Part shown: positions 1 through 64,000 of the stretch, in pieces | Layout of the letters: each line of letters opens with the position of its first letter | Numbering within the stretch: the stretch's first letter is position 1 | Source: Candidatus Heimdallarchaeota archaeon | GTDB lineage: Archaea > Asgardarchaeota > Heimdallarchaeia > Hodarchaeales > Hodarchaeaceae | Length of the DNA: 64,000 nucleotides | Direction of reading: 5' to 3' | Assembly (NCBI GenBank): GCA_011364965.1 | Contig: RDOB01000004.1 | Coordinates: 262,036-326,035 of the forward strand | Position numbers and translations under genes: made by a program | The notes under the pieces: model-generated | What the model saw: only the letters and a program-made list of their open reading frames with translations | Database searches by the model: none | What the model was told of the DNA's origin: nothing

Positions 1-217
1 CAACAAATACTCTTTTTGTTTCTTGATTAAGACTGATAGTTCTAACAGCCATGTCATAAGGATTATTCATATCAGTAAAATAATATTCCCAGATAATGGT
101 ATCCTTTACCGTTGTGTTAGCTAGTGTCGAGTGTATACTCACAGAGAAAATAATAAGGTTTATTAGAATGACAATTTGTAAAGATTGCCTAGATTCATAA
201 GAATTTAATTTTTCCAA
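1..217 (-). CDS. 5' part of a secreted/surface protein (runs off window)
   Basis: Open frame from TTG at 217: MEKLNSYESRQSLQIVILINLIIFSVSIHSTLANTTVKDTIIWEYYF..., with a signal-peptide-like hydrophobic stretch; GAAGGAG SD-like sequence upstream. Not in the ORF track. Confidence 0.6.
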   Translation of the reverse strand, partial: MEKLNSYESRQSLQIVILINLIIFSVSIHSTLANTTVKDTIIWEYYFTDMNNPYDMAVRTISLNQETKRVFV

Positions 218-574
218 TTATCTAATACTCCTTCATAATGTAGTTCTATATGTCCAATATTCATTTCCCTTCTAAACTATCTAATAAGGAACCAATATGA
301 TTACCATAATTTTTTACTTACGTATTTTTACACTTTAGAATCTTTTTGATACTCACGTCCTAATTGTGACTATAGTCGCGCGATTGATTAATAAGGTTCT
401 TCGTTTTTTAAATTAAAATCTCACGCGAGCAAATCCAACTCTACCTGTGCCTTGTAAAGCTGACATAGATAGAACTAAGGAACAAAAAGTCATTATTTAA
501 AGACTATTAAAAAAGATAAATATAATAAATCTATTCTCCAAACCCAACGATTATCTCTTGAATCACCCTTCCTA

Positions 575-735
575 GCGGGGGTAGCCAAGCCAGGTCAATG
601 GCGCGCAACCCAATGGGCTAGAAGACATCAGAGGATGTCATAGGCGCCGCTTAGAGGCGCTGGACTTAAGATCGCTTAACTAGATAAGCTATCCAGTCTC
701 AAAGGAGTTCGAGGGTTCAAACCCCTCCCCCCGCA
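575..735 (+). tRNA. tRNA-Leu(TAA) with two introns (D-loop 599-654; canonical 37/38 671-690)
   Basis: Acceptor GCGGGGG/CCCCCGC-A; anticodon arm CTGGA-CT-TAA-G|A-TCCAG; long variable arm; T-arm GAGGG-TTCAAAC-CCCTC. BHB-type junctions at both introns. Confidence 0.93.
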
Positions 736-759
736 CTATAATTACTCTCTTTTATACTT

Positions 760-2070
760 TTATATGCATATTTCTCCAAGCAGGTAACTTTTTCCTGCCT
801 CAGTAATTTCTACGTCTACAAACTGGCCAATCACATGGGTTGATGTGTCAAGGATGACAGGTAGATATGAAGTATTCCTCCCTTGGAGTTGATGGGGTTT
901 TTTCCCTGGTTCATCTATTAGAACTCTCCCTTTCCATCCTATCCACTCCTTTAAATTAGTTTCAGTGATTTTACCTGTAAGCTTGGCTAGCTCCTTACTT
1001 CGTTGAGATTTTACTTGGGTTGGGATTTTACATGGCATTTTTGCAGCTATAGTTCCAGGTCGGTCAGTATATTTCGAGATGTTGACAATAGTTGGCTGGA
1101 TTGTTTGTAAGAGAAGCTTAGTGGCCTGAAAATCAGTATTTGACTCCCCTGGAAACCCCACGATGATATCAGTTGCTACAACTAATTCATCAATTCTCTC
1201 TTTCAGGCGAGTCAATAATTCGAGAAATTCAGAAACGGTCTCCCTTCGCTGCATTAATTTCAATATTGGATCAGATCCAGACTGAATTGGAAGATGGAGA
1301 AATCGAAAAACGCTGGTTTTCTTCATTTGCAATATTAACTCCGTTTCGAACTTTTTAATGGTGAGTGGGGTCATCATTCCAAGGCGAATGAAATAATGGC
1401 CATTTATATGTGTAAGTTGCTGTAGTAGTGTTGGTAAATACACCTGAGGAGAGAAATCCCAGCCATAAGTCCCCAAATCCTGTGCAGTAAGCCAGATCTC
1501 TCGAGTTCCAGCATTTATAGCTGATCTAAATTCTTCACTGATTGACTCAGGAGTCCGTGAACGCAATTTTCCCTTAGCATGTTTTACTATACAATATGCA
1601 CAGTTTGAGAGGCATCCTCGGGCAACCTCAATTGTAGTAATAATCGGGTTGTACCGTTCACGAGGATTCTGATAGAGTTTAGCCCAACTGGCTGCTTCCT
1701 CCCTTTTAATCTCGGATACTGGTTGATTTGCCAATTTCGCAAGGATTTGGTCTGCTTGGTCAGGAAAAAGGATCGAAGCGTTAGGAAGATGGGAATTTAC
1801 CCACCCCCGCATCACTATTGGTAGACAACCAGTAATTACCAAATGAGGTACATCTTTAAGCGATAGTAATAAGTCCTTGATTTTATGTTCGGTGTTTTGC
1901 TTCACCACACAGGTATTGACAATCACTATGTCCGCTTCTTCTGTTATTTCGGTCAACAAGTAGTCATTGCTTTTTAAAATACCCATCAAACCTTCAGCTA
2001 TAGCACGATTAGCGCTACAACCATAATTATACACCTTCACTTGACTTTTTGAGTTGTGCTGACATGGCAA
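760..2070 (-). CDS. tRNA t6A37 methylthiotransferase (MiaB-like, archaeal e-MtaB/CDKAL1 type)
   Basis: N-terminal YGCSAN...NTCVVK...GC (UPF0004), radical SAM CLSNCAYC, C-terminal TRAM domain. True start may be GTG at 2040. Confidence 0.9.
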   Translation of the reverse strand: MPCQHNSKSQVKVYNYGCSANRAIAEGLMGILKSNDYLLTEITEEADIVIVNTCVVKQNTEHKIKDLLLSLKDVPHLVITGCLPIVMRGWVNSHLPNASILFPDQADQILAKLANQPVSEIKREEAASWAKLYQNPRERYNPIITTIEVARGCLSNCAYCIVKHAKGKLRSRTPESISEEFRSAINAGTREIWLTAQDLGTYGWDFSPQVYLPTLLQQLTHINGHYFIRLGMMTPLTIKKFETELILQMKKTSVFRFLHLPIQSGSDPILKLMQRRETVSEFLELLTRLKERIDELVVATDIIVGFPGESNTDFQATKLLLQTIQPTIVNISKYTDRPGTIAAKMPCKIPTQVKSQRSKELAKLTGKITETNLKEWIGWKGRVLIDEPGKKPHQLQGRNTSYLPVILDTSTHVIGQFVDVEITEAGKSYLLGEICI

Positions 2071-2156
2071 GATTGGCTTTCCCGAACAATTCTAGATTCC
2101 GCTAACCTTTTTTATTGGCCTGAGGGTTCCTAATTCTTGTCCAGAATCTTTTTGAG

Positions 2157-2306
2157 GTGTCAAACATTCGAACCGTAACTCTGTATGTAGAAGAAGAACA
2201 GATCGACGCAATGGCCGAGCTTGTTAGGAGTGGAAAATATCCTAATCGATCTGAATTTGTACGCTCTGCAATTCGAGAGTTAATTGATAAGCACCGACAA
2301 GAATAA
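2157..2306 (+). CDS. Ribbon-helix-helix (CopG/CdrS-like) regulator, 49 aa
   Basis: Manual translation from GTG: MSNIRTVTLYVEEEQIDAMAELVRSGKYPNRSEFVRSAIRELIDKHRQE; typical RHH 'G.YPNRSE.VR.AIR'. Too short for the ORF track. Confidence 0.85.
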   Translation: MSNIRTVTLYVEEEQIDAMAELVRSGKYPNRSEFVRSAIRELIDKHRQE

Positions 2307-2325
2307 AATATCTTTATAGCTCACT

Positions 2326-3273
2326 TCAACTGTTATTTCTTTTAGTATCTTCTTGGATCCAGTTAACAATTAATGGAACAATACTTACTGTTAATAATCC
2401 ATCAATCTGTGTTTTAATCGTGTTGGTTGATACAATTAAACGCGGTTCAATTGCTTGAAGATTTTTGAAGTTCTCTGGTGTATGAACAGGGTGAATATAG
2501 CCAAAAAAAATTGTTGATGCGCCATTTTCTCGGGCAATTTTAGCTGCGCCAATCATGGTACTTCCAGAGCTAACCAAATCATCAATTATGAGTACTGGTC
2601 GCCCCTGTACTTCAATCGATTCTCCAACTAAAGATTGAGTTATATTACCAGTATTTGGATCTCTCTCTTTATGAATTGCCCCATAAGAGGGAGTTTTTAA
2701 AGCAGAAGCTGCCTCTTTTGCCAATAGGATTGCTCCTTCATCTGGAGCTAAACATACAACAGCATCTGGGGAAGTCACATATGTTACTATTTTCTCTGCT
2801 ATTATTGGGATAGCTGACAGGTGGAAAACATCAGCTTTCTGAAAATACTCGTATAACTCACTTTTGCCATAAATATGGGAATTAACAGTAAGAAAATTTG
2901 CCACTCCTGCAGATTCCAGCATCTGTGCCAGAAACTTTATCGAAATAGGCTCTCCTAATCGCGATACACGATCTTGCCGGGAATACGCGTGGTAAGGCAT
3001 GATACAGGTCATAACAGCAGGATTATATTGTTTAATATTATATAATATCAATAATAGGGAAATAATATAATCATTTTTGGATTGATTTGCATCTATCTGC
3101 ATTGCTACAATAACATGAGCATCTGTGAAATCGAAATCTTTTGAAATGAGCAATCGAGGACAAATTTCTCCGTCAGGAAAAATTCTTTCATTAATTTCTA
3201 TGAAAAGAGAATTTGAAATACTTTCAGCGATTTTTCCTGCAAATTCAGGTTTTCCAACAAGCACTAAATTCAA
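2326..3273 (-). CDS. prs: Ribose-phosphate pyrophosphokinase
   Basis: FPDGE, YSRQDR, APDEGA and the PRPP-binding IIDDLVSSGST motif. Confidence 0.93.
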   Translation of the reverse strand: MNLVLVGKPEFAGKIAESISNSLFIEINERIFPDGEICPRLLISKDFDFTDAHVIVAMQIDANQSKNDYIISLLLILYNIKQYNPAVMTCIMPYHAYSRQDRVSRLGEPISIKFLAQMLESAGVANFLTVNSHIYGKSELYEYFQKADVFHLSAIPIIAEKIVTYVTSPDAVVCLAPDEGAILLAKEAASALKTPSYGAIHKERDPNTGNITQSLVGESIEVQGRPVLIIDDLVSSGSTMIGAAKIARENGASTIFFGYIHPVHTPENFKNLQAIEPRLIVSTNTIKTQIDGLLTVSIVPLIVNWIQEDTKRNNS

Positions 3274-3440
3274 AAGGACGTCATCCTTCTCTAAAATGAA
3301 TATTTAACTTTAAATTTTAATGAAATTTTGAGGTTGTTGATATTCAGATCATCTGAATCCTTTAAATGTATCAGGTACTCTTTGAAGCTTTTTGAAATAC
3401 CACTTAAATGTAACAAAAATTAGCAAATTCCTTTCCTAGT

Positions 3441-4682
3441 GTGTTTATTATGAGCAAAGATTCAGAACGTAAATGGTTGACCACAAATATCATCATGATG
3501 GGATTAATATCCTTTTTTGCAGATGTTTCTGGAGAAATGATGACTCCAGTCTTACCCTTATTTATTGCAGCATTGGGAGGATCCAGTTTGGTCGTTGGTT
3601 TCATAGGAGGATTCGGGGACGCAGTAGCAAACATTGTTAAGGTATTTTCTGGCTATATTGCAGACAAAACGGGAAGAAGAAAGTTATTAATTGCAATTGG
3701 ATATGGAATTCCCTTCTTTGCCAAATTAGGGATCGGAGTGTCAAATACTTGGGAACAGGTTCTAATCTTGAAACCCACTGAACGATTAGGAAAAGGAATT
3801 CGAGGAGCCCCTCGTGATTCTTTGGTAGCTGATTCGGTGGAAGAAGAATATCGGGGACGAGCATTTGGATTTCATAGAATGATGGATACCGCGGGGGCAA
3901 TTTTCGGTTCGTTTTTAGCTTTAATAATCGTGATAGCCTTTTCAAGTACTTTAACAACAGAACAAACGATTTTACAGGTTGTTATAATTGTTTCAGCCTT
4001 TATATCTCTCTTAGCAGTCATCCCAATCGCATTTTTAACAGATGCGCGAGAGACTCTGGAAAACGTTTCTGTTAGGACGAGAAATTTTGTAGAAAATCTG
4101 AAACAACTTCCTAAAGGGTTTTATAAGTTTCTAATTGTGTCGAGCATCTTTGGGTTGAGTAACTTCACAATTCTACTTTTTATTCTACACGTTAGGCTAG
4201 TCATAGGTTTGGATTCAACTGCTTCAGCATTGGACTTGGTAGTTTTTCCAATATTGGTTTTTATTTGGTTCAATATCATTTACACTGTATTGTCTATTCC
4301 TTTTGGTACTTGGTCAGACAAGTACGGAAGAAAACCAATCTTTGCGTTGGGAATAGCATTATTTGCTATTGTTTGCATTGGGTTTACTTTAACAGAGAAT
4401 ATATGGATGTTTTTCGCTTTATTTGGCCTTTATGGAGCATTTAATGCAGCTAACGACGGAATTCAGAAAGCATATGCCGTGGATCTTCTACCAAACGAAT
4501 TAAAAGGAACAGGGATTGGGTTATTACAAACCCTGATAGGTTTAGCAAGTGTTTTGGGAGGAATCCTCGCAGGCGCGTTATATGATCTTAATTTCATTTG
4601 GATGTTTATATATGGAGCAGGAGTGGCAATCATTGCGTTGATCCTTTTCCTTTGGCTGAAAATCCCCTTGAAACACGAGTAA
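3441..4682 (+). CDS. MFS transporter
   Basis: About 12 TM segments; motif A GYIADKTGRRK repeated as GTWSDKYGRK. Confidence 0.9.
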   Translation: MFIMSKDSERKWLTTNIIMMGLISFFADVSGEMMTPVLPLFIAALGGSSLVVGFIGGFGDAVANIVKVFSGYIADKTGRRKLLIAIGYGIPFFAKLGIGVSNTWEQVLILKPTERLGKGIRGAPRDSLVADSVEEEYRGRAFGFHRMMDTAGAIFGSFLALIIVIAFSSTLTTEQTILQVVIIVSAFISLLAVIPIAFLTDARETLENVSVRTRNFVENLKQLPKGFYKFLIVSSIFGLSNFTILLFILHVRLVIGLDSTASALDLVVFPILVFIWFNIIYTVLSIPFGTWSDKYGRKPIFALGIALFAIVCIGFTLTENIWMFFALFGLYGAFNAANDGIQKAYAVDLLPNELKGTGIGLLQTLIGLASVLGGILAGALYDLNFIWMFIYGAGVAIIALILFLWLKIPLKHE

Positions 4683-4720
4683 GAACCTCTTATTCTAAAA
4701 ATACAGTCGGTAATAAGTCG

Positions 4721-5491
4721 TTACCAAGGTAGCTCCTGCCCCTGCCAATCAAAAAACTTCCCACTATCCTCGAGTGTAAGAGAATCAATAACCTTAATCA
4801 TCCCACTGATGGATTGTTTGGGGACAAGAGGAGCATATGGCCCCCCTAGATCCGTTTTTGCATGTCCAGGATGCAAAGGAATGACAATAATCCCTTTGTC
4901 CCGTAATTCTAACGAGAGGAGCTTGGAAAACATATTTAATGCGGTTTTACTCGCACAATAGCTATAGCGGAAGACCAAATTTTTTCGGGTAATTGAGCTA
5001 AGCCCCGAAGTAATATTAATGATTCTGGGGGAATTTCCCCGTTCGATTAAATCTAGAAATTTCTCAACAAGTAACACAGGTGCAATAGCATTGATCCGAA
5101 AGACCTTCTCAATATCTTCAGTGTGAAGGCCTCCAAGAGTGTAGCTTGTAGCGGAACCGCCAGAAGCTATCCCTGCATTGTTAATAAAAATATCAATACT
5201 ATCAAAATAAGACTTTACTTCACGATATGCATGATTACATGATTCATAACTTGCTACGTCGAGCTGAATAAGTGATAATAAATCTTCATGAGAATTAAGT
5301 ATCGTATGAAGATGCTTTATGTTACTAGGATTTCTATATGTTGCCAGAACTTGATCTCCGCGTTTTAAGTATTGCTTAACGAATTCTAACCCCAATCCGC
5401 GATTGGTCCCAGTAATAAACACTTTCATTGAATTAACCCGTAGGAACAAGCTATCTAACCAGTTTTCATTGAGAAATAAATAAATGTTCAC
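4721..5491 (-). CDS. SDR family oxidoreductase (CsgA/C-factor-like)
   Basis: TGTNRGLG, NNAG, YCASK, LHPG..TDLGG; probable start at MKVFITG. Confidence 0.9.
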   Translation of the reverse strand: MNIYLFLNENWLDSLFLRVNSMKVFITGTNRGLGLEFVKQYLKRGDQVLATYRNPSNIKHLHTILNSHEDLLSLIQLDVASYESCNHAYREVKSYFDSIDIFINNAGIASGGSATSYTLGGLHTEDIEKVFRINAIAPVLLVEKFLDLIERGNSPRIINITSGLSSITRKNLVFRYSYCASKTALNMFSKLLSLELRDKGIIVIPLHPGHAKTDLGGPYAPLVPKQSISGMIKVIDSLTLEDSGKFFDWQGQELPW

Positions 5492-5504
5492 CAGAAAATA
5501 AGAG

Positions 5505-5611
5505 CGGGCGCAGAGGGAATTTCACCACAAGAGAGAGAGTCTGCCTGTAGATTTGAACCCCCGGCCAACAGGTTAAAAGCCTGTCGCTCTACCTGGCTGA
5601 GCTATGCGCCC
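5505..5611 (-). tRNA. tRNA-Lys(TTT) with a 33-nt T-loop (59/60) intron at 5519-5551
   Basis: Reverse complement GGGCGCA...ACAGG-CTTTTAA-CCTGT...GGGGG-TTCAAA|intron|T-CCCTC-TGCGCCC-G; strict BHB (TTCA/TGAA helix, AAT and ATT bulges). Confidence 0.95.
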
Positions 5612-5621
5612 AAAAGGAGTA

Positions 5622-5727
5622 TGGCGCCCCGATCGGGATTTGAACCCGAGTCGGATGGGTTCTGCGGACTGCCAGAGCGAGAGCCCTTGACAGCCATCAA
5701 TGCTAAGCCAAACTACACCATCGGGGC
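5622..5727 (-). tRNA. tRNA-Asp(GTC) with a canonical 28-nt intron (5660-5687) and encoded CCA
   Basis: GCCCCGA/TCGGGGC-G-CCA; GATGG-CT-GTC-A|intron|C-CCATC; BHB helix CTGT/GCAG. Confidence 0.95.
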
Positions 5728-5978
5728 TTCTTTGAACGTTTTTTAGCTTGTAATTTCGTCCAATCTTTGAACCGTTTTGTAAACAGGCTCTTTTTATCTA
5801 TTTCTTTTGTGCAGATGCTTTTTCAAGCACGTCTGCCTTTCTTATCTAAGATTAAAAAGCTTTTTTACATTACCAGATTTTTCCCCTGACTTTGAGCAAA
5901 ATCTTTTAATTTAGTAGCTTAGGCTGAATCATTTGCTGGGTGAAGCTTCTAGGACTTCACTCTGGTACCCAGATACTC

Positions 5979-6163
5979 GCTGGGGTGGCTTAAGCGGTTG
6001 TGTGATAGCAATCGTGGCGAAGCCTGGTATAGCGCGGGACTCATAATCTGAGAAAAGTTCTCACATGAGTAAGGGCAACACGCGCAGAGGAGATATCCCG
6101 AAGTCGGGGGTTCAAAAGAAAAATAGGTCGATTGACCTTTTTCTGAGACGCCCCCCCCCAGCA
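5979..6163 (+). tRNA. Elongator tRNA-Met(CAT) with three introns (~14/15: 5993-6021; 37/38: 6046-6094; 59/60: 6117-6149)
   Basis: Removing the three hairpin inserts gives GCTGGGGTGGCTTAGCCTGGTATAGCGCGGGACTCATAATCCCGAAGTCGGGGGTTCAAAGCCCCCCCCCAGCA, a complete cloverleaf with G1-C72. Confidence 0.9.
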
Positions 6164-6198
6164 TCTTCTTTACCAGAACTGATGCCTTATGTTGCATA

Positions 6199-6333
6199 GC
6201 TCCGATAGTGTAGCATGGCCCATCATTTAGGGCTCTCACCCCTAAGAAGCTAATCCCCAATGGATTGGCTGAGGATACCCGGGTTCAAAAATTTAACACT
6301 TTTCGTGTTTTATTGAAAGTCCCGGTCGGAGCA
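6199..6333 (+). tRNA. tRNA-Glu(CTC) with two non-canonical introns (variable loop ~45/46: 6247-6276; 59/60: 6290-6319)
   Basis: GCTCCGA/TCGGAGC-A; TAGGG-CTCTCAC-CCCTA; AG|intron|AC; CCGGG-TTCAAA|intron|T-CCCGG; BHB-like junctions. Confidence 0.92.
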
Positions 6334-6357
6334 CTACTTTATTTTTTTCTCAGCAGA

Positions 6358-7725
6358 CTAACTCATTAATCCTTCTAACCCTGGTGGTATTCCCCCTTGC
6401 GGCCCCCCACGACGTCCTCTCATTTTCCGCATCATCTTTAGCTGCTTATTCATCACATTAAATTGGTTCAAAAGCATTTTAACTTCTTGAGGATGAGCTC
6501 CAGCCCCCCGAGCAATTCGTTGAATCCGTTTGCCTTTTATTATCCGTGGATTATCCAGTTCTTCATCTGTCATGGAAGAGCATATTGCTACAAATCGTTG
6601 CATATTTTTCTGACTTTCTTCCTCCATTAATTGTTTTTGTCCCCCCATTAACCCACTGATACCGGGAATTTTTCCTACCATTTTTGAGAGAGCAGATTGT
6701 TTGCTTGCGCTTTCCAGTTGGGTTTTAAAATGTCGTAAGGTGAGTTTACCCTTCTTATATGCATCCCGCAATTCTGCGGTATCTTCTTCAGCAAATGTTT
6801 CATTTACAGTGTTAACTAATCCCTCTATATCGCCCATTCCAAGCAATGAACTCACAAATCGTGTTGGATTGAATGTTTCAAAATCTCCGATTTTTTCCCC
6901 ATCAGCATAGAAGCGGATTTTCGCTCCAGTTATTGCTACTGCAGAGATTGCGCCACCTCCTTTTGCCGAACCATCCATCTTAGTTAAAATAATGGATCCG
7001 ATTGGTGTTGCACGATTAAATGCATCGGCTTGAGCTTGTGCTTGCTGACCTATTGTAGCATCAACTATCAGAAGAATTTCTGTTGGCTTTGCAATCTTAC
7101 TAATTTGTTCCATTTCTTTTATTAAAGCTTTTTCTTCTTTATGACGCCCAGTAGTATCTATTAGTATTAAATTTGTATTTTTCTTTTCCTTAAAATATTT
7201 TAAACCATTCTTTATAACACTTGTAGCCTTTTTTTCGTCTTTTTCACCATACACTTCCACTTCAATTGGTTTGAGATATTGTTGAAGTTGATCCAGAGCT
7301 CCGGGTCTAAATGTGTCTCCTCCAATCACTCCAACTTTAAACCCTCTTTTCTGGTAATAATTAGCCACTTTTCCGATACTGGTTGTTTTTCCCGAACCTT
7401 GAATCCCAACAAACATAAGAACCGATTTTTCGTTAGGATTGATCCTCAAGGGATCCTCTCTTCTTCCTAGAAGAGTGGTTAGCTCATCATATATCACTTT
7501 AATTGTATAATCTCGTCTACTGACAGCTAGTGGGATGTCATCTTTTAAAGCCTTTTCTCTTACGCGTTCGGTCATTCCCATGACTAGATCGAGATTCACA
7601 TCTCCCCCGAGGAGCGCATTTTCAAGATCTCTTATTAATTCATCGATTAATTTCTTATCGACAATGGGTGCTCCCCGAATTTTCATTAAAGTCGTTCTTA
7701 ATGAAGAGCTAAGGCCTTCAAGCAT
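6358..7725 (-). CDS. srp54: Signal recognition particle protein SRP54
   Basis: GIQGSGKTT, DTFRPGA, DTTGR, TKMDGSAKGGGA; M domain SMTDEELDNP...RIARGAG. Confidence 0.96.
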   Translation of the reverse strand: MLEGLSSSLRTTLMKIRGAPIVDKKLIDELIRDLENALLGGDVNLDLVMGMTERVREKALKDDIPLAVSRRDYTIKVIYDELTTLLGRREDPLRINPNEKSVLMFVGIQGSGKTTSIGKVANYYQKRGFKVGVIGGDTFRPGALDQLQQYLKPIEVEVYGEKDEKKATSVIKNGLKYFKEKKNTNLILIDTTGRHKEEKALIKEMEQISKIAKPTEILLIVDATIGQQAQAQADAFNRATPIGSIILTKMDGSAKGGGAISAVAITGAKIRFYADGEKIGDFETFNPTRFVSSLLGMGDIEGLVNTVNETFAEEDTAELRDAYKKGKLTLRHFKTQLESASKQSALSKMVGKIPGISGLMGGQKQLMEEESQKNMQRFVAICSSMTDEELDNPRIIKGKRIQRIARGAGAHPQEVKMLLNQFNVMNKQLKMMRKMRGRRGGPQGGIPPGLEGLMS

Positions 7726-7837
7726 AAATAATTCCCTTCAGTCGCTATGGTTCTATAAACTTACGATTTTCTCTATTTATTATTTGTATTTATATTGACT
7801 GTTTTTTGGTTTTTTATTTTTTAAGATCTGTGATCAA

Positions 7838-8386
7838 TTACAATGTTAAAGATTGCTCAAAACGATCAATTAAATAATTAAGAATGGTAATTGTCTGGGA
7901 ACTCAAGTAGATTCTTGACCCTAATGACGCTTTTGGATAGAGGTCTAGTTGTTGCTTGAACTCCTCGGAGAAACCCGCCTGATCTCCAATAATATATGTG
8001 TTGTATTGATGTAATAAATTCTCGGATTGTGATTTAGTGTCCGTTAACACAATCGGGTCATAATTTGAAATAAAATTATCAAATGATTCACTATAGAATA
8101 TAATTCCAGGATAGTTTTTCCCTGAAAATACTTTTCTCAATACACCTGCTATTGCTCTTTCATCAGGATTGATTCCCCTTACCTCCTCTCCCTGAATTTG
8201 CATAATCTTTCCAGTTTTCAAAAAAATTATTGATAGTGTCACATTCTTCCGAAATCCATCTGATAAATAAAAAGATGCAGTAACACATCTACATATAACG
8301 TCTAATCGCCCGAAAGCTGTTAATGAATTTATAGAAAGTGAAGCACTTGTGTCTACGGTATTTGAGATAATTATAAAATGCCTCAT
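7838..8386 (-). CDS. trmY: tRNA (pseudouridine54-N1)-methyltransferase (SPOUT)
   Basis: GRLDVICRC, PDERAIA, IIGDQAGF, SLG motifs; near pus10. Confidence 0.85.
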   Translation of the reverse strand: MRHFIIISNTVDTSASLSINSLTAFGRLDVICRCVTASFYLSDGFRKNVTLSIIFLKTGKIMQIQGEEVRGINPDERAIAGVLRKVFSGKNYPGIIFYSESFDNFISNYDPIVLTDTKSQSENLLHQYNTYIIGDQAGFSEEFKQQLDLYPKASLGSRIYLSSQTITILNYLIDRFEQSLTL

Positions 8387-8483
8387 TTTCTTTCAGATCC
8401 TCAATTTGAGCTCAAAATTCTTCCTGATAATCTTCATTCATCCGTGATATTTGGGAGTTTTAATAATTCTATGTTTATTTTTT

Positions 8484-9917
8484 CTACGATTCTGAACCTC
8501 GTGCATAAGAGACAAGAGCACCCAATGCTACAAACAAACCTAAGATAATAAAGGTCGTTCCCAAACTTTGGTAATAAGTTAAATTATAATCAACGTTTTT
8601 TAGAGGATTCAGCCCAAAAAACATACCAAACAACGCGGTTGAAAGCGCTGTGCCGATTGAAAAGCCAATCGTTCTTGATAAATTTAGGATCCCTGATACT
8701 ATACTTAAATCCTCTCTTGGGGCAATGTTCATGACTGAAGTCCCATTTGAATTGGTAAAAATCGCTAATGATCCTGCGCTTAATCCTACAAGTAATAAAA
8801 TTACTATCAAATTCATTTCAGAGTTTATTAACGAGAGAGCAAGGATGAATATAACTTCTAAGATGGCTCCTCCTGTAGCAAGCATTCGTGTATCGACTTT
8901 TTCCGCTAAATATCCTGCAACGGGTCCAGTGAGCGACATTACAGCAGGGGAAACAATTAGTAATAGACCTGTTTGAGACTGTGTAAAGAGTAAAACCTCC
9001 TGATAGAAGAATGGAAAAAGGAAAAAAACTCCATTGATTCCCATATAACATAACATCGCAGATATTGCTCCTGCAGTGATCTTACGATTCTTAAGCAACT
9101 TTATTGACATCATTGGATTGGGGTGGTGGTTTTCACAATAAAGGAAAAGTATGAAACAAACCATTGATGAGAAAAGAAAGAGTGGGCCTATTAGTTCTTC
9201 GTCAAATGTGAATGTAATGCCTGCTATTAAGGAGAATGTAGTCGATGCAAAAAGAATTACGCCAATAAAATCAAAATTGGCGTTATTTTTTGTTTCTGTT
9301 TCTGGGATTACCCTTTGTACAAGTATAATTCCAATTAAACCAATTGGAATGTTGATGATAAAAATACTAGGCCATCCAACATTTTCAGTGAGTATTCCAC
9401 CGAGAACTGGGCCAGTAGATAGTGCAATAGCTACAACAAAGCTATTTATTCCAATAGCACGCCCTTTTTTCCGAGGATCGACATAAGTCATAACCAATCC
9501 TAGGCCATTTGACATCATACCTGCAGCTCCGATTGCTTGAACAATTCGTGCCATTGTAAGGAATAATAATGATGTAGCTACTCCCGATAGTAAGGAACCG
9601 AGAACAAAGAACAGCATCCCAATTTGAAAGATTCTTTTTCTTCCGAATGTATCTCCCAAACTTCCTCCCAAACCCATCAATGCGGACATAGTTAGTAAGT
9701 ATACTAATACAATCCATCGTATTCCTGCCATATTAGTATTTAGGCTAGCAGCAATAGTTAATAGTGAAACATTAACTATAGATCCGTCCATTGCAGCCAT
9801 AAATACTCCTATTGATGTAATAGGTAAAATCGTGCTAATTGGAAGTATTAATCTTGCATAAGAAATAGAATTAACCTCTGAACCACTGTTATCATACATT
9901 TTACTGCCCAAAATCAA
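8484..9917 (-). CDS. MFS drug:H+ antiporter (DHA2/EmrB-QacA type)
   Basis: MDGSIVNVSL, LGDTFGRKR, GPVLGGIL...GWPSIFIINIPIG; about 14 TM. Confidence 0.9.
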   Translation of the reverse strand: MILGSKMYDNSGSEVNSISYARLILPISTILPITSIGVFMAAMDGSIVNVSLLTIAASLNTNMAGIRWIVLVYLLTMSALMGLGGSLGDTFGRKRIFQIGMLFFVLGSLLSGVATSLLFLTMARIVQAIGAAGMMSNGLGLVMTYVDPRKKGRAIGINSFVVAIALSTGPVLGGILTENVGWPSIFIINIPIGLIGIILVQRVIPETETKNNANFDFIGVILFASTTFSLIAGITFTFDEELIGPLFLFSSMVCFILFLYCENHHPNPMMSIKLLKNRKITAGAISAMLCYMGINGVFFLFPFFYQEVLLFTQSQTGLLLIVSPAVMSLTGPVAGYLAEKVDTRMLATGGAILEVIFILALSLINSEMNLIVILLLVGLSAGSLAIFTNSNGTSVMNIAPREDLSIVSGILNLSRTIGFSIGTALSTALFGMFFGLNPLKNVDYNLTYYQSLGTTFIILGLFVALGALVSYARGSES

Positions 9918-10121
9918 ATTTATTCTTATTGTGCTCTAAGATTTCTCAATTTTAACTTTTTTTTTGGCATTAAAAGAATAATTGGTCTGAAAAATGAAAG
10001 AGTTCATTTCTAATTCGGTGATTAATTCCTCCTTGAGTATTTTCATCGATCTTTGATACACGAAAAGAATTAGTAATCTTCTTAAATTTCCTTATTACGA
10101 ATAATTTTCATCGTTATCTCA

Positions 10122-11549
10122 TTGATGGATGATTACCCTTATCTATTTGTTAGAGGATTATTTCTTATGGAGTCTTACGTTCTTAAGCAGGTTCTAAGCT
10201 TATTAGAAAAGTATCATATATGTAATTCGTGCCTAGGGCGCCAATTTGGTAATTTACTTTCAGGTTTAACAAATGAAAGCCGTGGAATGGCATTAAAAAC
10301 AGTTTTGTTGATGGAATGGGAAAATAAATCACGATTAACCTCATTTGAGGAGCCTGTATTGTCTTCATTGTTATCGAAAGATTATGAAATTGGACTAAAA
10401 TCCGTTCAGCGCTATTTTCCGGAAAGCACTCTAAATGAGGCTAAATGTGACATATGCAATGATTATCTCCTTCCAGTAAAATTAGAGAAATTAGCTATAA
10501 GAGCTGTAGATACAGCAGAAGAGCTGGACTTTGGAACGTTCCTTGTAGGATGCATATTCCCTCCAAGTATGCTTGATAAAGAAGATTCGATAAGAAGCAC
10601 ATTCAATTTGGAGTATGGTGAATCGATTAAATCTGAATTTAATCGAGAAGTAGGGAAAAGGATTCAAGCGAGATTACCAGAGATATTAGTTGATTTTAAG
10701 GCACCAGATGTCGTTTTTACATTTGAAGTGGTGGAAGATAGGATTGAGGTAAAAAAGAACCCCTTAATGATTCTCGGTCGGTATAAAAAGTTGACACGTG
10801 GAATTCCTCAATCAAAGTGGCATTGCCGGGTATGCCGCGGCACAGGATGTGAGAGGTGTAACTTTACTGGTAAAATGTATCAAGAATCTGTTGAAGAATT
10901 TGTATCAGAACCAGTTCTTTCAGCAGCAGAAGGAGCTAGTAGTAAATTTCACGGTTCGGGGAGAGAGGATATTGATGCTTTGATGCTTGGAACAGGACGA
11001 CCCTTTGTGTTAGAGATCTCTGAACCACGAAAACGAAGTCTGGACTTTCAGGAACTAGCTTCTATAATAAATAAAAATGCAGAAGGGAAGGTTGAAGTCG
11101 AATTTGAAGGGATTACTGACAGGAGTAAAGTGAGAGAATTAAAAACACGATCTAGTCGAAACTCCAAGGGCTATCGAGCGACCATTGAGTTTGATCAACC
11201 AGTAGATATTAACAATGAGAGAATCCAAGTTTTGGAATCCGAATTAACTGGAAAAATTATCAATCAGCGAACCCCCATACGGGTAGCTCATCGTCGTGCA
11301 GATAAAATTCGCTCAAGGAAAGTTCAGAAGTTTGAAGTTGAAAAAAAAGAACCTAAAGAATGGGTGGTGTACATTATTTGTGAAGGTGGGTTGTACGTTA
11401 AAGAACTAATAAGTGGTGATGAAGGCCGAACTCACCCAAGTCTTTCAGAGCTTTTACAGGTAAATGCAAGGGTTATTGCTCTTGATGTCATGGAAGTATT
11501 TAAATCGCATAATGATTTGGAATATCTCGACACAAATCCTTCCATCTAA
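10122..11549 (+). CDS. pus10: tRNA pseudouridine 54/55 synthase Pus10
   Basis: CNSCLGRQF, FHGSGREDIDALMLGTGRPF, GGLYVKELISGDEGRT. Confidence 0.96.
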   Translation: MMDDYPYLFVRGLFLMESYVLKQVLSLLEKYHICNSCLGRQFGNLLSGLTNESRGMALKTVLLMEWENKSRLTSFEEPVLSSLLSKDYEIGLKSVQRYFPESTLNEAKCDICNDYLLPVKLEKLAIRAVDTAEELDFGTFLVGCIFPPSMLDKEDSIRSTFNLEYGESIKSEFNREVGKRIQARLPEILVDFKAPDVVFTFEVVEDRIEVKKNPLMILGRYKKLTRGIPQSKWHCRVCRGTGCERCNFTGKMYQESVEEFVSEPVLSAAEGASSKFHGSGREDIDALMLGTGRPFVLEISEPRKRSLDFQELASIINKNAEGKVEVEFEGITDRSKVRELKTRSSRNSKGYRATIEFDQPVDINNERIQVLESELTGKIINQRTPIRVAHRRADKIRSRKVQKFEVEKKEPKEWVVYIICEGGLYVKELISGDEGRTHPSLSELLQVNARVIALDVMEVFKSHNDLEYLDTNPSI

Positions 11550-11678
11550 TTAAAACGAGTTTAAAGAAAGGCAAAAATACTGGTGTAAAACTCCATTCTA
11601 CTGGTAGCGCTGCACATAATAGCTCTCCTATGATTCTAGAACTACTGATTTAGCTCACCTTTCTAGGGGTATTATAAG

Positions 11679-11972
11679 ATGGTCAAAAAATCAAAAGGAA
11701 CCAACTTTAGAACACGTAAAATTTTTTCTAAGCATCCTAGAAATCGAGGGTTGCCCTCATTATCTCGAATGCTAGCCACTTATGAAATTAATTCTCAGGT
11801 TAACATTAAAGTAGAACCTAGTATACAAAAGGGAAGACCCCACAGGAGATTTCATGGAAAAACAGGTACTATCATTGCCAAGCGTGGACAATCTTATGTT
11901 ATCAAAGTCGTGGATGGGAATAGCTATAAGACGATTATTTCCCGACCTGAACATTTAACAGCACAGCAATGA
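11679..11972 (+). CDS. rpl21e: 50S ribosomal protein eL21
   Basis: GRPHRRFHGKTGTI...RPEHL. Confidence 0.96.
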   Translation: MVKKSKGTNFRTRKIFSKHPRNRGLPSLSRMLATYEINSQVNIKVEPSIQKGRPHRRFHGKTGTIIAKRGQSYVIKVVDGNSYKTIISRPEHLTAQQ

Positions 11973-11996
11973 CTAAATACGGACTAGTGGCTAGTA

Positions 11997-12404
11997 ATGG
12001 TTAGAAAAATTTTGGAAGAAAAGCCTATTCCCTTAGGCCAGGTGTATGAACTCTTAACTATTCGTGAGGAAGCAGGTATTAACTATGTACAGCGAGTTAC
12101 AGCCCAACATGCAGAAAAATTATCACGAGATGCAGCATATTCGGAAGAAGTTCTCCAAGCTCTCCAAAATGAATTTGGATTATCTCGAATGATAGCGGTA
12201 CAGCTTGTGAATACAAATCCTCGCGTTCCAACAGATGTGAAAGCTGTAGTAGGTACTTCTTTAAGTAAGAACGATATTGAACGATTACTAGAAAGATATC
12301 TGGAATTTGTAGCACAATTATCATCTTTAAAAACAAAAAAAGATGTTTCACAAGAGGAAGAAGAGGAATCAGAAGAATCAGAAGAAGGATTTGAGGATCT
12401 TTAA
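11997..12404 (+). CDS. rpoF: RNA polymerase subunit Rpo4 (RpoF) with acidic tail
   Basis: RKILEEKPIPL..V.ELL...NYVQRVT...AVQLVNTNP pattern; conserved position after eL21. Confidence 0.8.
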   Translation: MVRKILEEKPIPLGQVYELLTIREEAGINYVQRVTAQHAEKLSRDAAYSEEVLQALQNEFGLSRMIAVQLVNTNPRVPTDVKAVVGTSLSKNDIERLLERYLEFVAQLSSLKTKKDVSQEEEEESEESEEGFEDL

Positions 12405-12631
12405 TTTTTAGTGCTCCAATTCTAATTCTAGCAACTTTAAACGTTTTCTTCCCAGAGAAGTTGCTTTTTTTACTTATCTACTTTATTTCCCTTTAGTTAA
12501 CCTAAGTAATTTAACTATAAAATCAAATAAATATATGTACGATAGATTAGCAAACGGGCTATTTAATAAAAGTTCATTTCAAATAGGGTGTTTTAACGTG
12601 AGTAGCGGACGAAATACGTTTTCTAGTCTTT

Positions 12632-12707
12632 GGGTAGGTAGTCTAGCTTGGTTTATGATACTGGTTTCGGGAATCAGTGGTCGAGGGTTCAAATCCCTTC
12701 CTACCCA
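12632..12707 (+). tRNA. tRNA-Pro(CGG), no intron
   Basis: GGGTAGG/CCTACCC-A; CTGGT-TTCGGGA-ATCAG; GAGGG-TTCAAAT-CCCTT. Confidence 0.93.
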
Positions 12708-12775
12708 TTTTAATATTATTATCTTTCTGTTTTTCACTGAGTTCTACACATAGTAGTTGACGTGAGGTTAAGCTA

Positions 12776-13309
12776 ATTACTGAGATAAAGGAGTATCCTA
12801 ATTATAAAGAGTGTATTACATTACTTCATTCCTATTCCACCCCTGATAACGTCATCGACCACCTAATATTGACCGCTCAAAAAGCAATAATTATTAGTAA
12901 GATTTTAAAGGCAAAAACCGTAAAAATTGATTGCAATTTAATTTTAGCTGGTGCTTTATTGCATGATCTTGGCCGATGTCAATCTCACGAATTAGATCAT
13001 GCGATAATCGGAGCAGACATTCTTCGGAAGCTTAATTACCCCACCTGTCTGTGTCAGCTTGTTGAAAATCATCTTCTTGCTGGAATTAAAAAAGAGGAAG
13101 CTAGTGAACTCGGACTACCAGAAAAGGATTTTATCCCCTTATCTTTAGAGGAAAAAATTGTTTCTTACTCCGATAATATTTCTAAGAATAATATTCCTTT
13201 AACTACTAATGAAGTTATCTCCAAATACAGAAAATATTATGATGAGTTCCATCCGATTCTCAATCGGATTAAATCTCTGCATGACGAAATTGAATCTCTT
13301 TTGCAATAA
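12776..13309 (+). CDS. HD/HDIG-domain phosphohydrolase (archaeal conserved family)
   Basis: GALLHDLGR, HAIIGA..L, EEKIVSYSD. The frame is open upstream of the track start (12869) and encodes the first His of the HD motif; probable ATT start. Confidence 0.85.
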   Translation: MTEIKEYPNYKECITLLHSYSTPDNVIDHLILTAQKAIIISKILKAKTVKIDCNLILAGALLHDLGRCQSHELDHAIIGADILRKLNYPTCLCQLVENHLLAGIKKEEASELGLPEKDFIPLSLEEKIVSYSDNISKNNIPLTTNEVISKYRKYYDEFHPILNRIKSLHDEIESLLQ

Positions 13310-13348
13310 AATAATAATTTTATGAACGATTAAAGGTGAGACTGTAAA

Positions 13349-14332
13349 TTGAGAACAATACCTTCTTTTGATCAATTTTTAGCCTTTATCAAATCCTTTG
13401 AAGGTAAGTGCCTTCTAATAACTCATGAACAGGCTGATTTGGATGCCATCGGTTCTTTGATTGGATTTACTTCATTTATTAGAAAATTGAACCCTAGTTT
13501 AGAGATAATCATTCCTGAACCACAAATAAGTATTTTATCTCAAAAGCTTCTCCAAACCGTTCGGTTTAACTTCCATGAATGGAATGAACATAAACCGCGT
13601 CCCACAGCTATTTTTTTGCTCGATACCAATGTTTATGATGAATCACGATACCCCGAATATGATCAGGTAATAATTATTGACCATCATGTTCCAAATCCAT
13701 CTTATAGCAATTTATTGTTTGATTATCAGCTTGAAGATTTTAATTCAACCACTGAAATAATCACGTGTTTTTATTATCATGCTAATTTTTCACTTGATAA
13801 CGAAATAGCGAAAAGTTTGCTAGCAGGTATAATTTTTGACTCACGGAGATTTGTTTTCTCAGATGAAGATCTTTTCGATTGCGTTCGTTATCTTTTAGAA
13901 AACTGTCCTGATTGTTATCGTGAGGTTATCTCCCTAACAACTAAAAATCGAGAGTATTCTGAAAAAATTGCTTGTATTAAAGCAGCTCAGCGATCAAAGC
14001 GAATTATGTTGGGAAAATACATAATCTTATTTTCACACGTTAGTTCTTATGAAGCATCTGCTGCTCGATCCCTCATCTTTTTAGGGGCAGATTTAGCGAT
14101 TGTTGTAGCTTTACGAGAAGATTCCACAAGAATTAGCATGAGAGCTACACCTGATTTTGTTTCTCAAACTGGTCTATCATTAGGAGGATCGATTATTCCC
14201 CTATTGATCGATAAATTTGGTGGAATAGGAGGAGGACATGATGGAGCAGCTGGATTTAACACAATTAAATTGAGCTTAAAGGATGTTAGTGACTATTTAA
14301 TTCAAATTATTAAAAAAAAGTTGTCTTATTGA
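13349..14332 (+). CDS. DHH/DHHA1 phosphoesterase
   Basis: THEQADLDAIGS, IIDHH, GGGHDGAAG. Confidence 0.9.
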   Translation: MRTIPSFDQFLAFIKSFEGKCLLITHEQADLDAIGSLIGFTSFIRKLNPSLEIIIPEPQISILSQKLLQTVRFNFHEWNEHKPRPTAIFLLDTNVYDESRYPEYDQVIIIDHHVPNPSYSNLLFDYQLEDFNSTTEIITCFYYHANFSLDNEIAKSLLAGIIFDSRRFVFSDEDLFDCVRYLLENCPDCYREVISLTTKNREYSEKIACIKAAQRSKRIMLGKYIILFSHVSSYEASAARSLIFLGADLAIVVALREDSTRISMRATPDFVSQTGLSLGGSIIPLLIDKFGGIGGGHDGAAGFNTIKLSLKDVSDYLIQIIKKKLSY

Positions 14333-14333
14333 C

Positions 14334-14645
14334 TTAAAACAAGAATTCATCTCTTATAAAATCATATTCTGATTTTGAAAGATAAAAAGTATCAAATTTA
14401 TTTTTGTTAATTGCTATTTTTACTGCTAAGTTATGTTTGCATTGCGGAATTACATCATTCAAATGTAAATCTTTCTGAAAGTCATAACAACGACACCATT
14501 GAGGTTCTGTGATAATAAGATAGTTTCTTGAGTTTCCTACCACGATCCAGCGTTCAAATAAATCGTCAATTATATATTTTTTAACACTGTCTGTCTTAAC
14601 TAGTTTTTCTGCATCTTGTAGCCTACTGGTGATTTCTGATGTCAC
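14334..14645 (-). CDS. SWIM zinc-finger protein
   Basis: WIVVG...CRCYDF...CKHNLAV. Confidence 0.8.
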   Translation of the reverse strand: MTSEITSRLQDAEKLVKTDSVKKYIIDDLFERWIVVGNSRNYLIITEPQWCRCYDFQKDLHLNDVIPQCKHNLAVKIAINKNKFDTFYLSKSEYDFIRDEFLF

Positions 14646-15226
14646 TATTGTTTCACCAGTTGCAATAAATAATCTATTCCAGCTAGCAAGTCCTCAGAGT
14701 GTGATAATTCAGTTTTCAAATCCATTAATCTTTGCTGATAGGCATCTTCCTCCATCCCTTCAATCTCCTTCCTAATTGAAAGCTCTTCGATACTGTATCT
14801 TAATGTCTTAGCTCCCTTGGTTGCTTGTTGTTTAAGTTCCGTGAATCTTTGTAATATCTGATTAATTTCATTTGCGAGTGTTGTTCGTTCATCAAGATAT
14901 TCATTTTTTAAAGATTCAAATACTTCAGTTTGTATCTGCCCTCGTTTTTCATTTAGTCGTGTAAGTCTTTCTTGAACCTCATTTTGCTTAGCAATCAAGG
15001 TAGAAAGTGGAAATTTAATCTCTCCTAATCCATCTCTTGTAGTTTTTAAGTATTTAATCTTCTCTTCTAAGTTTTTTAAGTCTTTGGAGTAATCTATATC
15101 TTCAATTTCTGATCGAATCTTGAGCTTTTCATATTTTACTTCGAGGTCCTCTAATTCAGTTTCAATTTTTGCTCTTTCCACAATTAACTTTATTGTTTCT
15201 GGGGTTAAATCTAATTCAGCGGTCAT
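14645..15226 (-). CDS. Coiled-coil protein, CdvA-like helical domain
   Basis: RLTRLNEKRGQIQTEVFESLKNEY...IEELSIRKEIEGMEEDAY pattern resembles the CdvA-like coiled coil. Confidence 0.55.
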   Translation of the reverse strand: MTAELDLTPETIKLIVERAKIETELEDLEVKYEKLKIRSEIEDIDYSKDLKNLEEKIKYLKTTRDGLGEIKFPLSTLIAKQNEVQERLTRLNEKRGQIQTEVFESLKNEYLDERTTLANEINQILQRFTELKQQATKGAKTLRYSIEELSIRKEIEGMEEDAYQQRLMDLKTELSHSEDLLAGIDYLLQLVKQ

Positions 15227-15501
15227 TTCTCTGATTTCCTCAATTCCAGCTCATTTTATAAGTTATAGTGGTTTAATCACAAAATCTTTGACTTTAATAA
15301 TTTTCTTTTGCGGATCTTATTTTCCTGTTAAATCTTCCCTTTGTTGAAATTTTTCATATCTTATTCCATATTAAGGAAAATAAATGTCCTATAGGCAAAT
15401 TAACTTGTCTAAATTCAGATTGAGATTTTAATTGTTGAAACACTAAAATACACAAATAAAATAAATTTCCATATTTTCTGGTTGAATAGAAATATATCTC
15501 T

Positions 15502-17301
15502 GTGAAGGATTGTAGATTGTCAACTAATGTCCAAGAAGGGAAGATTGTAAAGATTTCGGGTCCCGTTGTAGAGATAAGTGGAATGAATCGGGCCCAACTT
15601 TATGAAATCGTCAGAGTAGGGGAAGAACAGCTAATAGGAGAAATAATCCGAATTAGAAAAACTGGAGATAGACATATCTCGACCGCACAAGTGTATGAAG
15701 AAACTACAGGCCTGAAACCACGTGAAATAGCGATTGCTACTGGACAACCTCTAAGTGCAGACCTCGCACCTGGGTTAATAACTCAAATATATGATGGAAT
15801 TCAGCGACCACTTCCTGCGCTTCAATTAGATACAGGAGATTTCATTACTAGAGGTGTTACGATAAAAGCCTTAGATTTCGATAAAGACTGGGATTTTAAA
15901 CCTTTAATAAATGTCGGAGATCCTGTTCAAGGAGGAAATTTTCTAGGAGAGGTCAAAGAATCACGTTTAGTGAACCATCGAATTATGGTTCCACCTAATT
16001 TAGGAAAAGGAAAAATCAAGTCTATTCTAGACCCAGGAAAATATACTATTGCGGAAACTATAGCTCAAATAGACATAAATGGACGAACACATTCAATATC
16101 AATGCATCAATCATGGCCTGTGAGAATCCCGCGTCCATTTCTCCAAAAATTAGAGGCAAATATTCCCCTTATAACGGGTCAACGCATTTTTGATACTTTC
16201 TTCCCAATCGCTAAGGGAGGTGTGGCAGCTATTCCAGGAGGTTTCGGGACTGGTAAAACGGTCAGTCAGCATCAATTAGCTAAGTGGTCTGATGCTACTG
16301 TAGTAGTTTATGTAGGCTGCGGTGAACGCGGAAATGAAATGGCTGAGGTCTTAAAGGAATTCCCACATTTAGAAGATCCTCGGTCTGGGGAACAATTAAT
16401 GCAGAGAACTGTTTTAATTGCAAACACTTCTAATATGCCTGTTGCTGCGCGAGAAGCCTCAATTTATCTTGGAATTACCATTGCTGAATACTACAGAGAT
16501 ATGGGATATGATGTTGCACTTATGGCAGACTCGACCAGCCGTTGGGCAGAAGCATTAAGAGAAATATCAGGTCGTCTAGAGGAGATGCCAGGGGAAGAAG
16601 GATATCCAGCTTATTTAGCATCGAGAACTGCTGAATTCTACGAACGTGCAGGAAGAGTACAAACATTATCAGGGATAAAAGCTAGTATTTCAGCTATTGG
16701 AGCAGTTTCTCCAGCAGGTGGGGATTTTTCGGAACCTGTGACTCAAAATACTCTTAAAACAGTCAGAGTATTTTGGGCCCTAAGCTATCCATTGGCTCGA
16801 TCGCGTCATTTTCCCGCAATCTCTTGGTTAGAAAGTTATAGTTTGTATATAGAGTCTTTATCCGAATGGTACCAGAAGAATATTGCCCCGAACTTCATGA
16901 AATTACGTGAAGAAGCAATGTCTATTCTGCAGAAAGAAAAAGAGCTTCAGGATATTGTACAGCTGATCGGACCAGATGCTTTACCTGAATCTGAAAAAAT
17001 AGTTCTGATGGCAGCAAAAATGATTCGGGAAGATTTTCTTCAACAAAATGCTTATTCTGAAGATTCTTATTGTGATCTGAGTAAGCAGTACAGAATGTTG
17101 AATTTAATAATGCAATTCTATTATAAAATGCGAGAAAATCACGATGCAGGAGTTCAATTCGAACAAATGACATCTCTTTCCATTCTAGGGGATATTGCAA
17201 GATTAAAATGGGCTTTAGATAAGGAATTTTCTGGATTATATAACGAATGTTTAGATTTCATTCAAAAACGTATGGAACCAATTAATTTTGGGATTGCGTA
17301 G
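15502..17301 (+). CDS. atpA: A/V-type ATP synthase catalytic subunit A
   Basis: PGGFGTGKT, GCGERGNEM, ANTSNMPVAAREAS, EEMPGEEGYPAYL; normal length, so no intein. Confidence 0.97.
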   Translation: MKDCRLSTNVQEGKIVKISGPVVEISGMNRAQLYEIVRVGEEQLIGEIIRIRKTGDRHISTAQVYEETTGLKPREIAIATGQPLSADLAPGLITQIYDGIQRPLPALQLDTGDFITRGVTIKALDFDKDWDFKPLINVGDPVQGGNFLGEVKESRLVNHRIMVPPNLGKGKIKSILDPGKYTIAETIAQIDINGRTHSISMHQSWPVRIPRPFLQKLEANIPLITGQRIFDTFFPIAKGGVAAIPGGFGTGKTVSQHQLAKWSDATVVVYVGCGERGNEMAEVLKEFPHLEDPRSGEQLMQRTVLIANTSNMPVAAREASIYLGITIAEYYRDMGYDVALMADSTSRWAEALREISGRLEEMPGEEGYPAYLASRTAEFYERAGRVQTLSGIKASISAIGAVSPAGGDFSEPVTQNTLKTVRVFWALSYPLARSRHFPAISWLESYSLYIESLSEWYQKNIAPNFMKLREEAMSILQKEKELQDIVQLIGPDALPESEKIVLMAAKMIREDFLQQNAYSEDSYCDLSKQYRMLNLIMQFYYKMRENHDAGVQFEQMTSLSILGDIARLKWALDKEFSGLYNECLDFIQKRMEPINFGIA

Positions 17302-17306
17302 TTACG

Positions 17307-17942
17307 ATGGTATTTCTAGCTAATGGGCATCAGATTGGATCACTAGCCTTAATCACTCTATTTCCTGTGATCTTAGTGTATTCTCTAGTATTTCCATTCC
17401 TAGGAATACTAGTGCCAGTTTTATTCCTAGGATTATGTTTTCACCTATTTTTTTATCGAGATCCAGAACGAGAAATTAAATTCGAAGATTTAATGGTATA
17501 TTCTCCGGCCAATGGCAAAGTTTTTGAAGTAGATCCTAATAAAAATGTTGTACGAATACGAATGACGCTTTTAGATGTACATGTCACTCGTATGCCAGTT
17601 TCAGGGAGAATTAAGGAAATAAGGAGACAAAAAGGGAAATACTGGCCATTTCTGCTAAATCTTTATAGAGGAACGGTCGAAAATACAAGACAACACATCA
17701 CACTTGAAACAAAACATGGTGAGATTGAACTAATTCAAATTGCAGGTATGATAGCTCGCAAAATTGAGTGCTATCACGAAGAAGAAACTTTTCTTGAGCA
17801 AGGAGAAAGGCTAGGCATTATCCATTATGGTAGTGAAGTTGATCTATTTTTACCAAGTAATAAATATGAAATAATTGTTCAAAAGGGAATTAAAACTGTC
17901 GCTGGAATGACCCCAATAGCGAAATATTCAAACAAAACATGA
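17307..17942 (+). CDS. psd: Archaetidyl/phosphatidylserine decarboxylase proenzyme
   Basis: FFYRDPER, SPANGKV, DVHVTRMP, YGSEVD self-cleavage site. Confidence 0.9.
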   Translation: MVFLANGHQIGSLALITLFPVILVYSLVFPFLGILVPVLFLGLCFHLFFYRDPEREIKFEDLMVYSPANGKVFEVDPNKNVVRIRMTLLDVHVTRMPVSGRIKEIRRQKGKYWPFLLNLYRGTVENTRQHITLETKHGEIELIQIAGMIARKIECYHEEETFLEQGERLGIIHYGSEVDLFLPSNKYEIIVQKGIKTVAGMTPIAKYSNKT

Positions 17943-17964
17943 TTCAAACTTTAGGTGCGGAGAT

Positions 17965-18711
17965 TTGACGACCATCAATAAATATATAGTTATTGCGTTT
18001 ATTTTTACTGGATTAAACGCGGTTTGCGGATTGATTGGTATTATTGTGTCTATTTATCCCATATTTGCGTCAATTTATTTGCCTATGCAAATGATTATTT
18101 TGGGAGCAATCTTTGATTTTCTTGATGGAAAAATTGCCAAAAAATCTCCTGTTGAATTCAATTTAGGTATTTATTTAGATTCTCTTGGAGATATAATTTC
18201 TTTTGCTATACTTCCTGGCATAATGCTGTTAAATGCTCCTCTATTTGGAGTTGAACTTAAAGAATTGTCTTTGATATTTCAACTTGGAATAGCAGGATTT
18301 TATACATTATGTGGATGGGCAAGATTGATACGATTCTCTTTTCAACCGACTTTTAATTATTTTGAGGGATTTCCTTCTCCAGCTGCAGCATTACTAGTTG
18401 GTACTTGCGCAATTTTATCACAATTTCCTGAAATGCATTGGTTATTTTGGCCGAATGGAGTTATTCTTTCAATTATAGCAATATTAACTGGTGTAAATAT
18501 GGTTAATATGATAAAGTATCCCACTCCGAAACGTCAGATGAGATCTGATACAATATTTATTATTATTGCAGGAGTCATAGTACTGATTTTCTTTTTCCTT
18601 CCAGCTTTGCTGTCACTAATTGGAATTCTTGTTATCTCAATAGTTTATACCATTCTTGGTCCCTATTATTTCAGTACTACAGAAAAAACCAAATTAAGTC
18701 ATCTAAGTTAA
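17965..18711 (+). CDS. pssA: CDP-alcohol phosphatidyltransferase (archaetidylserine synthase, PssA-like)
   Basis: DFLDGKIAK...GIYLDSLGD motif, ARL.RF, FEGFPSPAAA; adjacent to psd. Confidence 0.88.
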   Translation: MTTINKYIVIAFIFTGLNAVCGLIGIIVSIYPIFASIYLPMQMIILGAIFDFLDGKIAKKSPVEFNLGIYLDSLGDIISFAILPGIMLLNAPLFGVELKELSLIFQLGIAGFYTLCGWARLIRFSFQPTFNYFEGFPSPAAALLVGTCAILSQFPEMHWLFWPNGVILSIIAILTGVNMVNMIKYPTPKRQMRSDTIFIIIAGVIVLIFFFLPALLSLIGILVISIVYTILGPYYFSTTEKTKLSHLS

Positions 18712-19599
18712 GGTATCCATTACAATTCTGGTTAATGTATCTTGAACTTTGGACGTTTGATAGAGAGATTGTATAAATTGATTCAAATCGCTGATTTTTT
18801 CATGTCTAGTCTTAAGTAGTAAAGAATATTCCTGATTAGTTCGATATATATCCACAACACGATCATCAGTCAAACAATGAACAATTACTGGATCGTAATG
18901 ACCCAATGGGGCCTTAACTTCAACATACGCATGTATAAAATTTTTATCCCAATAATCAGTGTGTATCGTGAACCCTAAAATTACTCCCTCTTTTTTCCAT
19001 TTATTCATTTGACGTGAAATAGTGGGTTGAGACTTATTGAGGGAATTAGCCATTTTTCGTGTAGATGGAGGAAATAGACTGGTTTTCCCAAGATTTTGTA
19101 TTGTTTTGAGTCTAAGAAGTTCACTTCTTTTTAAAGGATGAAAGGTTTCAGGTACTAAGAATCCCCGTTCTTTATGAAGTTTGATAACTTCTATAAACTG
19201 ATATTTTTGAAACCCAGTCTCTCCAATTAATCCATAGAGATATTCCAGTGAGGAGAGAAAGGAATTTGTATTTGGATAATAAAATCGACCTATAAGTGAA
19301 TACTCCCCAGTTATTCCTTCCAGTGTAGAGAGAGTGTTACGATCATAATTCGTTAGTAACTCTGAAACTATACGAGGTTCATTTGGATTAGTTTTTAATA
19401 ACAAAAAAAAGATTCTCTGCTGAAATGAATGGGGATTGAGAGCAATTTGCCACGACTGAATGATTCCTGTTTCTTTCATAATTTTTATTCGCTTTTTAAC
19501 CTGTTTAGGGGTAAATTCTAGGCTTTCTGTTATTCCACGAAGTGACAAAGAAGATCTATTTCTAAGTAAATTAAGTATCTCTAAATCTTGTTCATACAT
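18703..19599 (-). CDS. Tandem (double) Lrp/AsnC-family regulator
   Basis: Two HTH + RAM units (ITGEYSL...; YRTNQEYSLLLK). Confidence 0.8.
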   Translation of the reverse strand: MYEQDLEILNLLRNRSSLSLRGITESLEFTPKQVKKRIKIMKETGIIQSWQIALNPHSFQQRIFFLLLKTNPNEPRIVSELLTNYDRNTLSTLEGITGEYSLIGRFYYPNTNSFLSSLEYLYGLIGETGFQKYQFIEVIKLHKERGFLVPETFHPLKRSELLRLKTIQNLGKTSLFPPSTRKMANSLNKSQPTISRQMNKWKKEGVILGFTIHTDYWDKNFIHAYVEVKAPLGHYDPVIVHCLTDDRVVDIYRTNQEYSLLLKTRHEKISDLNQFIQSLYQTSKVQDTLTRIVMDTLT

Positions 19600-19697
19600 T
19601 CATCTTCAAATGTATCATAATAAATAATATATTATATATTTTTGCTTAATGATAGCTTTTTTCAAGAAAAAATGAATTTAAATTATATTCAAGATTA

Positions 19698-21077
19698 TTG
19701 ATAACAATCAACTTTATTCCAGGAGAAAAGAGAATGACATTAAGAACTAATATTGGAGAAAATTATGAGATAAGAGATGCCTCACTTAAAGATGAGGGAC
19801 TAAAAACAATGCAATGGGCTGAAAGTCGGATGCCTGTATTGCAACTGATAAGGAAGCGTTTCGCAAAGGAGAAACCACTTCAAAGCGTTCGAATTGGAGC
19901 ATGTTTGCATGTCACTAAGGAAACATCTCAACTTTGTGAAGCATGGATAGCAGGAGGTGCAGAGGTACATTTATGTGCTTCTAATCCACTATCAACGCAA
20001 GATGACATCACAGCAGCTTTAGTTGCCAGAGGAGTGAACGTTTTTGCGTGGAAGTTCATGGACACAGAAGGATATTACCGTTCGATCGGAAATGTAATAA
20101 AATCGCGTCCACATATAACAATTGACGATGGAGCTGATTTAGTTTCGATTCTTCACAAGCTCAAACGAGGGGAAGGAGGAGAAGACATCGAAGTTATCAA
20201 AAAGATTATTGGGAAAGAAAGAGATTTCATTGATGGCGTGTGGGCAGGAGCTGAAGAAACAACGACTGGCATCATTCGTTTAAAATCAATGGCGAAAGAA
20301 GGAGCTCTACTCTATCCTATTTTAGCTACAAATTCATCCCCATGTAAAACTCTTTATGATAATGTATATGGAACAGGACAATCGAGTATTGATGGAATTT
20401 TGAGAGCAACTGCAGATCTAATTGCTTCAAAGGTTTTTGTTGTCGCTGGATACGGACATTGTGGCAAGGGAGTAGCCATGCGGGCAAAGGGAATGGGTGC
20501 AAGAAGAGTCATTGTTACAGAAACAGAACCCCATGCTGCGCTTCAGGCGGTAATGGAAGGAATGGAAGTAATGCCCATGCACGAAGCTTGTAAAATTGCT
20601 GATATTATTATTACAGCAACTGGAAATAAAGATGTAGTCCGAAAAGAGCACTTTGAAACCATGAAAAATGAATGCTTAGTGTGCAATACTGGGCATTTTA
20701 ATGTGGAAATTAATATTCCTGACCTAGAAAAAATGGCATCAGTAAAAGTTAGAATCCGACCATTCGTAGACCAATATCAGCTTCCAGATGGACGAAAAAT
20801 TAATCTTTTGGGAGAAGGACGACTAATTAACCTTGCAGCGGCAGAAGGTCATTCAAGTGAGGTTATGGACCTCTCTTTCGCCTTACAAGCTTTAGCTACA
20901 GAGTATATTGTTAAGAATAAGGAAAATTTTACCAAAATAGGTGGTAAAGTTGTTGAAATTCCTGAAAATATCGACAATAACGTTGCGTATTTGAAATGTG
21001 ACGCTCTAGCAATCACTCTTGAAAAAATGACCCCAGAACAAGAAAAATATATTTCAAGCTGGAGATCAGGAACATAA
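19698..21077 (+). CDS. ahcY: Adenosylhomocysteinase
   Basis: ACLHVTKET, SNPLSTQD, EETTTG, DNVYGTGQS, GEGRLINL. Likely start ATG at 19734. Confidence 0.97.
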   Translation: MITINFIPGEKRMTLRTNIGENYEIRDASLKDEGLKTMQWAESRMPVLQLIRKRFAKEKPLQSVRIGACLHVTKETSQLCEAWIAGGAEVHLCASNPLSTQDDITAALVARGVNVFAWKFMDTEGYYRSIGNVIKSRPHITIDDGADLVSILHKLKRGEGGEDIEVIKKIIGKERDFIDGVWAGAEETTTGIIRLKSMAKEGALLYPILATNSSPCKTLYDNVYGTGQSSIDGILRATADLIASKVFVVAGYGHCGKGVAMRAKGMGARRVIVTETEPHAALQAVMEGMEVMPMHEACKIADIIITATGNKDVVRKEHFETMKNECLVCNTGHFNVEINIPDLEKMASVKVRIRPFVDQYQLPDGRKINLLGEGRLINLAAAEGHSSEVMDLSFALQALATEYIVKNKENFTKIGGKVVEIPENIDNNVAYLKCDALAITLEKMTPEQEKYISSWRSGT

Positions 21078-21106
21078 AGGTACCCTGAATCTCTTATTTT
21101 CTTTTT

Positions 21107-21943
21107 CTAATTGATATATCCTTTCATCTGTTCAATCAAGTATCGTGTTAATTCGCTCTTTATTCGGTAATTTTGATAAAGATTTATTATATCCTTTTGA
21201 AAATTTGTTATGATTTTAGTATTGTATATTAGTTGAAGATTGTTATAGATAATTTTCTCTAAAATCAAATACTCAGGGGAAGCGGGACTTGGTTTCGGAT
21301 GTTGGTTTTTACCTTCAAGAAGCTTCAATGTTACCTCAGTCGTACAATTCCCGTTTGATACATCTATAATATGATTGACCATACGTCGAACTTGTTGCCA
21401 GAGAAATGATTTTGCTCCAAATCTTATTTGATGAACATTATCCTGATGTGATATGATTTCGGCAAATTTAAGACTTCTTATAGTGTTTTGAGGTTTTTCT
21501 GGGTCAAGCTTGGAAAAACTTGCGAAATCGTGACGTCCAGTTAATATATCCAATGTTTCTCGTGTCTTAGATAAATCTAGCTCATGATAAATGAAATAAG
21601 AATAGATTCGTAAAGCAGCATCAATCCGAGGGTCAAAATTTTCAGGAACTAATGAATATCCATAAATTCGTATAGACTTAGGGAGATATGAATTAATTTC
21701 TGTAATTATAGGAGGATTTTCAGATTTGATTGTCAATATCTGATATAACGCTCCAACTCCCCGATCTGTACGACTGGCATATTTTATGTCAAAATTGTCA
21801 TCTGAAAGCAAACGTGCTTTCTTCAGCGCAAAATAAATGATTGTGAGGATATTTTGCTGATTATAAAGTTGTTTACTAAATCCTGAATACTCAAATGATG
21901 GCAAATATCCAGAAAGAAGAGCATATTTCCTCATATTAGCCAT
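21107..21943 (-). CDS. truA: tRNA pseudouridine 38-40 synthase
   Basis: ASRTDRGVGA, GRHDFASF, SFLWQQVRRMV. Confidence 0.92.
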   Translation of the reverse strand: MANMRKYALLSGYLPSFEYSGFSKQLYNQQNILTIIYFALKKARLLSDDNFDIKYASRTDRGVGALYQILTIKSENPPIITEINSYLPKSIRIYGYSLVPENFDPRIDAALRIYSYFIYHELDLSKTRETLDILTGRHDFASFSKLDPEKPQNTIRSLKFAEIISHQDNVHQIRFGAKSFLWQQVRRMVNHIIDVSNGNCTTEVTLKLLEGKNQHPKPSPASPEYLILEKIIYNNLQLIYNTKIITNFQKDIINLYQNYRIKSELTRYLIEQMKGYIN

Positions 21944-21944
21944 C

Positions 21945-23033
21945 CTACAATTCTTTCAATCTTTTAGCTATTTCTTGATGATTTTTCTTATAGAAATTCT
22001 GAATTAGTTGAACAATTTCTCCTTGATCATTCATTGACACAAGAATAAACTCATTTTGAGGAATATTCAATGTCCAGTATTCCATGAGCTTTTCTTTCTG
22101 TTCCTCAGAAAGCAAATCCTTCTTCCCACAGATAATGAGGATTGGAATACCGACGAAATTTTTTTTAATCCCCTTAAGCAAATTTATTTGTTGGTTTAAT
22201 TCACTATTTTGTGTATAATCCAATATAAATATGATTGCAGTCGCTAATGTCTTTAATGCAGCAACTGCTCGTAATTCTATTTCATTCCTTTCTTCCAAAG
22301 ATCGATCAAGTAAACCTGGGGTATCTACAATTTGACAGGGTATTTCTGTAATAGGCTTTACAGCATCGGAACCTGCAAATACAGGGATGTTGAAATGACC
22401 AACAATCACCTCTTTTGTAGTAAATGGATAAACTCCTATTTCAGGTGCTGCTGCTGTCACTGCATTTACTAGAGAGCTCTTTCCAACATTTGGATATCCT
22501 GCGATGCAGATTGTTGGTTGCTCCATGTCAAATGCAGGCATATTTCTCATTTTAGCCCGAATATCTTCTATAAATTTCAATCTATCATCAAGTTTACGTA
22601 TTACTGATTTCATACGGCCATAAGCAGTCCGTCGGAGATGCTTTGCCTCAATAACAGTTTTTGCGTGCCAGACATCCCCTAAATATTCGCGTTTTATCTT
22701 CCAAATTACATCAGCGGATCCAGAAAAGGAACCCAAGGTTTTTCGAACCTTATCAACTCCGAAACTCATGTCTAGTATTTCAACATAATAATCGATGACT
22801 TCATCTGAACCAATATTAGGAAATTCTTCAACAATTTGGAATAAACGATTTCTTAACGCTTTTGATAATAATTCAATTCTAGTTGCCTCTTTCTTCCTTG
22901 CTCTTCGAATAAGGGGAACGTTTTCTGATGTTCCTTTGACTGATCTTTTCATTGCTTCATCATGAGCAATAGAAAACAGTTTTTCGGCACTAAGAATAGG
23001 TTTCATTGCACGAAATGGATTATTTGAAGGCAA
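21945..23033 (-). CDS. NOG1-family GTP-binding protein
   Basis: GYPNVGKSS, YPFTTK, DTPGLLDR..EERNEIE. Confidence 0.92.
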   Translation of the reverse strand: MPSNNPFRAMKPILSAEKLFSIAHDEAMKRSVKGTSENVPLIRRARKKEATRIELLSKALRNRLFQIVEEFPNIGSDEVIDYYVEILDMSFGVDKVRKTLGSFSGSADVIWKIKREYLGDVWHAKTVIEAKHLRRTAYGRMKSVIRKLDDRLKFIEDIRAKMRNMPAFDMEQPTICIAGYPNVGKSSLVNAVTAAAPEIGVYPFTTKEVIVGHFNIPVFAGSDAVKPITEIPCQIVDTPGLLDRSLEERNEIELRAVAALKTLATAIIFILDYTQNSELNQQINLLKGIKKNFVGIPILIICGKKDLLSEEQKEKLMEYWTLNIPQNEFILVSMNDQGEIVQLIQNFYKKNHQEIAKRLKEL

Positions 23034-23058
23034 ATTTTATCTCACTCTTTTATATTAC

Positions 23059-23607
23059 TCAATCAGTTTTCTTAGATATGTTACGGATTCGTTCAATGCC
23101 ATCAATTGTACCAATTATCTTAATAACGGCTTTTGGAACCATCTTTTGCCAACGAGACCCCTCTAACATCAATTCACGGATTTTTGATCCGTTAAAATCG
23201 GTTCTATTGAACACTCCTGTCGGTTTTACGTCTATACCTGCTTCTTTGAATAATCTACGGGTATGATTATTATTTGTATAAGCTCGTGTAAAAGGAGGAC
23301 AATAACTTCGCACATGATGAATCCAAATGGAATTTCTAAAAAGATCAGGAATTGTAATAACAAAAACTTGATCCAAAGAAATTTCAGCTTCTTTTAGAGA
23401 TTCATGAATCATCCATACTCTTTCACCAGCTGTGAAAGGATTTTTCAGAGTATGGGATTCTTGTGTGCTCCCAATAGCTATAATTACTTCATTCTCTTCT
23501 GCTAGAATTTCTTTTACTACCATTAGATGACCAAGATGAAAAGGATTGAATCTCCCTACAAACAAACCTCTCTTCAAATCAATTCGACGCATTTTGTTTG
23601 TCCTCAA
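23059..23607 (-). CDS. nadM: Nicotinamide-nucleotide adenylyltransferase
   Basis: GRFNPFHLGH, SHTLKNPFTAGER. Confidence 0.93.
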   Translation of the reverse strand: MRTNKMRRIDLKRGLFVGRFNPFHLGHLMVVKEILAEENEVIIAIGSTQESHTLKNPFTAGERVWMIHESLKEAEISLDQVFVITIPDLFRNSIWIHHVRSYCPPFTRAYTNNNHTRRLFKEAGIDVKPTGVFNRTDFNGSKIRELMLEGSRWQKMVPKAVIKIIGTIDGIERIRNISKKTD

Positions 23608-24394
23608 TACTCCTTTCTTTTATTCTTATTGCTTCTTGTATGGATAACTCACCCAAAGCGACAGAGGCTGCTAATTTGGTATCCAGAGTAATTTGGTTGT
23701 TTGATAATTCACGGCTCCACTTTTGAATCTCTTTTAGTCTACCTAGAGAAATATTTGTCGGTATTGGATGATTGAGTTCCTTTCCTGTTCTTTGTCCAAT
23801 TTTATATGCTGCAAGTTCGTCAGAAGATAATGATTTAGAGATAAATCCTCCAGAAACATTAGAAAACGCCTCTGGAACCAATTCAAACGATACTCGTTCA
23901 TCATCTTTAAAATATCTGAAGACCTTATTGAAGATGAGTTCAGAGACTGAGGTAGGTTGATCACCTATTCGAAATCTAATTTCTGAACTTGGAAAGGTCA
24001 ATAAGTAACGCTCAAGTTTTTTATTTAGTCCATTTAATTCAGAAGTTTCTGCAATCAGAAGCATCCCATCACAAATTACTGCAAGTCCAATCTCAGTCCC
24101 TGGATCTATTCCAATTATCATTCTTGTAAATTTAGGAGTGTTTTTTCTTGCAGCAAGGCTTATAATCTTTGGAATTAAGTCTTCATTAATTTCCTCTCTT
24201 TTAACATGCATGATAGGAATATCTATTGCTAAAGAACTTAAATTTTCGGTACTTACTACTAAATCGAAGTTTTTTTCTGCAGGGGGGTGATCTAAGGTAA
24301 AAAAAGTTGCTTTTACTCGCGTACCTCTTATTCCATTTAAGAATTTGAAGTAAAATCTGGTATCATTGGTATAAACTGCTACACGATATTTCAT
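23579..24394 (-). CDS. Conserved archaeal protein with RNase H-like (YqgF/RuvC-like) fold
   Basis: IIGIDPGTEIGLAVI...RIGD...VPE...DELAA.KI. Confidence 0.6.
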   Translation of the reverse strand: MKYRVAVYTNDTRFYFKFLNGIRGTRVKATFFTLDHPPAEKNFDLVVSTENLSSLAIDIPIMHVKREEINEDLIPKIISLAARKNTPKFTRMIIGIDPGTEIGLAVICDGMLLIAETSELNGLNKKLERYLLTFPSSEIRFRIGDQPTSVSELIFNKVFRYFKDDERVSFELVPEAFSNVSGGFISKSLSSDELAAYKIGQRTGKELNHPIPTNISLGRLKEIQKWSRELSNNQITLDTKLAASVALGELSIQEAIRIKERSIEDKQNASN

Positions 24395-24561
24395 TCAAAA
24401 GACCTATCAATTCAATATCAATTCTATTTGAACTCGTTTTTATTTATTGAAGTTATCTATGGAAAAAAATAGGAATTTTTCATCTCACAAAAGCGTTCTC
24501 AGCAAATTAATTAAGCTTCGTTCACAAGAAACCTTTAACCCTGCAATCCGATGGCAATCCA

Positions 24562-25176
24562 ATGGTTCCTACTCTTTCTAGCTTATTACAGAGCAATCAT
24601 CAAGTAATTCAATTTTTTGGTCTACCTGGTACATATAAAACAACTTTAATGGTTCAAATTATTAAAGATGTCCTTTTAAAAAACACAAAACAGATCTACC
24701 TAATTGATACAAGTGGAAACTTTCCAATTATCAGATTAAAATCTCTAAAAGATTTATTACGTAATCTCATTGTATTTCATCCTAGATCATTAGAAGAGGA
24801 AGTTCTTCTTCTTGATGATATTAGTTTTCAGTTGTCTAAACCAGAGATTGTCTTACTTGTTGATGATGTTTTCTTTCATACAATTAGCCAAAATAGGGAG
24901 AATGATCACTTAAATTCTTATATCTTAGCCCAGCTTCAGAATATTTCTAAAACACTTGATTTCCCAATCATTCTAACAAATCAAGCACGGATGTTTGAAG
25001 ATGGAATTCATCCATATTTACAGAGGCTAACTTTACAATATCTTAATTGGCATTTACACTTTGAAAAGGGTATTAAAAGAAACTTGATCACGATTACGAT
25101 ATATAGGGGTACGGAATTCATTTCCACCAGAAATTATAGTATTGAGAACACTGGATTCTTAGTAATAGATGATTAG
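24562..25176 (+). CDS. RadB/Rad51-paralogue-like RecA-family protein
   Basis: QFFGLPGTYKTT, YLIDT, LLVDD, ILTNQ; lacks the RadA N-terminal domain. Confidence 0.75.
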   Translation: MVPTLSSLLQSNHQVIQFFGLPGTYKTTLMVQIIKDVLLKNTKQIYLIDTSGNFPIIRLKSLKDLLRNLIVFHPRSLEEEVLLLDDISFQLSKPEIVLLVDDVFFHTISQNRENDHLNSYILAQLQNISKTLDFPIILTNQARMFEDGIHPYLQRLTLQYLNWHLHFEKGIKRNLITITIYRGTEFISTRNYSIENTGFLVIDD

Positions 25177-25181
25177 GATGA

Positions 25182-26976
25182 TTATATTCGCCTTATTTGC
25201 TTTAACATTTCTTTATATGTGATCCTGAAATGTGTGGGACGACCATGAGCACATATGGTGGGATTTTCAGTTTCAGATAATTCTTTCAGGAGAGTAGCTG
25301 TTTGATGGATAAGAAATGGATTGACCTGCACGATAGGAACTATGGCATGCTATTATACTTAGTATTGTATTAAGCTGATCCTCTATCAATTTCTCAGGTA
25401 AAGTATCTAAGAACTCAATTAAAAATGGTCTTAAATCTTGATTTGATAGGATAGAGGGAATAGCATGGATAAAAATTTCACGATCATTGCTGTGTGGGAT
25501 TCTAATATCGAATCCCAGATCATTAAGAAGATTCAAGTGAGGTTTGATTATATTCTTCTGTTCTGGGGTTATATCAAATCGAAAGGGCTGAATAAAAGTT
25601 TGGGATTTGATTTGATTTAGATCGAGCTCCTTTTGAAGTCGTTCCAAATTGATCCGTTCATGAGATGCATGAAAATCTAGGATAACTAAATCATTAGTAG
25701 GAGTATCCTCTAAAAGCACAAATTCGTTTCCTAGCATCCCCCTATACCTAAGTTGGGATCCAAATAGATTAATTGTAGTTTTTCCTTTTTTTGAAGCTTT
25801 CATATTATATCCAGTATCATCTACCATCAGTTCTGTAGGAATAAATGATCTTTGTATAGATTGATGAAACTCATTAGGAATTGATTTGTTTTGTGATATA
25901 GATTTGATATTTGGTTGCGATAGAAGTTGCGTTTGTTTGCTAGATGTAATCGATGAGGGTTTAAAGGATGGTATAATATTAAATGCTTTTAAACAGTAAG
26001 AAACTGCTTCTTTTACGCCTCTTTGGATTTCTTCTTCTTCATAAAACTGTATTTCTTTTTTCTGGGGGTGAATATTTACATCAAATTCTTTTGGATCCAA
26101 TTCTAGAAATAAGAAAGCAATTGGAAATTCTTGCTTCATAAGATAGGAGCCAAACCCTTCCTCTAAAGCTGTTTGGAGGATTTTTGAGTGAATTCTTCTG
26201 TTATTTACATAAAAGAATTGGTACTTCCGATTTCGTCGGTGATAGCCTGAACGACTCAAATATCCCTGTATCTCTATTTTACCTCGTTTAATTATTCCCA
26301 TATCAATCAAAGAATCCGCAAATTCTTTCCCAAACACATTTTTTATTGCAGTAATTCTTAATTGTCCTTTAAATGTTTGAAATTCAATTTTATTGTCTTT
26401 AATATAAGTAAAAGAAATATTTGGAAATGCAATTGCATATTGCGAGATTATATTAAATATCGGAGATTCTTCAGCAAGAGCTGATTTTAAAAATTTCCTT
26501 CTCACATTATAATTAAAAAAAAGGTCTTTAATTTGAACAATTGTTCCTGAAGAGGGCATAGCTGTCTCTGTAAGGCTATAGTTATTGATATCTCCATTAG
26601 CAATAAGAATAGAAGCTACTTCATCCTCTTCAGTTTTGCTTGTGATTACGATTTTTGAGACAGATGCTATAGAATATAGCGCTTCTCCCCGAAAACCCAT
26701 TGTTTTAATACTATCTAAGTCTCTTTCAGATCGAATTTTGCTAGTAGAATGCCTTCTTAATGCTAATGGTAATTCATCAGCTTTAATCCCTGTGCCATTA
26801 TCTTTTACTTCAATGAGATCCTTTCCCCCGTTGATTATTAATAATCGAATTTCAGTTGATCCTGCGTCAATAGAGTTCTCTAAAAGTTCCTTCACAACTG
26901 AAGCAGGCCGTTCTATTACTTCTCCTGCAGCAATTTTACTGACACATGCTGGGTCTAGCTCTAAAATATGCGCCAT
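25182..26976 (-). CDS. mutL: DNA mismatch repair protein MutL, frameshifted near the C-terminus
   Basis: IAAGEVIERPASVVKELLENSIDAG, GFRGEAL, DFHASHERINLE. The track ORF stops at 25273, but ENPTICAHGRPT continues in another frame to a TAA at 25182. Confidence 0.93.
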
Positions 26977-26977
26977 T

Positions 26978-29725
26978 TTATTTTCCTGCCTTTATTTTTC
27001 TTTCAAATTCTTTTATCTCTTGAACTATCTTCTCCAGCTTTTGCAGTGCTTCAATGGGGGTTTTATAATTTACATCAATATCAGAATAATTTTTTAAAAA
27101 AGCTAAAATTTCTAATTTCAAATCAGTAATCTCTTTTTCATACTTTTGTTGATTAATATTCTTAGAAAAAGCTTCAGCTAAAGAGAGCTGGCGATAACGC
27201 TGTTTAGATTTACTAACATCATTTTTATCTAGAGGGTTTGACTCCAAGGTATTTTCTAATTCAAATAGCTTTTTCTGAGCCGAAAAGATGACTGATTGTG
27301 GAATACCAGCCATTTTTGCCACACTTATCCCAAACGAGTGATCAGTAGATCCAGGTTTAATTTTGTATAAAAGTATTAATTCTCCATTTCTTTCTCTAGC
27401 TGTTTGATGATAATTTTCTACGCAAGAGAATTCTTTTTCTAACTCACTTAGTTGATGGTAGTGAGTTGCGAATAGAGTTTTGCATTGTACCTCTTTTGCA
27501 ATGTGTTCTGCAATTGCCCAAGCTAGTGACAACCCATCGTATGTACTAGTTCCACGTCCAACCTCATCCAAAATTATTAACGATTTTGAAGTAGCATTAT
27601 TGAGAATATAGGCCGTTTCTAGCATTTCTAACATAAATGTAGATTGACCGAATGCTAGCCTATCAAATGCTCCAACTCTAGTGAAGATCCTATCTATAAT
27701 TCCAAGTTGACATTCATCAGCGGGAACAAAACAACCCGATTGTGCTAATAGTACGATGAGAGCTACTTGCCTTATATAGGTTGATTTCCCAGACATATTA
27801 GGACCAGTTATAATGTGAAGTGATCCATCTTCTAGCTGGGTAGAATTGGGAATAAATCCTGTTTCTTTTTGGATCAGTTCCACAACTGCATGCCTTCCTC
27901 CTTTTATTTGGATAACGGGATGTTCTAGGAATTTAGGTCTGCAATACTTATTCTTCAAGGTAGTATTGGAAAAACAGAGTAGTACATCTAATTCAGCTAA
28001 AATTTGGGCAAATTCTCGAATGATAGGAAGTTTTGTAGTAATGCGTTCCCGAATCTGACAGAATAGATTAAATTCCAATTCCTGAATCCGTTCATCAATA
28101 TTCAAGATTTTTTCTTCTATCTCTTTTAATTTTGGCGTAATAAACCGTTCAGCATTAACCAAGGTTTGTCTTCTTATATAATCAGCAGGAATTGCTTCTT
28201 CTCCAGCATCCCTCAATTGAGCCTTTGTAACCTCAATATAATATCCATGAACGGAATTATAACCCATTTTGAGGTTAAATGATGTTCGATTTTGTTCATA
28301 ATCTTCAATTTTTTTCAGTATAGCGTTTTGGTTTGATTTTATCTCTTGAAGCTCTTTTAACTCTTGTGAAAAATTTGGGTTTATTATCCCACCCTCTTTA
28401 ATTGAAATTGGAGGTGATTCAACTATACTTGTCTCAATGTAAGATGCAATTTTTGATAAAATAGTATAATTAATTTTAATCAAATTATGAAATACTTGGC
28501 TATTAAAGTTGTATTCTTGAATAATATCACGTGTATTCAACCCAAAGTTAATAGAGGCTGCTAGCATTAGTAAATCTCTTGCATTAACAGTATTATAAAC
28601 TATTTTCGCAATAATCCGCTCAAAATCGGCTATTTGAGATAATAATACACAAGAATTATCTAATGCGGTATAATTTTCGACGAGTTCTTCTATAGCGTCC
28701 AACCGATTGTTAATATCATTTGGATCTTTAAGTGGTTGTAATAACCACTTCCGAAGGAGTCGTGCTCCCATACTGGTATTAATATCAGTAAAAATAGAAA
28801 GTAAACTTCCCTCAATTTTTCCATCAAATGCATTTTCGGTAATTTCTAGGTTTCGTTGAGTATTAGAGTCTAAAATTAAGAATTTACTATTATCCAAGGT
28901 TCGTAATGTAGTTATATTTGTTGGGTACTCATCTTTAAGTAAAGAAAGATAATTCAATATTGCTCCTGCAGCTCTTGTCCCCTCTATCATAGATTCGCAT
29001 CCAAAAGCGGCCAATGACGCAACTTGAAAGTGGCTCATTAATAATTCTCTTCCCGATTCATAATTAAACATGGTTTCATTCACTGGGGTTATAGTTACAT
29101 TGGATTGTGATCGAACTATCTTTTCAATGGCATTTCGTATTTTTTCTCTTTTTATTGAATCTGTAAACAAAACTTCTTGGGGCTTAAACCGCATAAATTC
29201 ATTTTGAAACTGCTCAACAATATTTTCTTGAAACTCAGTGGTAGAAAATTCCCCTGTGGAGATGTCTACTAACGCGAAACCTATTTTCTGTTTAGATTCA
29301 TTAATTGCTATACTAAGTAGATAATTGTTAGTTTTTTTATTAAGAATTGACGATTCGAAAACTGTGCCTGGAGTAACTACTCTTGTTACTCCTCTTTTCA
29401 CGATTTTGCCTGTCGCTTTTTTGGCATCTTCAAGCTGGTCTACTATGGCAACTTTGTACCCATTCTTAACCATGGTGCCTAAGTATGTATCAATAGCTTT
29501 TATTGGAATTCCAGCGAGCGGAATTCTCTCTCCATCAGAACCAATCCCACGAGATGTAAGTGCAATATCTAATACTTTAGAAGTAATCTTTGCATCATTA
29601 TAGAAAGTCTCATAAAAGTCTCCAAGCTGAAAAAACACAATAGTATTAGGATACTTTTCTTTAATCCTATCATATTGTCTCATTGCCTCTGTTTTTTTCT
29701 GGTGGAACTTTTGATTCTTTTTCAA
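26978..29725 (-). CDS. mutS: DNA mismatch repair protein MutS (MutS1)
   Basis: GDFYETF, TGPNMSGKSTYIRQ, STFMLEM, DEVGRGTSTYDG. Confidence 0.97.
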   Translation of the reverse strand: MKKNQKFHQKKTEAMRQYDRIKEKYPNTIVFFQLGDFYETFYNDAKITSKVLDIALTSRGIGSDGERIPLAGIPIKAIDTYLGTMVKNGYKVAIVDQLEDAKKATGKIVKRGVTRVVTPGTVFESSILNKKTNNYLLSIAINESKQKIGFALVDISTGEFSTTEFQENIVEQFQNEFMRFKPQEVLFTDSIKREKIRNAIEKIVRSQSNVTITPVNETMFNYESGRELLMSHFQVASLAAFGCESMIEGTRAAGAILNYLSLLKDEYPTNITTLRTLDNSKFLILDSNTQRNLEITENAFDGKIEGSLLSIFTDINTSMGARLLRKWLLQPLKDPNDINNRLDAIEELVENYTALDNSCVLLSQIADFERIIAKIVYNTVNARDLLMLAASINFGLNTRDIIQEYNFNSQVFHNLIKINYTILSKIASYIETSIVESPPISIKEGGIINPNFSQELKELQEIKSNQNAILKKIEDYEQNRTSFNLKMGYNSVHGYYIEVTKAQLRDAGEEAIPADYIRRQTLVNAERFITPKLKEIEEKILNIDERIQELEFNLFCQIRERITTKLPIIREFAQILAELDVLLCFSNTTLKNKYCRPKFLEHPVIQIKGGRHAVVELIQKETGFIPNSTQLEDGSLHIITGPNMSGKSTYIRQVALIVLLAQSGCFVPADECQLGIIDRIFTRVGAFDRLAFGQSTFMLEMLETAYILNNATSKSLIILDEVGRGTSTYDGLSLAWAIAEHIAKEVQCKTLFATHYHQLSELEKEFSCVENYHQTARERNGELILLYKIKPGSTDHSFGISVAKMAGIPQSVIFSAQKKLFELENTLESNPLDKNDVSKSKQRYRQLSLAEAFSKNINQQKYEKEITDLKLEILAFLKNYSDIDVNYKTPIEALQKLEKIVQEIKEFERKIKAGK

Positions 29726-29958
29726 CTTGAAACTTCCATTTCTAGAATATCAATAAAGTTGGAAAGTGGAAATAACTTTACAAAATCCGATTTAATGCTT
29801 TAGATACATGAATATTTTTTATTTCATGATTTTTTCTGTTATTCGATTTTGAGTATAATTTATCCGAAAAAAAAATAAGAAAATCTGAGAATATAAAAAT
29901 TACGGGTTACTAGGTTAAGTACATAATAAAAGCCCAGAATAACATGAAAACATGATTT

Positions 29959-30043
29959 GCGGGGATTTCCCAGTCAGGTCAAAGGAGCCAGATTCAGATT
30001 CTGGTCGCGTAGGCGTTCGTGAGTTCAAATCTCACTCCCCGCA
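29959..30043 (+). tRNA. tRNA-Leu(CAG), no intron
   Basis: GCGGGGA/TCCCCGC-A; CCAGA-TTCAGAT-TCTGG; long variable arm; GTGAG-TTCAAAT-CTCAC. Confidence 0.93.
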
Positions 30044-30058
30044 TTTCTTTCATTTAAT

Positions 30059-30073
30059 GCCGAGGTAGCTAAG
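30059..30073 (+). repeat. Duplicated 5' end of tRNA-Ser (att-like direct repeat)
   Basis: GCCGAGGTAGCTAAG versus GCCGAGGTAGCCAAG at 32198-32212 (14/15 identical). Confidence 0.8.
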
Positions 30074-30080
30074 CTTTCTT

Positions 30081-31907
30081 TTATTTCAACAAATCATATT
30101 TAGAATGATATGCTTTATTTAGAACAATCAAGATATATTCACGCTCTGGTATTTTATTTACTGAAGCGAAATTATTGATTAATTCGGAACATGGTTTTAG
30201 CCTCTTTCGACCCGAAAGCATTTCTTTTCCAGAATTCAAGCTTTGATAAATATATTCACATAAGTTCTGTTTGCTTTTTATTCTTTTATTGTATATTCCA
30301 ATACGAGTAGCGTTAAAAATTTCCCCAAAGGATTGGAAATAAATACTAATATTCCCCCAATAATGAAAAATTACTGTATGGTGCTTAGAGGGTACGTTTC
30401 TTAACGGAGGGTACCTAATTCCAAGTGGTAAATATTCAACTCTAAAGGAAGTAAGACCTGTATTAGTACAAGGATCAAAACATCCTATGCTTTTCAAAAA
30501 GTCACTGAGCAATTCCTCGTATCTATATTTTATGTATTTTGTTTTCTTGAAAGGTATTACTTTAAATTGAATTTTTTCCCTTGCTAATTTAGATTTTTCT
30601 TCGTATATTACAATATCTGGAAAATCAATAGTGTTTCGATTATTTGTTACGACTCTCCCCCATTTATCATCTGCGATAACTTTTAATGGCATGTTTAATA
30701 GATTTAAATGGTTCTTTTTTTTAGTTAAATCATTCATTTCGGATCTAATTCGTTGATCTTGGAAAATTACCGCAATAGCTCTCGTAATACCCTCTTTATT
30801 ACTTTCAAGTGGAAATAAAATATTATTTGTCGTAATATTACCGATTTTTTTGTTTATTGAAATTTCTCTTATATCTTCAAAAGAAAAAAGAGTTGGAAGA
30901 GGAATTAGTTCAGAATGCTGAATTTTCTGAAATTCTCTATAGAATTTGATGAAATTTGATCCTGTAAATTTTATGTTCCTGTAAGAGGTTAATAATTTTC
31001 TAATTAGATCAACTTTTGTTGATTGATCATTTAGAAAGATCTGAAAATGAGAATTCAACAGGCTAGAATCATTATAATCAGATTCTATGAATTTCAAATT
31101 TTTACTACAATAATATTCATATAATTTTCTAAGGCGTGGATTTTTTCCTTTATTCCATTGGGTTTTCCATTCATATTTTTTGGTGTTATAGAATCTCCAA
31201 AAAAGATACTCAAATAAGTCATCAATTCTTTTCTCTTCAAACTTTAACTTATAAACCATTAAGATTTGGATATTTACTGGATGAGTAATATTAAGAGATT
31301 TCTTTATCCCTTGAACTAAACTTAACTTGATTGCTTTATCTTGATGATGTAATGAAACCTTATTCATTAATGTATCAAAGATTATCCTTCTATTCCCTCC
31401 AGGTTTAAAACTTGAGGGTGAAAGGCCCTTTTTGTTGAAAGAATAAGTTTTACAGTTATAGATATGAAATTTAGCTACTTTATAAGATCTAGGATCGAGC
31501 ATGTCAAATGTAATAAACAAATTCTCTCCTCTCAGTTTTCCTCTATAATTTAGCCAACTTTCAATGGTTTCTGTTGGAAATTTCTTGCTATTTTCGAAAA
31601 AAAATATTAAATCTTTAAAATCGCCAAAATATTTAAGATTAATCAATCTAGTTTGAGTATTATACCCTATTAAAAATGGATTATTAAATTTTCTATTCAA
31701 TTTATCAAGATAATCGAACATTATGCTTGAAGGTCCACCAGTAACATCAATAATCTGATTCCATAGGTTTGTGAAGGAGTATAATCTTTTAAATTTCATT
31801 GAAGTTTCATTAGAGTCAGTCAATAATTTATCTACTAACCGTGCTAAATCCATCAAACTTTTTCTAGGAATGATACCCACCTTTAAGATTAAAAATAATT
31901 TAATCAA
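30081..31907 (-). CDS. Orphan Lys/Asn-rich protein with a possible PD-(D/E)xK nuclease domain
   Basis: 608-aa ORF; FPDIVIYEEKSKLAREKIQFKV resembles a PD...QxK core. Confidence 0.6.
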   Translation of the reverse strand: MIKLFLILKVGIIPRKSLMDLARLVDKLLTDSNETSMKFKRLYSFTNLWNQIIDVTGGPSSIMFDYLDKLNRKFNNPFLIGYNTQTRLINLKYFGDFKDLIFFFENSKKFPTETIESWLNYRGKLRGENLFITFDMLDPRSYKVAKFHIYNCKTYSFNKKGLSPSSFKPGGNRRIIFDTLMNKVSLHHQDKAIKLSLVQGIKKSLNITHPVNIQILMVYKLKFEEKRIDDLFEYLFWRFYNTKKYEWKTQWNKGKNPRLRKLYEYYCSKNLKFIESDYNDSSLLNSHFQIFLNDQSTKVDLIRKLLTSYRNIKFTGSNFIKFYREFQKIQHSELIPLPTLFSFEDIREISINKKIGNITTNNILFPLESNKEGITRAIAVIFQDQRIRSEMNDLTKKKNHLNLLNMPLKVIADDKWGRVVTNNRNTIDFPDIVIYEEKSKLAREKIQFKVIPFKKTKYIKYRYEELLSDFLKSIGCFDPCTNTGLTSFRVEYLPLGIRYPPLRNVPSKHHTVIFHYWGNISIYFQSFGEIFNATRIGIYNKRIKSKQNLCEYIYQSLNSGKEMLSGRKRLKPCSELINNFASVNKIPEREYILIVLNKAYHSKYDLLK

Positions 31908-32197
31908 ATTAATCCTATTTAGTTCTTATTAAAAAGTTAAAGAAGGCACTATATTCTATTTATTCTTTATTCCAAATCAGAAAGTAAGAACCTACTCCCT
32001 AAGTTTCGATAAGTGTATATTCCTTATTATAAAGATGCTAAAATTTGGAGAATTAAATCCAAATAACTTAGAAAATTTGAAATAATTTCCAAGAATTAAG
32101 GTATTAAGGACGTTATCAAATTTCCTGTTAAAATCTAAGTTTATACAACAAAAAAGGAAAATAAAATTTAGATCTAACAAAAAATTTGGTTCACTTT

Positions 32198-32331
32198 GCC
32201 GAGGTAGCCAAGTGGTACGGCGCCAGACTCGAGATTCTGAAATTTAATCGGGATATCTGGTGTGCTATGCACCCGTGGGTTCAAAAATCAGTGAATTTGT
32301 TCTTCTCTGATTGAAATTCCCACCCTCGGCG
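32198..32331 (+). tRNA. tRNA-Ser(CGA) with two introns (37/38: 32234-32254; 59/60: 32286-32317)
   Basis: GCCGAGG/CCTCGGC-G; CCAGA-CT-CGA-G|A-TCTGG; long variable arm; BHB helices CTCG/CGGG and TTCA/TGAA. Confidence 0.93.
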
Positions 32332-32571
32332 TTTTTTGTTTAGAACGGTTTGATTTTTGGGAGTCGGGGGAATAGACCTAGAGTTACCAAGGGACAACAT
32401 AATTAAAGGTCTTATGGAATAGGCATAAATTTGCAGATTTTACGTTTAGGTTGCGTAAATGTATTTATTTTCCTAGCAAAAACCGTGTTAGACTAATACG
32501 GGAATCAAATGGGAAGTTCTTAACGGAATTAGAACGTCTATTTATATCTAAATAAAACTTAGGTGACTTGA

Positions 32572-33441
32572 GTGGATATTGAAAAAGTTGTTTCTGAAAT
32601 TCAAGCAAAATTTGGTGTTGTTGGGCGAGAAAATATCCTTCGAAAATTAATTCTTGGAAAAATGGCCAAAAAACATATTATTATCGAAGGACCAGTCGGA
32701 GTTGGAAAAACAACGCTTGCTCATGCTGTTGCTGCTTACTTTGATCAAGGTTTCATCAGGATTGATGGAGACGAACGATATACCGAGAGTAAATTAGTAG
32801 GTCATTTTGAACCTCCTCTTGTCGTGGAAAAAGGGTGGGTATGGGATGCGTTTGTTCCAGGACCTCTTACTCTTGCGATGAAGAATGGATCCATTCTTTT
32901 TATTAATGAAGCAAACCGATTGATAGAAGGAACTCAAAACGTGCTTCTACCATCAATGGATGAGGGAATATTAATTCTGCCGAAATTAGGAATAATAAGA
33001 GCAGGAGAAGGATTTTTAGTTGTTGCAACACAAAACCCTGAGTCATATATTGGCACAACTGTTCTTTCTGAAGCATTGAAAGATAGATTTGTCTGGATTA
33101 AATTGAATCACCAAAGATATGAAGAAGAATTAGACATTGTCATGCAGAAGGCAGATTTAGAACCAGAAGACCGAAATATCGCGGAAATAGCGGTTAAAAT
33201 CACACGAGCGACCCGAAAACATCCAGAAATCCGAAGAGGATCATCCATTAGAGGTGCCATTGATTTAGCTAAAATCTTAAGCTTAGTCAAAAGTTTAATA
33301 CTCGAAACGGTCTCAGAAATGGCAATTATGACTATTGCCACCAAGATTGAGCTAGAAGATGGCGTTGAAAGGCCTGTTGAAGAAATCATTCACGAGATCA
33401 CGGAAGCAATTTTGTCTGGAGACGAAGACCGTTTTTTATAG
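32572..33441 (+). CDS. MoxR-family AAA+ ATPase
   Basis: GPVGVGKT, Walker B variant LFINEANR, ATQNP, LSEALKDRF, SIRGAIDL. Confidence 0.92.
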   Translation: MDIEKVVSEIQAKFGVVGRENILRKLILGKMAKKHIIIEGPVGVGKTTLAHAVAAYFDQGFIRIDGDERYTESKLVGHFEPPLVVEKGWVWDAFVPGPLTLAMKNGSILFINEANRLIEGTQNVLLPSMDEGILILPKLGIIRAGEGFLVVATQNPESYIGTTVLSEALKDRFVWIKLNHQRYEEELDIVMQKADLEPEDRNIAEIAVKITRATRKHPEIRRGSSIRGAIDLAKILSLVKSLILETVSEMAIMTIATKIELEDGVERPVEEIIHEITEAILSGDEDRFL

Positions 33442-33466
33442 AGAGATCCCGAGGAAGCTCTCGGGA
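33432..33466 (+). other. Candidate -1 programmed ribosomal frameshift signal
   Basis: Slippery T_TTT_TTA (33432-33438) immediately before TAG; 8-nt spacer; stem TCCCGAG/CTCGGGA (33447-33466); -1 frame open into the vWA ORF. Confidence 0.75.
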
Positions 33467-33497
33467 ATATAAGAAGAATATTCGATTATTCGGTCGA

Positions 33498-34508
33498 ATG
33501 AATATGGAGGATCTAGCGGAAGCAGCGATTGCTGCTGGTGATACACTACCCAAACTCGACAAATTAGACTTAGCAAGTATCGAACGATTAACAGAATCAG
33601 CAATTGAGCATGAAAATCTCCCAGCATTGATGTCTCTAGCAAAAATCAATAAATATGCTGTATCGAACACATTAAACCCTGAAAGACTTGTGTCACTTGG
33701 ACGAATGGCTGGATCAGGAGGAGTGTACACCCCTCGGTTGTTTTTCGTTATGCGAGGAGTCTTGGATGTCAAAAGAAGAAAAATTTTGAAGAGGCTAACC
33801 AGAAGCTCAATACTTAAGCTCTCTTTAAGAGTTGCTTCTGAAGGGCTAAGAGGAGATTTACCTGTTAGAGGGGAATATGAGTATCAAACAGACTTTGATC
33901 TAGAAGAAACAATGGAACAGGTTTTAGAAAGGTATCCAGCTGGTATCCCTGTCCTTCAACGGAAGGATATAGTAGGAATTGAACGACGAGAACGACAAAA
34001 AAATGGTGTTCTGATTTTAGATGCAAGTGGTTCAATGATGGGAGAAAGGAACATTAATGCTGCACTTTCTGCCGCTGTTATGGCTTATTCGATGCGTCAG
34101 GATAAATTCGGAGTTATTGCGTTTAATACCAAAGCGTTTTTGATTAAAGGTATCAAAGATCATATACCTACAAACGAAATCATGGATAGAATCCTGGATC
34201 TTGAAGCAGTTGGATATACAAATATAGAAGACGCACTAAAAATGGGAGCTATTCAGTTAAAAGGAATCAAATCGCGTTTTAAATGGGCTATTTTGTTAAC
34301 TGATGGCGCCTATAATAAAGGGGAAGATCCCCGATATCTATGCAAGCAGTATGAGAAGCTACATGTCATTAATCTGCCAGGGGGTAAAAAATGGGGTGAA
34401 CGTGTATGTAAAGATCTTGCACGATTAGGGGGAGGTCGTTATGTGACTGTACGCAATTACAATGAAGTTCCACGAGCGCTTATGAAGATAATGCGGAGCC
34501 CTTGGTAA
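33498..34508 (+). CDS. von Willebrand factor A domain protein (MoxR partner)
   Basis: MIDAS DASGS...T...TDG; DFDLEETM motif; frame open upstream to the slippery site. Confidence 0.9.
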   Translation: MNMEDLAEAAIAAGDTLPKLDKLDLASIERLTESAIEHENLPALMSLAKINKYAVSNTLNPERLVSLGRMAGSGGVYTPRLFFVMRGVLDVKRRKILKRLTRSSILKLSLRVASEGLRGDLPVRGEYEYQTDFDLEETMEQVLERYPAGIPVLQRKDIVGIERRERQKNGVLILDASGSMMGERNINAALSAAVMAYSMRQDKFGVIAFNTKAFLIKGIKDHIPTNEIMDRILDLEAVGYTNIEDALKMGAIQLKGIKSRFKWAILLTDGAYNKGEDPRYLCKQYEKLHVINLPGGKKWGERVCKDLARLGGGRYVTVRNYNEVPRALMKIMRSPW

Positions 34509-34520
34509 TCTTCGCATATC

Positions 34521-35252
34521 TTATGTTTTCCTATTCTGAATCTCCCGAAGAATATCAGGAAAATTCGTTAAAATCCCATCAACTCCCAATTCAATCGCAT
34601 TCTCCATAGATTTTTGATCATCAGCATAGAAATAGAATATTTTTATTCCATGCTGATGTGCTTCTGCAATAAATGAATGGGATAAGGCTGATTTTCGGAT
34701 TTGACACCACTTTAAATTCAAATCTAAAAGGAGACTTAAATATTCCTCTGATTTCCGTTCTTTTTGAAGTAATGCATAATTTCCCCTAGGTTCTAGATCT
34801 TGTAAACGTTGAATGTTCTCAATATGTCGAGCTGTAATCACGCAGCGATCTAATAAATTTACTGAATGGATTTGCTGCAAAACCATTTCTTCAAACCAAG
34901 GTGCATTCTCATCGAAATATTTTAGTTCGATGTTTAACTGTAAATTAGAAGGTTTTAGTAATATTAGTACCTCCTCAAATGTGGGAATTTTCTCCCCGTG
35001 ATAGGAATAGTGAAACCAACTCCCAGCATCTAGAGATCTTAATTCTTCAAACAGTAAACTGGTTAGTTTACCCTTTTCATTGGTGATACGTTCAATGGTA
35101 TCTCGATCATGAAATACCATAATATATTTGTCTTTAGAAGGTTGAATATCAAATTCAATCATATCTGCATAATTCATACCATTTTTAATGCAGGCTAAGG
35201 TATTTTCGGGACCTAAACTGGCCCCGCCGCGGTGAGCGATATTCAAAACCAT
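34521..35252 (-). CDS. Glycerophosphodiester phosphodiesterase
   Basis: IAHRGGA..PENT, IEFDIQ, NIELK, GVDGILTNFP. Confidence 0.94.
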   Translation of the reverse strand: MVLNIAHRGGASLGPENTLACIKNGMNYADMIEFDIQPSKDKYIMVFHDRDTIERITNEKGKLTSLLFEELRSLDAGSWFHYSYHGEKIPTFEEVLILLKPSNLQLNIELKYFDENAPWFEEMVLQQIHSVNLLDRCVITARHIENIQRLQDLEPRGNYALLQKERKSEEYLSLLLDLNLKWCQIRKSALSHSFIAEAHQHGIKIFYFYADDQKSMENAIELGVDGILTNFPDILREIQNRKT

Positions 35253-35303
35253 GGTTTGAACACCCTGAAATTATTATTTTTTAAGTTTCAATAATTTTTG
35301 TAT

Positions 35304-35316
35304 TCATATGGTAAGA
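35304..35316 (-). repeat. 13-bp motif TCTTACCATATGA, copy 1
   Basis: TCATATGGTAAGA on +; exact match to four other copies. Confidence 0.9.
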
Positions 35317-35363
35317 TGGAAATCTCTATAATTTAATAAAATTTAATGTTATACTAGAGAATT

Positions 35364-35936
35364 ATGAATTCTGGACTTTTAAAAAATTTAGTTGTCATAA
35401 TTGTATTAGGGCTTTCACTAGTATTTACGGCATTAATAGGATTAAATTTTCTTCCTTCAGCGAATATTATACCAAATCAGATACCAAATGCTATAGATCT
35501 GGCATTTGATCAAAGATGGTTTTTTGATGCCAATCTAGATAAATCTAATTATTCATTGAATGAAAATATCGTCGTTACAGTGAATTTTACCTGTATAAAA
35601 ACTCATATCTTGAATAATTATACCATTAATTATCAAGAGGGAAACTTTTTACCTCAATTTAGTATTCAAAATAGTTTTCAAACACTGTTTTGGAGACCAG
35701 AAGTAATTTATTCACCATCCCATACTTACAATACTTATACCATGCAAGAAGGAGTGAATAAGGGAGGAACATGGTCCTTTTGGATCAATCCTGAATTAAT
35801 GCCACCGATTTGTAATAATAGTTGTATTCCTACTCTTTCTACAGGTGAATACATTTTTGGAATTGGAATACCGGAGAATATTCTCGTAGATACTGACCTA
35901 ATTTCTGTGATTGAGATTTGTTTTTCAATAAAATAA
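35364..35936 (+). CDS. Hypothetical N-terminally anchored exported protein (Ig-like beta domain)
   Basis: N-terminal TM/signal; LDKSNYSLNENIVVTVNF...LSTGEY pattern. Confidence 0.6.
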   Translation: MNSGLLKNLVVIIVLGLSLVFTALIGLNFLPSANIIPNQIPNAIDLAFDQRWFFDANLDKSNYSLNENIVVTVNFTCIKTHILNNYTINYQEGNFLPQFSIQNSFQTLFWRPEVIYSPSHTYNTYTMQEGVNKGGTWSFWINPELMPPICNNSCIPTLSTGEYIFGIGIPENILVDTDLISVIEICFSIK

Positions 35937-36182
35937 CAACTTATGCATAGAGTAGCATTTTTGGCCAATCTATAGTGAACTATACATAGAAAAAGTGCTG
36001 ATCTTTTATAGATTGACGTTTTGCTATTAATACAGTCTCCATGAACCAGTATTCAGGAAAAATCACTATTCTACTAAATTGATAATAATATTTGATTATA
36101 TTAACAGCAAATTTCTGACTTTTTTTTAATACTCTTTTTCAAAAAGAGGTTTTAAGAAATTAGAACAGGAAAACAACTTCAT

Positions 36183-36195
36183 TCTTACCATATGA
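36183..36195 (+). repeat. 13-bp motif TCTTACCATATGA, copy 2
   Basis: Exact match. Confidence 0.9.
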
Positions 36196-36278
36196 TTTAA
36201 ATTCCCCTAGGTATTACCTTCAAATCCCACCCGCACCTTTCCTTCCATTCGGTGATTTCTATATATATATATTTATTA

Positions 36279-36291
36279 TCTTACCATATGA
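36279..36291 (+). repeat. 13-bp motif TCTTACCATATGA, copy 3
   Basis: Exact match; flanked by (TA)n runs. Confidence 0.9.
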
Positions 36292-36475
36292 TATTATATA
36301 TATAGATAACATATTACAATTTCTTATATAGTCGCGTATTACACTGAAATTACACCGTTTACATGTTTTTTGGACTAGTGGTACTACCTGTGTCTTCTTA
36401 CTCCATTCCGGTTTTTTTTGTCGATTTTTTTTTTCATTTTAAGCATCTAAATTTCAGCCTCTTCTAGATCCTAGT

Positions 36476-36496
36476 GTTCCATAGGAAATCAACGGG
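36476..36496 (+). promoter_or_regulatory. ORB-like element
   Basis: GTTCCATAGGAAATCAACGGG resembles archaeal ORB TTCCAnTGGAAA...GGG. Confidence 0.55.
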
Positions 36497-36590
36497 TCTG
36501 GGTTTTAACATTAATTTCATATGTCATAGTGAACTTTCAACAAGTGTAAAATTACCGTAAAGAAATAAAAAAAAGCTTGATTAACTCAAA

Positions 36591-36899
36591 TTAAGATTCC
36601 TGGATGACTTGATAGAATACTTTCGGCCGGCCTTTTGCTTTTCCAGACTTAGAATATTTTGTAACAACGTTTTTCAACATTAATCGTGTTAATGAATCAT
36701 AAATCGTTGTTCGAGGTATCCCTGTTTTTTCACACAAATCCATCCGTGTAGCAGGTTGGAACTCTTTCAAAGCACTTAAAACCATCACATCTGTTTTATT
36801 ATCTAAAAGATTGCTTAAGGAAAATTCATTTTTACTAGTTAGAATATCTTTTTCTTCGTCTACCAACGAGTTTCGCAAATATTGAGTCATAATTACCAC
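36591..36899 (-). CDS. Small wHTH (TrmB-N-like) DNA-binding protein
   Basis: TRMDLCEKTGIPRTTIYDSLTRL...GRPKVFY; paralogue of 38381..38689. Confidence 0.85.
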   Translation of the reverse strand: MVIMTQYLRNSLVDEEKDILTSKNEFSLSNLLDNKTDVMVLSALKEFQPATRMDLCEKTGIPRTTIYDSLTRLMLKNVVTKYSKSGKAKGRPKVFYQVIQES

Positions 36900-37136
36900 A
36901 GAGCGATTTTTTCACATATAATAACATATCCCCTCCACCAATATTTAAGATTTTCAGTATTACTTCCATTTAACTAATTTCAGAAACCATTTATCCCACT
37001 GTTACGTTAATAAATTTCTCTGGAGATCATTTACTCGTAAAGGAGAATACTGCTTTCTTTTCTTTCACACTTATATGCCTTTATCTAACTAAAATTCAGA
37101 AAACATTTTGATTTTGCATATTTTTGTGAAAAAAAA

Positions 37137-37327
37137 TTTCACAGGAAATAGAGGTTAAACTCCGCTGTAATTGATATAATTCCCAAATAATTCTTTTTAA
37201 TGCTTTAGCTTTTAATTCATCAATAGTTCATATTATCAATACAGAATTGAGTCTATATAAAAGGGTAAATTTAATTATTAACATGTATTCACATATTCAG
37301 TCTTACCCCCTCTATTTCCATTGGAAA
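37137..37327. other. Probable replication origin core (inverted ORB pair around an AT-rich spacer)
   Basis: TTTCACAGGAAATAGAGG (+, 37137-37154) and TTTCCAATGGAAATAGAGGGGG (-, 37306-37327), G-rich ends pointing inward; cdc6 lies 7 kb away. Confidence 0.65.
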
Positions 37328-37510
37328 ATTCAATAAAAGATTAATTTCTTTTCAGAGTAATTTCACAATGCGAACATCCTTTTTTTGAATAGAATTTTAT
37401 AAAAGTGTATTATTTGCTTTAATTAAGGATTTAAATATGCTTGAGGTTTAAATAGACATAAATCAGCCTTTATTCTTGGATCATAACGGTAATTTTCAAT
37501 TCACAAATAA

Positions 37511-37555
37511 ATTCGTGAATATATTTTAACTTGCGAATATGATTTTACTTGCGAA
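37511..37555 (+). repeat. Short direct repeats with an 18-bp period (ACTTGCGAA)
   Basis: ACTTGCGAA at 37529 and 37547; degenerate ATTCGTGAA at 37511. Confidence 0.5.
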
Positions 37556-37718
37556 GTTTTTAAGGAGGAATATTGAATATATTAACCATAATGGTATTAT
37601 TCTGGTATTGATTAAACTTTATTAGAGTGAAAAGTATTAAGGTAATTGTGAAATACAAATCGGTTTAACATATTATTTCCTGTTAAATCCCTTTTAGATC
37701 GGACCTAAGGTTATTTAT

Positions 37719-38201
37719 ATGCGTGAAATAGAATCTAAAGTCACTGCAAGTAACGATAAAATCACTATCGCTTTTGACAAGAAAATAAGACTAGGTCCAT
37801 TACATACATTAGTAGAAGGCTATTTGCAGCTTGATAGGGATCAAAAAAGACAAGTTGAGGATTTAATTGATTCATTACTGATCGAAAACGAAATTCCTTC
37901 GTCCTTTTCTTCACCAGCTTTCTCTAATGAAATTCCCCAGTCATTGACTGATGTAAAGATTAAGAAAGATCGAATTCTCTTGATTGTTAAGAATCGTGCT
38001 AATCCTAATTATCTAACCGCAAGAGAAATTCAGGAATTATACGAACATTATCTGAAGGAACCCGTTGGTATTTCTACTATTCAAACAAACCTCAATCGTC
38101 TAGTGGATGCAGGGCTAGTAGAGCGCCAAGAAGGAGTTAATCCTATCGAATATCGTATTAATTCCGAAAATGCGAAAAATATCCCTAAAATTCTTCTCTA
38201 A
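37719..38201 (+). CDS. Protein with a C-terminal wHTH domain (BlaI/Fur-like)
   Basis: LTAREIQELY...ISTIQTNLNRLVDAGLVER...EYRI. Confidence 0.8.
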   Translation: MREIESKVTASNDKITIAFDKKIRLGPLHTLVEGYLQLDRDQKRQVEDLIDSLLIENEIPSSFSSPAFSNEIPQSLTDVKIKKDRILLIVKNRANPNYLTAREIQELYEHYLKEPVGISTIQTNLNRLVDAGLVERQEGVNPIEYRINSENAKNIPKILL

Positions 38202-38380
38202 TTCCATCTCTTTCATCCCAAGAACATTTTCATTAAAAATAAATCATTTCTAATAGTTTTCCAATAATTTAACGTCATTATAATGAGTCTTACCCGTTCT
38301 AGTTTGGTAGATTCATAATGTCCACATATTCCTGTTGTTTATATGAATTCGAAAGGGGATTTAGAGTAGAGACATAAAAG

Positions 38381-38689
38381 GTGGATTTCATGTCTGGTAA
38401 TCAGGTTTTGAATATAACCGAAGAACACGAAGATAATTCTTCGCCCCTAGAATCAACATATGATAAAAGACGACCAGCTATAGTCCATGAGTTGGATCGA
38501 AACGTCTTAGCAATATTAAAAAACGAAGGTCCATTGACCCGATCGAAGTTAGTTTCACTTACTGGTATTGCTCGCTCAACACTCTATGATAGTTTATTAC
38601 GCCTCATTTTAAAGGGATACGTCGCCCGTTATTCTGAAGAACGTCGTCAACGAGGTCGACCTAAGGTTTACTACAAAGCCTCTCAATAA
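38381..38689 (+). CDS. Small wHTH (TrmB-N-like) DNA-binding protein
   Basis: TRSKLVSLTGIARSTLYDSLLRL...GRPKVYY. Confidence 0.85.
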   Translation: MDFMSGNQVLNITEEHEDNSSPLESTYDKRRPAIVHELDRNVLAILKNEGPLTRSKLVSLTGIARSTLYDSLLRLILKGYVARYSEERRQRGRPKVYYKASQ

Positions 38690-38720
38690 GTTTTAATTTT
38701 CTATGGAAAAGTATCTTAGT

Positions 38721-38733
38721 TCATATGGTAAGA
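38721..38733 (-). repeat. 13-bp motif TCTTACCATATGA, copy 4
   Basis: TCATATGGTAAGA on +. Confidence 0.9.
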
Positions 38734-38891
38734 TGATTTCCTTGAATGTCTATAAATTCATCTAGTAATAGACTATTTATTCAGCTATCCCACAGGTCTT
38801 ATAACAACTTTTTTTAAGGTTAATCCTTTTTTTACTTGATTTTTCACCTGATTGGGGAGATGAGAACCTATTTAAGCCATCCAAGTGATAA

Positions 38892-39188
38892 TATAAGGAT
38901 TATATTTATCAGCTCGATATCCAAGGTGTTTATACTCCTCTCAATGATCGCTGTTTGAAGAATCGTTTGTTAATGAAAATATTTGATCAAATGGCTTATG
39001 TTCAGAAGGTTGAAGACTTGATTATTGCTAAATTGATTTACAAGAGTCAACAAGATCTGGAAGATGCATTTTCGATCGTAAAAAGGCAGCAAGCAGGTTT
39101 AGACATGATATACCTTAGTAAGATAGCTGAACTTGAAGGATTGGAAGATCAACTAAATAATTTTTTAGCTAAGATCGGTATTAGGTAA
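38892..39188 (+). pseudogene. C-terminal remnant of a nucleotidyltransferase-fold (DUF6036-like) protein
   Basis: Frame reads YQLDIQGVYT...VEDLIIAKL...QQDLEDA..I; an in-frame TAA at 38889 precedes it and the N-terminal domain is absent. Confidence 0.55.
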
Positions 39189-39267
39189 ATAAAAACCATA
39201 AGTGTCGTCCTCTTTGGGAGAACATAAACATTAAGCAGTCTAATTTACAAGAATCTAATAATTCCAG

Positions 39268-40230
39268 TTATTTACTTCGATGAACGAGAAATATGCCAAT
39301 TACAATCAGAAACAAAGCACTAAAATGCACTATTGGATCAAACATTTCTCCCAAAAAAATGGCAGAGAAAGCGACCCCAAAAATAGGTACTAGGTTTTGA
39401 AAGATTGCTGCTTTACTTGCATTTAATCTTTTAACTCCTTCAAGATAGAACCAGTACCCTCCAATGGTAGATAAAAAGATTAAGTAAAAAAGACCGTACC
39501 AAACACGAGGAGGAATAGTAAGATAACTAGATATTAGAAGATATTCAGGATTGAGAATGAGGCCCACTGGTAAAAGTGTGAGTAATCCAAAGAAAGATAC
39601 CCATGTAATCAGATATAGGGATGAGGGATTAAATTCATCCCTCTTTACACTTAGAAACTGACGGGAGATCACAGTGTAACAGGCATAAGTCAAAGCTCCT
39701 GAAAAGATTAAGAAATTCCCCAAGAGACGATTGGAAACATCAACATTTGGGGAAAATCCTGTAACAACAAGGACTCCCCCAAATGAACAAATAGCTCCAA
39801 GAAGTTTGCTAGCATCAAAATTTTCATTTTTTAGAATAAAGCTTGATAATAAAATTACAAGCATTGGTAAAGTTCCGATAATCACAGAGGCGTCAGATGC
39901 AGAGGTATAAAACTCCCCAAACATATACCCGATTTGATAAATTGTCACTGAGGTTAGGCCCATGATGAAGAAAACTTTCCAGTGGTTTTTAACAAAAGAT
40001 AAGTGGAAAGATTTTTCCTGACTGTACAAAATGAGAAAAAAAATCCAAATTACAATAAAATATCGGATAACTGCGATCATTAATGGCGGGATTGTTGCTC
40101 CTCCAACTTCTGGGGAAACTAGCCATCGTCCCAAAGGCCATGTTCCTCCCCATATAACTGCCATAGCAATAAGGAGGCTATATGCAATATAATTAGAAGT
40201 CTTTTGAGGGTTTGTGTCCTTTAATGTCAA
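39268..40230 (-). CDS. DMT/EamA family transporter
   Basis: IWGGTW, about 10 TM, ASKAAIFQNLVPIFG...FLGE. Confidence 0.9.
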   Translation of the reverse strand: MTLKDTNPQKTSNYIAYSLLIAMAVIWGGTWPLGRWLVSPEVGGATIPPLMIAVIRYFIVIWIFFLILYSQEKSFHLSFVKNHWKVFFIMGLTSVTIYQIGYMFGEFYTSASDASVIIGTLPMLVILLSSFILKNENFDASKLLGAICSFGGVLVVTGFSPNVDVSNRLLGNFLIFSGALTYACYTVISRQFLSVKRDEFNPSSLYLITWVSFFGLLTLLPVGLILNPEYLLISSYLTIPPRVWYGLFYLIFLSTIGGYWFYLEGVKRLNASKAAIFQNLVPIFGVAFSAIFLGEMFDPIVHFSALFLIVIGIFLVHRSK

Positions 40231-40593
40231 AGTGATTCAGAAAAGGAAAGAAATGAATTAAGCTTATTCGGATTTTGGTGTACTAAATAATTTGATTTGA
40301 AATAATACCTAGTAGTCGTCTAATACCTAGTATTTGGTATCCTTTTCTTCCTAATCAGGATATTATTCCAACTTTAATTAATAAGATCCAGTTACTACTA
40401 CTAATATTTCTATGATTAACATAATTTAATTCTACTTGCTTTACCTATTCCGAAAAAAAGCCCGAAATGGACAAGTACACCTATCAAAATACATTATTAG
40501 ACTTTGAAATTTCAGTAAAAAAACTGTTCCTGAAATGCTTTAATGAAATCCATAGTCCTTTACTCGATTCATTTTAATTTTGAAGGTGAGTAA

Positions 40594-43584
40594 ATGATTA
40601 AAATTTCTTTGAAGAAATTCAATGGTTCAAAAAAATTACTTATATCCTTTCTTCTTTTATTCCTCTCGTCATTTTTGATAAATTCCCACACGATTAGTAA
40701 GGAATTTTTTCCAACTGATTTTGTTGCAACAAGTTTTATTGCTGATATCAGCAATAATACTATTTTTAGTAGTCCCAGCCTTTCTTCCGAAACTCCTGTG
40801 AGCAATGAATCTGTAAATGTTAATATTCTTATTTCCGACACTGATGGGATTCAGAATGCTACCTTATTTTGGCAATATTCTTCCATAAATACTACCTTGT
40901 TTAATACCTCAATGTTAATCGATGAGAATGCCGAAGTTATATATGAAACAGATTATCCTTTTGACAGAAACGGATATATTACTGATACCGGCGTTGAAAC
41001 ACCTTCTGTGACCAATTGGATGTTTGGTGAGACTATTTATGAAGGAACAGAAGGAGAAGTTTTATCAAACATTGATTTAACAATAATTAGATCAGGAGGA
41101 GGGGGGAATACAAACAGCTTGGTTTATATAAAAATTCAAGCTAAAAATATTACCTCAGGTTTTTGGGAAACAATAATAGAGGAAGGATCCATTGGAGGAA
41201 CATCAGAGGTAGTTCCATATCCGTATGATTTTACATCAACCCAATCTGTCGCTGGTTATCGAATTTATGCTATAACATATAAAAATACTCACAATATTAT
41301 CCAGCCACCGAGATTTGATCATCTCTATCTTTATCGTAATGAATATAGTGGTGAAATTTTAGCCCCTGATGAGCCAACGTTAGTTAATTACTATATACAG
41401 ATTTTTGATGATCTAAACCATTCAGCGCAATCAGATGAGTATTCTTTTTTAATGGATTGGGCTCCAGATGTTATTGTATATAAAATACCGACTGTTTTGA
41501 AAGGTTCTAGTGATTATATCCTCAATGTTAGTGTTTCAGATGAAGATGGAGTTAACACAATTAATCATTCTACTGTTGAAGCTCACTATCGTTTAGAAGG
41601 AGAACTTGAATGGAATAGTGTTACCTTAACGCATATAATAGACTTTGGTGGCTTTGCTCTCTACAATGGTACTATTCCAGGTAGCTTATTTCAGAATAGA
41701 GAAACATTCCTCTACTTTATGGTTAATGCTACTGATATTATTGATGAATCTCCTGGTTATACTGGGACTTCTGGATTAAAAACCGTTATTTTAGACAATT
41801 TGAATCCAAGACTAATAAACCTTGATTTAGATGGCGGAGTCATAGTACCAGGAGTTGAAAATCTAACTCTGGCTTCTTCCGTAGTCAATATTACTGCTGA
41901 TTTTGAGGATCCTTCAGGAATTTTGAGTGCATCAATCTATTATTCAATAGGTAATAATGGCATCTACACAAAATTACTTATGGAAAATACTACTAATGTA
42001 GCTCAATCAATAACAACATCATCCTATTTTGTTACTTTGCCAGCAACAAACACTACAGCTTATGTTAGTTATTTTTTCGAAACTTGTGATTACCTAAATA
42101 ATAAAGGAAATACTTCTCTTAATTTGTACTACGCTGATGGTGCAGCACCTTTATTGGACAGTTTAATTATTATTCCTGACCACATTTCAAACAATACTGA
42201 TGTCACCATTTTATACACTATTTCTGATTATACTGGAGTTCGTCAATCTGTTCTTTGGTACTCTTACGATGACGGTTTGTCATGGACTAATACTGTGGGT
42301 TATGAAATCGTTTATGATGATCATATTGACTATCAAGAATCTTTTACTTTTTCAGATCTTCCTTATATTATAGTAGATGATACTATTACGGTGCTTAACC
42401 TTGATGTTACGCGGAAAGGTTTAATTGGTTATGCAACTCTCTTGGTTAACTTCACTCACGAAAAGAGTACAGATGTTCGAATGTGGATCTCTAATGGCAT
42501 AAAAAATATAATGATTTTTGATAGAGTACTTTTTTCAGGTCTCTTTGAGGTAGATCTACTTGAAATTGGTTTTGTCCAAGCTGATTTTGATGATGCAGTA
42601 TTTAGTCTAATTATTGAGGATTATTCTCTATTATATTCGGGAATAATTACAGATTTCAAAATAAATCTATTACATTATGCATTTCCAGAAGGGTACGACT
42701 ATTATAGTATAATTCCGGCTTCACAGACAGATGCTACAATAGAGTTTTTTATTACACTTACTGACAATCTATGGAATACTCGAAATACCTCTAGCTATTA
42801 TTATTACTCTGACGGGATTGCTCCTTCTTTATCTACCACAATAATTCCTTCTCCTTATGATTTACATGGTGAAAATTCCGTTATGATTTCAGCTACGGTC
42901 ACGGATGAAGGAGGAATCGCAGAAGTTGAGTTCTATTATAAATACATGGAAAATGATGATTGGACTATTGCTTGTATGTCGTATTCAGACACTACATATC
43001 AATATTATATCCCATTATACAGTACTTCCGGTCATATTTATTATCAAATTAGAGCTTATGATTATTCAGGCATAACGACAATCAGTAGCATTTACTCCTT
43101 TGAATATATAAATGGTCTTGGCCCTATAGTAGAATTCAGTGACATTCCATATCCAAGTCCATTGGATCTTCAAGGTGCCTCTAATATAGAAATCAGAGTT
43201 AATGTAACTGACTTGGACGGAGTTATTGAAAGTGTGAATCTATTGTATCGATTTGACGTCTCTGAGAATTACTCAATTCTGGCAATGAATTTTGATTCAT
43301 CACTACAACTTTATGCGTCGAGAGTTACGATTCCATCAATAAATGGGATCCTTTCCTTTAAAATCATTGCTACGGATAACTTGGGCCTTGAAACAGAAAC
43401 TTCAGAGCAGCAGTTAGAGTATGTAAATGGATCCATTGAACCTTCTTCTGGAGTTGATTTTGGCACTTTTTTGATGGTATTAGCTCTAGTCAGTGTTCCA
43501 ACAATTTCAGCCGCAATTTTGGTCTACTGGCAATTTATTTTGAAGAAGAAAAAAAGCCTCAACCTTCCAACCCCACCTGAATAA
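40594..43584 (+). CDS. Large surface glycoprotein with Ig-like repeats, an inserted P-domain-like module and a C-terminal TM anchor
   Basis: Signal peptide; repeated V.D..GI..V.L.Y...YY..A.D..GN units; many NxS/T sequons; TM followed by KKKK. Confidence 0.75.
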   Translation: MIKISLKKFNGSKKLLISFLLLFLSSFLINSHTISKEFFPTDFVATSFIADISNNTIFSSPSLSSETPVSNESVNVNILISDTDGIQNATLFWQYSSINTTLFNTSMLIDENAEVIYETDYPFDRNGYITDTGVETPSVTNWMFGETIYEGTEGEVLSNIDLTIIRSGGGGNTNSLVYIKIQAKNITSGFWETIIEEGSIGGTSEVVPYPYDFTSTQSVAGYRIYAITYKNTHNIIQPPRFDHLYLYRNEYSGEILAPDEPTLVNYYIQIFDDLNHSAQSDEYSFLMDWAPDVIVYKIPTVLKGSSDYILNVSVSDEDGVNTINHSTVEAHYRLEGELEWNSVTLTHIIDFGGFALYNGTIPGSLFQNRETFLYFMVNATDIIDESPGYTGTSGLKTVILDNLNPRLINLDLDGGVIVPGVENLTLASSVVNITADFEDPSGILSASIYYSIGNNGIYTKLLMENTTNVAQSITTSSYFVTLPATNTTAYVSYFFETCDYLNNKGNTSLNLYYADGAAPLLDSLIIIPDHISNNTDVTILYTISDYTGVRQSVLWYSYDDGLSWTNTVGYEIVYDDHIDYQESFTFSDLPYIIVDDTITVLNLDVTRKGLIGYATLLVNFTHEKSTDVRMWISNGIKNIMIFDRVLFSGLFEVDLLEIGFVQADFDDAVFSLIIEDYSLLYSGIITDFKINLLHYAFPEGYDYYSIIPASQTDATIEFFITLTDNLWNTRNTSSYYYYSDGIAPSLSTTIIPSPYDLHGENSVMISATVTDEGGIAEVEFYYKYMENDDWTIACMSYSDTTYQYYIPLYSTSGHIYYQIRAYDYSGITTISSIYSFEYINGLGPIVEFSDIPYPSPLDLQGASNIEIRVNVTDLDGVIESVNLLYRFDVSENYSILAMNFDSSLQLYASRVTIPSINGILSFKIIATDNLGLETETSEQQLEYVNGSIEPSSGVDFGTFLMVLALVSVPTISAAILVYWQFILKKKKSLNLPTPPE

Positions 43585-43595
43585 TTTTTATAAAA

Positions 43596-43630
43596 GGGAG
43601 CTTAACCAAGTGCTCCCTCTACTTTTTCTT
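43596..43630 (+). terminator. Hairpin plus T-tract after the surface protein gene
   Basis: GGGAGC-N10-GCTCCC followed by TCTACTTTTTCTT. Confidence 0.5.
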
Positions 43631-43717
43631 GCAGTTTTAAGAGATATTTTGCTTTACTATTCATTCAATACACCAACCTTTAGCTTTTTAATTAATCCCT
43701 CATTATTAGAGGTATCT

Positions 43718-43730
43718 TCATATGGTAAGA
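43718..43730 (-). repeat. 13-bp motif TCTTACCATATGA, copy 5
   Basis: TCATATGGTAAGA on +, 25 bp upstream of the DUF6788-like gene. Confidence 0.9.
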
Positions 43731-43755
43731 TTAATTCTAGATTTATGGGCTAAAA

Positions 43756-44088
43756 ATGGTTTCCATTATAGCTAAATGGCAACGTTGCGGCAAAGAAACC
43801 TGTAAATGCCGAGACGGAATGCCACATGGCCCGTATTTTTGGTTAGTTGAATATATTTCAAAACGATCTCTAGATAAACATAGGGGAAAATATACTTGGA
43901 CATATCTAGGGCGAAGTATAGACCAAGCATGGGAGAAAGTGACTGTATTAGAACCAAAATTTGAAGAAAAGTATCAAAAGGAGGACATTGTTGAGAAAGT
44001 TATGCGGATGCTTAATTTAAGACGGGAACAGGTTAGTACGAAAATGAGTCAACCCATTTTGAGTTTAGAGGATGAAAATAAACAATAA
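43756..44088 (+). CDS. DUF6788-like small Zn-binding protein
   Basis: RCGKETCKCRDGMPHGPYFW...WTYLGR signature. Confidence 0.75.
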   Translation: MVSIIAKWQRCGKETCKCRDGMPHGPYFWLVEYISKRSLDKHRGKYTWTYLGRSIDQAWEKVTVLEPKFEEKYQKEDIVEKVMRMLNLRREQVSTKMSQPILSLEDENKQ

Positions 44089-44268
44089 ATATTCTGAGCA
44101 AAAAATCAATCTGAATGATTTAAGCTAAGAATTTCTATACTCTGTGTTCAAATTCTTCTAAAGCTTAAAAAATTAGAAAATTTAATCCAAACATAAGGAT
44201 TGAGAAGTAAGAGGGGGATGAATGACAAAAGGAGAAATGTAATACCATGATAACATGTTGATTTTTAT

Positions 44269-44288
44269 GTTTCGAGTGGAAATAGTGG
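44269..44288 (+). promoter_or_regulatory. ORB-like site upstream of cdc6 (possible autoregulation)
   Basis: GTTTCGAGTGGAAATAGTGG shares GGAAATAG-GG with the origin ORBs. Confidence 0.5.
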
Positions 44289-44306
44289 TACTGCTATTGG
44301 AGCCAT

Positions 44307-45569
44307 TTGTTCCTACACTATTTGGTGAGTGAACTATCATTGAATCAACAAGATCAGACTGAGTCCACATTAGATGAAATTTTTGAGGGTTATCTCAAAT
44401 CTCCGAAGTTATTTAAGCGCCGTGATGTTCTGGATAGTTCATTCGTTCCCGAGAATCTTCCTCATCGTACAGACCAAATCAAACAACTCGGGTATATTTT
44501 AGCTTCTGTTTTACGGGGTGCAAAACCTAGTAATATTTTATGCTTTGGTAAGACTGGTACGGGGAAAACTGCTGTATCTAAATATGTCTTGAATATCCTT
44601 AGCAAGAAAGCACCTCAAGAGGGCTTTCGTATTGAAGTAGCTTACTTAAACTGTAATTCAGTTGATACTAATTACAGAGTTTTTGCAGATCTGTGTAGTA
44701 CTCTTGGTATTGAGGTACCTTTTACAGGTTTAGCAACGGATGAAGTCTTTTCTAGATTTAAATCAGGCCTTGATCAACGTGATTCATTATTCATTGTTGT
44801 TTTGGATGAAATAGACAGCTTAATTAAAAAATCTGGAAATGAAACACTTTACAATCTTACTCGGATAAACGCAGATTTAACTCGTGCCAAGGTAAGTCTT
44901 ATTGGCATTTCCAACGATTTAAAGTTCAAAGAGTATTTGGATCCTCGTGTACTTTCCTCTTTATCTGAAGAGGAAATTGTATTCAAACCTTATGAGGCTC
45001 CTGAAATTACTGACATTCTTGTAGAACGGGCTCAAATCGCTTTTCAAGAGGAAACACTTTCCGAGGGAGTTATTAATATGATTGCAGCTATTGCTGCTCA
45101 GGAACATGGAGATGCTCGCCGAGCTATCGATTTATTACGGGTTTCTGCGGAAATTACTGAACGCGAAGGGAAGAAAGTTATTGGTCAGGACCATGTGAAA
45201 AAGGCACAAGGAGCTATTGAAAGGAATACTATCACTGAAGTAATAAGTACGTTACCCCTTCAATCTAAAATGGTAATATTAGCCATTCACTTGCTGGAAT
45301 ATCAAATCGGTAATTCCGAATCTGTTTCTACTGGAGACGTTTATGAGGAATACGCTCGTATCTGTAAAGAGACGGGAATGGATTCTTTGACGCAACGGCG
45401 AGTGGGAGATCTAATTAATGAATTAGACGCTTTAGGTGTTATTACAGCTCGGGTGGTATCTCGTGGTCGACATGGACGTACAAAAGAAATTCGCTTCAGT
45501 ATCCCTAAGTCACTTGTTGATTCTATTCTTCGGGAAGATAAGATGCTTTCTAGTAATATCGAATGGTAA
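44307..45569 (+). CDS. cdc6: Orc1/Cdc6 replication initiator
   Basis: PENLPHR, GKTGTGKT, VLDEID, LDPRVLSSL, GDARRAIDLL, C-terminal wHTH SRGRHGRT; true start probably ~44340. Confidence 0.96.
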   Translation: MFLHYLVSELSLNQQDQTESTLDEIFEGYLKSPKLFKRRDVLDSSFVPENLPHRTDQIKQLGYILASVLRGAKPSNILCFGKTGTGKTAVSKYVLNILSKKAPQEGFRIEVAYLNCNSVDTNYRVFADLCSTLGIEVPFTGLATDEVFSRFKSGLDQRDSLFIVVLDEIDSLIKKSGNETLYNLTRINADLTRAKVSLIGISNDLKFKEYLDPRVLSSLSEEEIVFKPYEAPEITDILVERAQIAFQEETLSEGVINMIAAIAAQEHGDARRAIDLLRVSAEITEREGKKVIGQDHVKKAQGAIERNTITEVISTLPLQSKMVILAIHLLEYQIGNSESVSTGDVYEEYARICKETGMDSLTQRRVGDLINELDALGVITARVVSRGRHGRTKEIRFSIPKSLVDSILREDKMLSSNIEW

Positions 45570-45580
45570 ATCTTGTACTA

Positions 45581-47128
45581 CTAAATTATTCTGAGATCAA
45601 CCATCTGGATTGTATTTCGATCTGTAGAATAAACTGGGAATAATGCACTTTTCTCCCGGGTTTCTTTGGGATCTTTTACAAAAGTACCTGGAAGAACCAG
45701 TTTTATTCCTTTATATTCTTTATATCCTACTTGATGAAAATGGCCAGTTACCATAATATCTGGGATCCTATCAATTACCAGATAATCGGTTTCAAATGGT
45801 GCAAGCGGATAAAAAGATCCATATTCGGGGTATAAGTGACGATATTCCAGTAAGTTTTCGAGGCCAGTAAAATAATCCTCCTTTTTTAAATTAAATTGCC
45901 TTTCAAATACAAAATCTAGGCCATTACCATGAAATAGTAAACATATCCTCCCATTTATCTGTAATTGGACAGGATTTCCATAGCTTTGAACATTAGGCAA
46001 CGAGATTAATGGTTGGCCAATTTTTTTGTCTATTGAAGGTTGAGGTAGCGCTGTTTGGGTAGCATCTCGCTCACCTGGAATAATAATTATTTTAATCTCC
46101 TTTGGAATGTCTTCCAGTAATTTTGCTAAACCTTCATATTGAGACTGAAGAGATTTTGTAATGAGATCATTCTTTTGATCTTGAAAATGACCGATCCCCT
46201 CTACTAAGTCTCCTGCAATAATTATTGTACTAATATTCTCGGAAATTTGTATCAAATCCTTTTTTGAAGTTTCTAAATTCAGGAATTTTAACAAATTCGT
46301 GAATATGCTTCGAGAAAAGTGTTTTGAACCGAAATGAATATCTCCTAAGATTAAAATGTTACCAGAGCTAGAATTAGACGTTTTAGGTGAGGTTTTTACC
46401 ACTCCAGGTCTAATTATATCTTTCCCCCACCAAGCATTGATAGGTCCTTCAATATAATTTTTGGGTAATACTCCCCTTATTCCTACCACTGTATCTCTTA
46501 TTATTTTTCTAAAACTTGGAAAACTTTTACTATCTTCCACCATAACACATCTTGTGTTTATTCCAGTAGCTAAATCTTCTAATTGTATAACGAATCGATT
46601 GGTATGTAGAACTCTGGTATCTTGAACCATTCCAATAATAATCCCTTCTCTTCCTTCAGGAACCTCATCTTTCGACAAATTTTGGGATATAATTGCGGGA
46701 GTTTCATCAATATTAGATTTTAAAATTTTTATGAGCTGTTGATATCGATTTATAAACAGATTCCTAAAACTAGTTATATCAGGTTTTTCTAACGCCTTTT
46801 CAGGAATATCTAAAAGAATTGTAATTTCTGGTGGATTTCTTACTGGTTTAAGGTCTTTGAATTTTTCACCGAGTATCTTATCTTCAGTCTCTGGAAGTAC
46901 GTCAACAATATTGTCTTTAATTGGTTTTATTTTCAGCTGTTGGATATTGAATTTTTTTACGTCTTCTAAGTTAATAACCAGCTTATTTCTTGATAGTTGC
47001 TCCAAATTTACTTCTAATTCTTCTTCAGTTATCTTTTTCCCCAGTAAATAGCGAAGTGCTTCAGGATTTATGTTGAAATTCTTTTCCACTATTATTCGTA
47101 GTAAATCCGCCTTTTCCAAGCTCAACAC
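45581..47128 (-). CDS. DNA polymerase D small subunit DP1 (divergent)
   Basis: F.NRYQQL..IL, OB-fold IIGMV.D...LED.TG, GDIHFGS, AGDLVEG, PGERD, ALPQP, GHFH. Confidence 0.88.
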   Translation of the reverse strand: MLSLEKADLLRIIVEKNFNINPEALRYLLGKKITEEELEVNLEQLSRNKLVINLEDVKKFNIQQLKIKPIKDNIVDVLPETEDKILGEKFKDLKPVRNPPEITILLDIPEKALEKPDITSFRNLFINRYQQLIKILKSNIDETPAIISQNLSKDEVPEGREGIIIGMVQDTRVLHTNRFVIQLEDLATGINTRCVMVEDSKSFPSFRKIIRDTVVGIRGVLPKNYIEGPINAWWGKDIIRPGVVKTSPKTSNSSSGNILILGDIHFGSKHFSRSIFTNLLKFLNLETSKKDLIQISENISTIIIAGDLVEGIGHFQDQKNDLITKSLQSQYEGLAKLLEDIPKEIKIIIIPGERDATQTALPQPSIDKKIGQPLISLPNVQSYGNPVQLQINGRICLLFHGNGLDFVFERQFNLKKEDYFTGLENLLEYRHLYPEYGSFYPLAPFETDYLVIDRIPDIMVTGHFHQVGYKEYKGIKLVLPGTFVKDPKETREKSALFPVYSTDRNTIQMVDLRII

Positions 47129-47283
47129 TTTGCCAATACTTCATTCTCATTTAGGGTTGGCTGTATTCAATACAATATGATATTAATGTTTTTCGAGAAT
47201 AAAGGGTCATTGAACTCTGAACTGAGGTTCAATATTTCATCATAAAAAGAACATAAAAAGGAAGAAAGAGGATTTAGAATTCC

Positions 47284-49446
47284 CTATGGTGCTATTGCAC
47301 CTGGAGGTATTAAATCCCACCTGATTTTCCAGATGAATATCCAATCATGAGCTGTTTGGTATGCTAACTCATAATAATCAGCATACTCTGCATATTCCGC
47401 TGAAAATCCTTTAGTTTCAGGTGCGTTATCTTCTATTGGACCATATTGAGTTATTCTATCATAAGATTCATCCGTAACGCCAGTGGTAAATAATGCCCAA
47501 AAGACTGAGTCGTAGAATTTGTCTACGTATCCAGTGATATATTGGTGCCGTGAATCGTATTCTAAATAGTCTTCTTCATTGATTTGAATAATATTCCCTG
47601 CGTCTTCGCCGATTCTAACAAACCATGGGACTTTTCCGAGATCTGAATCAAACCCATATATACCAAATCCATCTGATACTAGAACTGCAATATACGTTAC
47701 ATCATAAATTTTAGCAATTTTTAAAGACTCTCGCGGGTTTAGAACAAGCATACATCCTACATTCGCAATCTTAGTCTTATTAATAGTTGCATTATCTACC
47801 AAAATTGTCGTATTCGAATTTCCACTTATCCAGTATCCATAATCCCACCAAGATGCTGTTACATCTGTAGCTCCTGTATTGTAATCGAGCCATCCTATTG
47901 CTTCTTGCCAATCGTTTCCAATAATGGCTCCACCTGTTCCTGAGGGAACCACAGTTAGTATTGAAGGCGGAGATGCCGAGTTTGTTGCTGCATCAGTTGC
48001 TGTGAGTATTGATAATAAGAGGAAGATGCCAATAAAGCTGAACGCGATTGCGGTAAGTTCATTTGAGAGTGGTTGTATAAATCGTGTTTTTCTTCTTGAA
48101 AGAGCAAACCGTTCTTGAAATGTTAAGACAAATGGTAATAGAATTTGATCTACCGCTTTTGCAGTTAATAAAGCTGCGGCTGGGGCTAATATTAAGGCTA
48201 ATCTGACCATTGATCCTGCAAAATATATCGATGTAACTCCAAATAATAGTAAAAGCAGGTTCCTTTCGGTAGGTTTTTCATAAAGAAAATATATTCCTAG
48301 AGGCAGGAAGAAAATCAATAAACCAACATTTCTAAAGAATGTTGACCAAACCACAATTTGATGTTCACTTACAGACTTTAAAATTGGTGTTGTGTCTCGT
48401 ATGAAAGGAAATATTACCGTAATAAATTTGGATGATAGATTAAACAATGTCCCAGATAACAATAATATTCCAAGACCTAAGATACCACCTGCCACAACAA
48501 TTGGTAAAAGTGATCTTACTCGATTTATAATTGGTTGTGTATTGTAGAAGGATTGGATATATTGATAAAGCTCTACTAAAAAGATTAATCCAAAAACTCC
48601 GAGGGGAACCAGAGCATCCGTATTTAATAACGAGCTTGGCCCATTTCTAGGTATTAAAGCACTAATGAATAAGCCAATAAGAACTGAACCACCATACGAG
48701 ACAAAAAGACGGTTTGAATGCTTTTTCATAATTAATAAAACGAATGCATGAAGTGCTAATACATTAAAAACGTAAGTTGATGCTCCCCATGAACCTGAGA
48801 GTATCCCAAGACATAATCCTGCAATCATTGTGGAATATAAAGAACCCGTTCTCAAGGATCTTGCGTAAAAATAAAGAGATAAAACGAGGAATAATATTCC
48901 TAATGCTTCGTTATCAAAAAATCCTGCTGTAGTTCGTTGTAAATGTCCAGCTGATAATGCTAAGAACAAAGATGCCATCAAACCAATTTTTTTATTCCCC
49001 AGTTCTTTTCCAAGAAAATACATTGCAATTGTAGTTATGGCGCCAAATAAAGCAGGCTGAAAGAAGCATATAACTTCAAGAGGAATATCTAATCCAATAA
49101 GCAGAGTAAATTGATGAATCAAAACAGCAGAGAGCGGTGTCCCGATGTATTGACTTTTTCCCCAAAATCTTCCCTCGGGGTACCAGGTTTGAGTATCAAC
49201 CCAGCTAAAAAATGCAAAAAGACCATTTTGCTCAATATACTGTGCTGCTCGAAATTGAGAAAAAGGGTCATTAGCAGATAAAATTATTTCGTACCGAAAT
49301 ATTGTTAAAATCCTAAAAAAGTATGCAATGATAAAGATTAATACTAATGCGGCATAACCAAAGACCATTTCTTTGCTAATAGTTGTTGCTGCAGTGTTAT
49401 AGCGATTTCTGAGATCGTTTACAATTTTATCAACGATAACTGGCAT
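47284..49446 (-). CDS. aglB: Oligosaccharyltransferase AglB/STT3
   Basis: NDPF..FR, WYPEGR, AGFFDNE, SVSEHQ, WWDYGY, DNAT. Confidence 0.95.
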   Translation of the reverse strand: MPVIVDKIVNDLRNRYNTAATTISKEMVFGYAALVLIFIIAYFFRILTIFRYEIILSANDPFSQFRAAQYIEQNGLFAFFSWVDTQTWYPEGRFWGKSQYIGTPLSAVLIHQFTLLIGLDIPLEVICFFQPALFGAITTIAMYFLGKELGNKKIGLMASLFLALSAGHLQRTTAGFFDNEALGILFLVLSLYFYARSLRTGSLYSTMIAGLCLGILSGSWGASTYVFNVLALHAFVLLIMKKHSNRLFVSYGGSVLIGLFISALIPRNGPSSLLNTDALVPLGVFGLIFLVELYQYIQSFYNTQPIINRVRSLLPIVVAGGILGLGILLLSGTLFNLSSKFITVIFPFIRDTTPILKSVSEHQIVVWSTFFRNVGLLIFFLPLGIYFLYEKPTERNLLLLLFGVTSIYFAGSMVRLALILAPAAALLTAKAVDQILLPFVLTFQERFALSRRKTRFIQPLSNELTAIAFSFIGIFLLLSILTATDAATNSASPPSILTVVPSGTGGAIIGNDWQEAIGWLDYNTGATDVTASWWDYGYWISGNSNTTILVDNATINKTKIANVGCMLVLNPRESLKIAKIYDVTYIAVLVSDGFGIYGFDSDLGKVPWFVRIGEDAGNIIQINEEDYLEYDSRHQYITGYVDKFYDSVFWALFTTGVTDESYDRITQYGPIEDNAPETKGFSAEYAEYADYYELAYQTAHDWIFIWKIRWDLIPPGAIAP

Positions 49447-49623
49447 CTCGTTTACTCACCAATGGAATCCTCTGTATTTATTCTCCTGAAATTAAGAACA
49501 TAATAAGCATAAAAGAGAAAGGCTTACTTGACTTACAAACGGCACTCTTTTTTTCTAGCTTTTTTTAATTTTGTAATACAATATTTTGAACTTCTCATCT
49601 CTCTTCGGGTGTGATATGTATTT

Positions 49624-49965
49624 ATGACGGCAAAACAGCCCCTAGATCTCGATTTAGAATTGTTTGAACTCAAGTTTCCTGGTAAACTTATAGGTAAAGC
49701 AGTAATTGATGCAAATGCAAGGATGATAGGCGTCATACGGAACGTTCGAGTTCAAATTCCATCTTCTACAATCAGTTTGATTATCAAAGGTCTTGATACG
49801 GAATTTACAATTAAATCTGAAAATATTCAGGCTATTGGTAATGTAATTCAGTTAAATGTGAATATTAAACACTCTGAGCCCATTGAAATTAATGATATTA
49901 TTCGTTTAAGAAATGAAATTAAAGAGGAAATTGACCATTTCTTTCAAGTTCTTCAATCTAGATGA
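49624..49965 (+). CDS. PRC-barrel domain protein
   Basis: KLIGKAVIDANARMIGVI...I..ENIQAIGNVIQL. Confidence 0.7.
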   Translation: MTAKQPLDLDLELFELKFPGKLIGKAVIDANARMIGVIRNVRVQIPSSTISLIIKGLDTEFTIKSENIQAIGNVIQLNVNIKHSEPIEINDIIRLRNEIKEEIDHFFQVLQSR

Positions 49966-49974
49966 ACATTGGAG

Positions 49975-50352
49975 TTAGGTTAAATTTCTAAGATTCTGTA
50001 AGACTTCAATGATTTCTTTGATCAGATTAAGAATCTCTCTGATCTCGGGGATGTCTTCTGAGGAAGCTATTTTTTGAGCAAGAAAGTTCATTTTCCCCGT
50101 TAAGATATCTTGTAATGTAGCTTGTGTCTCTGAAAACGAATATTTCTGTTCAATCTCCTTTGCTTCGTTCTCTGTACTCGCGTAGATTGCCTGCTTCTTG
50201 CATTTTGGACAAAATATCTTATCTTTTTTTTTAAAAAGGGGAACATTGCAATCTGGACATGATTCCGCCATCATCGTGGCCCCTGTTAGTAAAAGTTTAC
50301 TTATTTCCTTGAAATACTTTGATTCTTCGAAATTTTTATTGGACAAATCCAT
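49975..50352 (-). CDS. UPF0148/autoantigen p27-like Zn-ribbon protein
   Basis: LLLTGATMMAESCPDCNVPLF...FCPKC. Confidence 0.85.
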   Translation of the reverse strand: MDLSNKNFEESKYFKEISKLLLTGATMMAESCPDCNVPLFKKKDKIFCPKCKKQAIYASTENEAKEIEQKYSFSETQATLQDILTGKMNFLAQKIASSEDIPEIREILNLIKEIIEVLQNLRNLT

Positions 50353-50356
50353 TTCC

Positions 50357-52954
50357 TCATTCTATTTCTAGTTTTAGAGCAAATTTGTCTTTTATTATGA
50401 AATCTTTATTTTGATTGTCGATTTTGTCAAGGATAATCTTTTTGATATTGTGCATTTCTCTTAAATCAGATATATACTCTTTGAGTTCCTCTGGTAGAAT
50501 TAGAACTTTCAAAGTACCCTTTAATGAAAGTCCATTATCCTTTTTTGATTTCCATATAAAAGAATTTAATTCTATTAGATCTTTTGTAATTTCTAATTCT
50601 TCATTCTTACCGTACTGTGATCGGGGAAAAGTTTCACTGTGAATACTATCTTTAGGCTCATATAAGTTTTGATAAATTGCCTCTGTAATAAATGGAGTAA
50701 TAGGAGCAAGTAGTTTCAGGATCTCTTTCAATGTATAGTGTAATGTATACCGAGCGCTAGAAATATCATCCTGATTGCCGTTTTTTTCTTTGTATGCCCT
50801 AGATTTTACCATTTCGATGTAATGAGGGGCATATATATTCCATACCCAGTTATAAATATTCTCTGCGGGGATTGAGAAGTCTAAATTTTCGTAACCATCT
50901 GTACAGCGGTGAATAAGTGCATCTAAACTTCTTAAAATCCATTCATCAGTTGAATTGAATTTGGATGGCTTTTCGGTAACTGGGAAGGAAGAAATAAATC
51001 TGGCAATATTCCACAGTTTTGTTATAAATCGTGCATTTCCATCTAATTTTGATAGAGAGAATCTAATATCAGATCCATGACTTCCCTGTAAACAAGAGGT
51101 CAATCGAACACTATCTGCTCCATAATAAATATCGAGATCTGATTCTTTTCCAATGAATTTTGAGGAAGTTTCCTTTTCTGCAATAACCTTCCAGCTATTT
51201 CGATCCGGTATTAAGGTTTCTGGAGTATTTTTAGGTAAAAATTTGGGTTGTAAAAATATCAATGGATCCACACTATTACCTGTACTCTTTGACATCTTTC
51301 CTCCATATGGATCTCTAATTAATCCAGATATCCATACTTGTTTAAACGGGGGTTTCCTAAATAAGTGATAGGAACGAAGTATGGTATAGTATAGCCATGT
51401 TCTTACAATTTCTTTGCCCTGAGGTCGAATAGAACAGGGAAAATTTTGCTCAAAAAAGTCATTCTGTTTTTCAAAGAAGATATTACTATAATTACACGCA
51501 GCAAGTTCTGAAATAGAAGAATCGAACCATGTGTCAAATGTTCTAGATTCACCAATCGCTTTTTTAAGAGAATTCCCACATTTTGAACAAGCTTTCAAAG
51601 GTGAAGGTTCTTTCCATGCGTCATAATATCTATCCAAAATATCTTCTTTGGGTACATTTGGGGATTTACACTTAGGACAATACCATATTGGTATAGATGT
51701 GCCATAAAATCGTCTACGTGAAATTGCCCAATCAATGGTTAATGATTTCATCCAATTGTCAAGAATGATTTTACTAACTAAAGGATAGAAGCGCATTTCC
51801 TCCGCAAGCGATTCTAGCTCTGGAAGTACATCTATTTGTTTCAAATAATACTCATCCATGGTAATAATTTCTATGGGAGTTTTTGATCTCCAGCATATCG
51901 GGACTCTTCTTTCTAAAGGAGATTCTCCCAGCAGGTCACCACTTTTTTTTAAGTCTTCCACAATTAATGCTTGAGCATCTTTTGTTGTTTTTCCTTGATA
52001 TACTCCAGCTACAGAGTTCAATAATCCATTCGCTTCAATCATGGTTTCTGGATCATTGATATCAAATTCTCTTAAGATTTTTACATCCGATTTATCGCCA
52101 TAAGCACATATCATCATAATACCTGTTCCAAACTCTGGATCAGCTTCTCTGTGCCCTCGAATTGGTACTAACTTTTTAAAAATAGGCGTTATCGCGTTTT
52201 TTCCTTCTAAGTGAGTATATCTCTTATCTGATGGATGATAAATAACAAGCTCGCAGGTTGGAATCAATTCAGGCCTTGTAGTAGCAATTGTTATTGATTC
52301 TTCTAGTTCCTCTACACCGAATTTCACTTGATATAGTTTAGATTTATCAAATTTGTATTCTATTTCCGCGTCTGCTATTGTTGTCCCACAATCTATGCAC
52401 CAGTTATTTGGCCTTGTTGCTGCATAAATTAAATCTTCATGCCATGCCTTACAAAACGTTTTTTGGGTATTAAATCTATATGAAGCAGAATCTGTTCTAT
52501 AAAAAATCTCTGGAGAGCCATAAAATGTATTACATGATAATCCCATCCACTTCATTACCTGAATTGTGTTTTCCTCAGAGATATCTAATTCCGACTTGCA
52601 TAGTTGCAGAAATTCTTCTCTATCCATATCATGCATACTTTTTCCGAGTTTTTGCTCTACCTTTACTTCAACTGGTAGTCCATTTCTATCAGCACAGGCA
52701 GGGAATATAACATTTTTTCCAAGCATCCGATAATAGCGAGCTATCATATCGATTTGAGCGTAATGGACTGCAAATCCAAGATGGGCTTTTCCAGAAATAT
52801 AGGGAGGCGGAGTGTCTATAATGTAATTCTCCTGGTTTGAGTTCGGGATGTACTTAAAGGTTTCATTCTTTTCCCAATATTCTAATATTTCACGTTCAGA
52901 TATTGCTTTCCATCTTTTTTTCTTCAATTTTGGCTTGAATGACATTTTATTCAC
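50357..52954 (-). CDS. valS: Valine--tRNA ligase (archaeal type)
   Basis: IDTPPPY, HLGF (HIGH), ATTRPEL, DWAISRRR, DTWFDSS, KMSKS. Confidence 0.93.
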   Translation of the reverse strand: MNKMSFKPKLKKKRWKAISEREILEYWEKNETFKYIPNSNQENYIIDTPPPYISGKAHLGFAVHYAQIDMIARYYRMLGKNVIFPACADRNGLPVEVKVEQKLGKSMHDMDREEFLQLCKSELDISEENTIQVMKWMGLSCNTFYGSPEIFYRTDSASYRFNTQKTFCKAWHEDLIYAATRPNNWCIDCGTTIADAEIEYKFDKSKLYQVKFGVEELEESITIATTRPELIPTCELVIYHPSDKRYTHLEGKNAITPIFKKLVPIRGHREADPEFGTGIMMICAYGDKSDVKILREFDINDPETMIEANGLLNSVAGVYQGKTTKDAQALIVEDLKKSGDLLGESPLERRVPICWRSKTPIEIITMDEYYLKQIDVLPELESLAEEMRFYPLVSKIILDNWMKSLTIDWAISRRRFYGTSIPIWYCPKCKSPNVPKEDILDRYYDAWKEPSPLKACSKCGNSLKKAIGESRTFDTWFDSSISELAACNYSNIFFEKQNDFFEQNFPCSIRPQGKEIVRTWLYYTILRSYHLFRKPPFKQVWISGLIRDPYGGKMSKSTGNSVDPLIFLQPKFLPKNTPETLIPDRNSWKVIAEKETSSKFIGKESDLDIYYGADSVRLTSCLQGSHGSDIRFSLSKLDGNARFITKLWNIARFISSFPVTEKPSKFNSTDEWILRSLDALIHRCTDGYENLDFSIPAENIYNWVWNIYAPHYIEMVKSRAYKEKNGNQDDISSARYTLHYTLKEILKLLAPITPFITEAIYQNLYEPKDSIHSETFPRSQYGKNEELEITKDLIELNSFIWKSKKDNGLSLKGTLKVLILPEELKEYISDLREMHNIKKIILDKIDNQNKDFIIKDKFALKLEIE

Positions 52955-53359
52955 TTCTTATCGTTGCTGGATAATATATAATAGTTTCCGTAGTTTCCGT
53001 TTGTATATTGAAGATCAAATTAACTGATTCCAGAGAATTATAAAAATCTTGATTGTAATAAGCAGATTCAATATCAAAGAAAAAGCAGAGACAATAAAAC
53101 AATGTGAGTTTATACGGTTCTCTAATTGCTGGACAAGATTCCAGAATTAACAAAATGATCCCAGCTTTGAATCACCGTAATCACCTAATTTAATCAATGA
53201 AAAGAAACTCTTTTTAAATCTTCATTCTGCGACTTAATGTACTCTTTACAATTCATATCACTTTTATTAAAAGATTAAATTAACAGGGGTTGTTAAAACA
53301 ATCTTATTATTGGTAATGGTCTTGAAATCACCATTTCATTAATTAAAGGAGATTCTGGA

Positions 53360-54448
53360 TTGACACGAGATATTCTAGCTGAAGAGCAACTTAAATTGGA
53401 GTTAAGACGTGTCTTATCCAAATATTTTCTCAGGCAAATCGAGGATTTAATCCGAAACCAAACTGGAGCTTTTTTTCCTGTGGAAGGTATTCATTCTCTT
53501 GAGCTCGGGCAACGTCTTGGCAGAAGAAAAGAGTTACAATTGATGAATATTACAGTTGTAGATTCTTTGCAAAATCGTAAATTTTCTCTTGATCTAGCAT
53601 TTAAATTTCTTCAGAATGCTGATGCTGCTGTTGAAGAAGGTAACGGAGCTGTATGGCTGGGTGAAATACTGAAAACTAATTATAAGGTTCATACATCTCA
53701 GTTGCTATATTTCTCTCATTCTAATTCTCTTCTGATCTACGAAGGCTTAAAAGGTACTCAAGAATTCTTTGAAAGCCCATTAGACGAACCTCAGAAACTC
53801 TTTCTAGCTGGGCTGGCTCTGCCTTATATTCATGGGATTTTTAGACAAAAAGTCCAAGTAGATAGATATTTACACTTAATAACAAATGTCCTCAATGGAA
53901 TCCCATTTAATCCTGATGAAAAAGAAAACCTCAAGTCCTTATTTCAACCTGATCTACGAAAAATAGGTCTTAGTGAATCTGGGGCTAATTGCTTTGGAGA
54001 TTATCATCCTGGTAATATCATGTTTAAGGATTCAGAATATAAAACATCTAATACTGGAGATATTAAAATTGACCACACTGAAATCTTCTTAATAGATCCT
54101 GCGTACCTGGATCGGTCAGGAAATATTGATCGTGGTGAAGATATTGGCACTTTTTTTGCTAAATTTGCATATAATGATTTCATTATGTCTCAATCATTTG
54201 ATAGATGTGTTTCTGATTTTGACTTAATCTGTAAAGGATATGACCATACTATATCTCAGAATGGGGTAAGACTGAAGGAATTTTATCCAGAAGGAACAAC
54301 TTTTAATTTCCATATTGCTTTAGGAATCCTAATAGACACAATGTTTAAGATTCGAAGTGCAAGTATTTCTAATCCCGAAACTCGCATAAGATCAACTTAT
54401 GAAGCAGTAAAAAACATTCTCACGGAATGTCCGTTTGATTTATCCTAA
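53360..54448 (+). CDS. APH/protein-kinase-like phosphotransferase
   Basis: AFK, GDYHPGNI catalytic loop, LIDP, EDIG. Confidence 0.7.
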   Translation: MTRDILAEEQLKLELRRVLSKYFLRQIEDLIRNQTGAFFPVEGIHSLELGQRLGRRKELQLMNITVVDSLQNRKFSLDLAFKFLQNADAAVEEGNGAVWLGEILKTNYKVHTSQLLYFSHSNSLLIYEGLKGTQEFFESPLDEPQKLFLAGLALPYIHGIFRQKVQVDRYLHLITNVLNGIPFNPDEKENLKSLFQPDLRKIGLSESGANCFGDYHPGNIMFKDSEYKTSNTGDIKIDHTEIFLIDPAYLDRSGNIDRGEDIGTFFAKFAYNDFIMSQSFDRCVSDFDLICKGYDHTISQNGVRLKEFYPEGTTFNFHIALGILIDTMFKIRSASISNPETRIRSTYEAVKNILTECPFDLS

Positions 54449-55338
54449 GGAAGGTTAATATTCAGAAGAATATAAAGGAAGAGGGCTAAAAAAGCGCTAA
54501 GGAGCGCTGAAGTCAAATTAACAAGATCATTATTAAGGAATGGGATACCTCGAATCAATTTTGTTGTATTCCCACAAGAATGAGATTTTTTCTCAGTTTC
54601 TTTTAGGCAATGCTCACAATAATAAATTGCTTGGATTGTAGCTCCTTCTATTGAATCAATCAATCCTCCTCCTAATCCAATAATAACCATTCCGAGAAAA
54701 AGAGGAAGAATGCATTTTTCATGTGGGTAGATAAATGAAAATGCACAACAATAAATTCCTGAGGTAAATGAGGATCCAATTATCCCTGAGATTGTACCAA
54801 TTAATGTTATTCCTCCACTAGTGCCAGAAGGTACAGTCTGAGAAAGTTTAGTAATTAACCTTGGTTTTTGAGGTGAAAATATTCCTAATTCGGTCATCCA
54901 TGTGTCTGACGTGTGAGTTGCAATCGCTGAAAAAGCTCCGAACAACCAAGGGGAGTTAAGAGGCATATTAGGTAGTCCAGCTGCCAAATTTGGGAAAAAA
55001 TCTATAACTAAATAAAGGAGGCCGAAGATAATTGAGGGAAAACTATTTGAAAACACTTGCCAACTATCTCTTTTTGTACCTTTCGCAAAATTTTCTAAAA
55101 TCTCCTTTTTATATGAAATTCTCCATTTTGAAATTACTGAAGAGCTTATAAAGAATGTAACAAACGCTATCCATAATATAGGTGAAATAATAAATATTAA
55201 CAAAGTTGCTATAGCCCCCGCGACTGTTCCTCCAGGTACAGTAAGGTATTCCTTTTTTAAAATTACGAACAAAAGTGGAAAGTTTAAAACAATTCCAATA
55301 ATTATCGATTGTAAAAGATATTCGATAATAGGTTCCAC
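54445..55338 (-). CDS. DUF92/TMEM19 membrane protein
   Basis: RDSWQVFSN, SDTWMTELG, VPSGTSGGIT, DSIEGAT, NNDLVN. Confidence 0.9.
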   Translation of the reverse strand: MEPIIEYLLQSIIIGIVLNFPLLFVILKKEYLTVPGGTVAGAIATLLIFIISPILWIAFVTFFISSSVISKWRISYKKEILENFAKGTKRDSWQVFSNSFPSIIFGLLYLVIDFFPNLAAGLPNMPLNSPWLFGAFSAIATHTSDTWMTELGIFSPQKPRLITKLSQTVPSGTSGGITLIGTISGIIGSSFTSGIYCCAFSFIYPHEKCILPLFLGMVIIGLGGGLIDSIEGATIQAIYYCEHCLKETEKKSHSCGNTTKLIRGIPFLNNDLVNLTSALLSAFLALFLYILLNINLP

Positions 55339-55750
55339 TTTGGTTCAAATTTATTCTAATAATAATTCTATAATTTATTCTTTGTATGATAAAAATTTCA
55401 TTATTAAATTAGCATCGAATGATTTGGTAACATTATCTGTAAAATATACTCAAAAATAGATAAAAATAATAATTTGGTTGGATTATGAATCTTTTTTGTT
55501 CAAGTAGTATCAAATTTAAATTCAGCTTAATTTAGGTATAATTGCCTTCCTGTATGAGCTTTACTAGTCTTTGCATTTATTAAGACTAAATTTCCCAATT
55601 AAATGATGCTATTTAACTTTCTTACGGTAATTTATGGTTAGAGGTTTGAAATACGCGTTTTAATCCAACGATGGGTGATTATCCAGATATTATCTCTAGT
55701 GTGAGCATTTATCAGAAGGTAATAAAGTAACTTAAGAAGGGAACCAAATA

Positions 55751-58700
55751 TTGGATCAAATTTCCAACGATGATAAGTGGGAAGTCCTTAAATCCATGTA
55801 TAATGAATTTGGATTGGTAAGACAGCATCTTCATTCTTTTAATGAATTCGTTGAAAAGAAATTGAACGAAATCGTTCAAGAACGTCCTAAAATTGAACCC
55901 GATATTGAAGGCTTTTATGTTAAACTGGCAGGGATAGAAGTTGGTGAACCTTCAGTTAGAGAAGCTGATGGATCTGAAAGAGCAATACATCCAATGGAAG
56001 CCCGTATTCGTAATCTAATTTACTCTGCTCCATTGAACCTAAAAATGAGACCTGTTTATGTAACTGCAGGGGTTGAGGAAGAAAGGGAAGAAGTCATTGC
56101 ATATATTGGCCGTTTACCAATTATGTTAAAATCCAAATCATGTTTATTGTATAATTTGAATAGAGAAGAGTTAATCAGATTGGGTGAAGACCCTGAAGAC
56201 CCTGGCGGATACTTTATTGTAAATGGATCGGAGCGAGTGATTGTAACACAGGAATATCTGGTTTCTAATCGTGTACTCGTTGATGAAGGTAGAAAAGGCT
56301 CATCTACAACAGCAGTTGCTAAGGTTTTCAGTACCGTTGCTGGATTCCGTTCTTTAGTATCAGTTCAAAGAAGGAAAGATGGCAGGTTATTAGTTAATTT
56401 CTTCAGTGTTCCTCGACCATTACCTTTAGCAGTTTTGATTAAGGCTTTGGGAGTAACAATAGATCGTGATATTGCAAATCTCGTTTCTAATGATCCTGAA
56501 ATTATCCAAGAGTTACTTCCGACATTAAGAGAAGCTGCTGAAATCGTAGACCAAGAGGAAGCTTTAGATTTCATTGGTAAGAGGGTTGCTGTCGGACAAA
56601 CTCGTCAATATCGTATTTTAAGAGCGAAACAGGTTCTTGATAATTATCTTTTACCTCACGTTGGAAAAGATGAATCTTATAGAAGCCAAAAAGCACTTTA
56701 TTTGGCACAAATGTCTCTTAAAGTTATTGAACTCAACCTTGGTAGAATTGAAGCCGATGATAAAGATCATTATGCAAATAAACGTTTAAAATTAGCTGGA
56801 GAAATGCTTACTAGTCTATTCAGAGTTGCTTTCCATTCATTATATCGGGATATAAAGTATCAACTAGAGAAAGGAGCAAGAAGGGGAAAAATTCCTAATT
56901 TAAGAGTAGCTATGCGTGCAGATGTGATTACTGAGCGAATCCGACATGCCTTGGCTACTGGAAACTGGGTGGGAGGAAAAGCTGGTGTTTCGCAATTACT
57001 TGATCGTACAAATTACATGTCGACATATAGTCATTTGAGACGTGTAATTAGTCCGTTGATACGTAGCCAAGCACATTTTGAAGCGAGAGATCTCCATGCC
57101 ACTCATTGGGGGAAAATCTGTCCAAATGAGACTCCTGAAGGACCAAATTGCGGATTAGTTAAAAATCTCGCAATGCAAGCCTATATATCAATTGGATCCC
57201 CTGAAAAACCTGTAAAAGACTTCATTTTCAATAATTGTGATATTACACCGGTCGAAGAATCAATAGATCATGCTGGAATACATATTCTTCTTAATGGTAA
57301 CCTGATATGCACTACTCGAAAACCTGATGAAACATTCCATCTTATTCGAGAAGCTCGTCGGACATCTAAGCTTCATCCTGAGATTAATCTTGCATATTTT
57401 CCCGAGAATCGTGTCATTTCTATAAACACCGATGAGGGTAGAGTTAGACGTCCATTAATTATTCTAGATAAAGCTAAGGAAGGATCAAAGTTAGCCTCTG
57501 TTCCTCGTCTGAAGGTACATCACATCGAAAAACTCAGAAAGAAAGATCTGACCTTTTCGGATCTAGTGAACGATGGTATCATTGAGTTCCTTGATGCAGA
57601 AGAAGAAGAAAATGCATACATTGCCATGACATTTGAAGAGATTGAAGCGGGGCATACTCATGTTGAAATATCCCCCTCTGCTATTCTTGGAATATGTGCT
57701 TCGATTATTCCATATGCTGAACATAACCAATCACCTAGGAATACTTACGAAGCAGGAATGACGAAACAAGCTCTTGGTTTATATGCCTCGAATTTTTATT
57801 TTAGGACTGATAGACGTGCTCATATTTTACAAGCTCCTCAGATTCCTCTCGTAGGTAGCAAAGCAATGGATGTAATCGGTTTTAATGACCGACCTGCAGG
57901 ACAGAATTTCATTGTGGCAATTTTAAGTTTTCAGGGTTATAATATTGAAGATGCTATCATCTTAAACAGAGCCAGTGTCGAGCGGGGATTAGCTCGTAGT
58001 CATTTCTTCCGATCTTACGTTGCTGAAGAGAAAAAATATCTTGGTGGTCAGGAAGATCGGTTTGAAATTCCCCAGAAGGGGGTTCGCGGTTACAGAGCCA
58101 AGGAAGTTTATCGTCATCTTAGTGAAGTTGACGGAATAATCGACCCTGAGATTGAAGTTGGAGGAGGAGATATACTAGTTGGCAGGACATCTCGTCCTAG
58201 ATTCTTGGAAGAATATATTGAGCTAGAATCCCTAGAATCCTCAACTCCCCAACGTCGTGAAACAAGTATTGCCATTCGTCATGGAGAAAAAGGTATTGTA
58301 GATGGAGTCATATTAACCGAAACTTCTGAGGGGAGCACATTGGTGAAAATTAAAGTTCGTGATCAGCGAATTCCTGAGTTAGGGGATAAATTTGCGTCTC
58401 GTCATGGACAAAAAGGAATTATTGGTCATATTGTCCCTCAAACTGATATGCCATTTACTGAGGAAGGAATTGTGCCTGATTTAATCATTAATCCCCACGC
58501 TATTCCGAGTAGAATGACCGTAGGACAGATCATCGAATGTATGAGTGCAATCGTCGCCTGTTATGATGGTAAACAAATCGATGCGACTCTTTTTGAGTCT
58601 CCAGATCCTGAAGATATAGCAAGTAGTTTGAGGAAGTTAGGATTCCATCCTTATGCGGAGTCAGTAATGTATGACGGAATAAATGGACAAATGCTTCCTG

Positions 58701-59125
58701 CTCGTATATTCATTGGACCCACTTATTATCAGAAACTCCATCATCTCGTTGCAGATAAAATTCATGCTCGTGCACGAGGTCCCATCCAGATTTTAACTAG
58801 GCAACCAACAGAAGGACGTGCTCGTGAAGGTGGATTACGTTTTGGGGAAATGGAGCGTGATTGTTTAATAGGTCACGGTGCTGCTTTATTACTTAAAGAA
58901 AGACTGCTTGAGGAATCTGATAAAACTGAAATTTTCATTTGTGAGAAGTGTGGTTTAATTGCTACATGGGATCGAAAAAAGGATCAGACTTATTGTAGTG
59001 TATGTGGCAACGTAGATACAGGGATTTACAAAATTGCGATATCTTATGCTTTTAAACTACTATTGCAGGAATTGATGTCATTAACTATCAAACCTCAACT
59101 GATTTTAACTGACTCTACACATTAA
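55751..59125 (+). CDS. rpoB: RNA polymerase subunit B (unsplit Rpo2)
   Basis: GGYFIVNGSE, CPNETPEGPNCGL, GDKFASRHGQKG, GGLRFGEMERD, C-terminal Zn ribbon. Confidence 0.98.
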   Translation: MDQISNDDKWEVLKSMYNEFGLVRQHLHSFNEFVEKKLNEIVQERPKIEPDIEGFYVKLAGIEVGEPSVREADGSERAIHPMEARIRNLIYSAPLNLKMRPVYVTAGVEEEREEVIAYIGRLPIMLKSKSCLLYNLNREELIRLGEDPEDPGGYFIVNGSERVIVTQEYLVSNRVLVDEGRKGSSTTAVAKVFSTVAGFRSLVSVQRRKDGRLLVNFFSVPRPLPLAVLIKALGVTIDRDIANLVSNDPEIIQELLPTLREAAEIVDQEEALDFIGKRVAVGQTRQYRILRAKQVLDNYLLPHVGKDESYRSQKALYLAQMSLKVIELNLGRIEADDKDHYANKRLKLAGEMLTSLFRVAFHSLYRDIKYQLEKGARRGKIPNLRVAMRADVITERIRHALATGNWVGGKAGVSQLLDRTNYMSTYSHLRRVISPLIRSQAHFEARDLHATHWGKICPNETPEGPNCGLVKNLAMQAYISIGSPEKPVKDFIFNNCDITPVEESIDHAGIHILLNGNLICTTRKPDETFHLIREARRTSKLHPEINLAYFPENRVISINTDEGRVRRPLIILDKAKEGSKLASVPRLKVHHIEKLRKKDLTFSDLVNDGIIEFLDAEEEENAYIAMTFEEIEAGHTHVEISPSAILGICASIIPYAEHNQSPRNTYEAGMTKQALGLYASNFYFRTDRRAHILQAPQIPLVGSKAMDVIGFNDRPAGQNFIVAILSFQGYNIEDAIILNRASVERGLARSHFFRSYVAEEKKYLGGQEDRFEIPQKGVRGYRAKEVYRHLSEVDGIIDPEIEVGGGDILVGRTSRPRFLEEYIELESLESSTPQRRETSIAIRHGEKGIVDGVILTETSEGSTLVKIKVRDQRIPELGDKFASRHGQKGIIGHIVPQTDMPFTEEGIVPDLIINPHAIPSRMTVGQIIECMSAIVACYDGKQIDATLFESPDPEDIASSLRKLGFHPYAESVMYDGINGQMLPARIFIGPTYYQKLHHLVADKIHARARGPIQILTRQPTEGRAREGGLRFGEMERDCLIGHGAALLLKERLLEESDKTEIFICEKCGLIATWDRKKDQTYCSVCGNVDTGIYKIAISYAFKLLLQELMSLTIKPQLILTDSTH

Positions 59126-59139
59126 ACTGAGGAATAATC

Positions 59140-59343
59140 ATGTCTATTGATACAAGTCGAATGGGAACAGCTAGTTTTTATAAAAGGGCCATGAGGATAT
59201 TAAAGCTTGCTAAAAAACCAGATAGAGGAGAAGTTTTTCTTGTTATAAAAATAACAGCTGCAGGAATGGCTATTTTGGGGTTAATTGCTTATTTAATTAG
59301 AATCGTGGTTTATGGTATCGTTTTACAAAATCCTTTGAATTAA
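59140..59343 (+). CDS. secE: Protein translocase SecE/Sec61 gamma
   Basis: RILKLAKKPDRGE...KITAAGMAILGLIAY. Confidence 0.92.
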   Translation: MSIDTSRMGTASFYKRAMRILKLAKKPDRGEVFLVIKITAAGMAILGLIAYLIRIVVYGIVLQNPLN

Positions 59344-59354
59344 AAATTGCTAGA

Positions 59355-59861
59355 TTGAACTTATCCATGTTAAAGGTGAATTCATTGTTAGATAGGGTTG
59401 GTGTTTATTGTTATAAGGTTAAAAAGGGACAAGAATTCAATGCAGCGGAAATAATTGAGAAACGTGCCGAACTATTTAATTATAACATTAAAGCTGTTCT
59501 TGTAACAGAAATTCTTGGATATCTCTTCATCGAAGGGGATATTCAAGATATTATCAAAGCAGTAGAAAATGCTCATTACATAGGGAAACAGTTAGGTCGT
59601 GTTCCTGTCTCTGAATTAGAAGGACAATTGATTCCAACTCCTGTTATTGAAGGTCTAAAGAAGGGTGATATAGTAGAAATCGTGGATGGACCATTTAAAG
59701 GGAGTCAAGCGAAGATTTCTTCTATTTATCAAGCTAGGGAAGAAATTACGGTTGATCTTCTTACTAGTAGTGTTACAATTCCTATTGTTCTCCACGCTGA
59801 CTCTGTTAAGTTAATTGAAGCAAGCGAAGAAGAAGAATCGGAAGAAAGTGACTATCTCTAG
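59355..59861 (+). CDS. spt5: Transcription elongation factor Spt5
   Basis: NGN domain GYLFIE; KOW GDIVEIVDGPFKG. Confidence 0.93.
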   Translation: MNLSMLKVNSLLDRVGVYCYKVKKGQEFNAAEIIEKRAELFNYNIKAVLVTEILGYLFIEGDIQDIIKAVENAHYIGKQLGRVPVSELEGQLIPTPVIEGLKKGDIVEIVDGPFKGSQAKISSIYQAREEITVDLLTSSVTIPIVLHADSVKLIEASEEEESEESDYL

Positions 59862-60047
59862 ACTAGTAGCTCTAAAAGTAGCAAGATTTCTCATATTCTC
59901 GAATACCAACAAAGGATCTTTTTATGATAGTTCATACTCAAGGTACGGTACTCCTTATTAATACTGGAAAAAAAAGCCTCTTTGTCAAATGTAGGTATCG
60001 AGAGTGCCAGAAGTATCATATCTACAAATAAAAAAATGAATTGAAAG

Positions 60048-60947
60048 GTGAACCGAATGGCAGTAGCAGTAATAGAGTCAAAACTGGGCTACAAAAAGAA
60101 AGCTGCCCAAATTGATGAAATAGTGCAGTTAGCTCAACAGAACTCTGTTATAGGTATCGTAAGCTTAAGTGGAATTAGCTCTAAAGCCCTTCAAGGAATC
60201 AGATCTTCATTGAGATCTGCTAAAGAGGCACAAGCATCTATTAAAGTTCTAAAAAATACCCTAAAATCAATAGCATTAGAAAAAATCTCTCAAACGACCG
60301 ATAAAAAAGACATTACTCAATTAATTCCCTATATTAACGGTTCTTGCGCGTTTGTATTCTCAAATACAAATCCTTTCAAGCTTCAACAATTTTTAAACAA
60401 AAATCAGGTTCCAGCTCCAGCTAGACCAGGACAGATCTCTCCTGTTGATGTGTTCGTACCTGAGGGTCTCACAAATTTAGATCCTGGTCCCATAATAAGT
60501 GAATTGGGAGCGATTGGCTTACAAACTCGTATAGAAAAAGGTAAGATAAGGATTGTAAAAACTAGCAAGGTCCTCTCGAAAGATGAAACAGTTACAGAAT
60601 CTCATGCAGCAGTTTTAGCTCGTCTTGGTATTCAACCATTCAAAGTCGGATTAAAGCTAGAAGTTGCTTTAGAGAAAGGAAGTATTCTTGATACTGATAT
60701 TTTAGATGTTAATGAGGAAAAAATTCTTTCAGATTTGAAATCTGCTTATATGGAAGCGTTATCTCTTGCAGTTAATCCTCAAGTTGCTTATTATACTGAA
60801 GCTACTATCCCTATCCTCTTGCAAAGGGCAATTTCATCAGCCAAGTTTCTTGCTCTTGAATCAGGTTATGTTTCAAAAGACACTATTGATGTTTTAATTG
60901 CACGCGCGACAAAAGAAGCAAAAATATTGAAAGATTTAACTTCTTAA
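60048..60947 (+). CDS. rpl10: 50S ribosomal protein uL10 (P0)
   Basis: KNTL..IAL, NPFKL, PARPGQISP.DV.VP.G.TNLDPGP. Confidence 0.93.
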   Translation: MNRMAVAVIESKLGYKKKAAQIDEIVQLAQQNSVIGIVSLSGISSKALQGIRSSLRSAKEAQASIKVLKNTLKSIALEKISQTTDKKDITQLIPYINGSCAFVFSNTNPFKLQQFLNKNQVPAPARPGQISPVDVFVPEGLTNLDPGPIISELGAIGLQTRIEKGKIRIVKTSKVLSKDETVTESHAAVLARLGIQPFKVGLKLEVALEKGSILDTDILDVNEEKILSDLKSAYMEALSLAVNPQVAYYTEATIPILLQRAISSAKFLALESGYVSKDTIDVLIARATKEAKILKDLTS

Positions 60948-61862
60948 AATCTGGTTGACATATTCTTGGGGATTAAATTCCTCTAAATCTTTATAGTTTT
61001 GTCCTGTACCAATAAATAGAATTGGTACTCCTTCTGTTGCGAAAGTTGCAGACAATATAGCCCCCCCACGAGTGTCTGCGTCCATTTTTGTGAGAATTAT
61101 TCCAGTCAAAGGAATTTCTTTGTTAAAATCCCTAGCTTGTTGAGTGGCATCATTTCCCGCTAATGCATCTACAATTAATATAGCATAATCAGGATTCGAT
61201 ACTCTGTGAATTTTTTTCATTTCTTGCATGAGATCTTTGTTGATGGCCATACGACCTGATGTATCAATTATTACTGCGTCAGCATATTTTGAAGTTGCAT
61301 GAGAAATAGCATCAAAAGCTACAGCTGCTGAATCACTCCCATATTTCCCTGAAATTAATTTAACTCCTACTTTTTCTGAATGTATTTTTAGCTGCTCTTG
61401 AGCTCCTGAACGAAATGTATCACTCGCAGCTAATACAACTTTATAACCACGATTTTTCAGTAGATAAGCAAACTTAGCTATTGTAGTTGTTTTTCCTGTT
61501 CCATTAATTCCTAAGAAAAGGAAAACAAGAGGTCTCTTCTTAGAGTTTGTGGAAATTTGCTTTTTACGATCTTCCAAATCATTAAAAATGTTCTTTGTAA
61601 CTTTGGGTGTAAGGATTTGAATTAAAATTGGTTTTGCAGATTGAGGAATCATCTTTGAAAGATCTGAAAACCTTGGAGCTCGTGTTCCTAAAAGGTTTTC
61701 CGTAAGCCTTTTTGAAACTTCTTTTGCTACCTCAAGAGAAACATCATTTGAGATAAGAAGGAGTTCAAATTCTCTTATTGCTTTTCGTATGTTTTTCTCA
61801 TTAACCTCATATGTCTTAACCTTTTTAAGAAATGATGCAACTCCTTTTTTTAATACTGACAT
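60936..61862 (-). CDS. ftsY: SRP receptor FtsY
   Basis: GINGTGKTTTIAK, DTFRSGAQEQL, DTSGR, TKMDADTRGG. Confidence 0.95.
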   Translation of the reverse strand: MSVLKKGVASFLKKVKTYEVNEKNIRKAIREFELLLISNDVSLEVAKEVSKRLTENLLGTRAPRFSDLSKMIPQSAKPILIQILTPKVTKNIFNDLEDRKKQISTNSKKRPLVFLFLGINGTGKTTTIAKFAYLLKNRGYKVVLAASDTFRSGAQEQLKIHSEKVGVKLISGKYGSDSAAVAFDAISHATSKYADAVIIDTSGRMAINKDLMQEMKKIHRVSNPDYAILIVDALAGNDATQQARDFNKEIPLTGIILTKMDADTRGGAILSATFATEGVPILFIGTGQNYKDLEEFNPQEYVNQILRS

Positions 61863-61933
61863 TGATGTATTCCTCTAAAAGCAAATACAACTCCAATTTT
61901 ATCCTGGGAGTGATAAAATCACGGATTTAGAAG

Positions 61934-62389
61934 TCAAATCAATCCATGTTGTTGGCCTAACAATAAAAGCTCTTGTCTTCTTTCATTTAAAAGATTAACA
62001 AACTGAGAATATTGCTCTTGGATTTTCTTCCTACTGCTCTCTAAATTCTCTAATTGATTTTTACTTCGTTCCTCGGCTTCTTGTAGGGTTGATTTAAGAG
62101 AAATGCCTGATCCTAATGATACTATAACATTATATGGCTCGTCAACCGTGCACAAAATCGAACTAGATCCTCCAATTGGTACCATGATATGGTCTCCTTT
62201 ATTTTTCGTCTTCAAAATGTTTTGAGTATTTATTGAATCATTTATTGATCCAATAGCTCTGGATAGGAGAACCATTTGTTGTTCTATGGCATTAAGATTT
62301 GTTTGAAGTTGCTCAATTTCGTTTTGGAGTTCTCTTATTCGATTTACAATGTCTGAGCTAATTTTATTTGACATTAAATCATTCCTCAA
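61934..62389 (-). CDS. pfdA: Prefoldin alpha subunit
   Basis: Coiled coils flanking IMVPIGG...VIVSLGSG; conserved position. Confidence 0.9.
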   Translation of the reverse strand: MRNDLMSNKISSDIVNRIRELQNEIEQLQTNLNAIEQQMVLLSRAIGSINDSINTQNILKTKNKGDHIMVPIGGSSSILCTVDEPYNVIVSLGSGISLKSTLQEAEERSKNQLENLESSRKKIQEQYSQFVNLLNERRQELLLLGQQHGLI

Positions 62390-62645
62390 TCGGAATTTTG
62401 AAATCAGAAGTAATTATTTTCTTTACAAGGGGGTCCGTAACCTCTTCCAGAGAGATTATATGAATTGATTCAATTTTTATCTGATGTCTTTTTAATCGAT
62501 TTCGACTACCAAGCTCAGAATATAGTTTTCTTTTTGCTTGCTCCTCTGTTAACGCACAAATCTCTTTTGAAAAGCTTCCAATTTCTTTTCTTTTTCTAAA
62601 ATTCCCCACAATCCTATAAATTGTTACAGATGGTTCTGCATTCAT
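62379..62645 (-). CDS. rpl18a: 50S ribosomal protein eL20 (L18a/LX)
   Basis: FSKEI.A...A..KLYSELGSRNRLKR.QIKI. Confidence 0.92.
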   Translation of the reverse strand: MNAEPSVTIYRIVGNFRKRKEIGSFSKEICALTEEQAKRKLYSELGSRNRLKRHQIKIESIHIISLEEVTDPLVKKIITSDFKIPIEE

Positions 62646-62730
62646 ATTTTTACACCTTTCTATGATTTTCTATTCCATTAATAGATGAATTATCTAATAT
62701 TTAATTTTATTAGGGACATTTGACTAAAGG

Positions 62731-63399
62731 TTATAAGGAAAAACACCTCGTTATTTCCATTATCTCAATACCTGTTGTCTCTCTTCCTACAAGAATCCCT
62801 TTAGTATTTCCTAATATACCTGAAGCTACAAATTCTGACCCTTTATTAATACTACTTATGCCAACCTTCTTTAATTTCAAAATTTCCTTCATACGCAGAG
62901 TGTCTTCTTCAGATGCGAGTGGTGTAAATACTCCCCCATAATTTGTTATATATGCTAAACTTCCAACTAGATCTGAATTTACTATGGTTCCTGTTTCTAA
63001 AGGTATATTCAAAACATCTGAAATATTTTTCCTAATATTCTTGGGTACCACAGGAGAGATTATTCCCGCATAATCGTTTGCTAATACGACATTCCCAAAA
63101 GCAAAAAACTCTGAAGATTTATAAATAGGTAAATCAGTCTTTTTTAATTGTTCCAGGACTTCTTCACTGATAACATTCGAAACTACAATTCCATGTGAAT
63201 TTGCTATAGCTAACGATCCTATAATATTTTCAGCTACTTTGATAGTTTTAACTTTAAGTACTCTTTCAATCAGTTGTTTCAAAGTGTCTGGCGCCAAAAT
63301 GGGGAGGAAAATGAAGTTTTCTGTTGAAAGCATGGAGACTCCAATATGTATATTCCCTAGAAAGTCAGCAAATTCAAATTCCATGTTGGGAACCCCCAT
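62731..63399 (-). CDS. eif6: Translation initiation factor aIF6
   Basis: GNVVLAND, GTI...DLVGS, SINKGSEFVASG...VGRETTGIE. Confidence 0.93.
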   Translation of the reverse strand: MGVPNMEFEFADFLGNIHIGVSMLSTENFIFLPILAPDTLKQLIERVLKVKTIKVAENIIGSLAIANSHGIVVSNVISEEVLEQLKKTDLPIYKSSEFFAFGNVVLANDYAGIISPVVPKNIRKNISDVLNIPLETGTIVNSDLVGSLAYITNYGGVFTPLASEEDTLRMKEILKLKKVGISSINKGSEFVASGILGNTKGILVGRETTGIEIMEITRCFSL

Positions 63400-63427
63400 T
63401 GATTTTTATATGTTAGCGTTATAAAAT

Positions 63428-63709
63428 TTAATATCCAAGATAAACTGTTACAACATCTTCCTCTGTTTTAACAGCTCTAATTCGTATTTTTCGAGGCGGT
63501 TTTTGAATTCCTCTTGACCACATGAATTCATTCACTTCACTGTCAATAATAATGTCTTCACATCTGAGATGGCGTTTTATAAATGCCCTGAGGTGTCTCA
63601 TTGCCCGTGGGGTTCTTTTAGTTCTAGGAATTCGTCGACCATAGACAACTTTGCTAAAAGGAACTGTATAGATTCTTTCCTCAATTATATTTTCAGCTTG
63701 TTCACTCAT
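63428..63709 (-). CDS. rpl31e: 50S ribosomal protein eL31
   Basis: ERIYTVP...KRTPRAM...WSRGIQKPPRKIR. Confidence 0.96.
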   Translation of the reverse strand: MSEQAENIIEERIYTVPFSKVVYGRRIPRTKRTPRAMRHLRAFIKRHLRCEDIIIDSEVNEFMWSRGIQKPPRKIRIRAVKTEEDVVTVYLGY

Positions 63710-63724
63710 TAAAAATCCCTATCC

Positions 63725-63880
63725 TTATGGTTTTATTTTATTGGATCTCCATTGTCGTCTTTTTGGATGTCTCGTAAATCTTCTTGAAGTCTTCATGATA
63801 ACCCAAGTCGGAACTGTTTGATTGGATCTTCCAACTTTAGCAAGTCGAATTTTCTTTGGATATGGTTTATATCTCGCCAT
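63725..63880 (-). CDS. rpl39e: 50S ribosomal protein eL39
   Basis: Manual translation [51 protein letters not shown]; not in the ORF track. Confidence 0.95.
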
Positions 63881-63891
63881 TTTTTTCTCTC

Positions 63892-64000
63892 CTATTCCTT
63901 GGTTACCTTTTGAGCAGGGCCCATTGTAGTTTTAACATGAAGAGATCTGATATGAGCTGCTCCTTTGGGTAGTTTTCCTGTTATCACCTGTAGAATAGCT
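63892..64000 (-). CDS. rpl1: 3' end of 50S ribosomal protein uL1
   Basis: Manual translation ...[35 protein letters not shown]; KTTMGP is the L1 C-terminal signature. Confidence 0.9.

Follow-up and report, generated by a model that had tools for sequence, protein, structure and literature searches.

Two open reading frames (ORFs) on the forward strand of the window (the whole stretch of DNA that was analysed, 64,000 nt), one for a MoxR-class AAA+ ATPase and one for a vWA-domain protein, raise the question whether they represent two genes or a single gene whose halves are joined by a frameshift. We report that the two ORFs are best read as one recoded gene and that this likely applies both here and in approximately 70 related genomes, as inferred from sequence alone. 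Specifically, a -1 programmed frameshift probably gives rise to a 289-aa ATPase as well as a ~645-aa ATPase-vWA fusion; the support comes from sequence comparison only and there is no RNA or protein evidence. The comparisons show the anatomy of the signal, its conservation in the phylum, selection on the -1-frame linker as coding sequence, loss of the start codon in many orthologues and the existence of in-frame fusions.

The locus, its predicted products and the probable slip signal

The features of the locus are as follows (window positions).

32562..32566, + strand: SD-like GGTGA (direct reading), 5 nt ahead of the GTG with which the AAA+ ORF starts
32572..33441, + strand: MoxR-class AAA+ ATPase ORF, 289 aa, the 0-frame product; Pfam AAA_5 and AAA_3
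32689-32712, + strand: Walker A motif GPVGVGKT of the AAA+ ORF
33432..33438, + strand: slippery heptamer T_TTT_TTA in the X_XXY_YYZ register, where XXY and YYZ are 0-frame codons
33439..33441, + strand: 0-frame stop TAG, which abuts the heptamer and ends the short product
33439-33446, + strand: 8-nt spacer between heptamer and hairpin (direct reading)
33447..33466, + strand: hairpin, the presumed frameshift stimulator, with 7 Watson-Crick pairs and one G-U
33438..33497, + strand: -1-frame linker IERSRGSSREYKKNIRLFGR, upstream of any start codon and predicted to be disordered
33498..34508, + strand: annotated vWA ORF, 336 aa, predicted to form the C-terminal part of the ~645-aa trans-frame product; Pfam VWA_2 and VWA
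~33504-33836, + strand: helical domain within the vWA ORF
~33972-34493, + strand: vWA fold within the vWA ORF
34020-34034, + strand: MIDAS DxSxS motif within the vWA ORF

By direct reading the AAA+ ORF (32572-33441, + strand) terminates with CGT TTT TTA TAG. The hairpin arms are TCCCGAG (33447-33453) and CTCGGGA (33460-33466), and RNAfold adds the G-U pair such that the stem becomes 8 bp with the loop AAGC. Relative to the AAA+ ORF, the vWA ORF (33498-34508) occupies the -1 frame. This frame stays open from position 33381 on; from the slip site it encodes IERSRGSSREYKKNIRLFGR up to the ATG at 33498, and the predicted -1 product is …DRFL-IERSRGSSREYKKNIRLFGR-MNMEDL… with 289 + 356 = 645 residues. 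The linker codons (33438..33497) would be translated only after a shift, which is inferred from the sequence. Direct reading revealed no SD-like motif before the ATG at 33498, in contrast to the GGTGA ahead of the AAA+ GTG at 32572. In this locus the ATGs at 33498 and 33504 could nevertheless permit independent initiation, and it remains possible that some free vWA protein is made from the ATG at 33498. An earlier sequence-only reading had described the heptamer, the 8-nt spacer, the stem, the open -1 frame and the missing SD at 33498, and all of these held on direct reading and ORF check.

The heptamer alone is not rare, since TTTTTTA occurs 65 times in the 64,000-nt window compared to ~70 expected. 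The local 96-nt fold at the junction gives z = -1.2, and the 50 nt 3' of the U-run give z = -2.95, with -12.8 kcal/mol for the hairpin. The 8-nt spacer falls within the 5-9 nt required of a -1 frameshift cassette. Together, the heptamer frequency and the local folding make the single sequence only suggestive; its significance therefore comes from conservation. No Rfam family was found at the junction, and a sigma-70 promoter/terminator scan, which is ill-suited to archaea, gave nothing above shuffles.

The AAA+ ORF scores above the Pfam cut-offs for AAA_5 (66.9 bits, 2.5e-18) and AAA_3 (51 bits, 1.7e-13), and its closest single-domain relatives in the PDB are MoxR (2r44), NorQ and CbbQ. At the protein level, the closest cluster (87% identity) bears the name Candidatus Hodarchaeales, in agreement with the Asgard assignment. 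GxxGxGKT and the catalytic Glu (E113) are invariant among the aligned orthologues. As a separate observation, the ATPase has I-N-E at its Walker B position (32902-32910), where D-E is usual, and this Asn (N112, alignment A2) is invariant in all 40 of the 40 aligned orthologues.

Other identities for the ATPase were considered. That of a chelatase was rejected because of the model scores (PF01078, 16 bits vs a cut-off of 20.3; TIGR02031, 28.6 bits vs 499.55; TIGR02442, 28.8 vs 779) and the missing CobN; no CobN/ChlH (PF02514) match over cut-off was present in the window's genome (G000), which is 87% complete, and the absence is thus unproven. GvpN and other curated models score far under their own cut-offs. 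By total score the top PDB match is eukaryotic midasin (4e-32, and 5.5e-68 with a profile). A special relationship to midasin was rejected: the total is a sum over its six AAA domains, the best of which reaches 55.8 bits compared to 83 bits for MoxR 2r44 and 69 bits for NorQ. Moreover, the midasin MIDAS domain had no match with the vWA profile, and in the fold search Rea1-MIDAS came 11th, behind NorD and BatB.

For the second half, the AlphaFold model of linker plus vWA (mean pLDDT 83.5) consists of a disordered linker, a helical domain and a vWA fold, where residues 1-18 have pLDDT < 50 and represent the predicted disordered linker. The best fold matches of the vWA model are the NorD vWA domains in NorQ-NorD complexes. 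The MIDAS is intact, i.e. D195, S197, S199 and D289 are invariant in the orthologue alignment and T261 is nearly so.

The surroundings give no functional clue: the genes on either side run in the opposite direction and comprise one for a GDPD enzyme and ORFs without Pfam families, and nor or cbb context is absent around the AAA+/vWA locus. One neighbour, a 608-aa ORF (30081-31907, - strand), has no Pfam family at E <= 0.001. With respect to RNA, the metatranscriptome run X20 has a 229-nt contig in which 33972-34068 is linked to 33596-33727 (a back-joint of 473 nt) and which is likely chimeric or mis-assembled. This contig, from the sole RNA run, lies inside the vWA part and misses the junction, and it is silent either way on frameshifting.

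Conservation within the genus and across the phylum

The genus set comprises 18 loci, all from independent assemblies, and the vWA frame is -1 in 18 out of 18. CGTTTTTTA is invariant in every one of them (18/18), whereas the wobble positions immediately 5' of it are variable in 28 of 30 cases. When the 30 nt between the hairpin and the ATG are read in the -1 frame, the variable columns at codon positions 1, 2 and 3 number 4, 1 and 10, respectively; the stretch before the annotated ATG evolves as -1-frame coding sequence. The residue at the window's ATG position is Met, Leu or Ile in the genus relatives, and ATG, GTG and TTG are all absent near the vWA start in 5 of the 18 loci. The hairpin pairing is kept in 92% of the cells across the genus, where the five pairs of the core are constant and one pair is compensatory (AU13/GC2/GU2). 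Because the core never varies, covariation within the genus is nearly uninformative and the comparison between families carries the weight.

An orthologue was found in 247 of the 400 genomes searched, and 76 orthologous loci representing 24 families of the phylum were analysed. The vWA part is in the -1 frame at 69 of these loci, in the +1 frame at three and fused in frame at four, and the -1 frame is kept in 20 out of 22 non-fused families. In the first sample the vWA frame was -1 at all 29 loci, with T_TTT_TTA or T_TTT_TTC in register at the stop in 28 of the 29. Elsewhere the AAA+ ORF ends with other slip motifs (A_AAT_TTT followed by TGA; GAT TTT CAA TAA; A_AAC_CCT), of which A_AAT_TTT and A_AAC_CCT are heptamers in the correct register, and several families carry U4 only (GAT TTT CAA TAA), short of a full tandem-slip heptamer. 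The 0-frame stop is no more than two codons from the U-run or slip site in nearly all -1 loci. Both halves, AAA+ and vWA, are under purifying selection across the phylum. It should be kept in mind that the genomes are related and that the locus counts and z values are not independent trials, i.e. the counts overstate the independent support.

There is no ATG, GTG or TTG within 40 codons at 14 of the 69 -1 loci, and an independent vWA start is therefore impossible at those loci. A conserved Met at the vWA start is kept in classes f3, f5, f6 and f7, and at some loci (L013, L020 and those of the AAT TTT TGA type) an ATG or TTG overlaps the stop, which is compatible with reinitiation.

A hairpin is located at the same place in most families, starting 4-11 nt after the U-run (mean z = -1.9 vs shuffles, n=67 loci), with unrelated stem sequences: UCCCGAG/CUCGGGA, GGGAAUUC/GAAUUCCC, GGAGG/CCUCC and, in L020, a 9-pair GC-rich stem. 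Many families (L034-L041, L046-L054) also have a conserved GAUGA right after the hairpin, 20-35 nt past the AAA+ stop; it encodes D-D/E in the -1 frame and might be no more than an acidic linker motif, or else part of the signal.

The three +1 loci belong to families f32 and f4 (L058:1423-1470, L064:1411-1460 and L065:1435-1465) and have TTT TTT CGR in common just before the AAA+ stop. Here, a +1 slip onto TTC before a rare Arg codon is plausible; loss of a U in the RNA is the other possibility.

Natural in-frame fusions were identified: P0002 (647 aa, in two assemblies) and P0003-P0005. These are 65-69% identical to linker plus vWA, and at the junction they have a different, acidic linker without a T-run; because of this difference and the missing T-run they are not homopolymer errors. 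In addition, family f24 is fused and its open frames span 724 and 732 aa, and many more distant homologues are AAA_5+VWA fusions of ~560-710 aa. The AAA+-vWA fusion is therefore a real, selected protein architecture.

The same genome has, outside the window, a paralogous pair of an AAA_5 protein (283 aa) and a vWA protein (341 aa), located at L078:958-2831 (- strand), which corresponds to G000 contig C9:346357-348230. In this pair A_AAA_AAT is positioned directly before TGA, the vWA part has the -1 frame, with a TTGA overlap, and ~9 nt downstream there is a GGGAC/GTCCC hairpin.

Taken against these data, the expectation that orthologues keep the slippery site and an open -1 frame held, and so did the suggestion that in-frame fusions might occur naturally. 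The anticipated hairpin covariation is supported, with the hairpin kept and with different stems between families, although support within the genus is thin (the one compensatory pair).

Alternative explanations

Transcriptional slippage is one alternative, where the RNA polymerase adds one U in the T-run and some mRNAs thereby encode the fusion in frame without a ribosomal shift. In its favour, a T6 run is present, the +1 loci with TTT TTT CGR could be fused by loss of one U such that a single mechanism would cover both directions, and the poly-A chlD sites (see below) are equally open to such a reading. Against it, many families have only U4-U5 or A_AAC_CCT; efficient polymerase slippage requires runs of ~8-9 or more, and these sites are consequently too short. 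Furthermore, slippage by the polymerase needs neither an X_XXY_YYZ register beside the stop nor a hairpin at a spacing typical of frameshift signals, yet the U-run is always found in this register and such a hairpin follows it. We consider this explanation very unlikely.

Equally improbable in our judgement is that the locus consists of two ordinary genes, where the vWA protein is made from the ATG at 33498 or 33504, or by termination-reinitiation, and where the heptamer merely represents codons of a conserved D-R-F-L C-terminus. This is favoured by the presence of an ATG in the window's locus, by ATGA or TTGA overlaps at six loci (L013, L020, L033, L036, L059 and L073), by the heptamer being common in the AT-rich DNA of the window and by the fact that MoxR and vWA partners usually are separate genes. 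However, the start codon is missing at 14 of the 69 -1 loci, the 60 nt before the ATG evolve as -1-frame coding sequence, and the wobble bases of CGT TTT TTA are frozen whereas their neighbours vary. Moreover, the -1 frame is kept in 20 of the 22 non-fused families, and sister lineages are fused in frame.

Finally, a one-base homopolymer assembly error or a recently broken fused gene, to which error-prone homopolymers and relatives with in-frame fusions would point, is all but excluded by the identical T6 and frame offset in 18 genus genomes, each assembled independently, and in the contigs of three studies, together with the purifying selection on both halves across the phylum. With respect to the latter contigs, the stretch is without indel in assemblies of three DNA runs from the three studies; these possibly include the source sample, and being contigs only they do not inform on T-run heterogeneity at the read level. 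An indel error in T6 had been named as one thing that could undo the sequence-only reading, and on this point the reading held.

Relation to known systems and proposed mechanism

We favour the -1 programmed frameshift, and the closest precedent for it is the fs-chlD cluster of Mg/Co chelatases, whose 23 genes in six genera have poly-A sites and shift with an efficiency of up to 63% in reporter assays (Antonov et al. 2013, PMC3711429; Kuznetsov et al. 2022, PMC9227772). That chlD genes are frameshifted had been claimed as a precedent, and this claim held against the same two papers. As in fs-chlD, a single locus would encode an AAA+ module and, following the frameshift, an AAA+-linker-vWA protein; the annotation shows two neighbouring genes, some relatives are fused in frame, there are -1 as well as +1 versions, and a structure is located 3' of an AT-rich slip site. 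In contrast to fs-chlD, the MoxR/vWA locus matches AAA_5/AAA_3 and not the ChlD/ChlI models, no CobN/ChlH was found, and the slip site, in an Asgard taxon, consists of a U-run right next to the stop where chlD has poly-A. In addition, frameshifting has been measured for chlD, whereas for the MoxR/vWA locus it is inferred from sequence comparison.

With respect to the proteins, NorQ/NorD and CbbQ/CbbO consist of a MoxR AAA+ hexamer and one vWA adaptor (PMC13036017, PMC9976466), and in NorQD a single vWA domain is positioned on the NorQ hexamer and has a finger inserted into its pore (PMC13036017); the NorQ-NorD PDB entries have six NorQ chains each, with NorD as chain G. The AAA_5-type ATPase resembles NorQ and CbbQ, which together with MoxR 2r44 are nearest among solved single-domain proteins, and the vWA model with its intact MIDAS best matches the vWA domain of NorQ-bound NorD. 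The differences are that the Walker B is N-E and not D-E, that there is no nor/cbb context, and that the Asgard partners would be joined by recoding, and in some lineages are joined in frame, whereas NorQ/NorD and CbbQ/CbbO are encoded by separate genes and are separate polypeptides.

Two further cases concern recoding as such. In Saccharolobus solfataricus fucA1, a -1 frameshift at A_AAA_AAT joins two ORFs (reviewed in "Translational recoding in archaea", listed in PMC3711429). Likewise, the present locus is an archaeal cellular gene with two ORFs and predicted -1 slippage at a heptamer, and its paralogue shares A_AAA_AAT; unlike fucA1, for which function is known for the full-length enzyme only, the short product here is a complete ATPase and the site is conserved phylum-wide. 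In Escherichia coli dnaX (tau/gamma), a -1 frameshift in an AAA+ gene generates two proteins that are present in the same complex in a set ratio. The parallel is an AAA+ gene, a -1 frameshift and two proteins from one gene, with the difference that the shift truncates DnaX whereas here it would extend the protein with an adaptor domain. To our knowledge, archaeal cellular genes other than fucA1 and archaeal chlD are not known to have established programmed frameshifts, and a literature search (MoxR, Asgard and Hodarchaeales combined with frameshifting) returned no description of a MoxR/vWA frameshift.

In the mechanism that we propose, ribosomes would reach U_UUU_UUA with TAG as the next codon, where the hairpin, located 8 nt further on, presumably makes them pause. 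Most ribosomes would terminate and release the 289-aa MoxR-class ATPase. A fraction would slip back by one base, with tRNA-Phe and tRNA-Leu re-pairing on UUU UUU, and continue via the short linker, predicted to be disordered, through the helical domain and the vWA/MIDAS domain to yield the ~645-aa fusion. Both the ribosomal nature of the slip and its efficiency are inferred. Mixing of short and long subunits would then result in approximately one tethered vWA adaptor per AAA+ hexamer. That a minority fusion places about one adaptor on each ring is a possibility raised by analogy with NorQD, since efficiency and stoichiometry are inferred; in the same way, the claims in the sequence-only reading of a fusion made in the minority and of a ratio that sets adaptor stoichiometry remain inference.

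A bolder reading takes several steps at once: the recoding dates from the ancestor of the Asgard phylum and acts as a stoichiometry device, where each hexamer receives approximately one covalently attached vWA as set by the slip efficiency, lineages switch between -1, +1 and in-frame arrangements, and the paralogous pair independently keeps the design with an A-rich heptamer. Taken jointly, we consider that the balance tips against this reading.

If the frameshift is confirmed, most of the Asgard phylum would share a programmed frameshift in a MoxR/vWA chaperone whose client is unidentified. In the annotation of hundreds of Asgard genomes the locus is split into two genes, often with an arbitrary vWA start, and one recoded gene would be the better model. 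The chlD rule, in which one gene provides both AAA+ and AAA+-vWA subunits, would be extended to a second AAA+ family, and the arrangement may therefore be a general answer to how a ring and its minority adaptor are assembled.

Follow-up and report, generated by a model that had tools for sequence, protein, structure and literature searches.

The question raised by this locus is what function is served by a 13-base word, TCTTACCATATGA, that occurs in five exact copies within 8.4 kb around a replication origin. The stretch analysed (64,000 nt, referred to as the window) comes from a Candidatus Heimdallarchaeota archaeon, and its first-pass annotation had proposed a centromere-like or origin-organising site bound by one of three adjacent winged-helix proteins or by a DUF6788-like protein.

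The 13-base word and the origin locus

The five copies (each referred to as an arm) were recovered by window search at the positions given before, 35304(-), 36183(+), 36279(+), 38721(-) and 43718(-). All of them are intergenic, in both orientations and with A/T on either side, as had been described; a further exact copy was rightly said to be absent from the window, and a scan at 1-2 mismatches added none. The pseudo-dyad TCwTA-N3-TAwGA is likewise present, with 8/13 positions self-complementary. The repeat shared by the five copies ends by 14-15 bp without any longer unit, and an AT-rich, TATA-like stretch adjoins the arm at each copy. In shuffled windows the word occurred 0.01 times on average, and 0/100 of the shuffles reached five copies. 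When the whole genome was searched (2.97 Mb, 16 contigs), 6 exact copies were found against ~0.2 expected (Markov order 3-5), a 25-fold enrichment, and one-mismatch words were at chance level (10 against ~8.5, estimated from base composition). The proposed count against origin distance placed 5 of the 6 copies in the 8.4 kb of the origin locus, no more than 9 kb from orc1 and from the origin-recognition-box-like elements (ORBs), and the sixth at C14:103793, away from it. The conserved core is the 11-mer ATATGGTAAGA (11 genomic copies against ~3 expected), orthologous sites in relatives differing solely at the first two bases.

The features of the locus are as follows (window coordinates, with the strand in brackets).

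34521..35252 (-), GDPD (glycerophosphodiester phosphodiesterase) gene, with motif copy 1 in the region upstream
35304..35316 (-), motif copy 1 ('distal' arm), in a divergent spacer and followed by TATA-like stretches
35364..35936 (+), ORF190, lineage-specific 190-aa membrane ORF, inserted so as to separate the distal arm from the ORB unit
36183..36195 (+), motif copy 2, on the far side of ORB3
36225..36255 (-), ORB3, origin-recognition-box-like element between motif copies 2 and 3
36279..36291 (+), motif copy 3 ('proximal' arm), ~24 nt of AT-rich DNA from ORB3
36591..36899 (-), wHTH1, 102-aa TrmB-like winged-helix protein (Pfam TrmB, 5.4e-09)
36900..37718 (no strand), core oriC candidate, from the alignment of 15 genus genomes
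37719..38201 (+), wHTH2, 160-aa winged-helix protein, best candidate motif binder
38381..38689 (+), wHTH3, 102-aa TrmB-like winged-helix protein (Pfam TrmB, 5.7e-07), second candidate binder
38721..38733 (-), motif copy 4, 31 nt past the wHTH3 stop, at the left edge of the 5 kb insert
38734..43717 (no strand), lineage-specific insert of 5 kb between motif copies 4 and 5
43718..43730 (-), motif copy 5, 25 nt 5' of the DUF6788-like ATG
43756..44088 (+), DUF6788-like 110-aa protein (Pfam DUF6788, 7.1e-07), upstream of orc1
44307..45569 (+), Orc1/Cdc6 initiator (Pfam Cdc6_C, 6.4e-30), one of four genomic paralogues

The GDPD assignment was made via the orthologue of a relative (245 aa, 59% identical by tblastn), which matched Pfam GDPD at 2.5e-34. 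From copy 1 the distance to the ATG is 51 nt for GDPD and 47 nt for ORF190, an ORF that was not found at the corresponding place in relatives. wHTH1 is a paralogue of wHTH3 (48% identity across the winged-helix part), and the DUF6788-like protein, whose gene is syntenic in the genus, carries the motif CGKxxCxC..HGPY. The insert, with genes for a 77-aa ORF, an EamA transporter and a 996-aa surface protein, is flanked by direct motif copies, both with GTATCT just upstream; in relatives without it the order is wHTH3, motif, DUF6788-like gene.

ORB3, which reads TCACCGAATGGAAGG..GGTGCGGGTGGGA on the - strand and TCCAGTGGAAGGAAAGGTAGGGGTGGGA in relatives, is kept in 15 genus genomes, where a motif arm lies 20-35 nt away. 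The core oriC candidate is rich in TTCACA boxes, and in it a conserved mini-ORB (37137-37149) faces, over ~170 bp of unconserved AT-rich DNA, a canonical ORB that has a G-run (37306-37328, -); no arm was found in these 820 bp in the alignment of 15 genus genomes. The arms resemble ORBs, mini-ORBs and the WhiP-oriC3 arrangement as short repeated boxes at an archaeal origin beside initiator genes, and mini-ORBs are also ~13 bp long. The 13-mer was nevertheless correctly judged not to be an ORB: unlike the ORBs of the locus (36225-36255, 37137-37149 and 37306-37328) it has neither the TCCAnTGGA dyad nor the G-run, and it is absent from the core origin and is also found away from any origin. What had been missed is that two copies bracket the ORB at 36225-36255.

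Conservation in the genus and in the sister family

The exact 13-mer was found in 20/21 genus genomes at orthologous places with diverged flanks, and a reversed control pattern gave 0-1 matches in the same 21 genomes; in all conservation counts the related genomes are non-independent samples. A chance repeat is ruled out because 20/21 genomes keep orthologous copies despite the diverging flanks, and selection is indicated for the same reason, the positions being kept while the surroundings change. Judged by sequence comparison, the 13-mer is a real, selected element that is tied to the origin locus and conserved across the genus.

The number of exact copies varies from 1 to 14 per genome among the relatives. 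Where only 2-3 are present, those of the origin locus are the ones kept, and outside that locus the 11-mer core does not exceed background in G010, G001 and G003. In some relatives 10-14 copies are scattered over many contigs, the extra ones adjoining unrelated metabolic genes. About 74% of the 97 exact genus sites are intergenic. Some exact copies plainly fall in coding sequence by coincidence and were passed on among orthologues (the ABC ATPase C-terminus ..LIW-stop, PRPP synthetase, AFOR). No sequence similarity extends past +-2 nt over the 97 sites, and the terminus of an IS/MITE, which the first-pass annotation had named as a contrary possibility, or a REP element was rejected, there being no longer conserved unit at these sites or at the five window copies.

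The arrangement of the arms was also compared. In the GDPD–wHTH1 spacer, genus arms flank the third ORB on both sides, and the adjacency of arm and ORB3 is kept in 15/15 genus genomes with unalignable spacer flanks; the proximal arm is exact in 10/15 and differs at bases 1-2 only in the other 5. Copies 2 and 3 of the window, which sit in a convergent spacer, are direct to each other, a rearranged version of this pattern. Roughly half of the genus genomes recovered have an arm 36-65 nt 5' of the GDPD start; in the remaining ones the exact arm is farther away or just a 1-mismatch arm is near. Upstream of the DUF6788-like ATG an arm is found at 28-30 nt in 9/11 genus genomes and is followed by a T-run, copy 5 being the orthologue of this site, so that the earlier statement of no constant distance from start codons holds within the window but not across the genus. 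A T/A-rich stretch comes right after the arm at the DUF6788-like gene, GDPD, ORF190 and the extra genes of G013, G002 and G020, in which same-sense arm arrays have single genes in between. Relative to the nearest gene, the arm points forward in 20 cases and in reverse in 22.

In the sister family, a 33-34 bp palindrome built from the same arm was found in 12/12 genomes. It consists of two facing arms (TCTTACCAC-RY-AA) with 7-8 AT-rich bases between them, and is conserved in sequence beyond pairing alone. In this genus single arms (TCTTACCA-TATGA) stand in its place, and no second arm was found at the palindrome spacing at the window copies or the 97 genus sites. The palindrome is 3-5 kb or nearer to orc1 in 7/12 sister-family genomes (the complete genomes G028 and G038 each have a single one, 5 kb from orc1), and the wHTH3 orthologue is immediately 5' of orc1. 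Convergent spacers hold 11/32 of the intergenic palindromes, and in the sister-family genus g8 a conserved palindrome lies in such a spacer, with no gene to drive.

The candidate binder

wHTH2 comprises an N-terminal hairpin/helical part, a C-terminal winged helix and a conserved C-terminal IPxxLL; its identity among genus genomes is only 44-73%, and in the model the winged helix aligns best with the DNA-binding domains of RosR, PadR, MarR and Fur. In 9/10 of the sister-family genomes having a wHTH2 homologue, 1-3 palindromes begin 33-100 nt past its stop codon; in two others (G024 and G032) palindromes are present and the homologue was undetected, the orc1 contig of G024 ending 2.6 kb past orc1. 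The genus member G001 (94% complete) is without wHTH2, without wHTH1 and without any non-coding motif copy, and retains wHTH3, the DUF6788-like gene and all four Orc1/Cdc6 paralogues, the presence of which therefore does not track the motif. The comparisons show how exact, clustered and conserved the arms are, how they are arranged and to which genes they are linked; that a protein binds them, which protein this is and that it acts on transcription we infer. The three adjacent winged-helix proteins had been well chosen as candidates: wHTH2 is the most likely binder, because the palindromes trail the stop codon of its homologue and because G001 has lost both wHTH2 and the non-coding copies, and the TrmB-like pair wHTH1/wHTH3 comes next. 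The co-occurrence may also be compatible with wHTH3, with an Orc1 paralogue or with the DUF6788-like protein.

Readings of the arms

As the best explanation, to which about an even chance is given on these comparisons, the 13-mer would be a high-specificity operator of a wHTH protein encoded at the locus, beside the BRE/TATA of origin-flanking genes. The recognition unit would be one 13-bp arm. The arm before the DUF6788-like gene spans about -42 to -30 from the ATG, which would be the BRE/upstream position provided that the mRNA has little or no leader, and a protein bound next to BRE/TATA could help or hinder the recruitment of TFB/TBP. As a result, expression would be set for GDPD, for the DUF6788-like gene before orc1 and for genes later inserted beside extra arms, and the arm pair bracketing ORB3 could also affect Orc1 occupancy there. 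An operator is favoured because the fixed 28-30 nt spacing and the TATA-like stretches amount to promoter placement and because the wHTH2 model resembles known regulators; it fits at least as well as a centromere, since copies adjoin TATA-like stretches at GDPD, the DUF6788-like gene and the inserted genes. The archaeal wHTH/operator pairs (TrmB/TrmBL1 with the TGM motif, RosR, MarR- and PadR-type) likewise have a small winged-helix gene beside the presumed targets and a short dyad-like site directly beside a TATA-like stretch. Unlike in those pairs, the arms here are asymmetric, and single or 25 bp apart centre to centre, and the core copies are tied to oriC. Other differences weaken the operator explanation: the site lies behind the candidate gene, whereas usual autoregulation is from upstream; many sister-family copies, as well as window copies 2 and 3, are in convergent spacers; the orientation to the nearest gene is mixed; a regulon operator would not usually be an all-or-none word of 11-13 bp that lacks degenerate copies; and two sister-family genomes have palindromes with the wHTH2 homologue undetected.

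The arms might instead load or anchor an origin-proximal nucleoprotein complex with the wHTH2 family binding, which is less likely, as are, taken together, its variants of a centromere-like platform, an accessory initiator (as with WhiP and plasmid iterons) and an origin-delimiting barrier. parS/ParB and the archaeal SegB/AspA sites are few near-invariant origin-proximal dyads of variable copy number that adjoin the gene of their binder. The arms are similar in that the core copies are always origin-proximal in both families, copy number is low and variable with a near-invariant sequence, and arrays of 2-3 palindromes lie right behind the candidate binder gene, as in parB-parS and sopB-sopC; in addition, an ORB is bracketed by arms in 15 genus genomes and many copies are away from promoters. 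The candidate binder, however, is a plain, regulator-type winged helix and not a ParB or RHH protein, many other copies are at promoter positions with the fixed spacing to a start codon, extra copies in relatives lie beside unrelated metabolic genes on many contigs, and the core origin itself has no arm. A ParA/SegA-like ATPase, for which a search had been suggested, was not found in or near the locus: the AAA_31/CbiA search matched on C11, C13 and C16, and its only match on C12 was below the cut-off and ~18 kb past the last motif copy. ParB_N (PF02195) had no match in the genome (G000, 87% complete), and the controls matched in 10/14 genomes. Of the earlier proposal, the tie to the origin stands, the arms also flanking an ORB, and a role in segregation is not supported. 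With respect to an accessory initiator, Rep-type plasmid iterons and inverted half-iterons offer a parallel, the arm being single near the origin and an inverted pair elsewhere, with a winged-helix gene adjacent; in contrast to them, the core origin lacks tandem direct iterons, the winged helix of wHTH2 is a single one rather than a WH1-WH2 pair, and the locus sits on the chromosome and employs Orc1/Cdc6. WhiP at oriC3 of Sulfolobus shows that winged-helix proteins besides Orc1 can define origins (PMC4010727).

A site for site-specific recombination or cassette insertion is unlikely, even with the 13-(7-8)-13 layout of the sister-family palindromes, which is of the loxP/FRT type, with copies 4 and 5 as direct repeats (GTATCT common to both) around 5 kb that relatives lack, and with the same-sense arrays in G013, G002 and G020: no integrase or transposase was found among ~30 genus and 36 sister-family neighbours scanned, the arms of this genus have no partner at the right spacing, the sites are at orthologous places across family-level divergence, a chromosome with up to 12-14 recombination sites would be at risk, the arm with its TATA-like stretch resembles a duplicated promoter, and near other arms no copies of the inserted genes were found. 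It is quite improbable that the arm is a basal element, namely an extended BRE-like one for a TFB/TBP variant, or that the palindrome forms a hairpin at transcript 3' ends. GGTAAGA does stand exactly at the BRE position before the T-run of the DUF6788-like gene, but the arm occurs in both orientations to TATA-like stretch and gene, and in far too few copies; convergent and tandem spacers are enriched in palindromes, but single arms cannot fold into a hairpin, sequence and not pairing alone is conserved, and an Rfam scan of the window gave no family match. Very improbable is a selfish short repeat (REP/MITE-like) or a word that has survived by chance from a shared ancestor, for which the range of copy number and the inherited coding copies could be cited, against the conserved orthologous positions, the bare sites, the enrichment with its extreme clustering and the lack of a transposase nearby.

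Beyond the preferred operator explanation, it may be suggested, with considerable doubt, that Hodarchaeales/Heimdall-type Asgard archaea have an origin-proximal system not described before, made up of the wHTH2 family and the 13-bp arms, its variants, to which the same doubt applies jointly, being a centromere-like anchor without ParB/SegB or an accessory initiator or boundary factor beside Orc1 at the ORBs. If this is true, gene and site would be a module inherited from before the split of the two families.

Copy number and conservation of the 13-bp motif

An exact search of the window recovered five copies of the 13-bp pseudo-palindrome (35304(-), 36183(+), 36279(+), 38721(-) and 43718(-)), at the positions listed in the first-pass annotation, and nothing further when one or two mismatches were allowed; dinucleotide-preserving shuffles (n = 100) contained 0.01 copies on average. 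Alignment of the five copies revealed no likeness past one flanking A/T per side, and Rfam and tRNA scans of the window returned nothing at the motif sites. The genome-wide count proposed in that annotation was done on the assembly of 2.97 Mb (16 contigs), in which the window spans C12:262036-326035, and gave six exact copies, against about 0.2 expected under Markov models of orders 3-5. Five of the six lie within 8.4 kb of the 2.97 Mb, which cannot be chance. One-mismatch copies in the genome (10, against about 8.5 expected as estimated from base composition) were at chance level. Viral contigs were also scanned for a 14-mer and for the palindrome described below; among the matches listed there was one per contig, which by rough estimate is about what so large a collection would give by chance, and these matches are therefore uninformative.

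The exact 13-mer was found in 20 of 21 genomes of the genus, with 0-1 occurrences of the reversed control word per genome. Since it is kept while the small winged-helix protein wHTH2 encoded at the same locus is only 44-73% identical between genomes and the spacers around the motif are unalignable, the 13-mer is under selection. Orthologous sites vary at bases 1-2 (TG, TA, AC, CC or TT), so the core of the motif was defined as ATATGGTAAGA. This 11-mer core occurs 11 times in the window's own genome (about 3 expected) and at background level outside the origin locus in three other genus members (G010, G001 and G003). Where two or three exact copies are present in a genome, most or all of them are in the origin locus.

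Arrangement of the motif around the origin

The gene order around the motif copies is kept across the genus, and the elements of the locus are as follows.

Conserved gene order and origin elements of the locus
Left side, genus gene order: MutS, MoxR, vWA, GDPD(-), ORB-bearing spacer, wHTH1(-), 820-bp AT-rich gap
37137-37149: conserved mini-ORB in the 820-bp gap (alignment of the gap from 15 genomes)
37306-37328, minus strand: canonical ORB with G-run in the 820-bp gap (alignment, 15 genomes)
Right side, genus gene order: wHTH2(+), wHTH3(+), DUF6788-like(+), Orc1/Cdc6(+), PolD small subunit(-), AglB(-)

The 820-bp gap is the likely core origin. In the 15-genome alignment its mini-ORB and canonical ORB face each other across about 170 bp of unconserved AT-rich DNA, and TTCACA boxes are numerous. 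At least six conserved TTCACA/TGTGAA boxes were seen in the window's gap (36900-37718), together with two strongly conserved blocks, ATATTTAAGATTTTCAGTAT by wHTH1 and GGTATTGATTAAACTTTATTAGAGTGAA by wHTH2; these boxes and blocks are probably two divergent promoters or additional binding sites. The gap holds no copy of the 13-mer, and the cumulative GC skew of the contig is flat, the origin not being marked by skew. A link between motif and ORB through GGTAAGA, which the 13-mer shares with the canonical ORB of the window at its G-run end, was dropped because this ORB end is unconserved in relatives.

In the GDPD-wHTH1 spacer, an arm (a single motif copy) was located 20-35 nt from an ORB-like box in all 15 genomes with the spacer recovered. 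The box reads TCCAGTGGAAGGAAAGGTAGGGGTGGGA in most genomes, its window counterpart being 36225-36255, and in most of the 15 another arm, inverted and reading as the 13-mer or as TTCTTACCAGG, is found across it. The proximal arm (36279 in the window) is exact in 10 of the 15 genomes and deviates at bases 1-2 only in the remaining five. This third ORB-like box, ORB3 (minus strand; a dyad with a G-run), is kept in 15 genomes of the genus; wHTH1 separates it from the core origin, which is about 650 bp away. The ORB3 unit of relatives (e.g. L013:6290-6480 and L016:3270-3420) carries two extra conserved CAT(G/A)WTATGA boxes flanking the proximal arm and the ORB, which form an inverted repeat in some genomes (CATGTTATGA ... 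CATAACATGA) and are missing from the window's rearranged unit.

Compared with relatives, the window holds two lineage-specific inserts, and therefore five copies instead of the three of most relatives. One insert, with the 190-aa membrane ORF (ORF190), separates the distal arm (35304) from the ORB unit, and the far arm at 36183 is in direct, not inverted, orientation. The other, of about 5 kb, separates wHTH3 from the DUF6788-like gene; it contains a 77-aa ORF, an EamA transporter and a 996-aa surface protein and is flanked by direct 13-mer copies (38721 and 43718). GTATCT occurs 0-4 nt upstream of both copies (38690-38733 and 43700-43730) and is absent from relatives; a duplication of about 20 bp upon arrival of the insert is suggested. 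No homologues of the inserted genes were found beside other arms.

Upstream of the DUF6788-like gene, an arm followed by a T-run was located 28-30 nt 5' of the ATG in 9 of 11 genomes, with no conservation elsewhere in the spacer; this would be a BRE/upstream position if the mRNA has little or no leader. An AT-rich, TATA-like stretch adjoins the arm at this gene, at GDPD, at ORF190 and at the nucleotidyltransferase gene beside the sixth copy. In a subclade of three genomes (G013, G002 and G020), additional genes stand between GDPD and the ORB unit, and each of them has an arm of its own with an adjoining TATA-like stretch. Arms were found in both orientations, consistent with the pseudo-dyad. 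About 74% of the exact sites in the genus (n = 97) are intergenic. A regulon reading of the 10-14 dispersed copies in some relatives was dropped, as the adjoining genes are functionally unrelated and several copies fall by coincidence in coding sequence and were passed down in orthologues (the LIW-stop end of an ABC ATPase, PRPP synthetase and AFOR). The ABC ATPase case, in which the 13-mer encodes the terminal L-I-W-stop before an FtsX-type permease gene, was seen in five genomes (L042, L043, L056, L070 and L023) and inflates the copy counts.

Sister-family palindrome and candidate binding protein

A palindrome of 33-34 bp, TCTTACCAC-RY-AA followed by 7-8 AT-rich bases and TT-RY-GTGGTAAGA, was present in all 12 sister-family genomes sampled (1-12 copies each), in a single one of 17 genomes from four other families and in none of 16 genomes sampled from the genus. 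Its arm aligns base for base with the genus 13-mer, apart from positions 9 and 12 and the variable RY pair at 10-11. Of 35 palindromes 33 are intergenic; as 11 lie in convergent spacers, they are not just promoter elements. Seven of the 12 genomes have a palindrome 3-5 kb from orc1 (the Orc1/Cdc6 gene), and the palindrome at this place is the only one in each of the complete genomes G028 and G038. The gene most regularly found next to the palindromes encodes a 148-153-aa homologue of wHTH2 of the window (pairwise E 4e-10, full-length alignment); one to three palindromes start 33-100 nt past its stop codon in 9 of the 10 genomes in which it was found. Two loci (L367:2530-2680 in G046 and L368:2480-2590 in G052) carry two or three successive palindromes at about 50-70 bp from start to start, the first being 33 nt past the stop codon, with six or four arms of alternating sense. 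No palindrome was found behind the distant wHTH2 homologues of three other families (f4, f6 and f7).

The motif is likely bound by a protein, as judged from the sequence comparisons, with one of the adjacent winged-helix proteins as the probable binder. The candidates considered were wHTH2, the TrmB-like paralogues wHTH1 and wHTH3, the DUF6788-like protein and four Orc1/Cdc6 paralogues. The genus member G001 (94% complete) retains wHTH3, the DUF6788-like gene, orc1 and all four Orc1 paralogues, and lacks wHTH2, wHTH1 and all non-coding motif copies; its rearranged origin locus (G001:C24:1-15000) is without wHTH1, wHTH2, the GDPD-ORB unit and all motif arms. Members of the wHTH3 family are likewise present in one additional family, where they lie apart from orc1 and the motif was not detected, and wHTH1 is absent from the sister family. 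On these grounds wHTH2 is the candidate whose presence and position best match the sites, by correlation among related genomes. Of the three adjacent winged-helix proteins and the DUF6788-like protein initially put forward, wHTH2 is favoured; wHTH3 and the DUF6788-like gene persist in a genome free of non-coding motif copies. Two sister-family genomes (G024 and G032) have palindromes without a detected wHTH2; the orc1 contig of G024 stops 2.6 kb past orc1. The wHTH2 family is very small, with 7 clusters at E <= 1e-30 among 1.8 billion representatives. In its model (pLDDT 74) the C-terminal part is a winged helix, with RosR, PadR, MarR and Fur as the closest matches. A conserved C-terminal IPxxLL ends the family proteins in both families, a short peptide that may serve in docking a partner.

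Predicted role of the motif

The 13-mer is predicted, with about even chances of being so, to be a high-specificity operator of a locus-encoded winged-helix protein beside the BRE/TATA of origin-flanking genes. The protein on the arm would act there, and its influence might extend to Orc1 at ORB3. The first-pass annotation had suggested a centromere-like or origin-organising site, and its origin linkage is borne out by the conserved origin-proximal copies. Such a function, which is rather doubtful, would agree with core copies conserved near the origin, arms bracketing an ORB, copies away from promoters and palindrome arrays immediately behind the candidate binder's gene; however, the expected ParA/SegA partner was not seen, no ParA-like gene being present near the locus and no ParB_N domain found in the genome, which speaks against a ParABS/SegAB-type system. 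Centromere function is no more probable than a promoter role.

Site-specific recombination, suggested by the 13-8-13 layout of the palindrome and by the direct copies on either side of the 5 kb insert, is improbable, as no recombinase was found among the neighbours scanned and no second arm of this kind in the genus. Least credible of all is a mobile repeat or the end of an IS/MITE, for the motif belongs to no longer repeat unit.

A search of the literature on the motif words, Asgard origins and DUF6788 returned nothing relevant, and the chromosomal origin is not treated by Wu et al. 2022 (PMC8813620); as far as searched, this pairing of cis element and candidate protein has no published description. 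The locus thus offers a defined cis element with an invariant core of 11-13 bp and three small winged-helix candidates beside oriC and orc1, as well as a natural comparison set of single arms in one family, palindromes in its sister family and one genome that has lost both gene and sites. If the motif is merely a local operator, this would be an ordinary though neatly conserved regulator-site pair; once the binder is known, control of origin-flanking transcription, Orc1 loading or segregation becomes the question.
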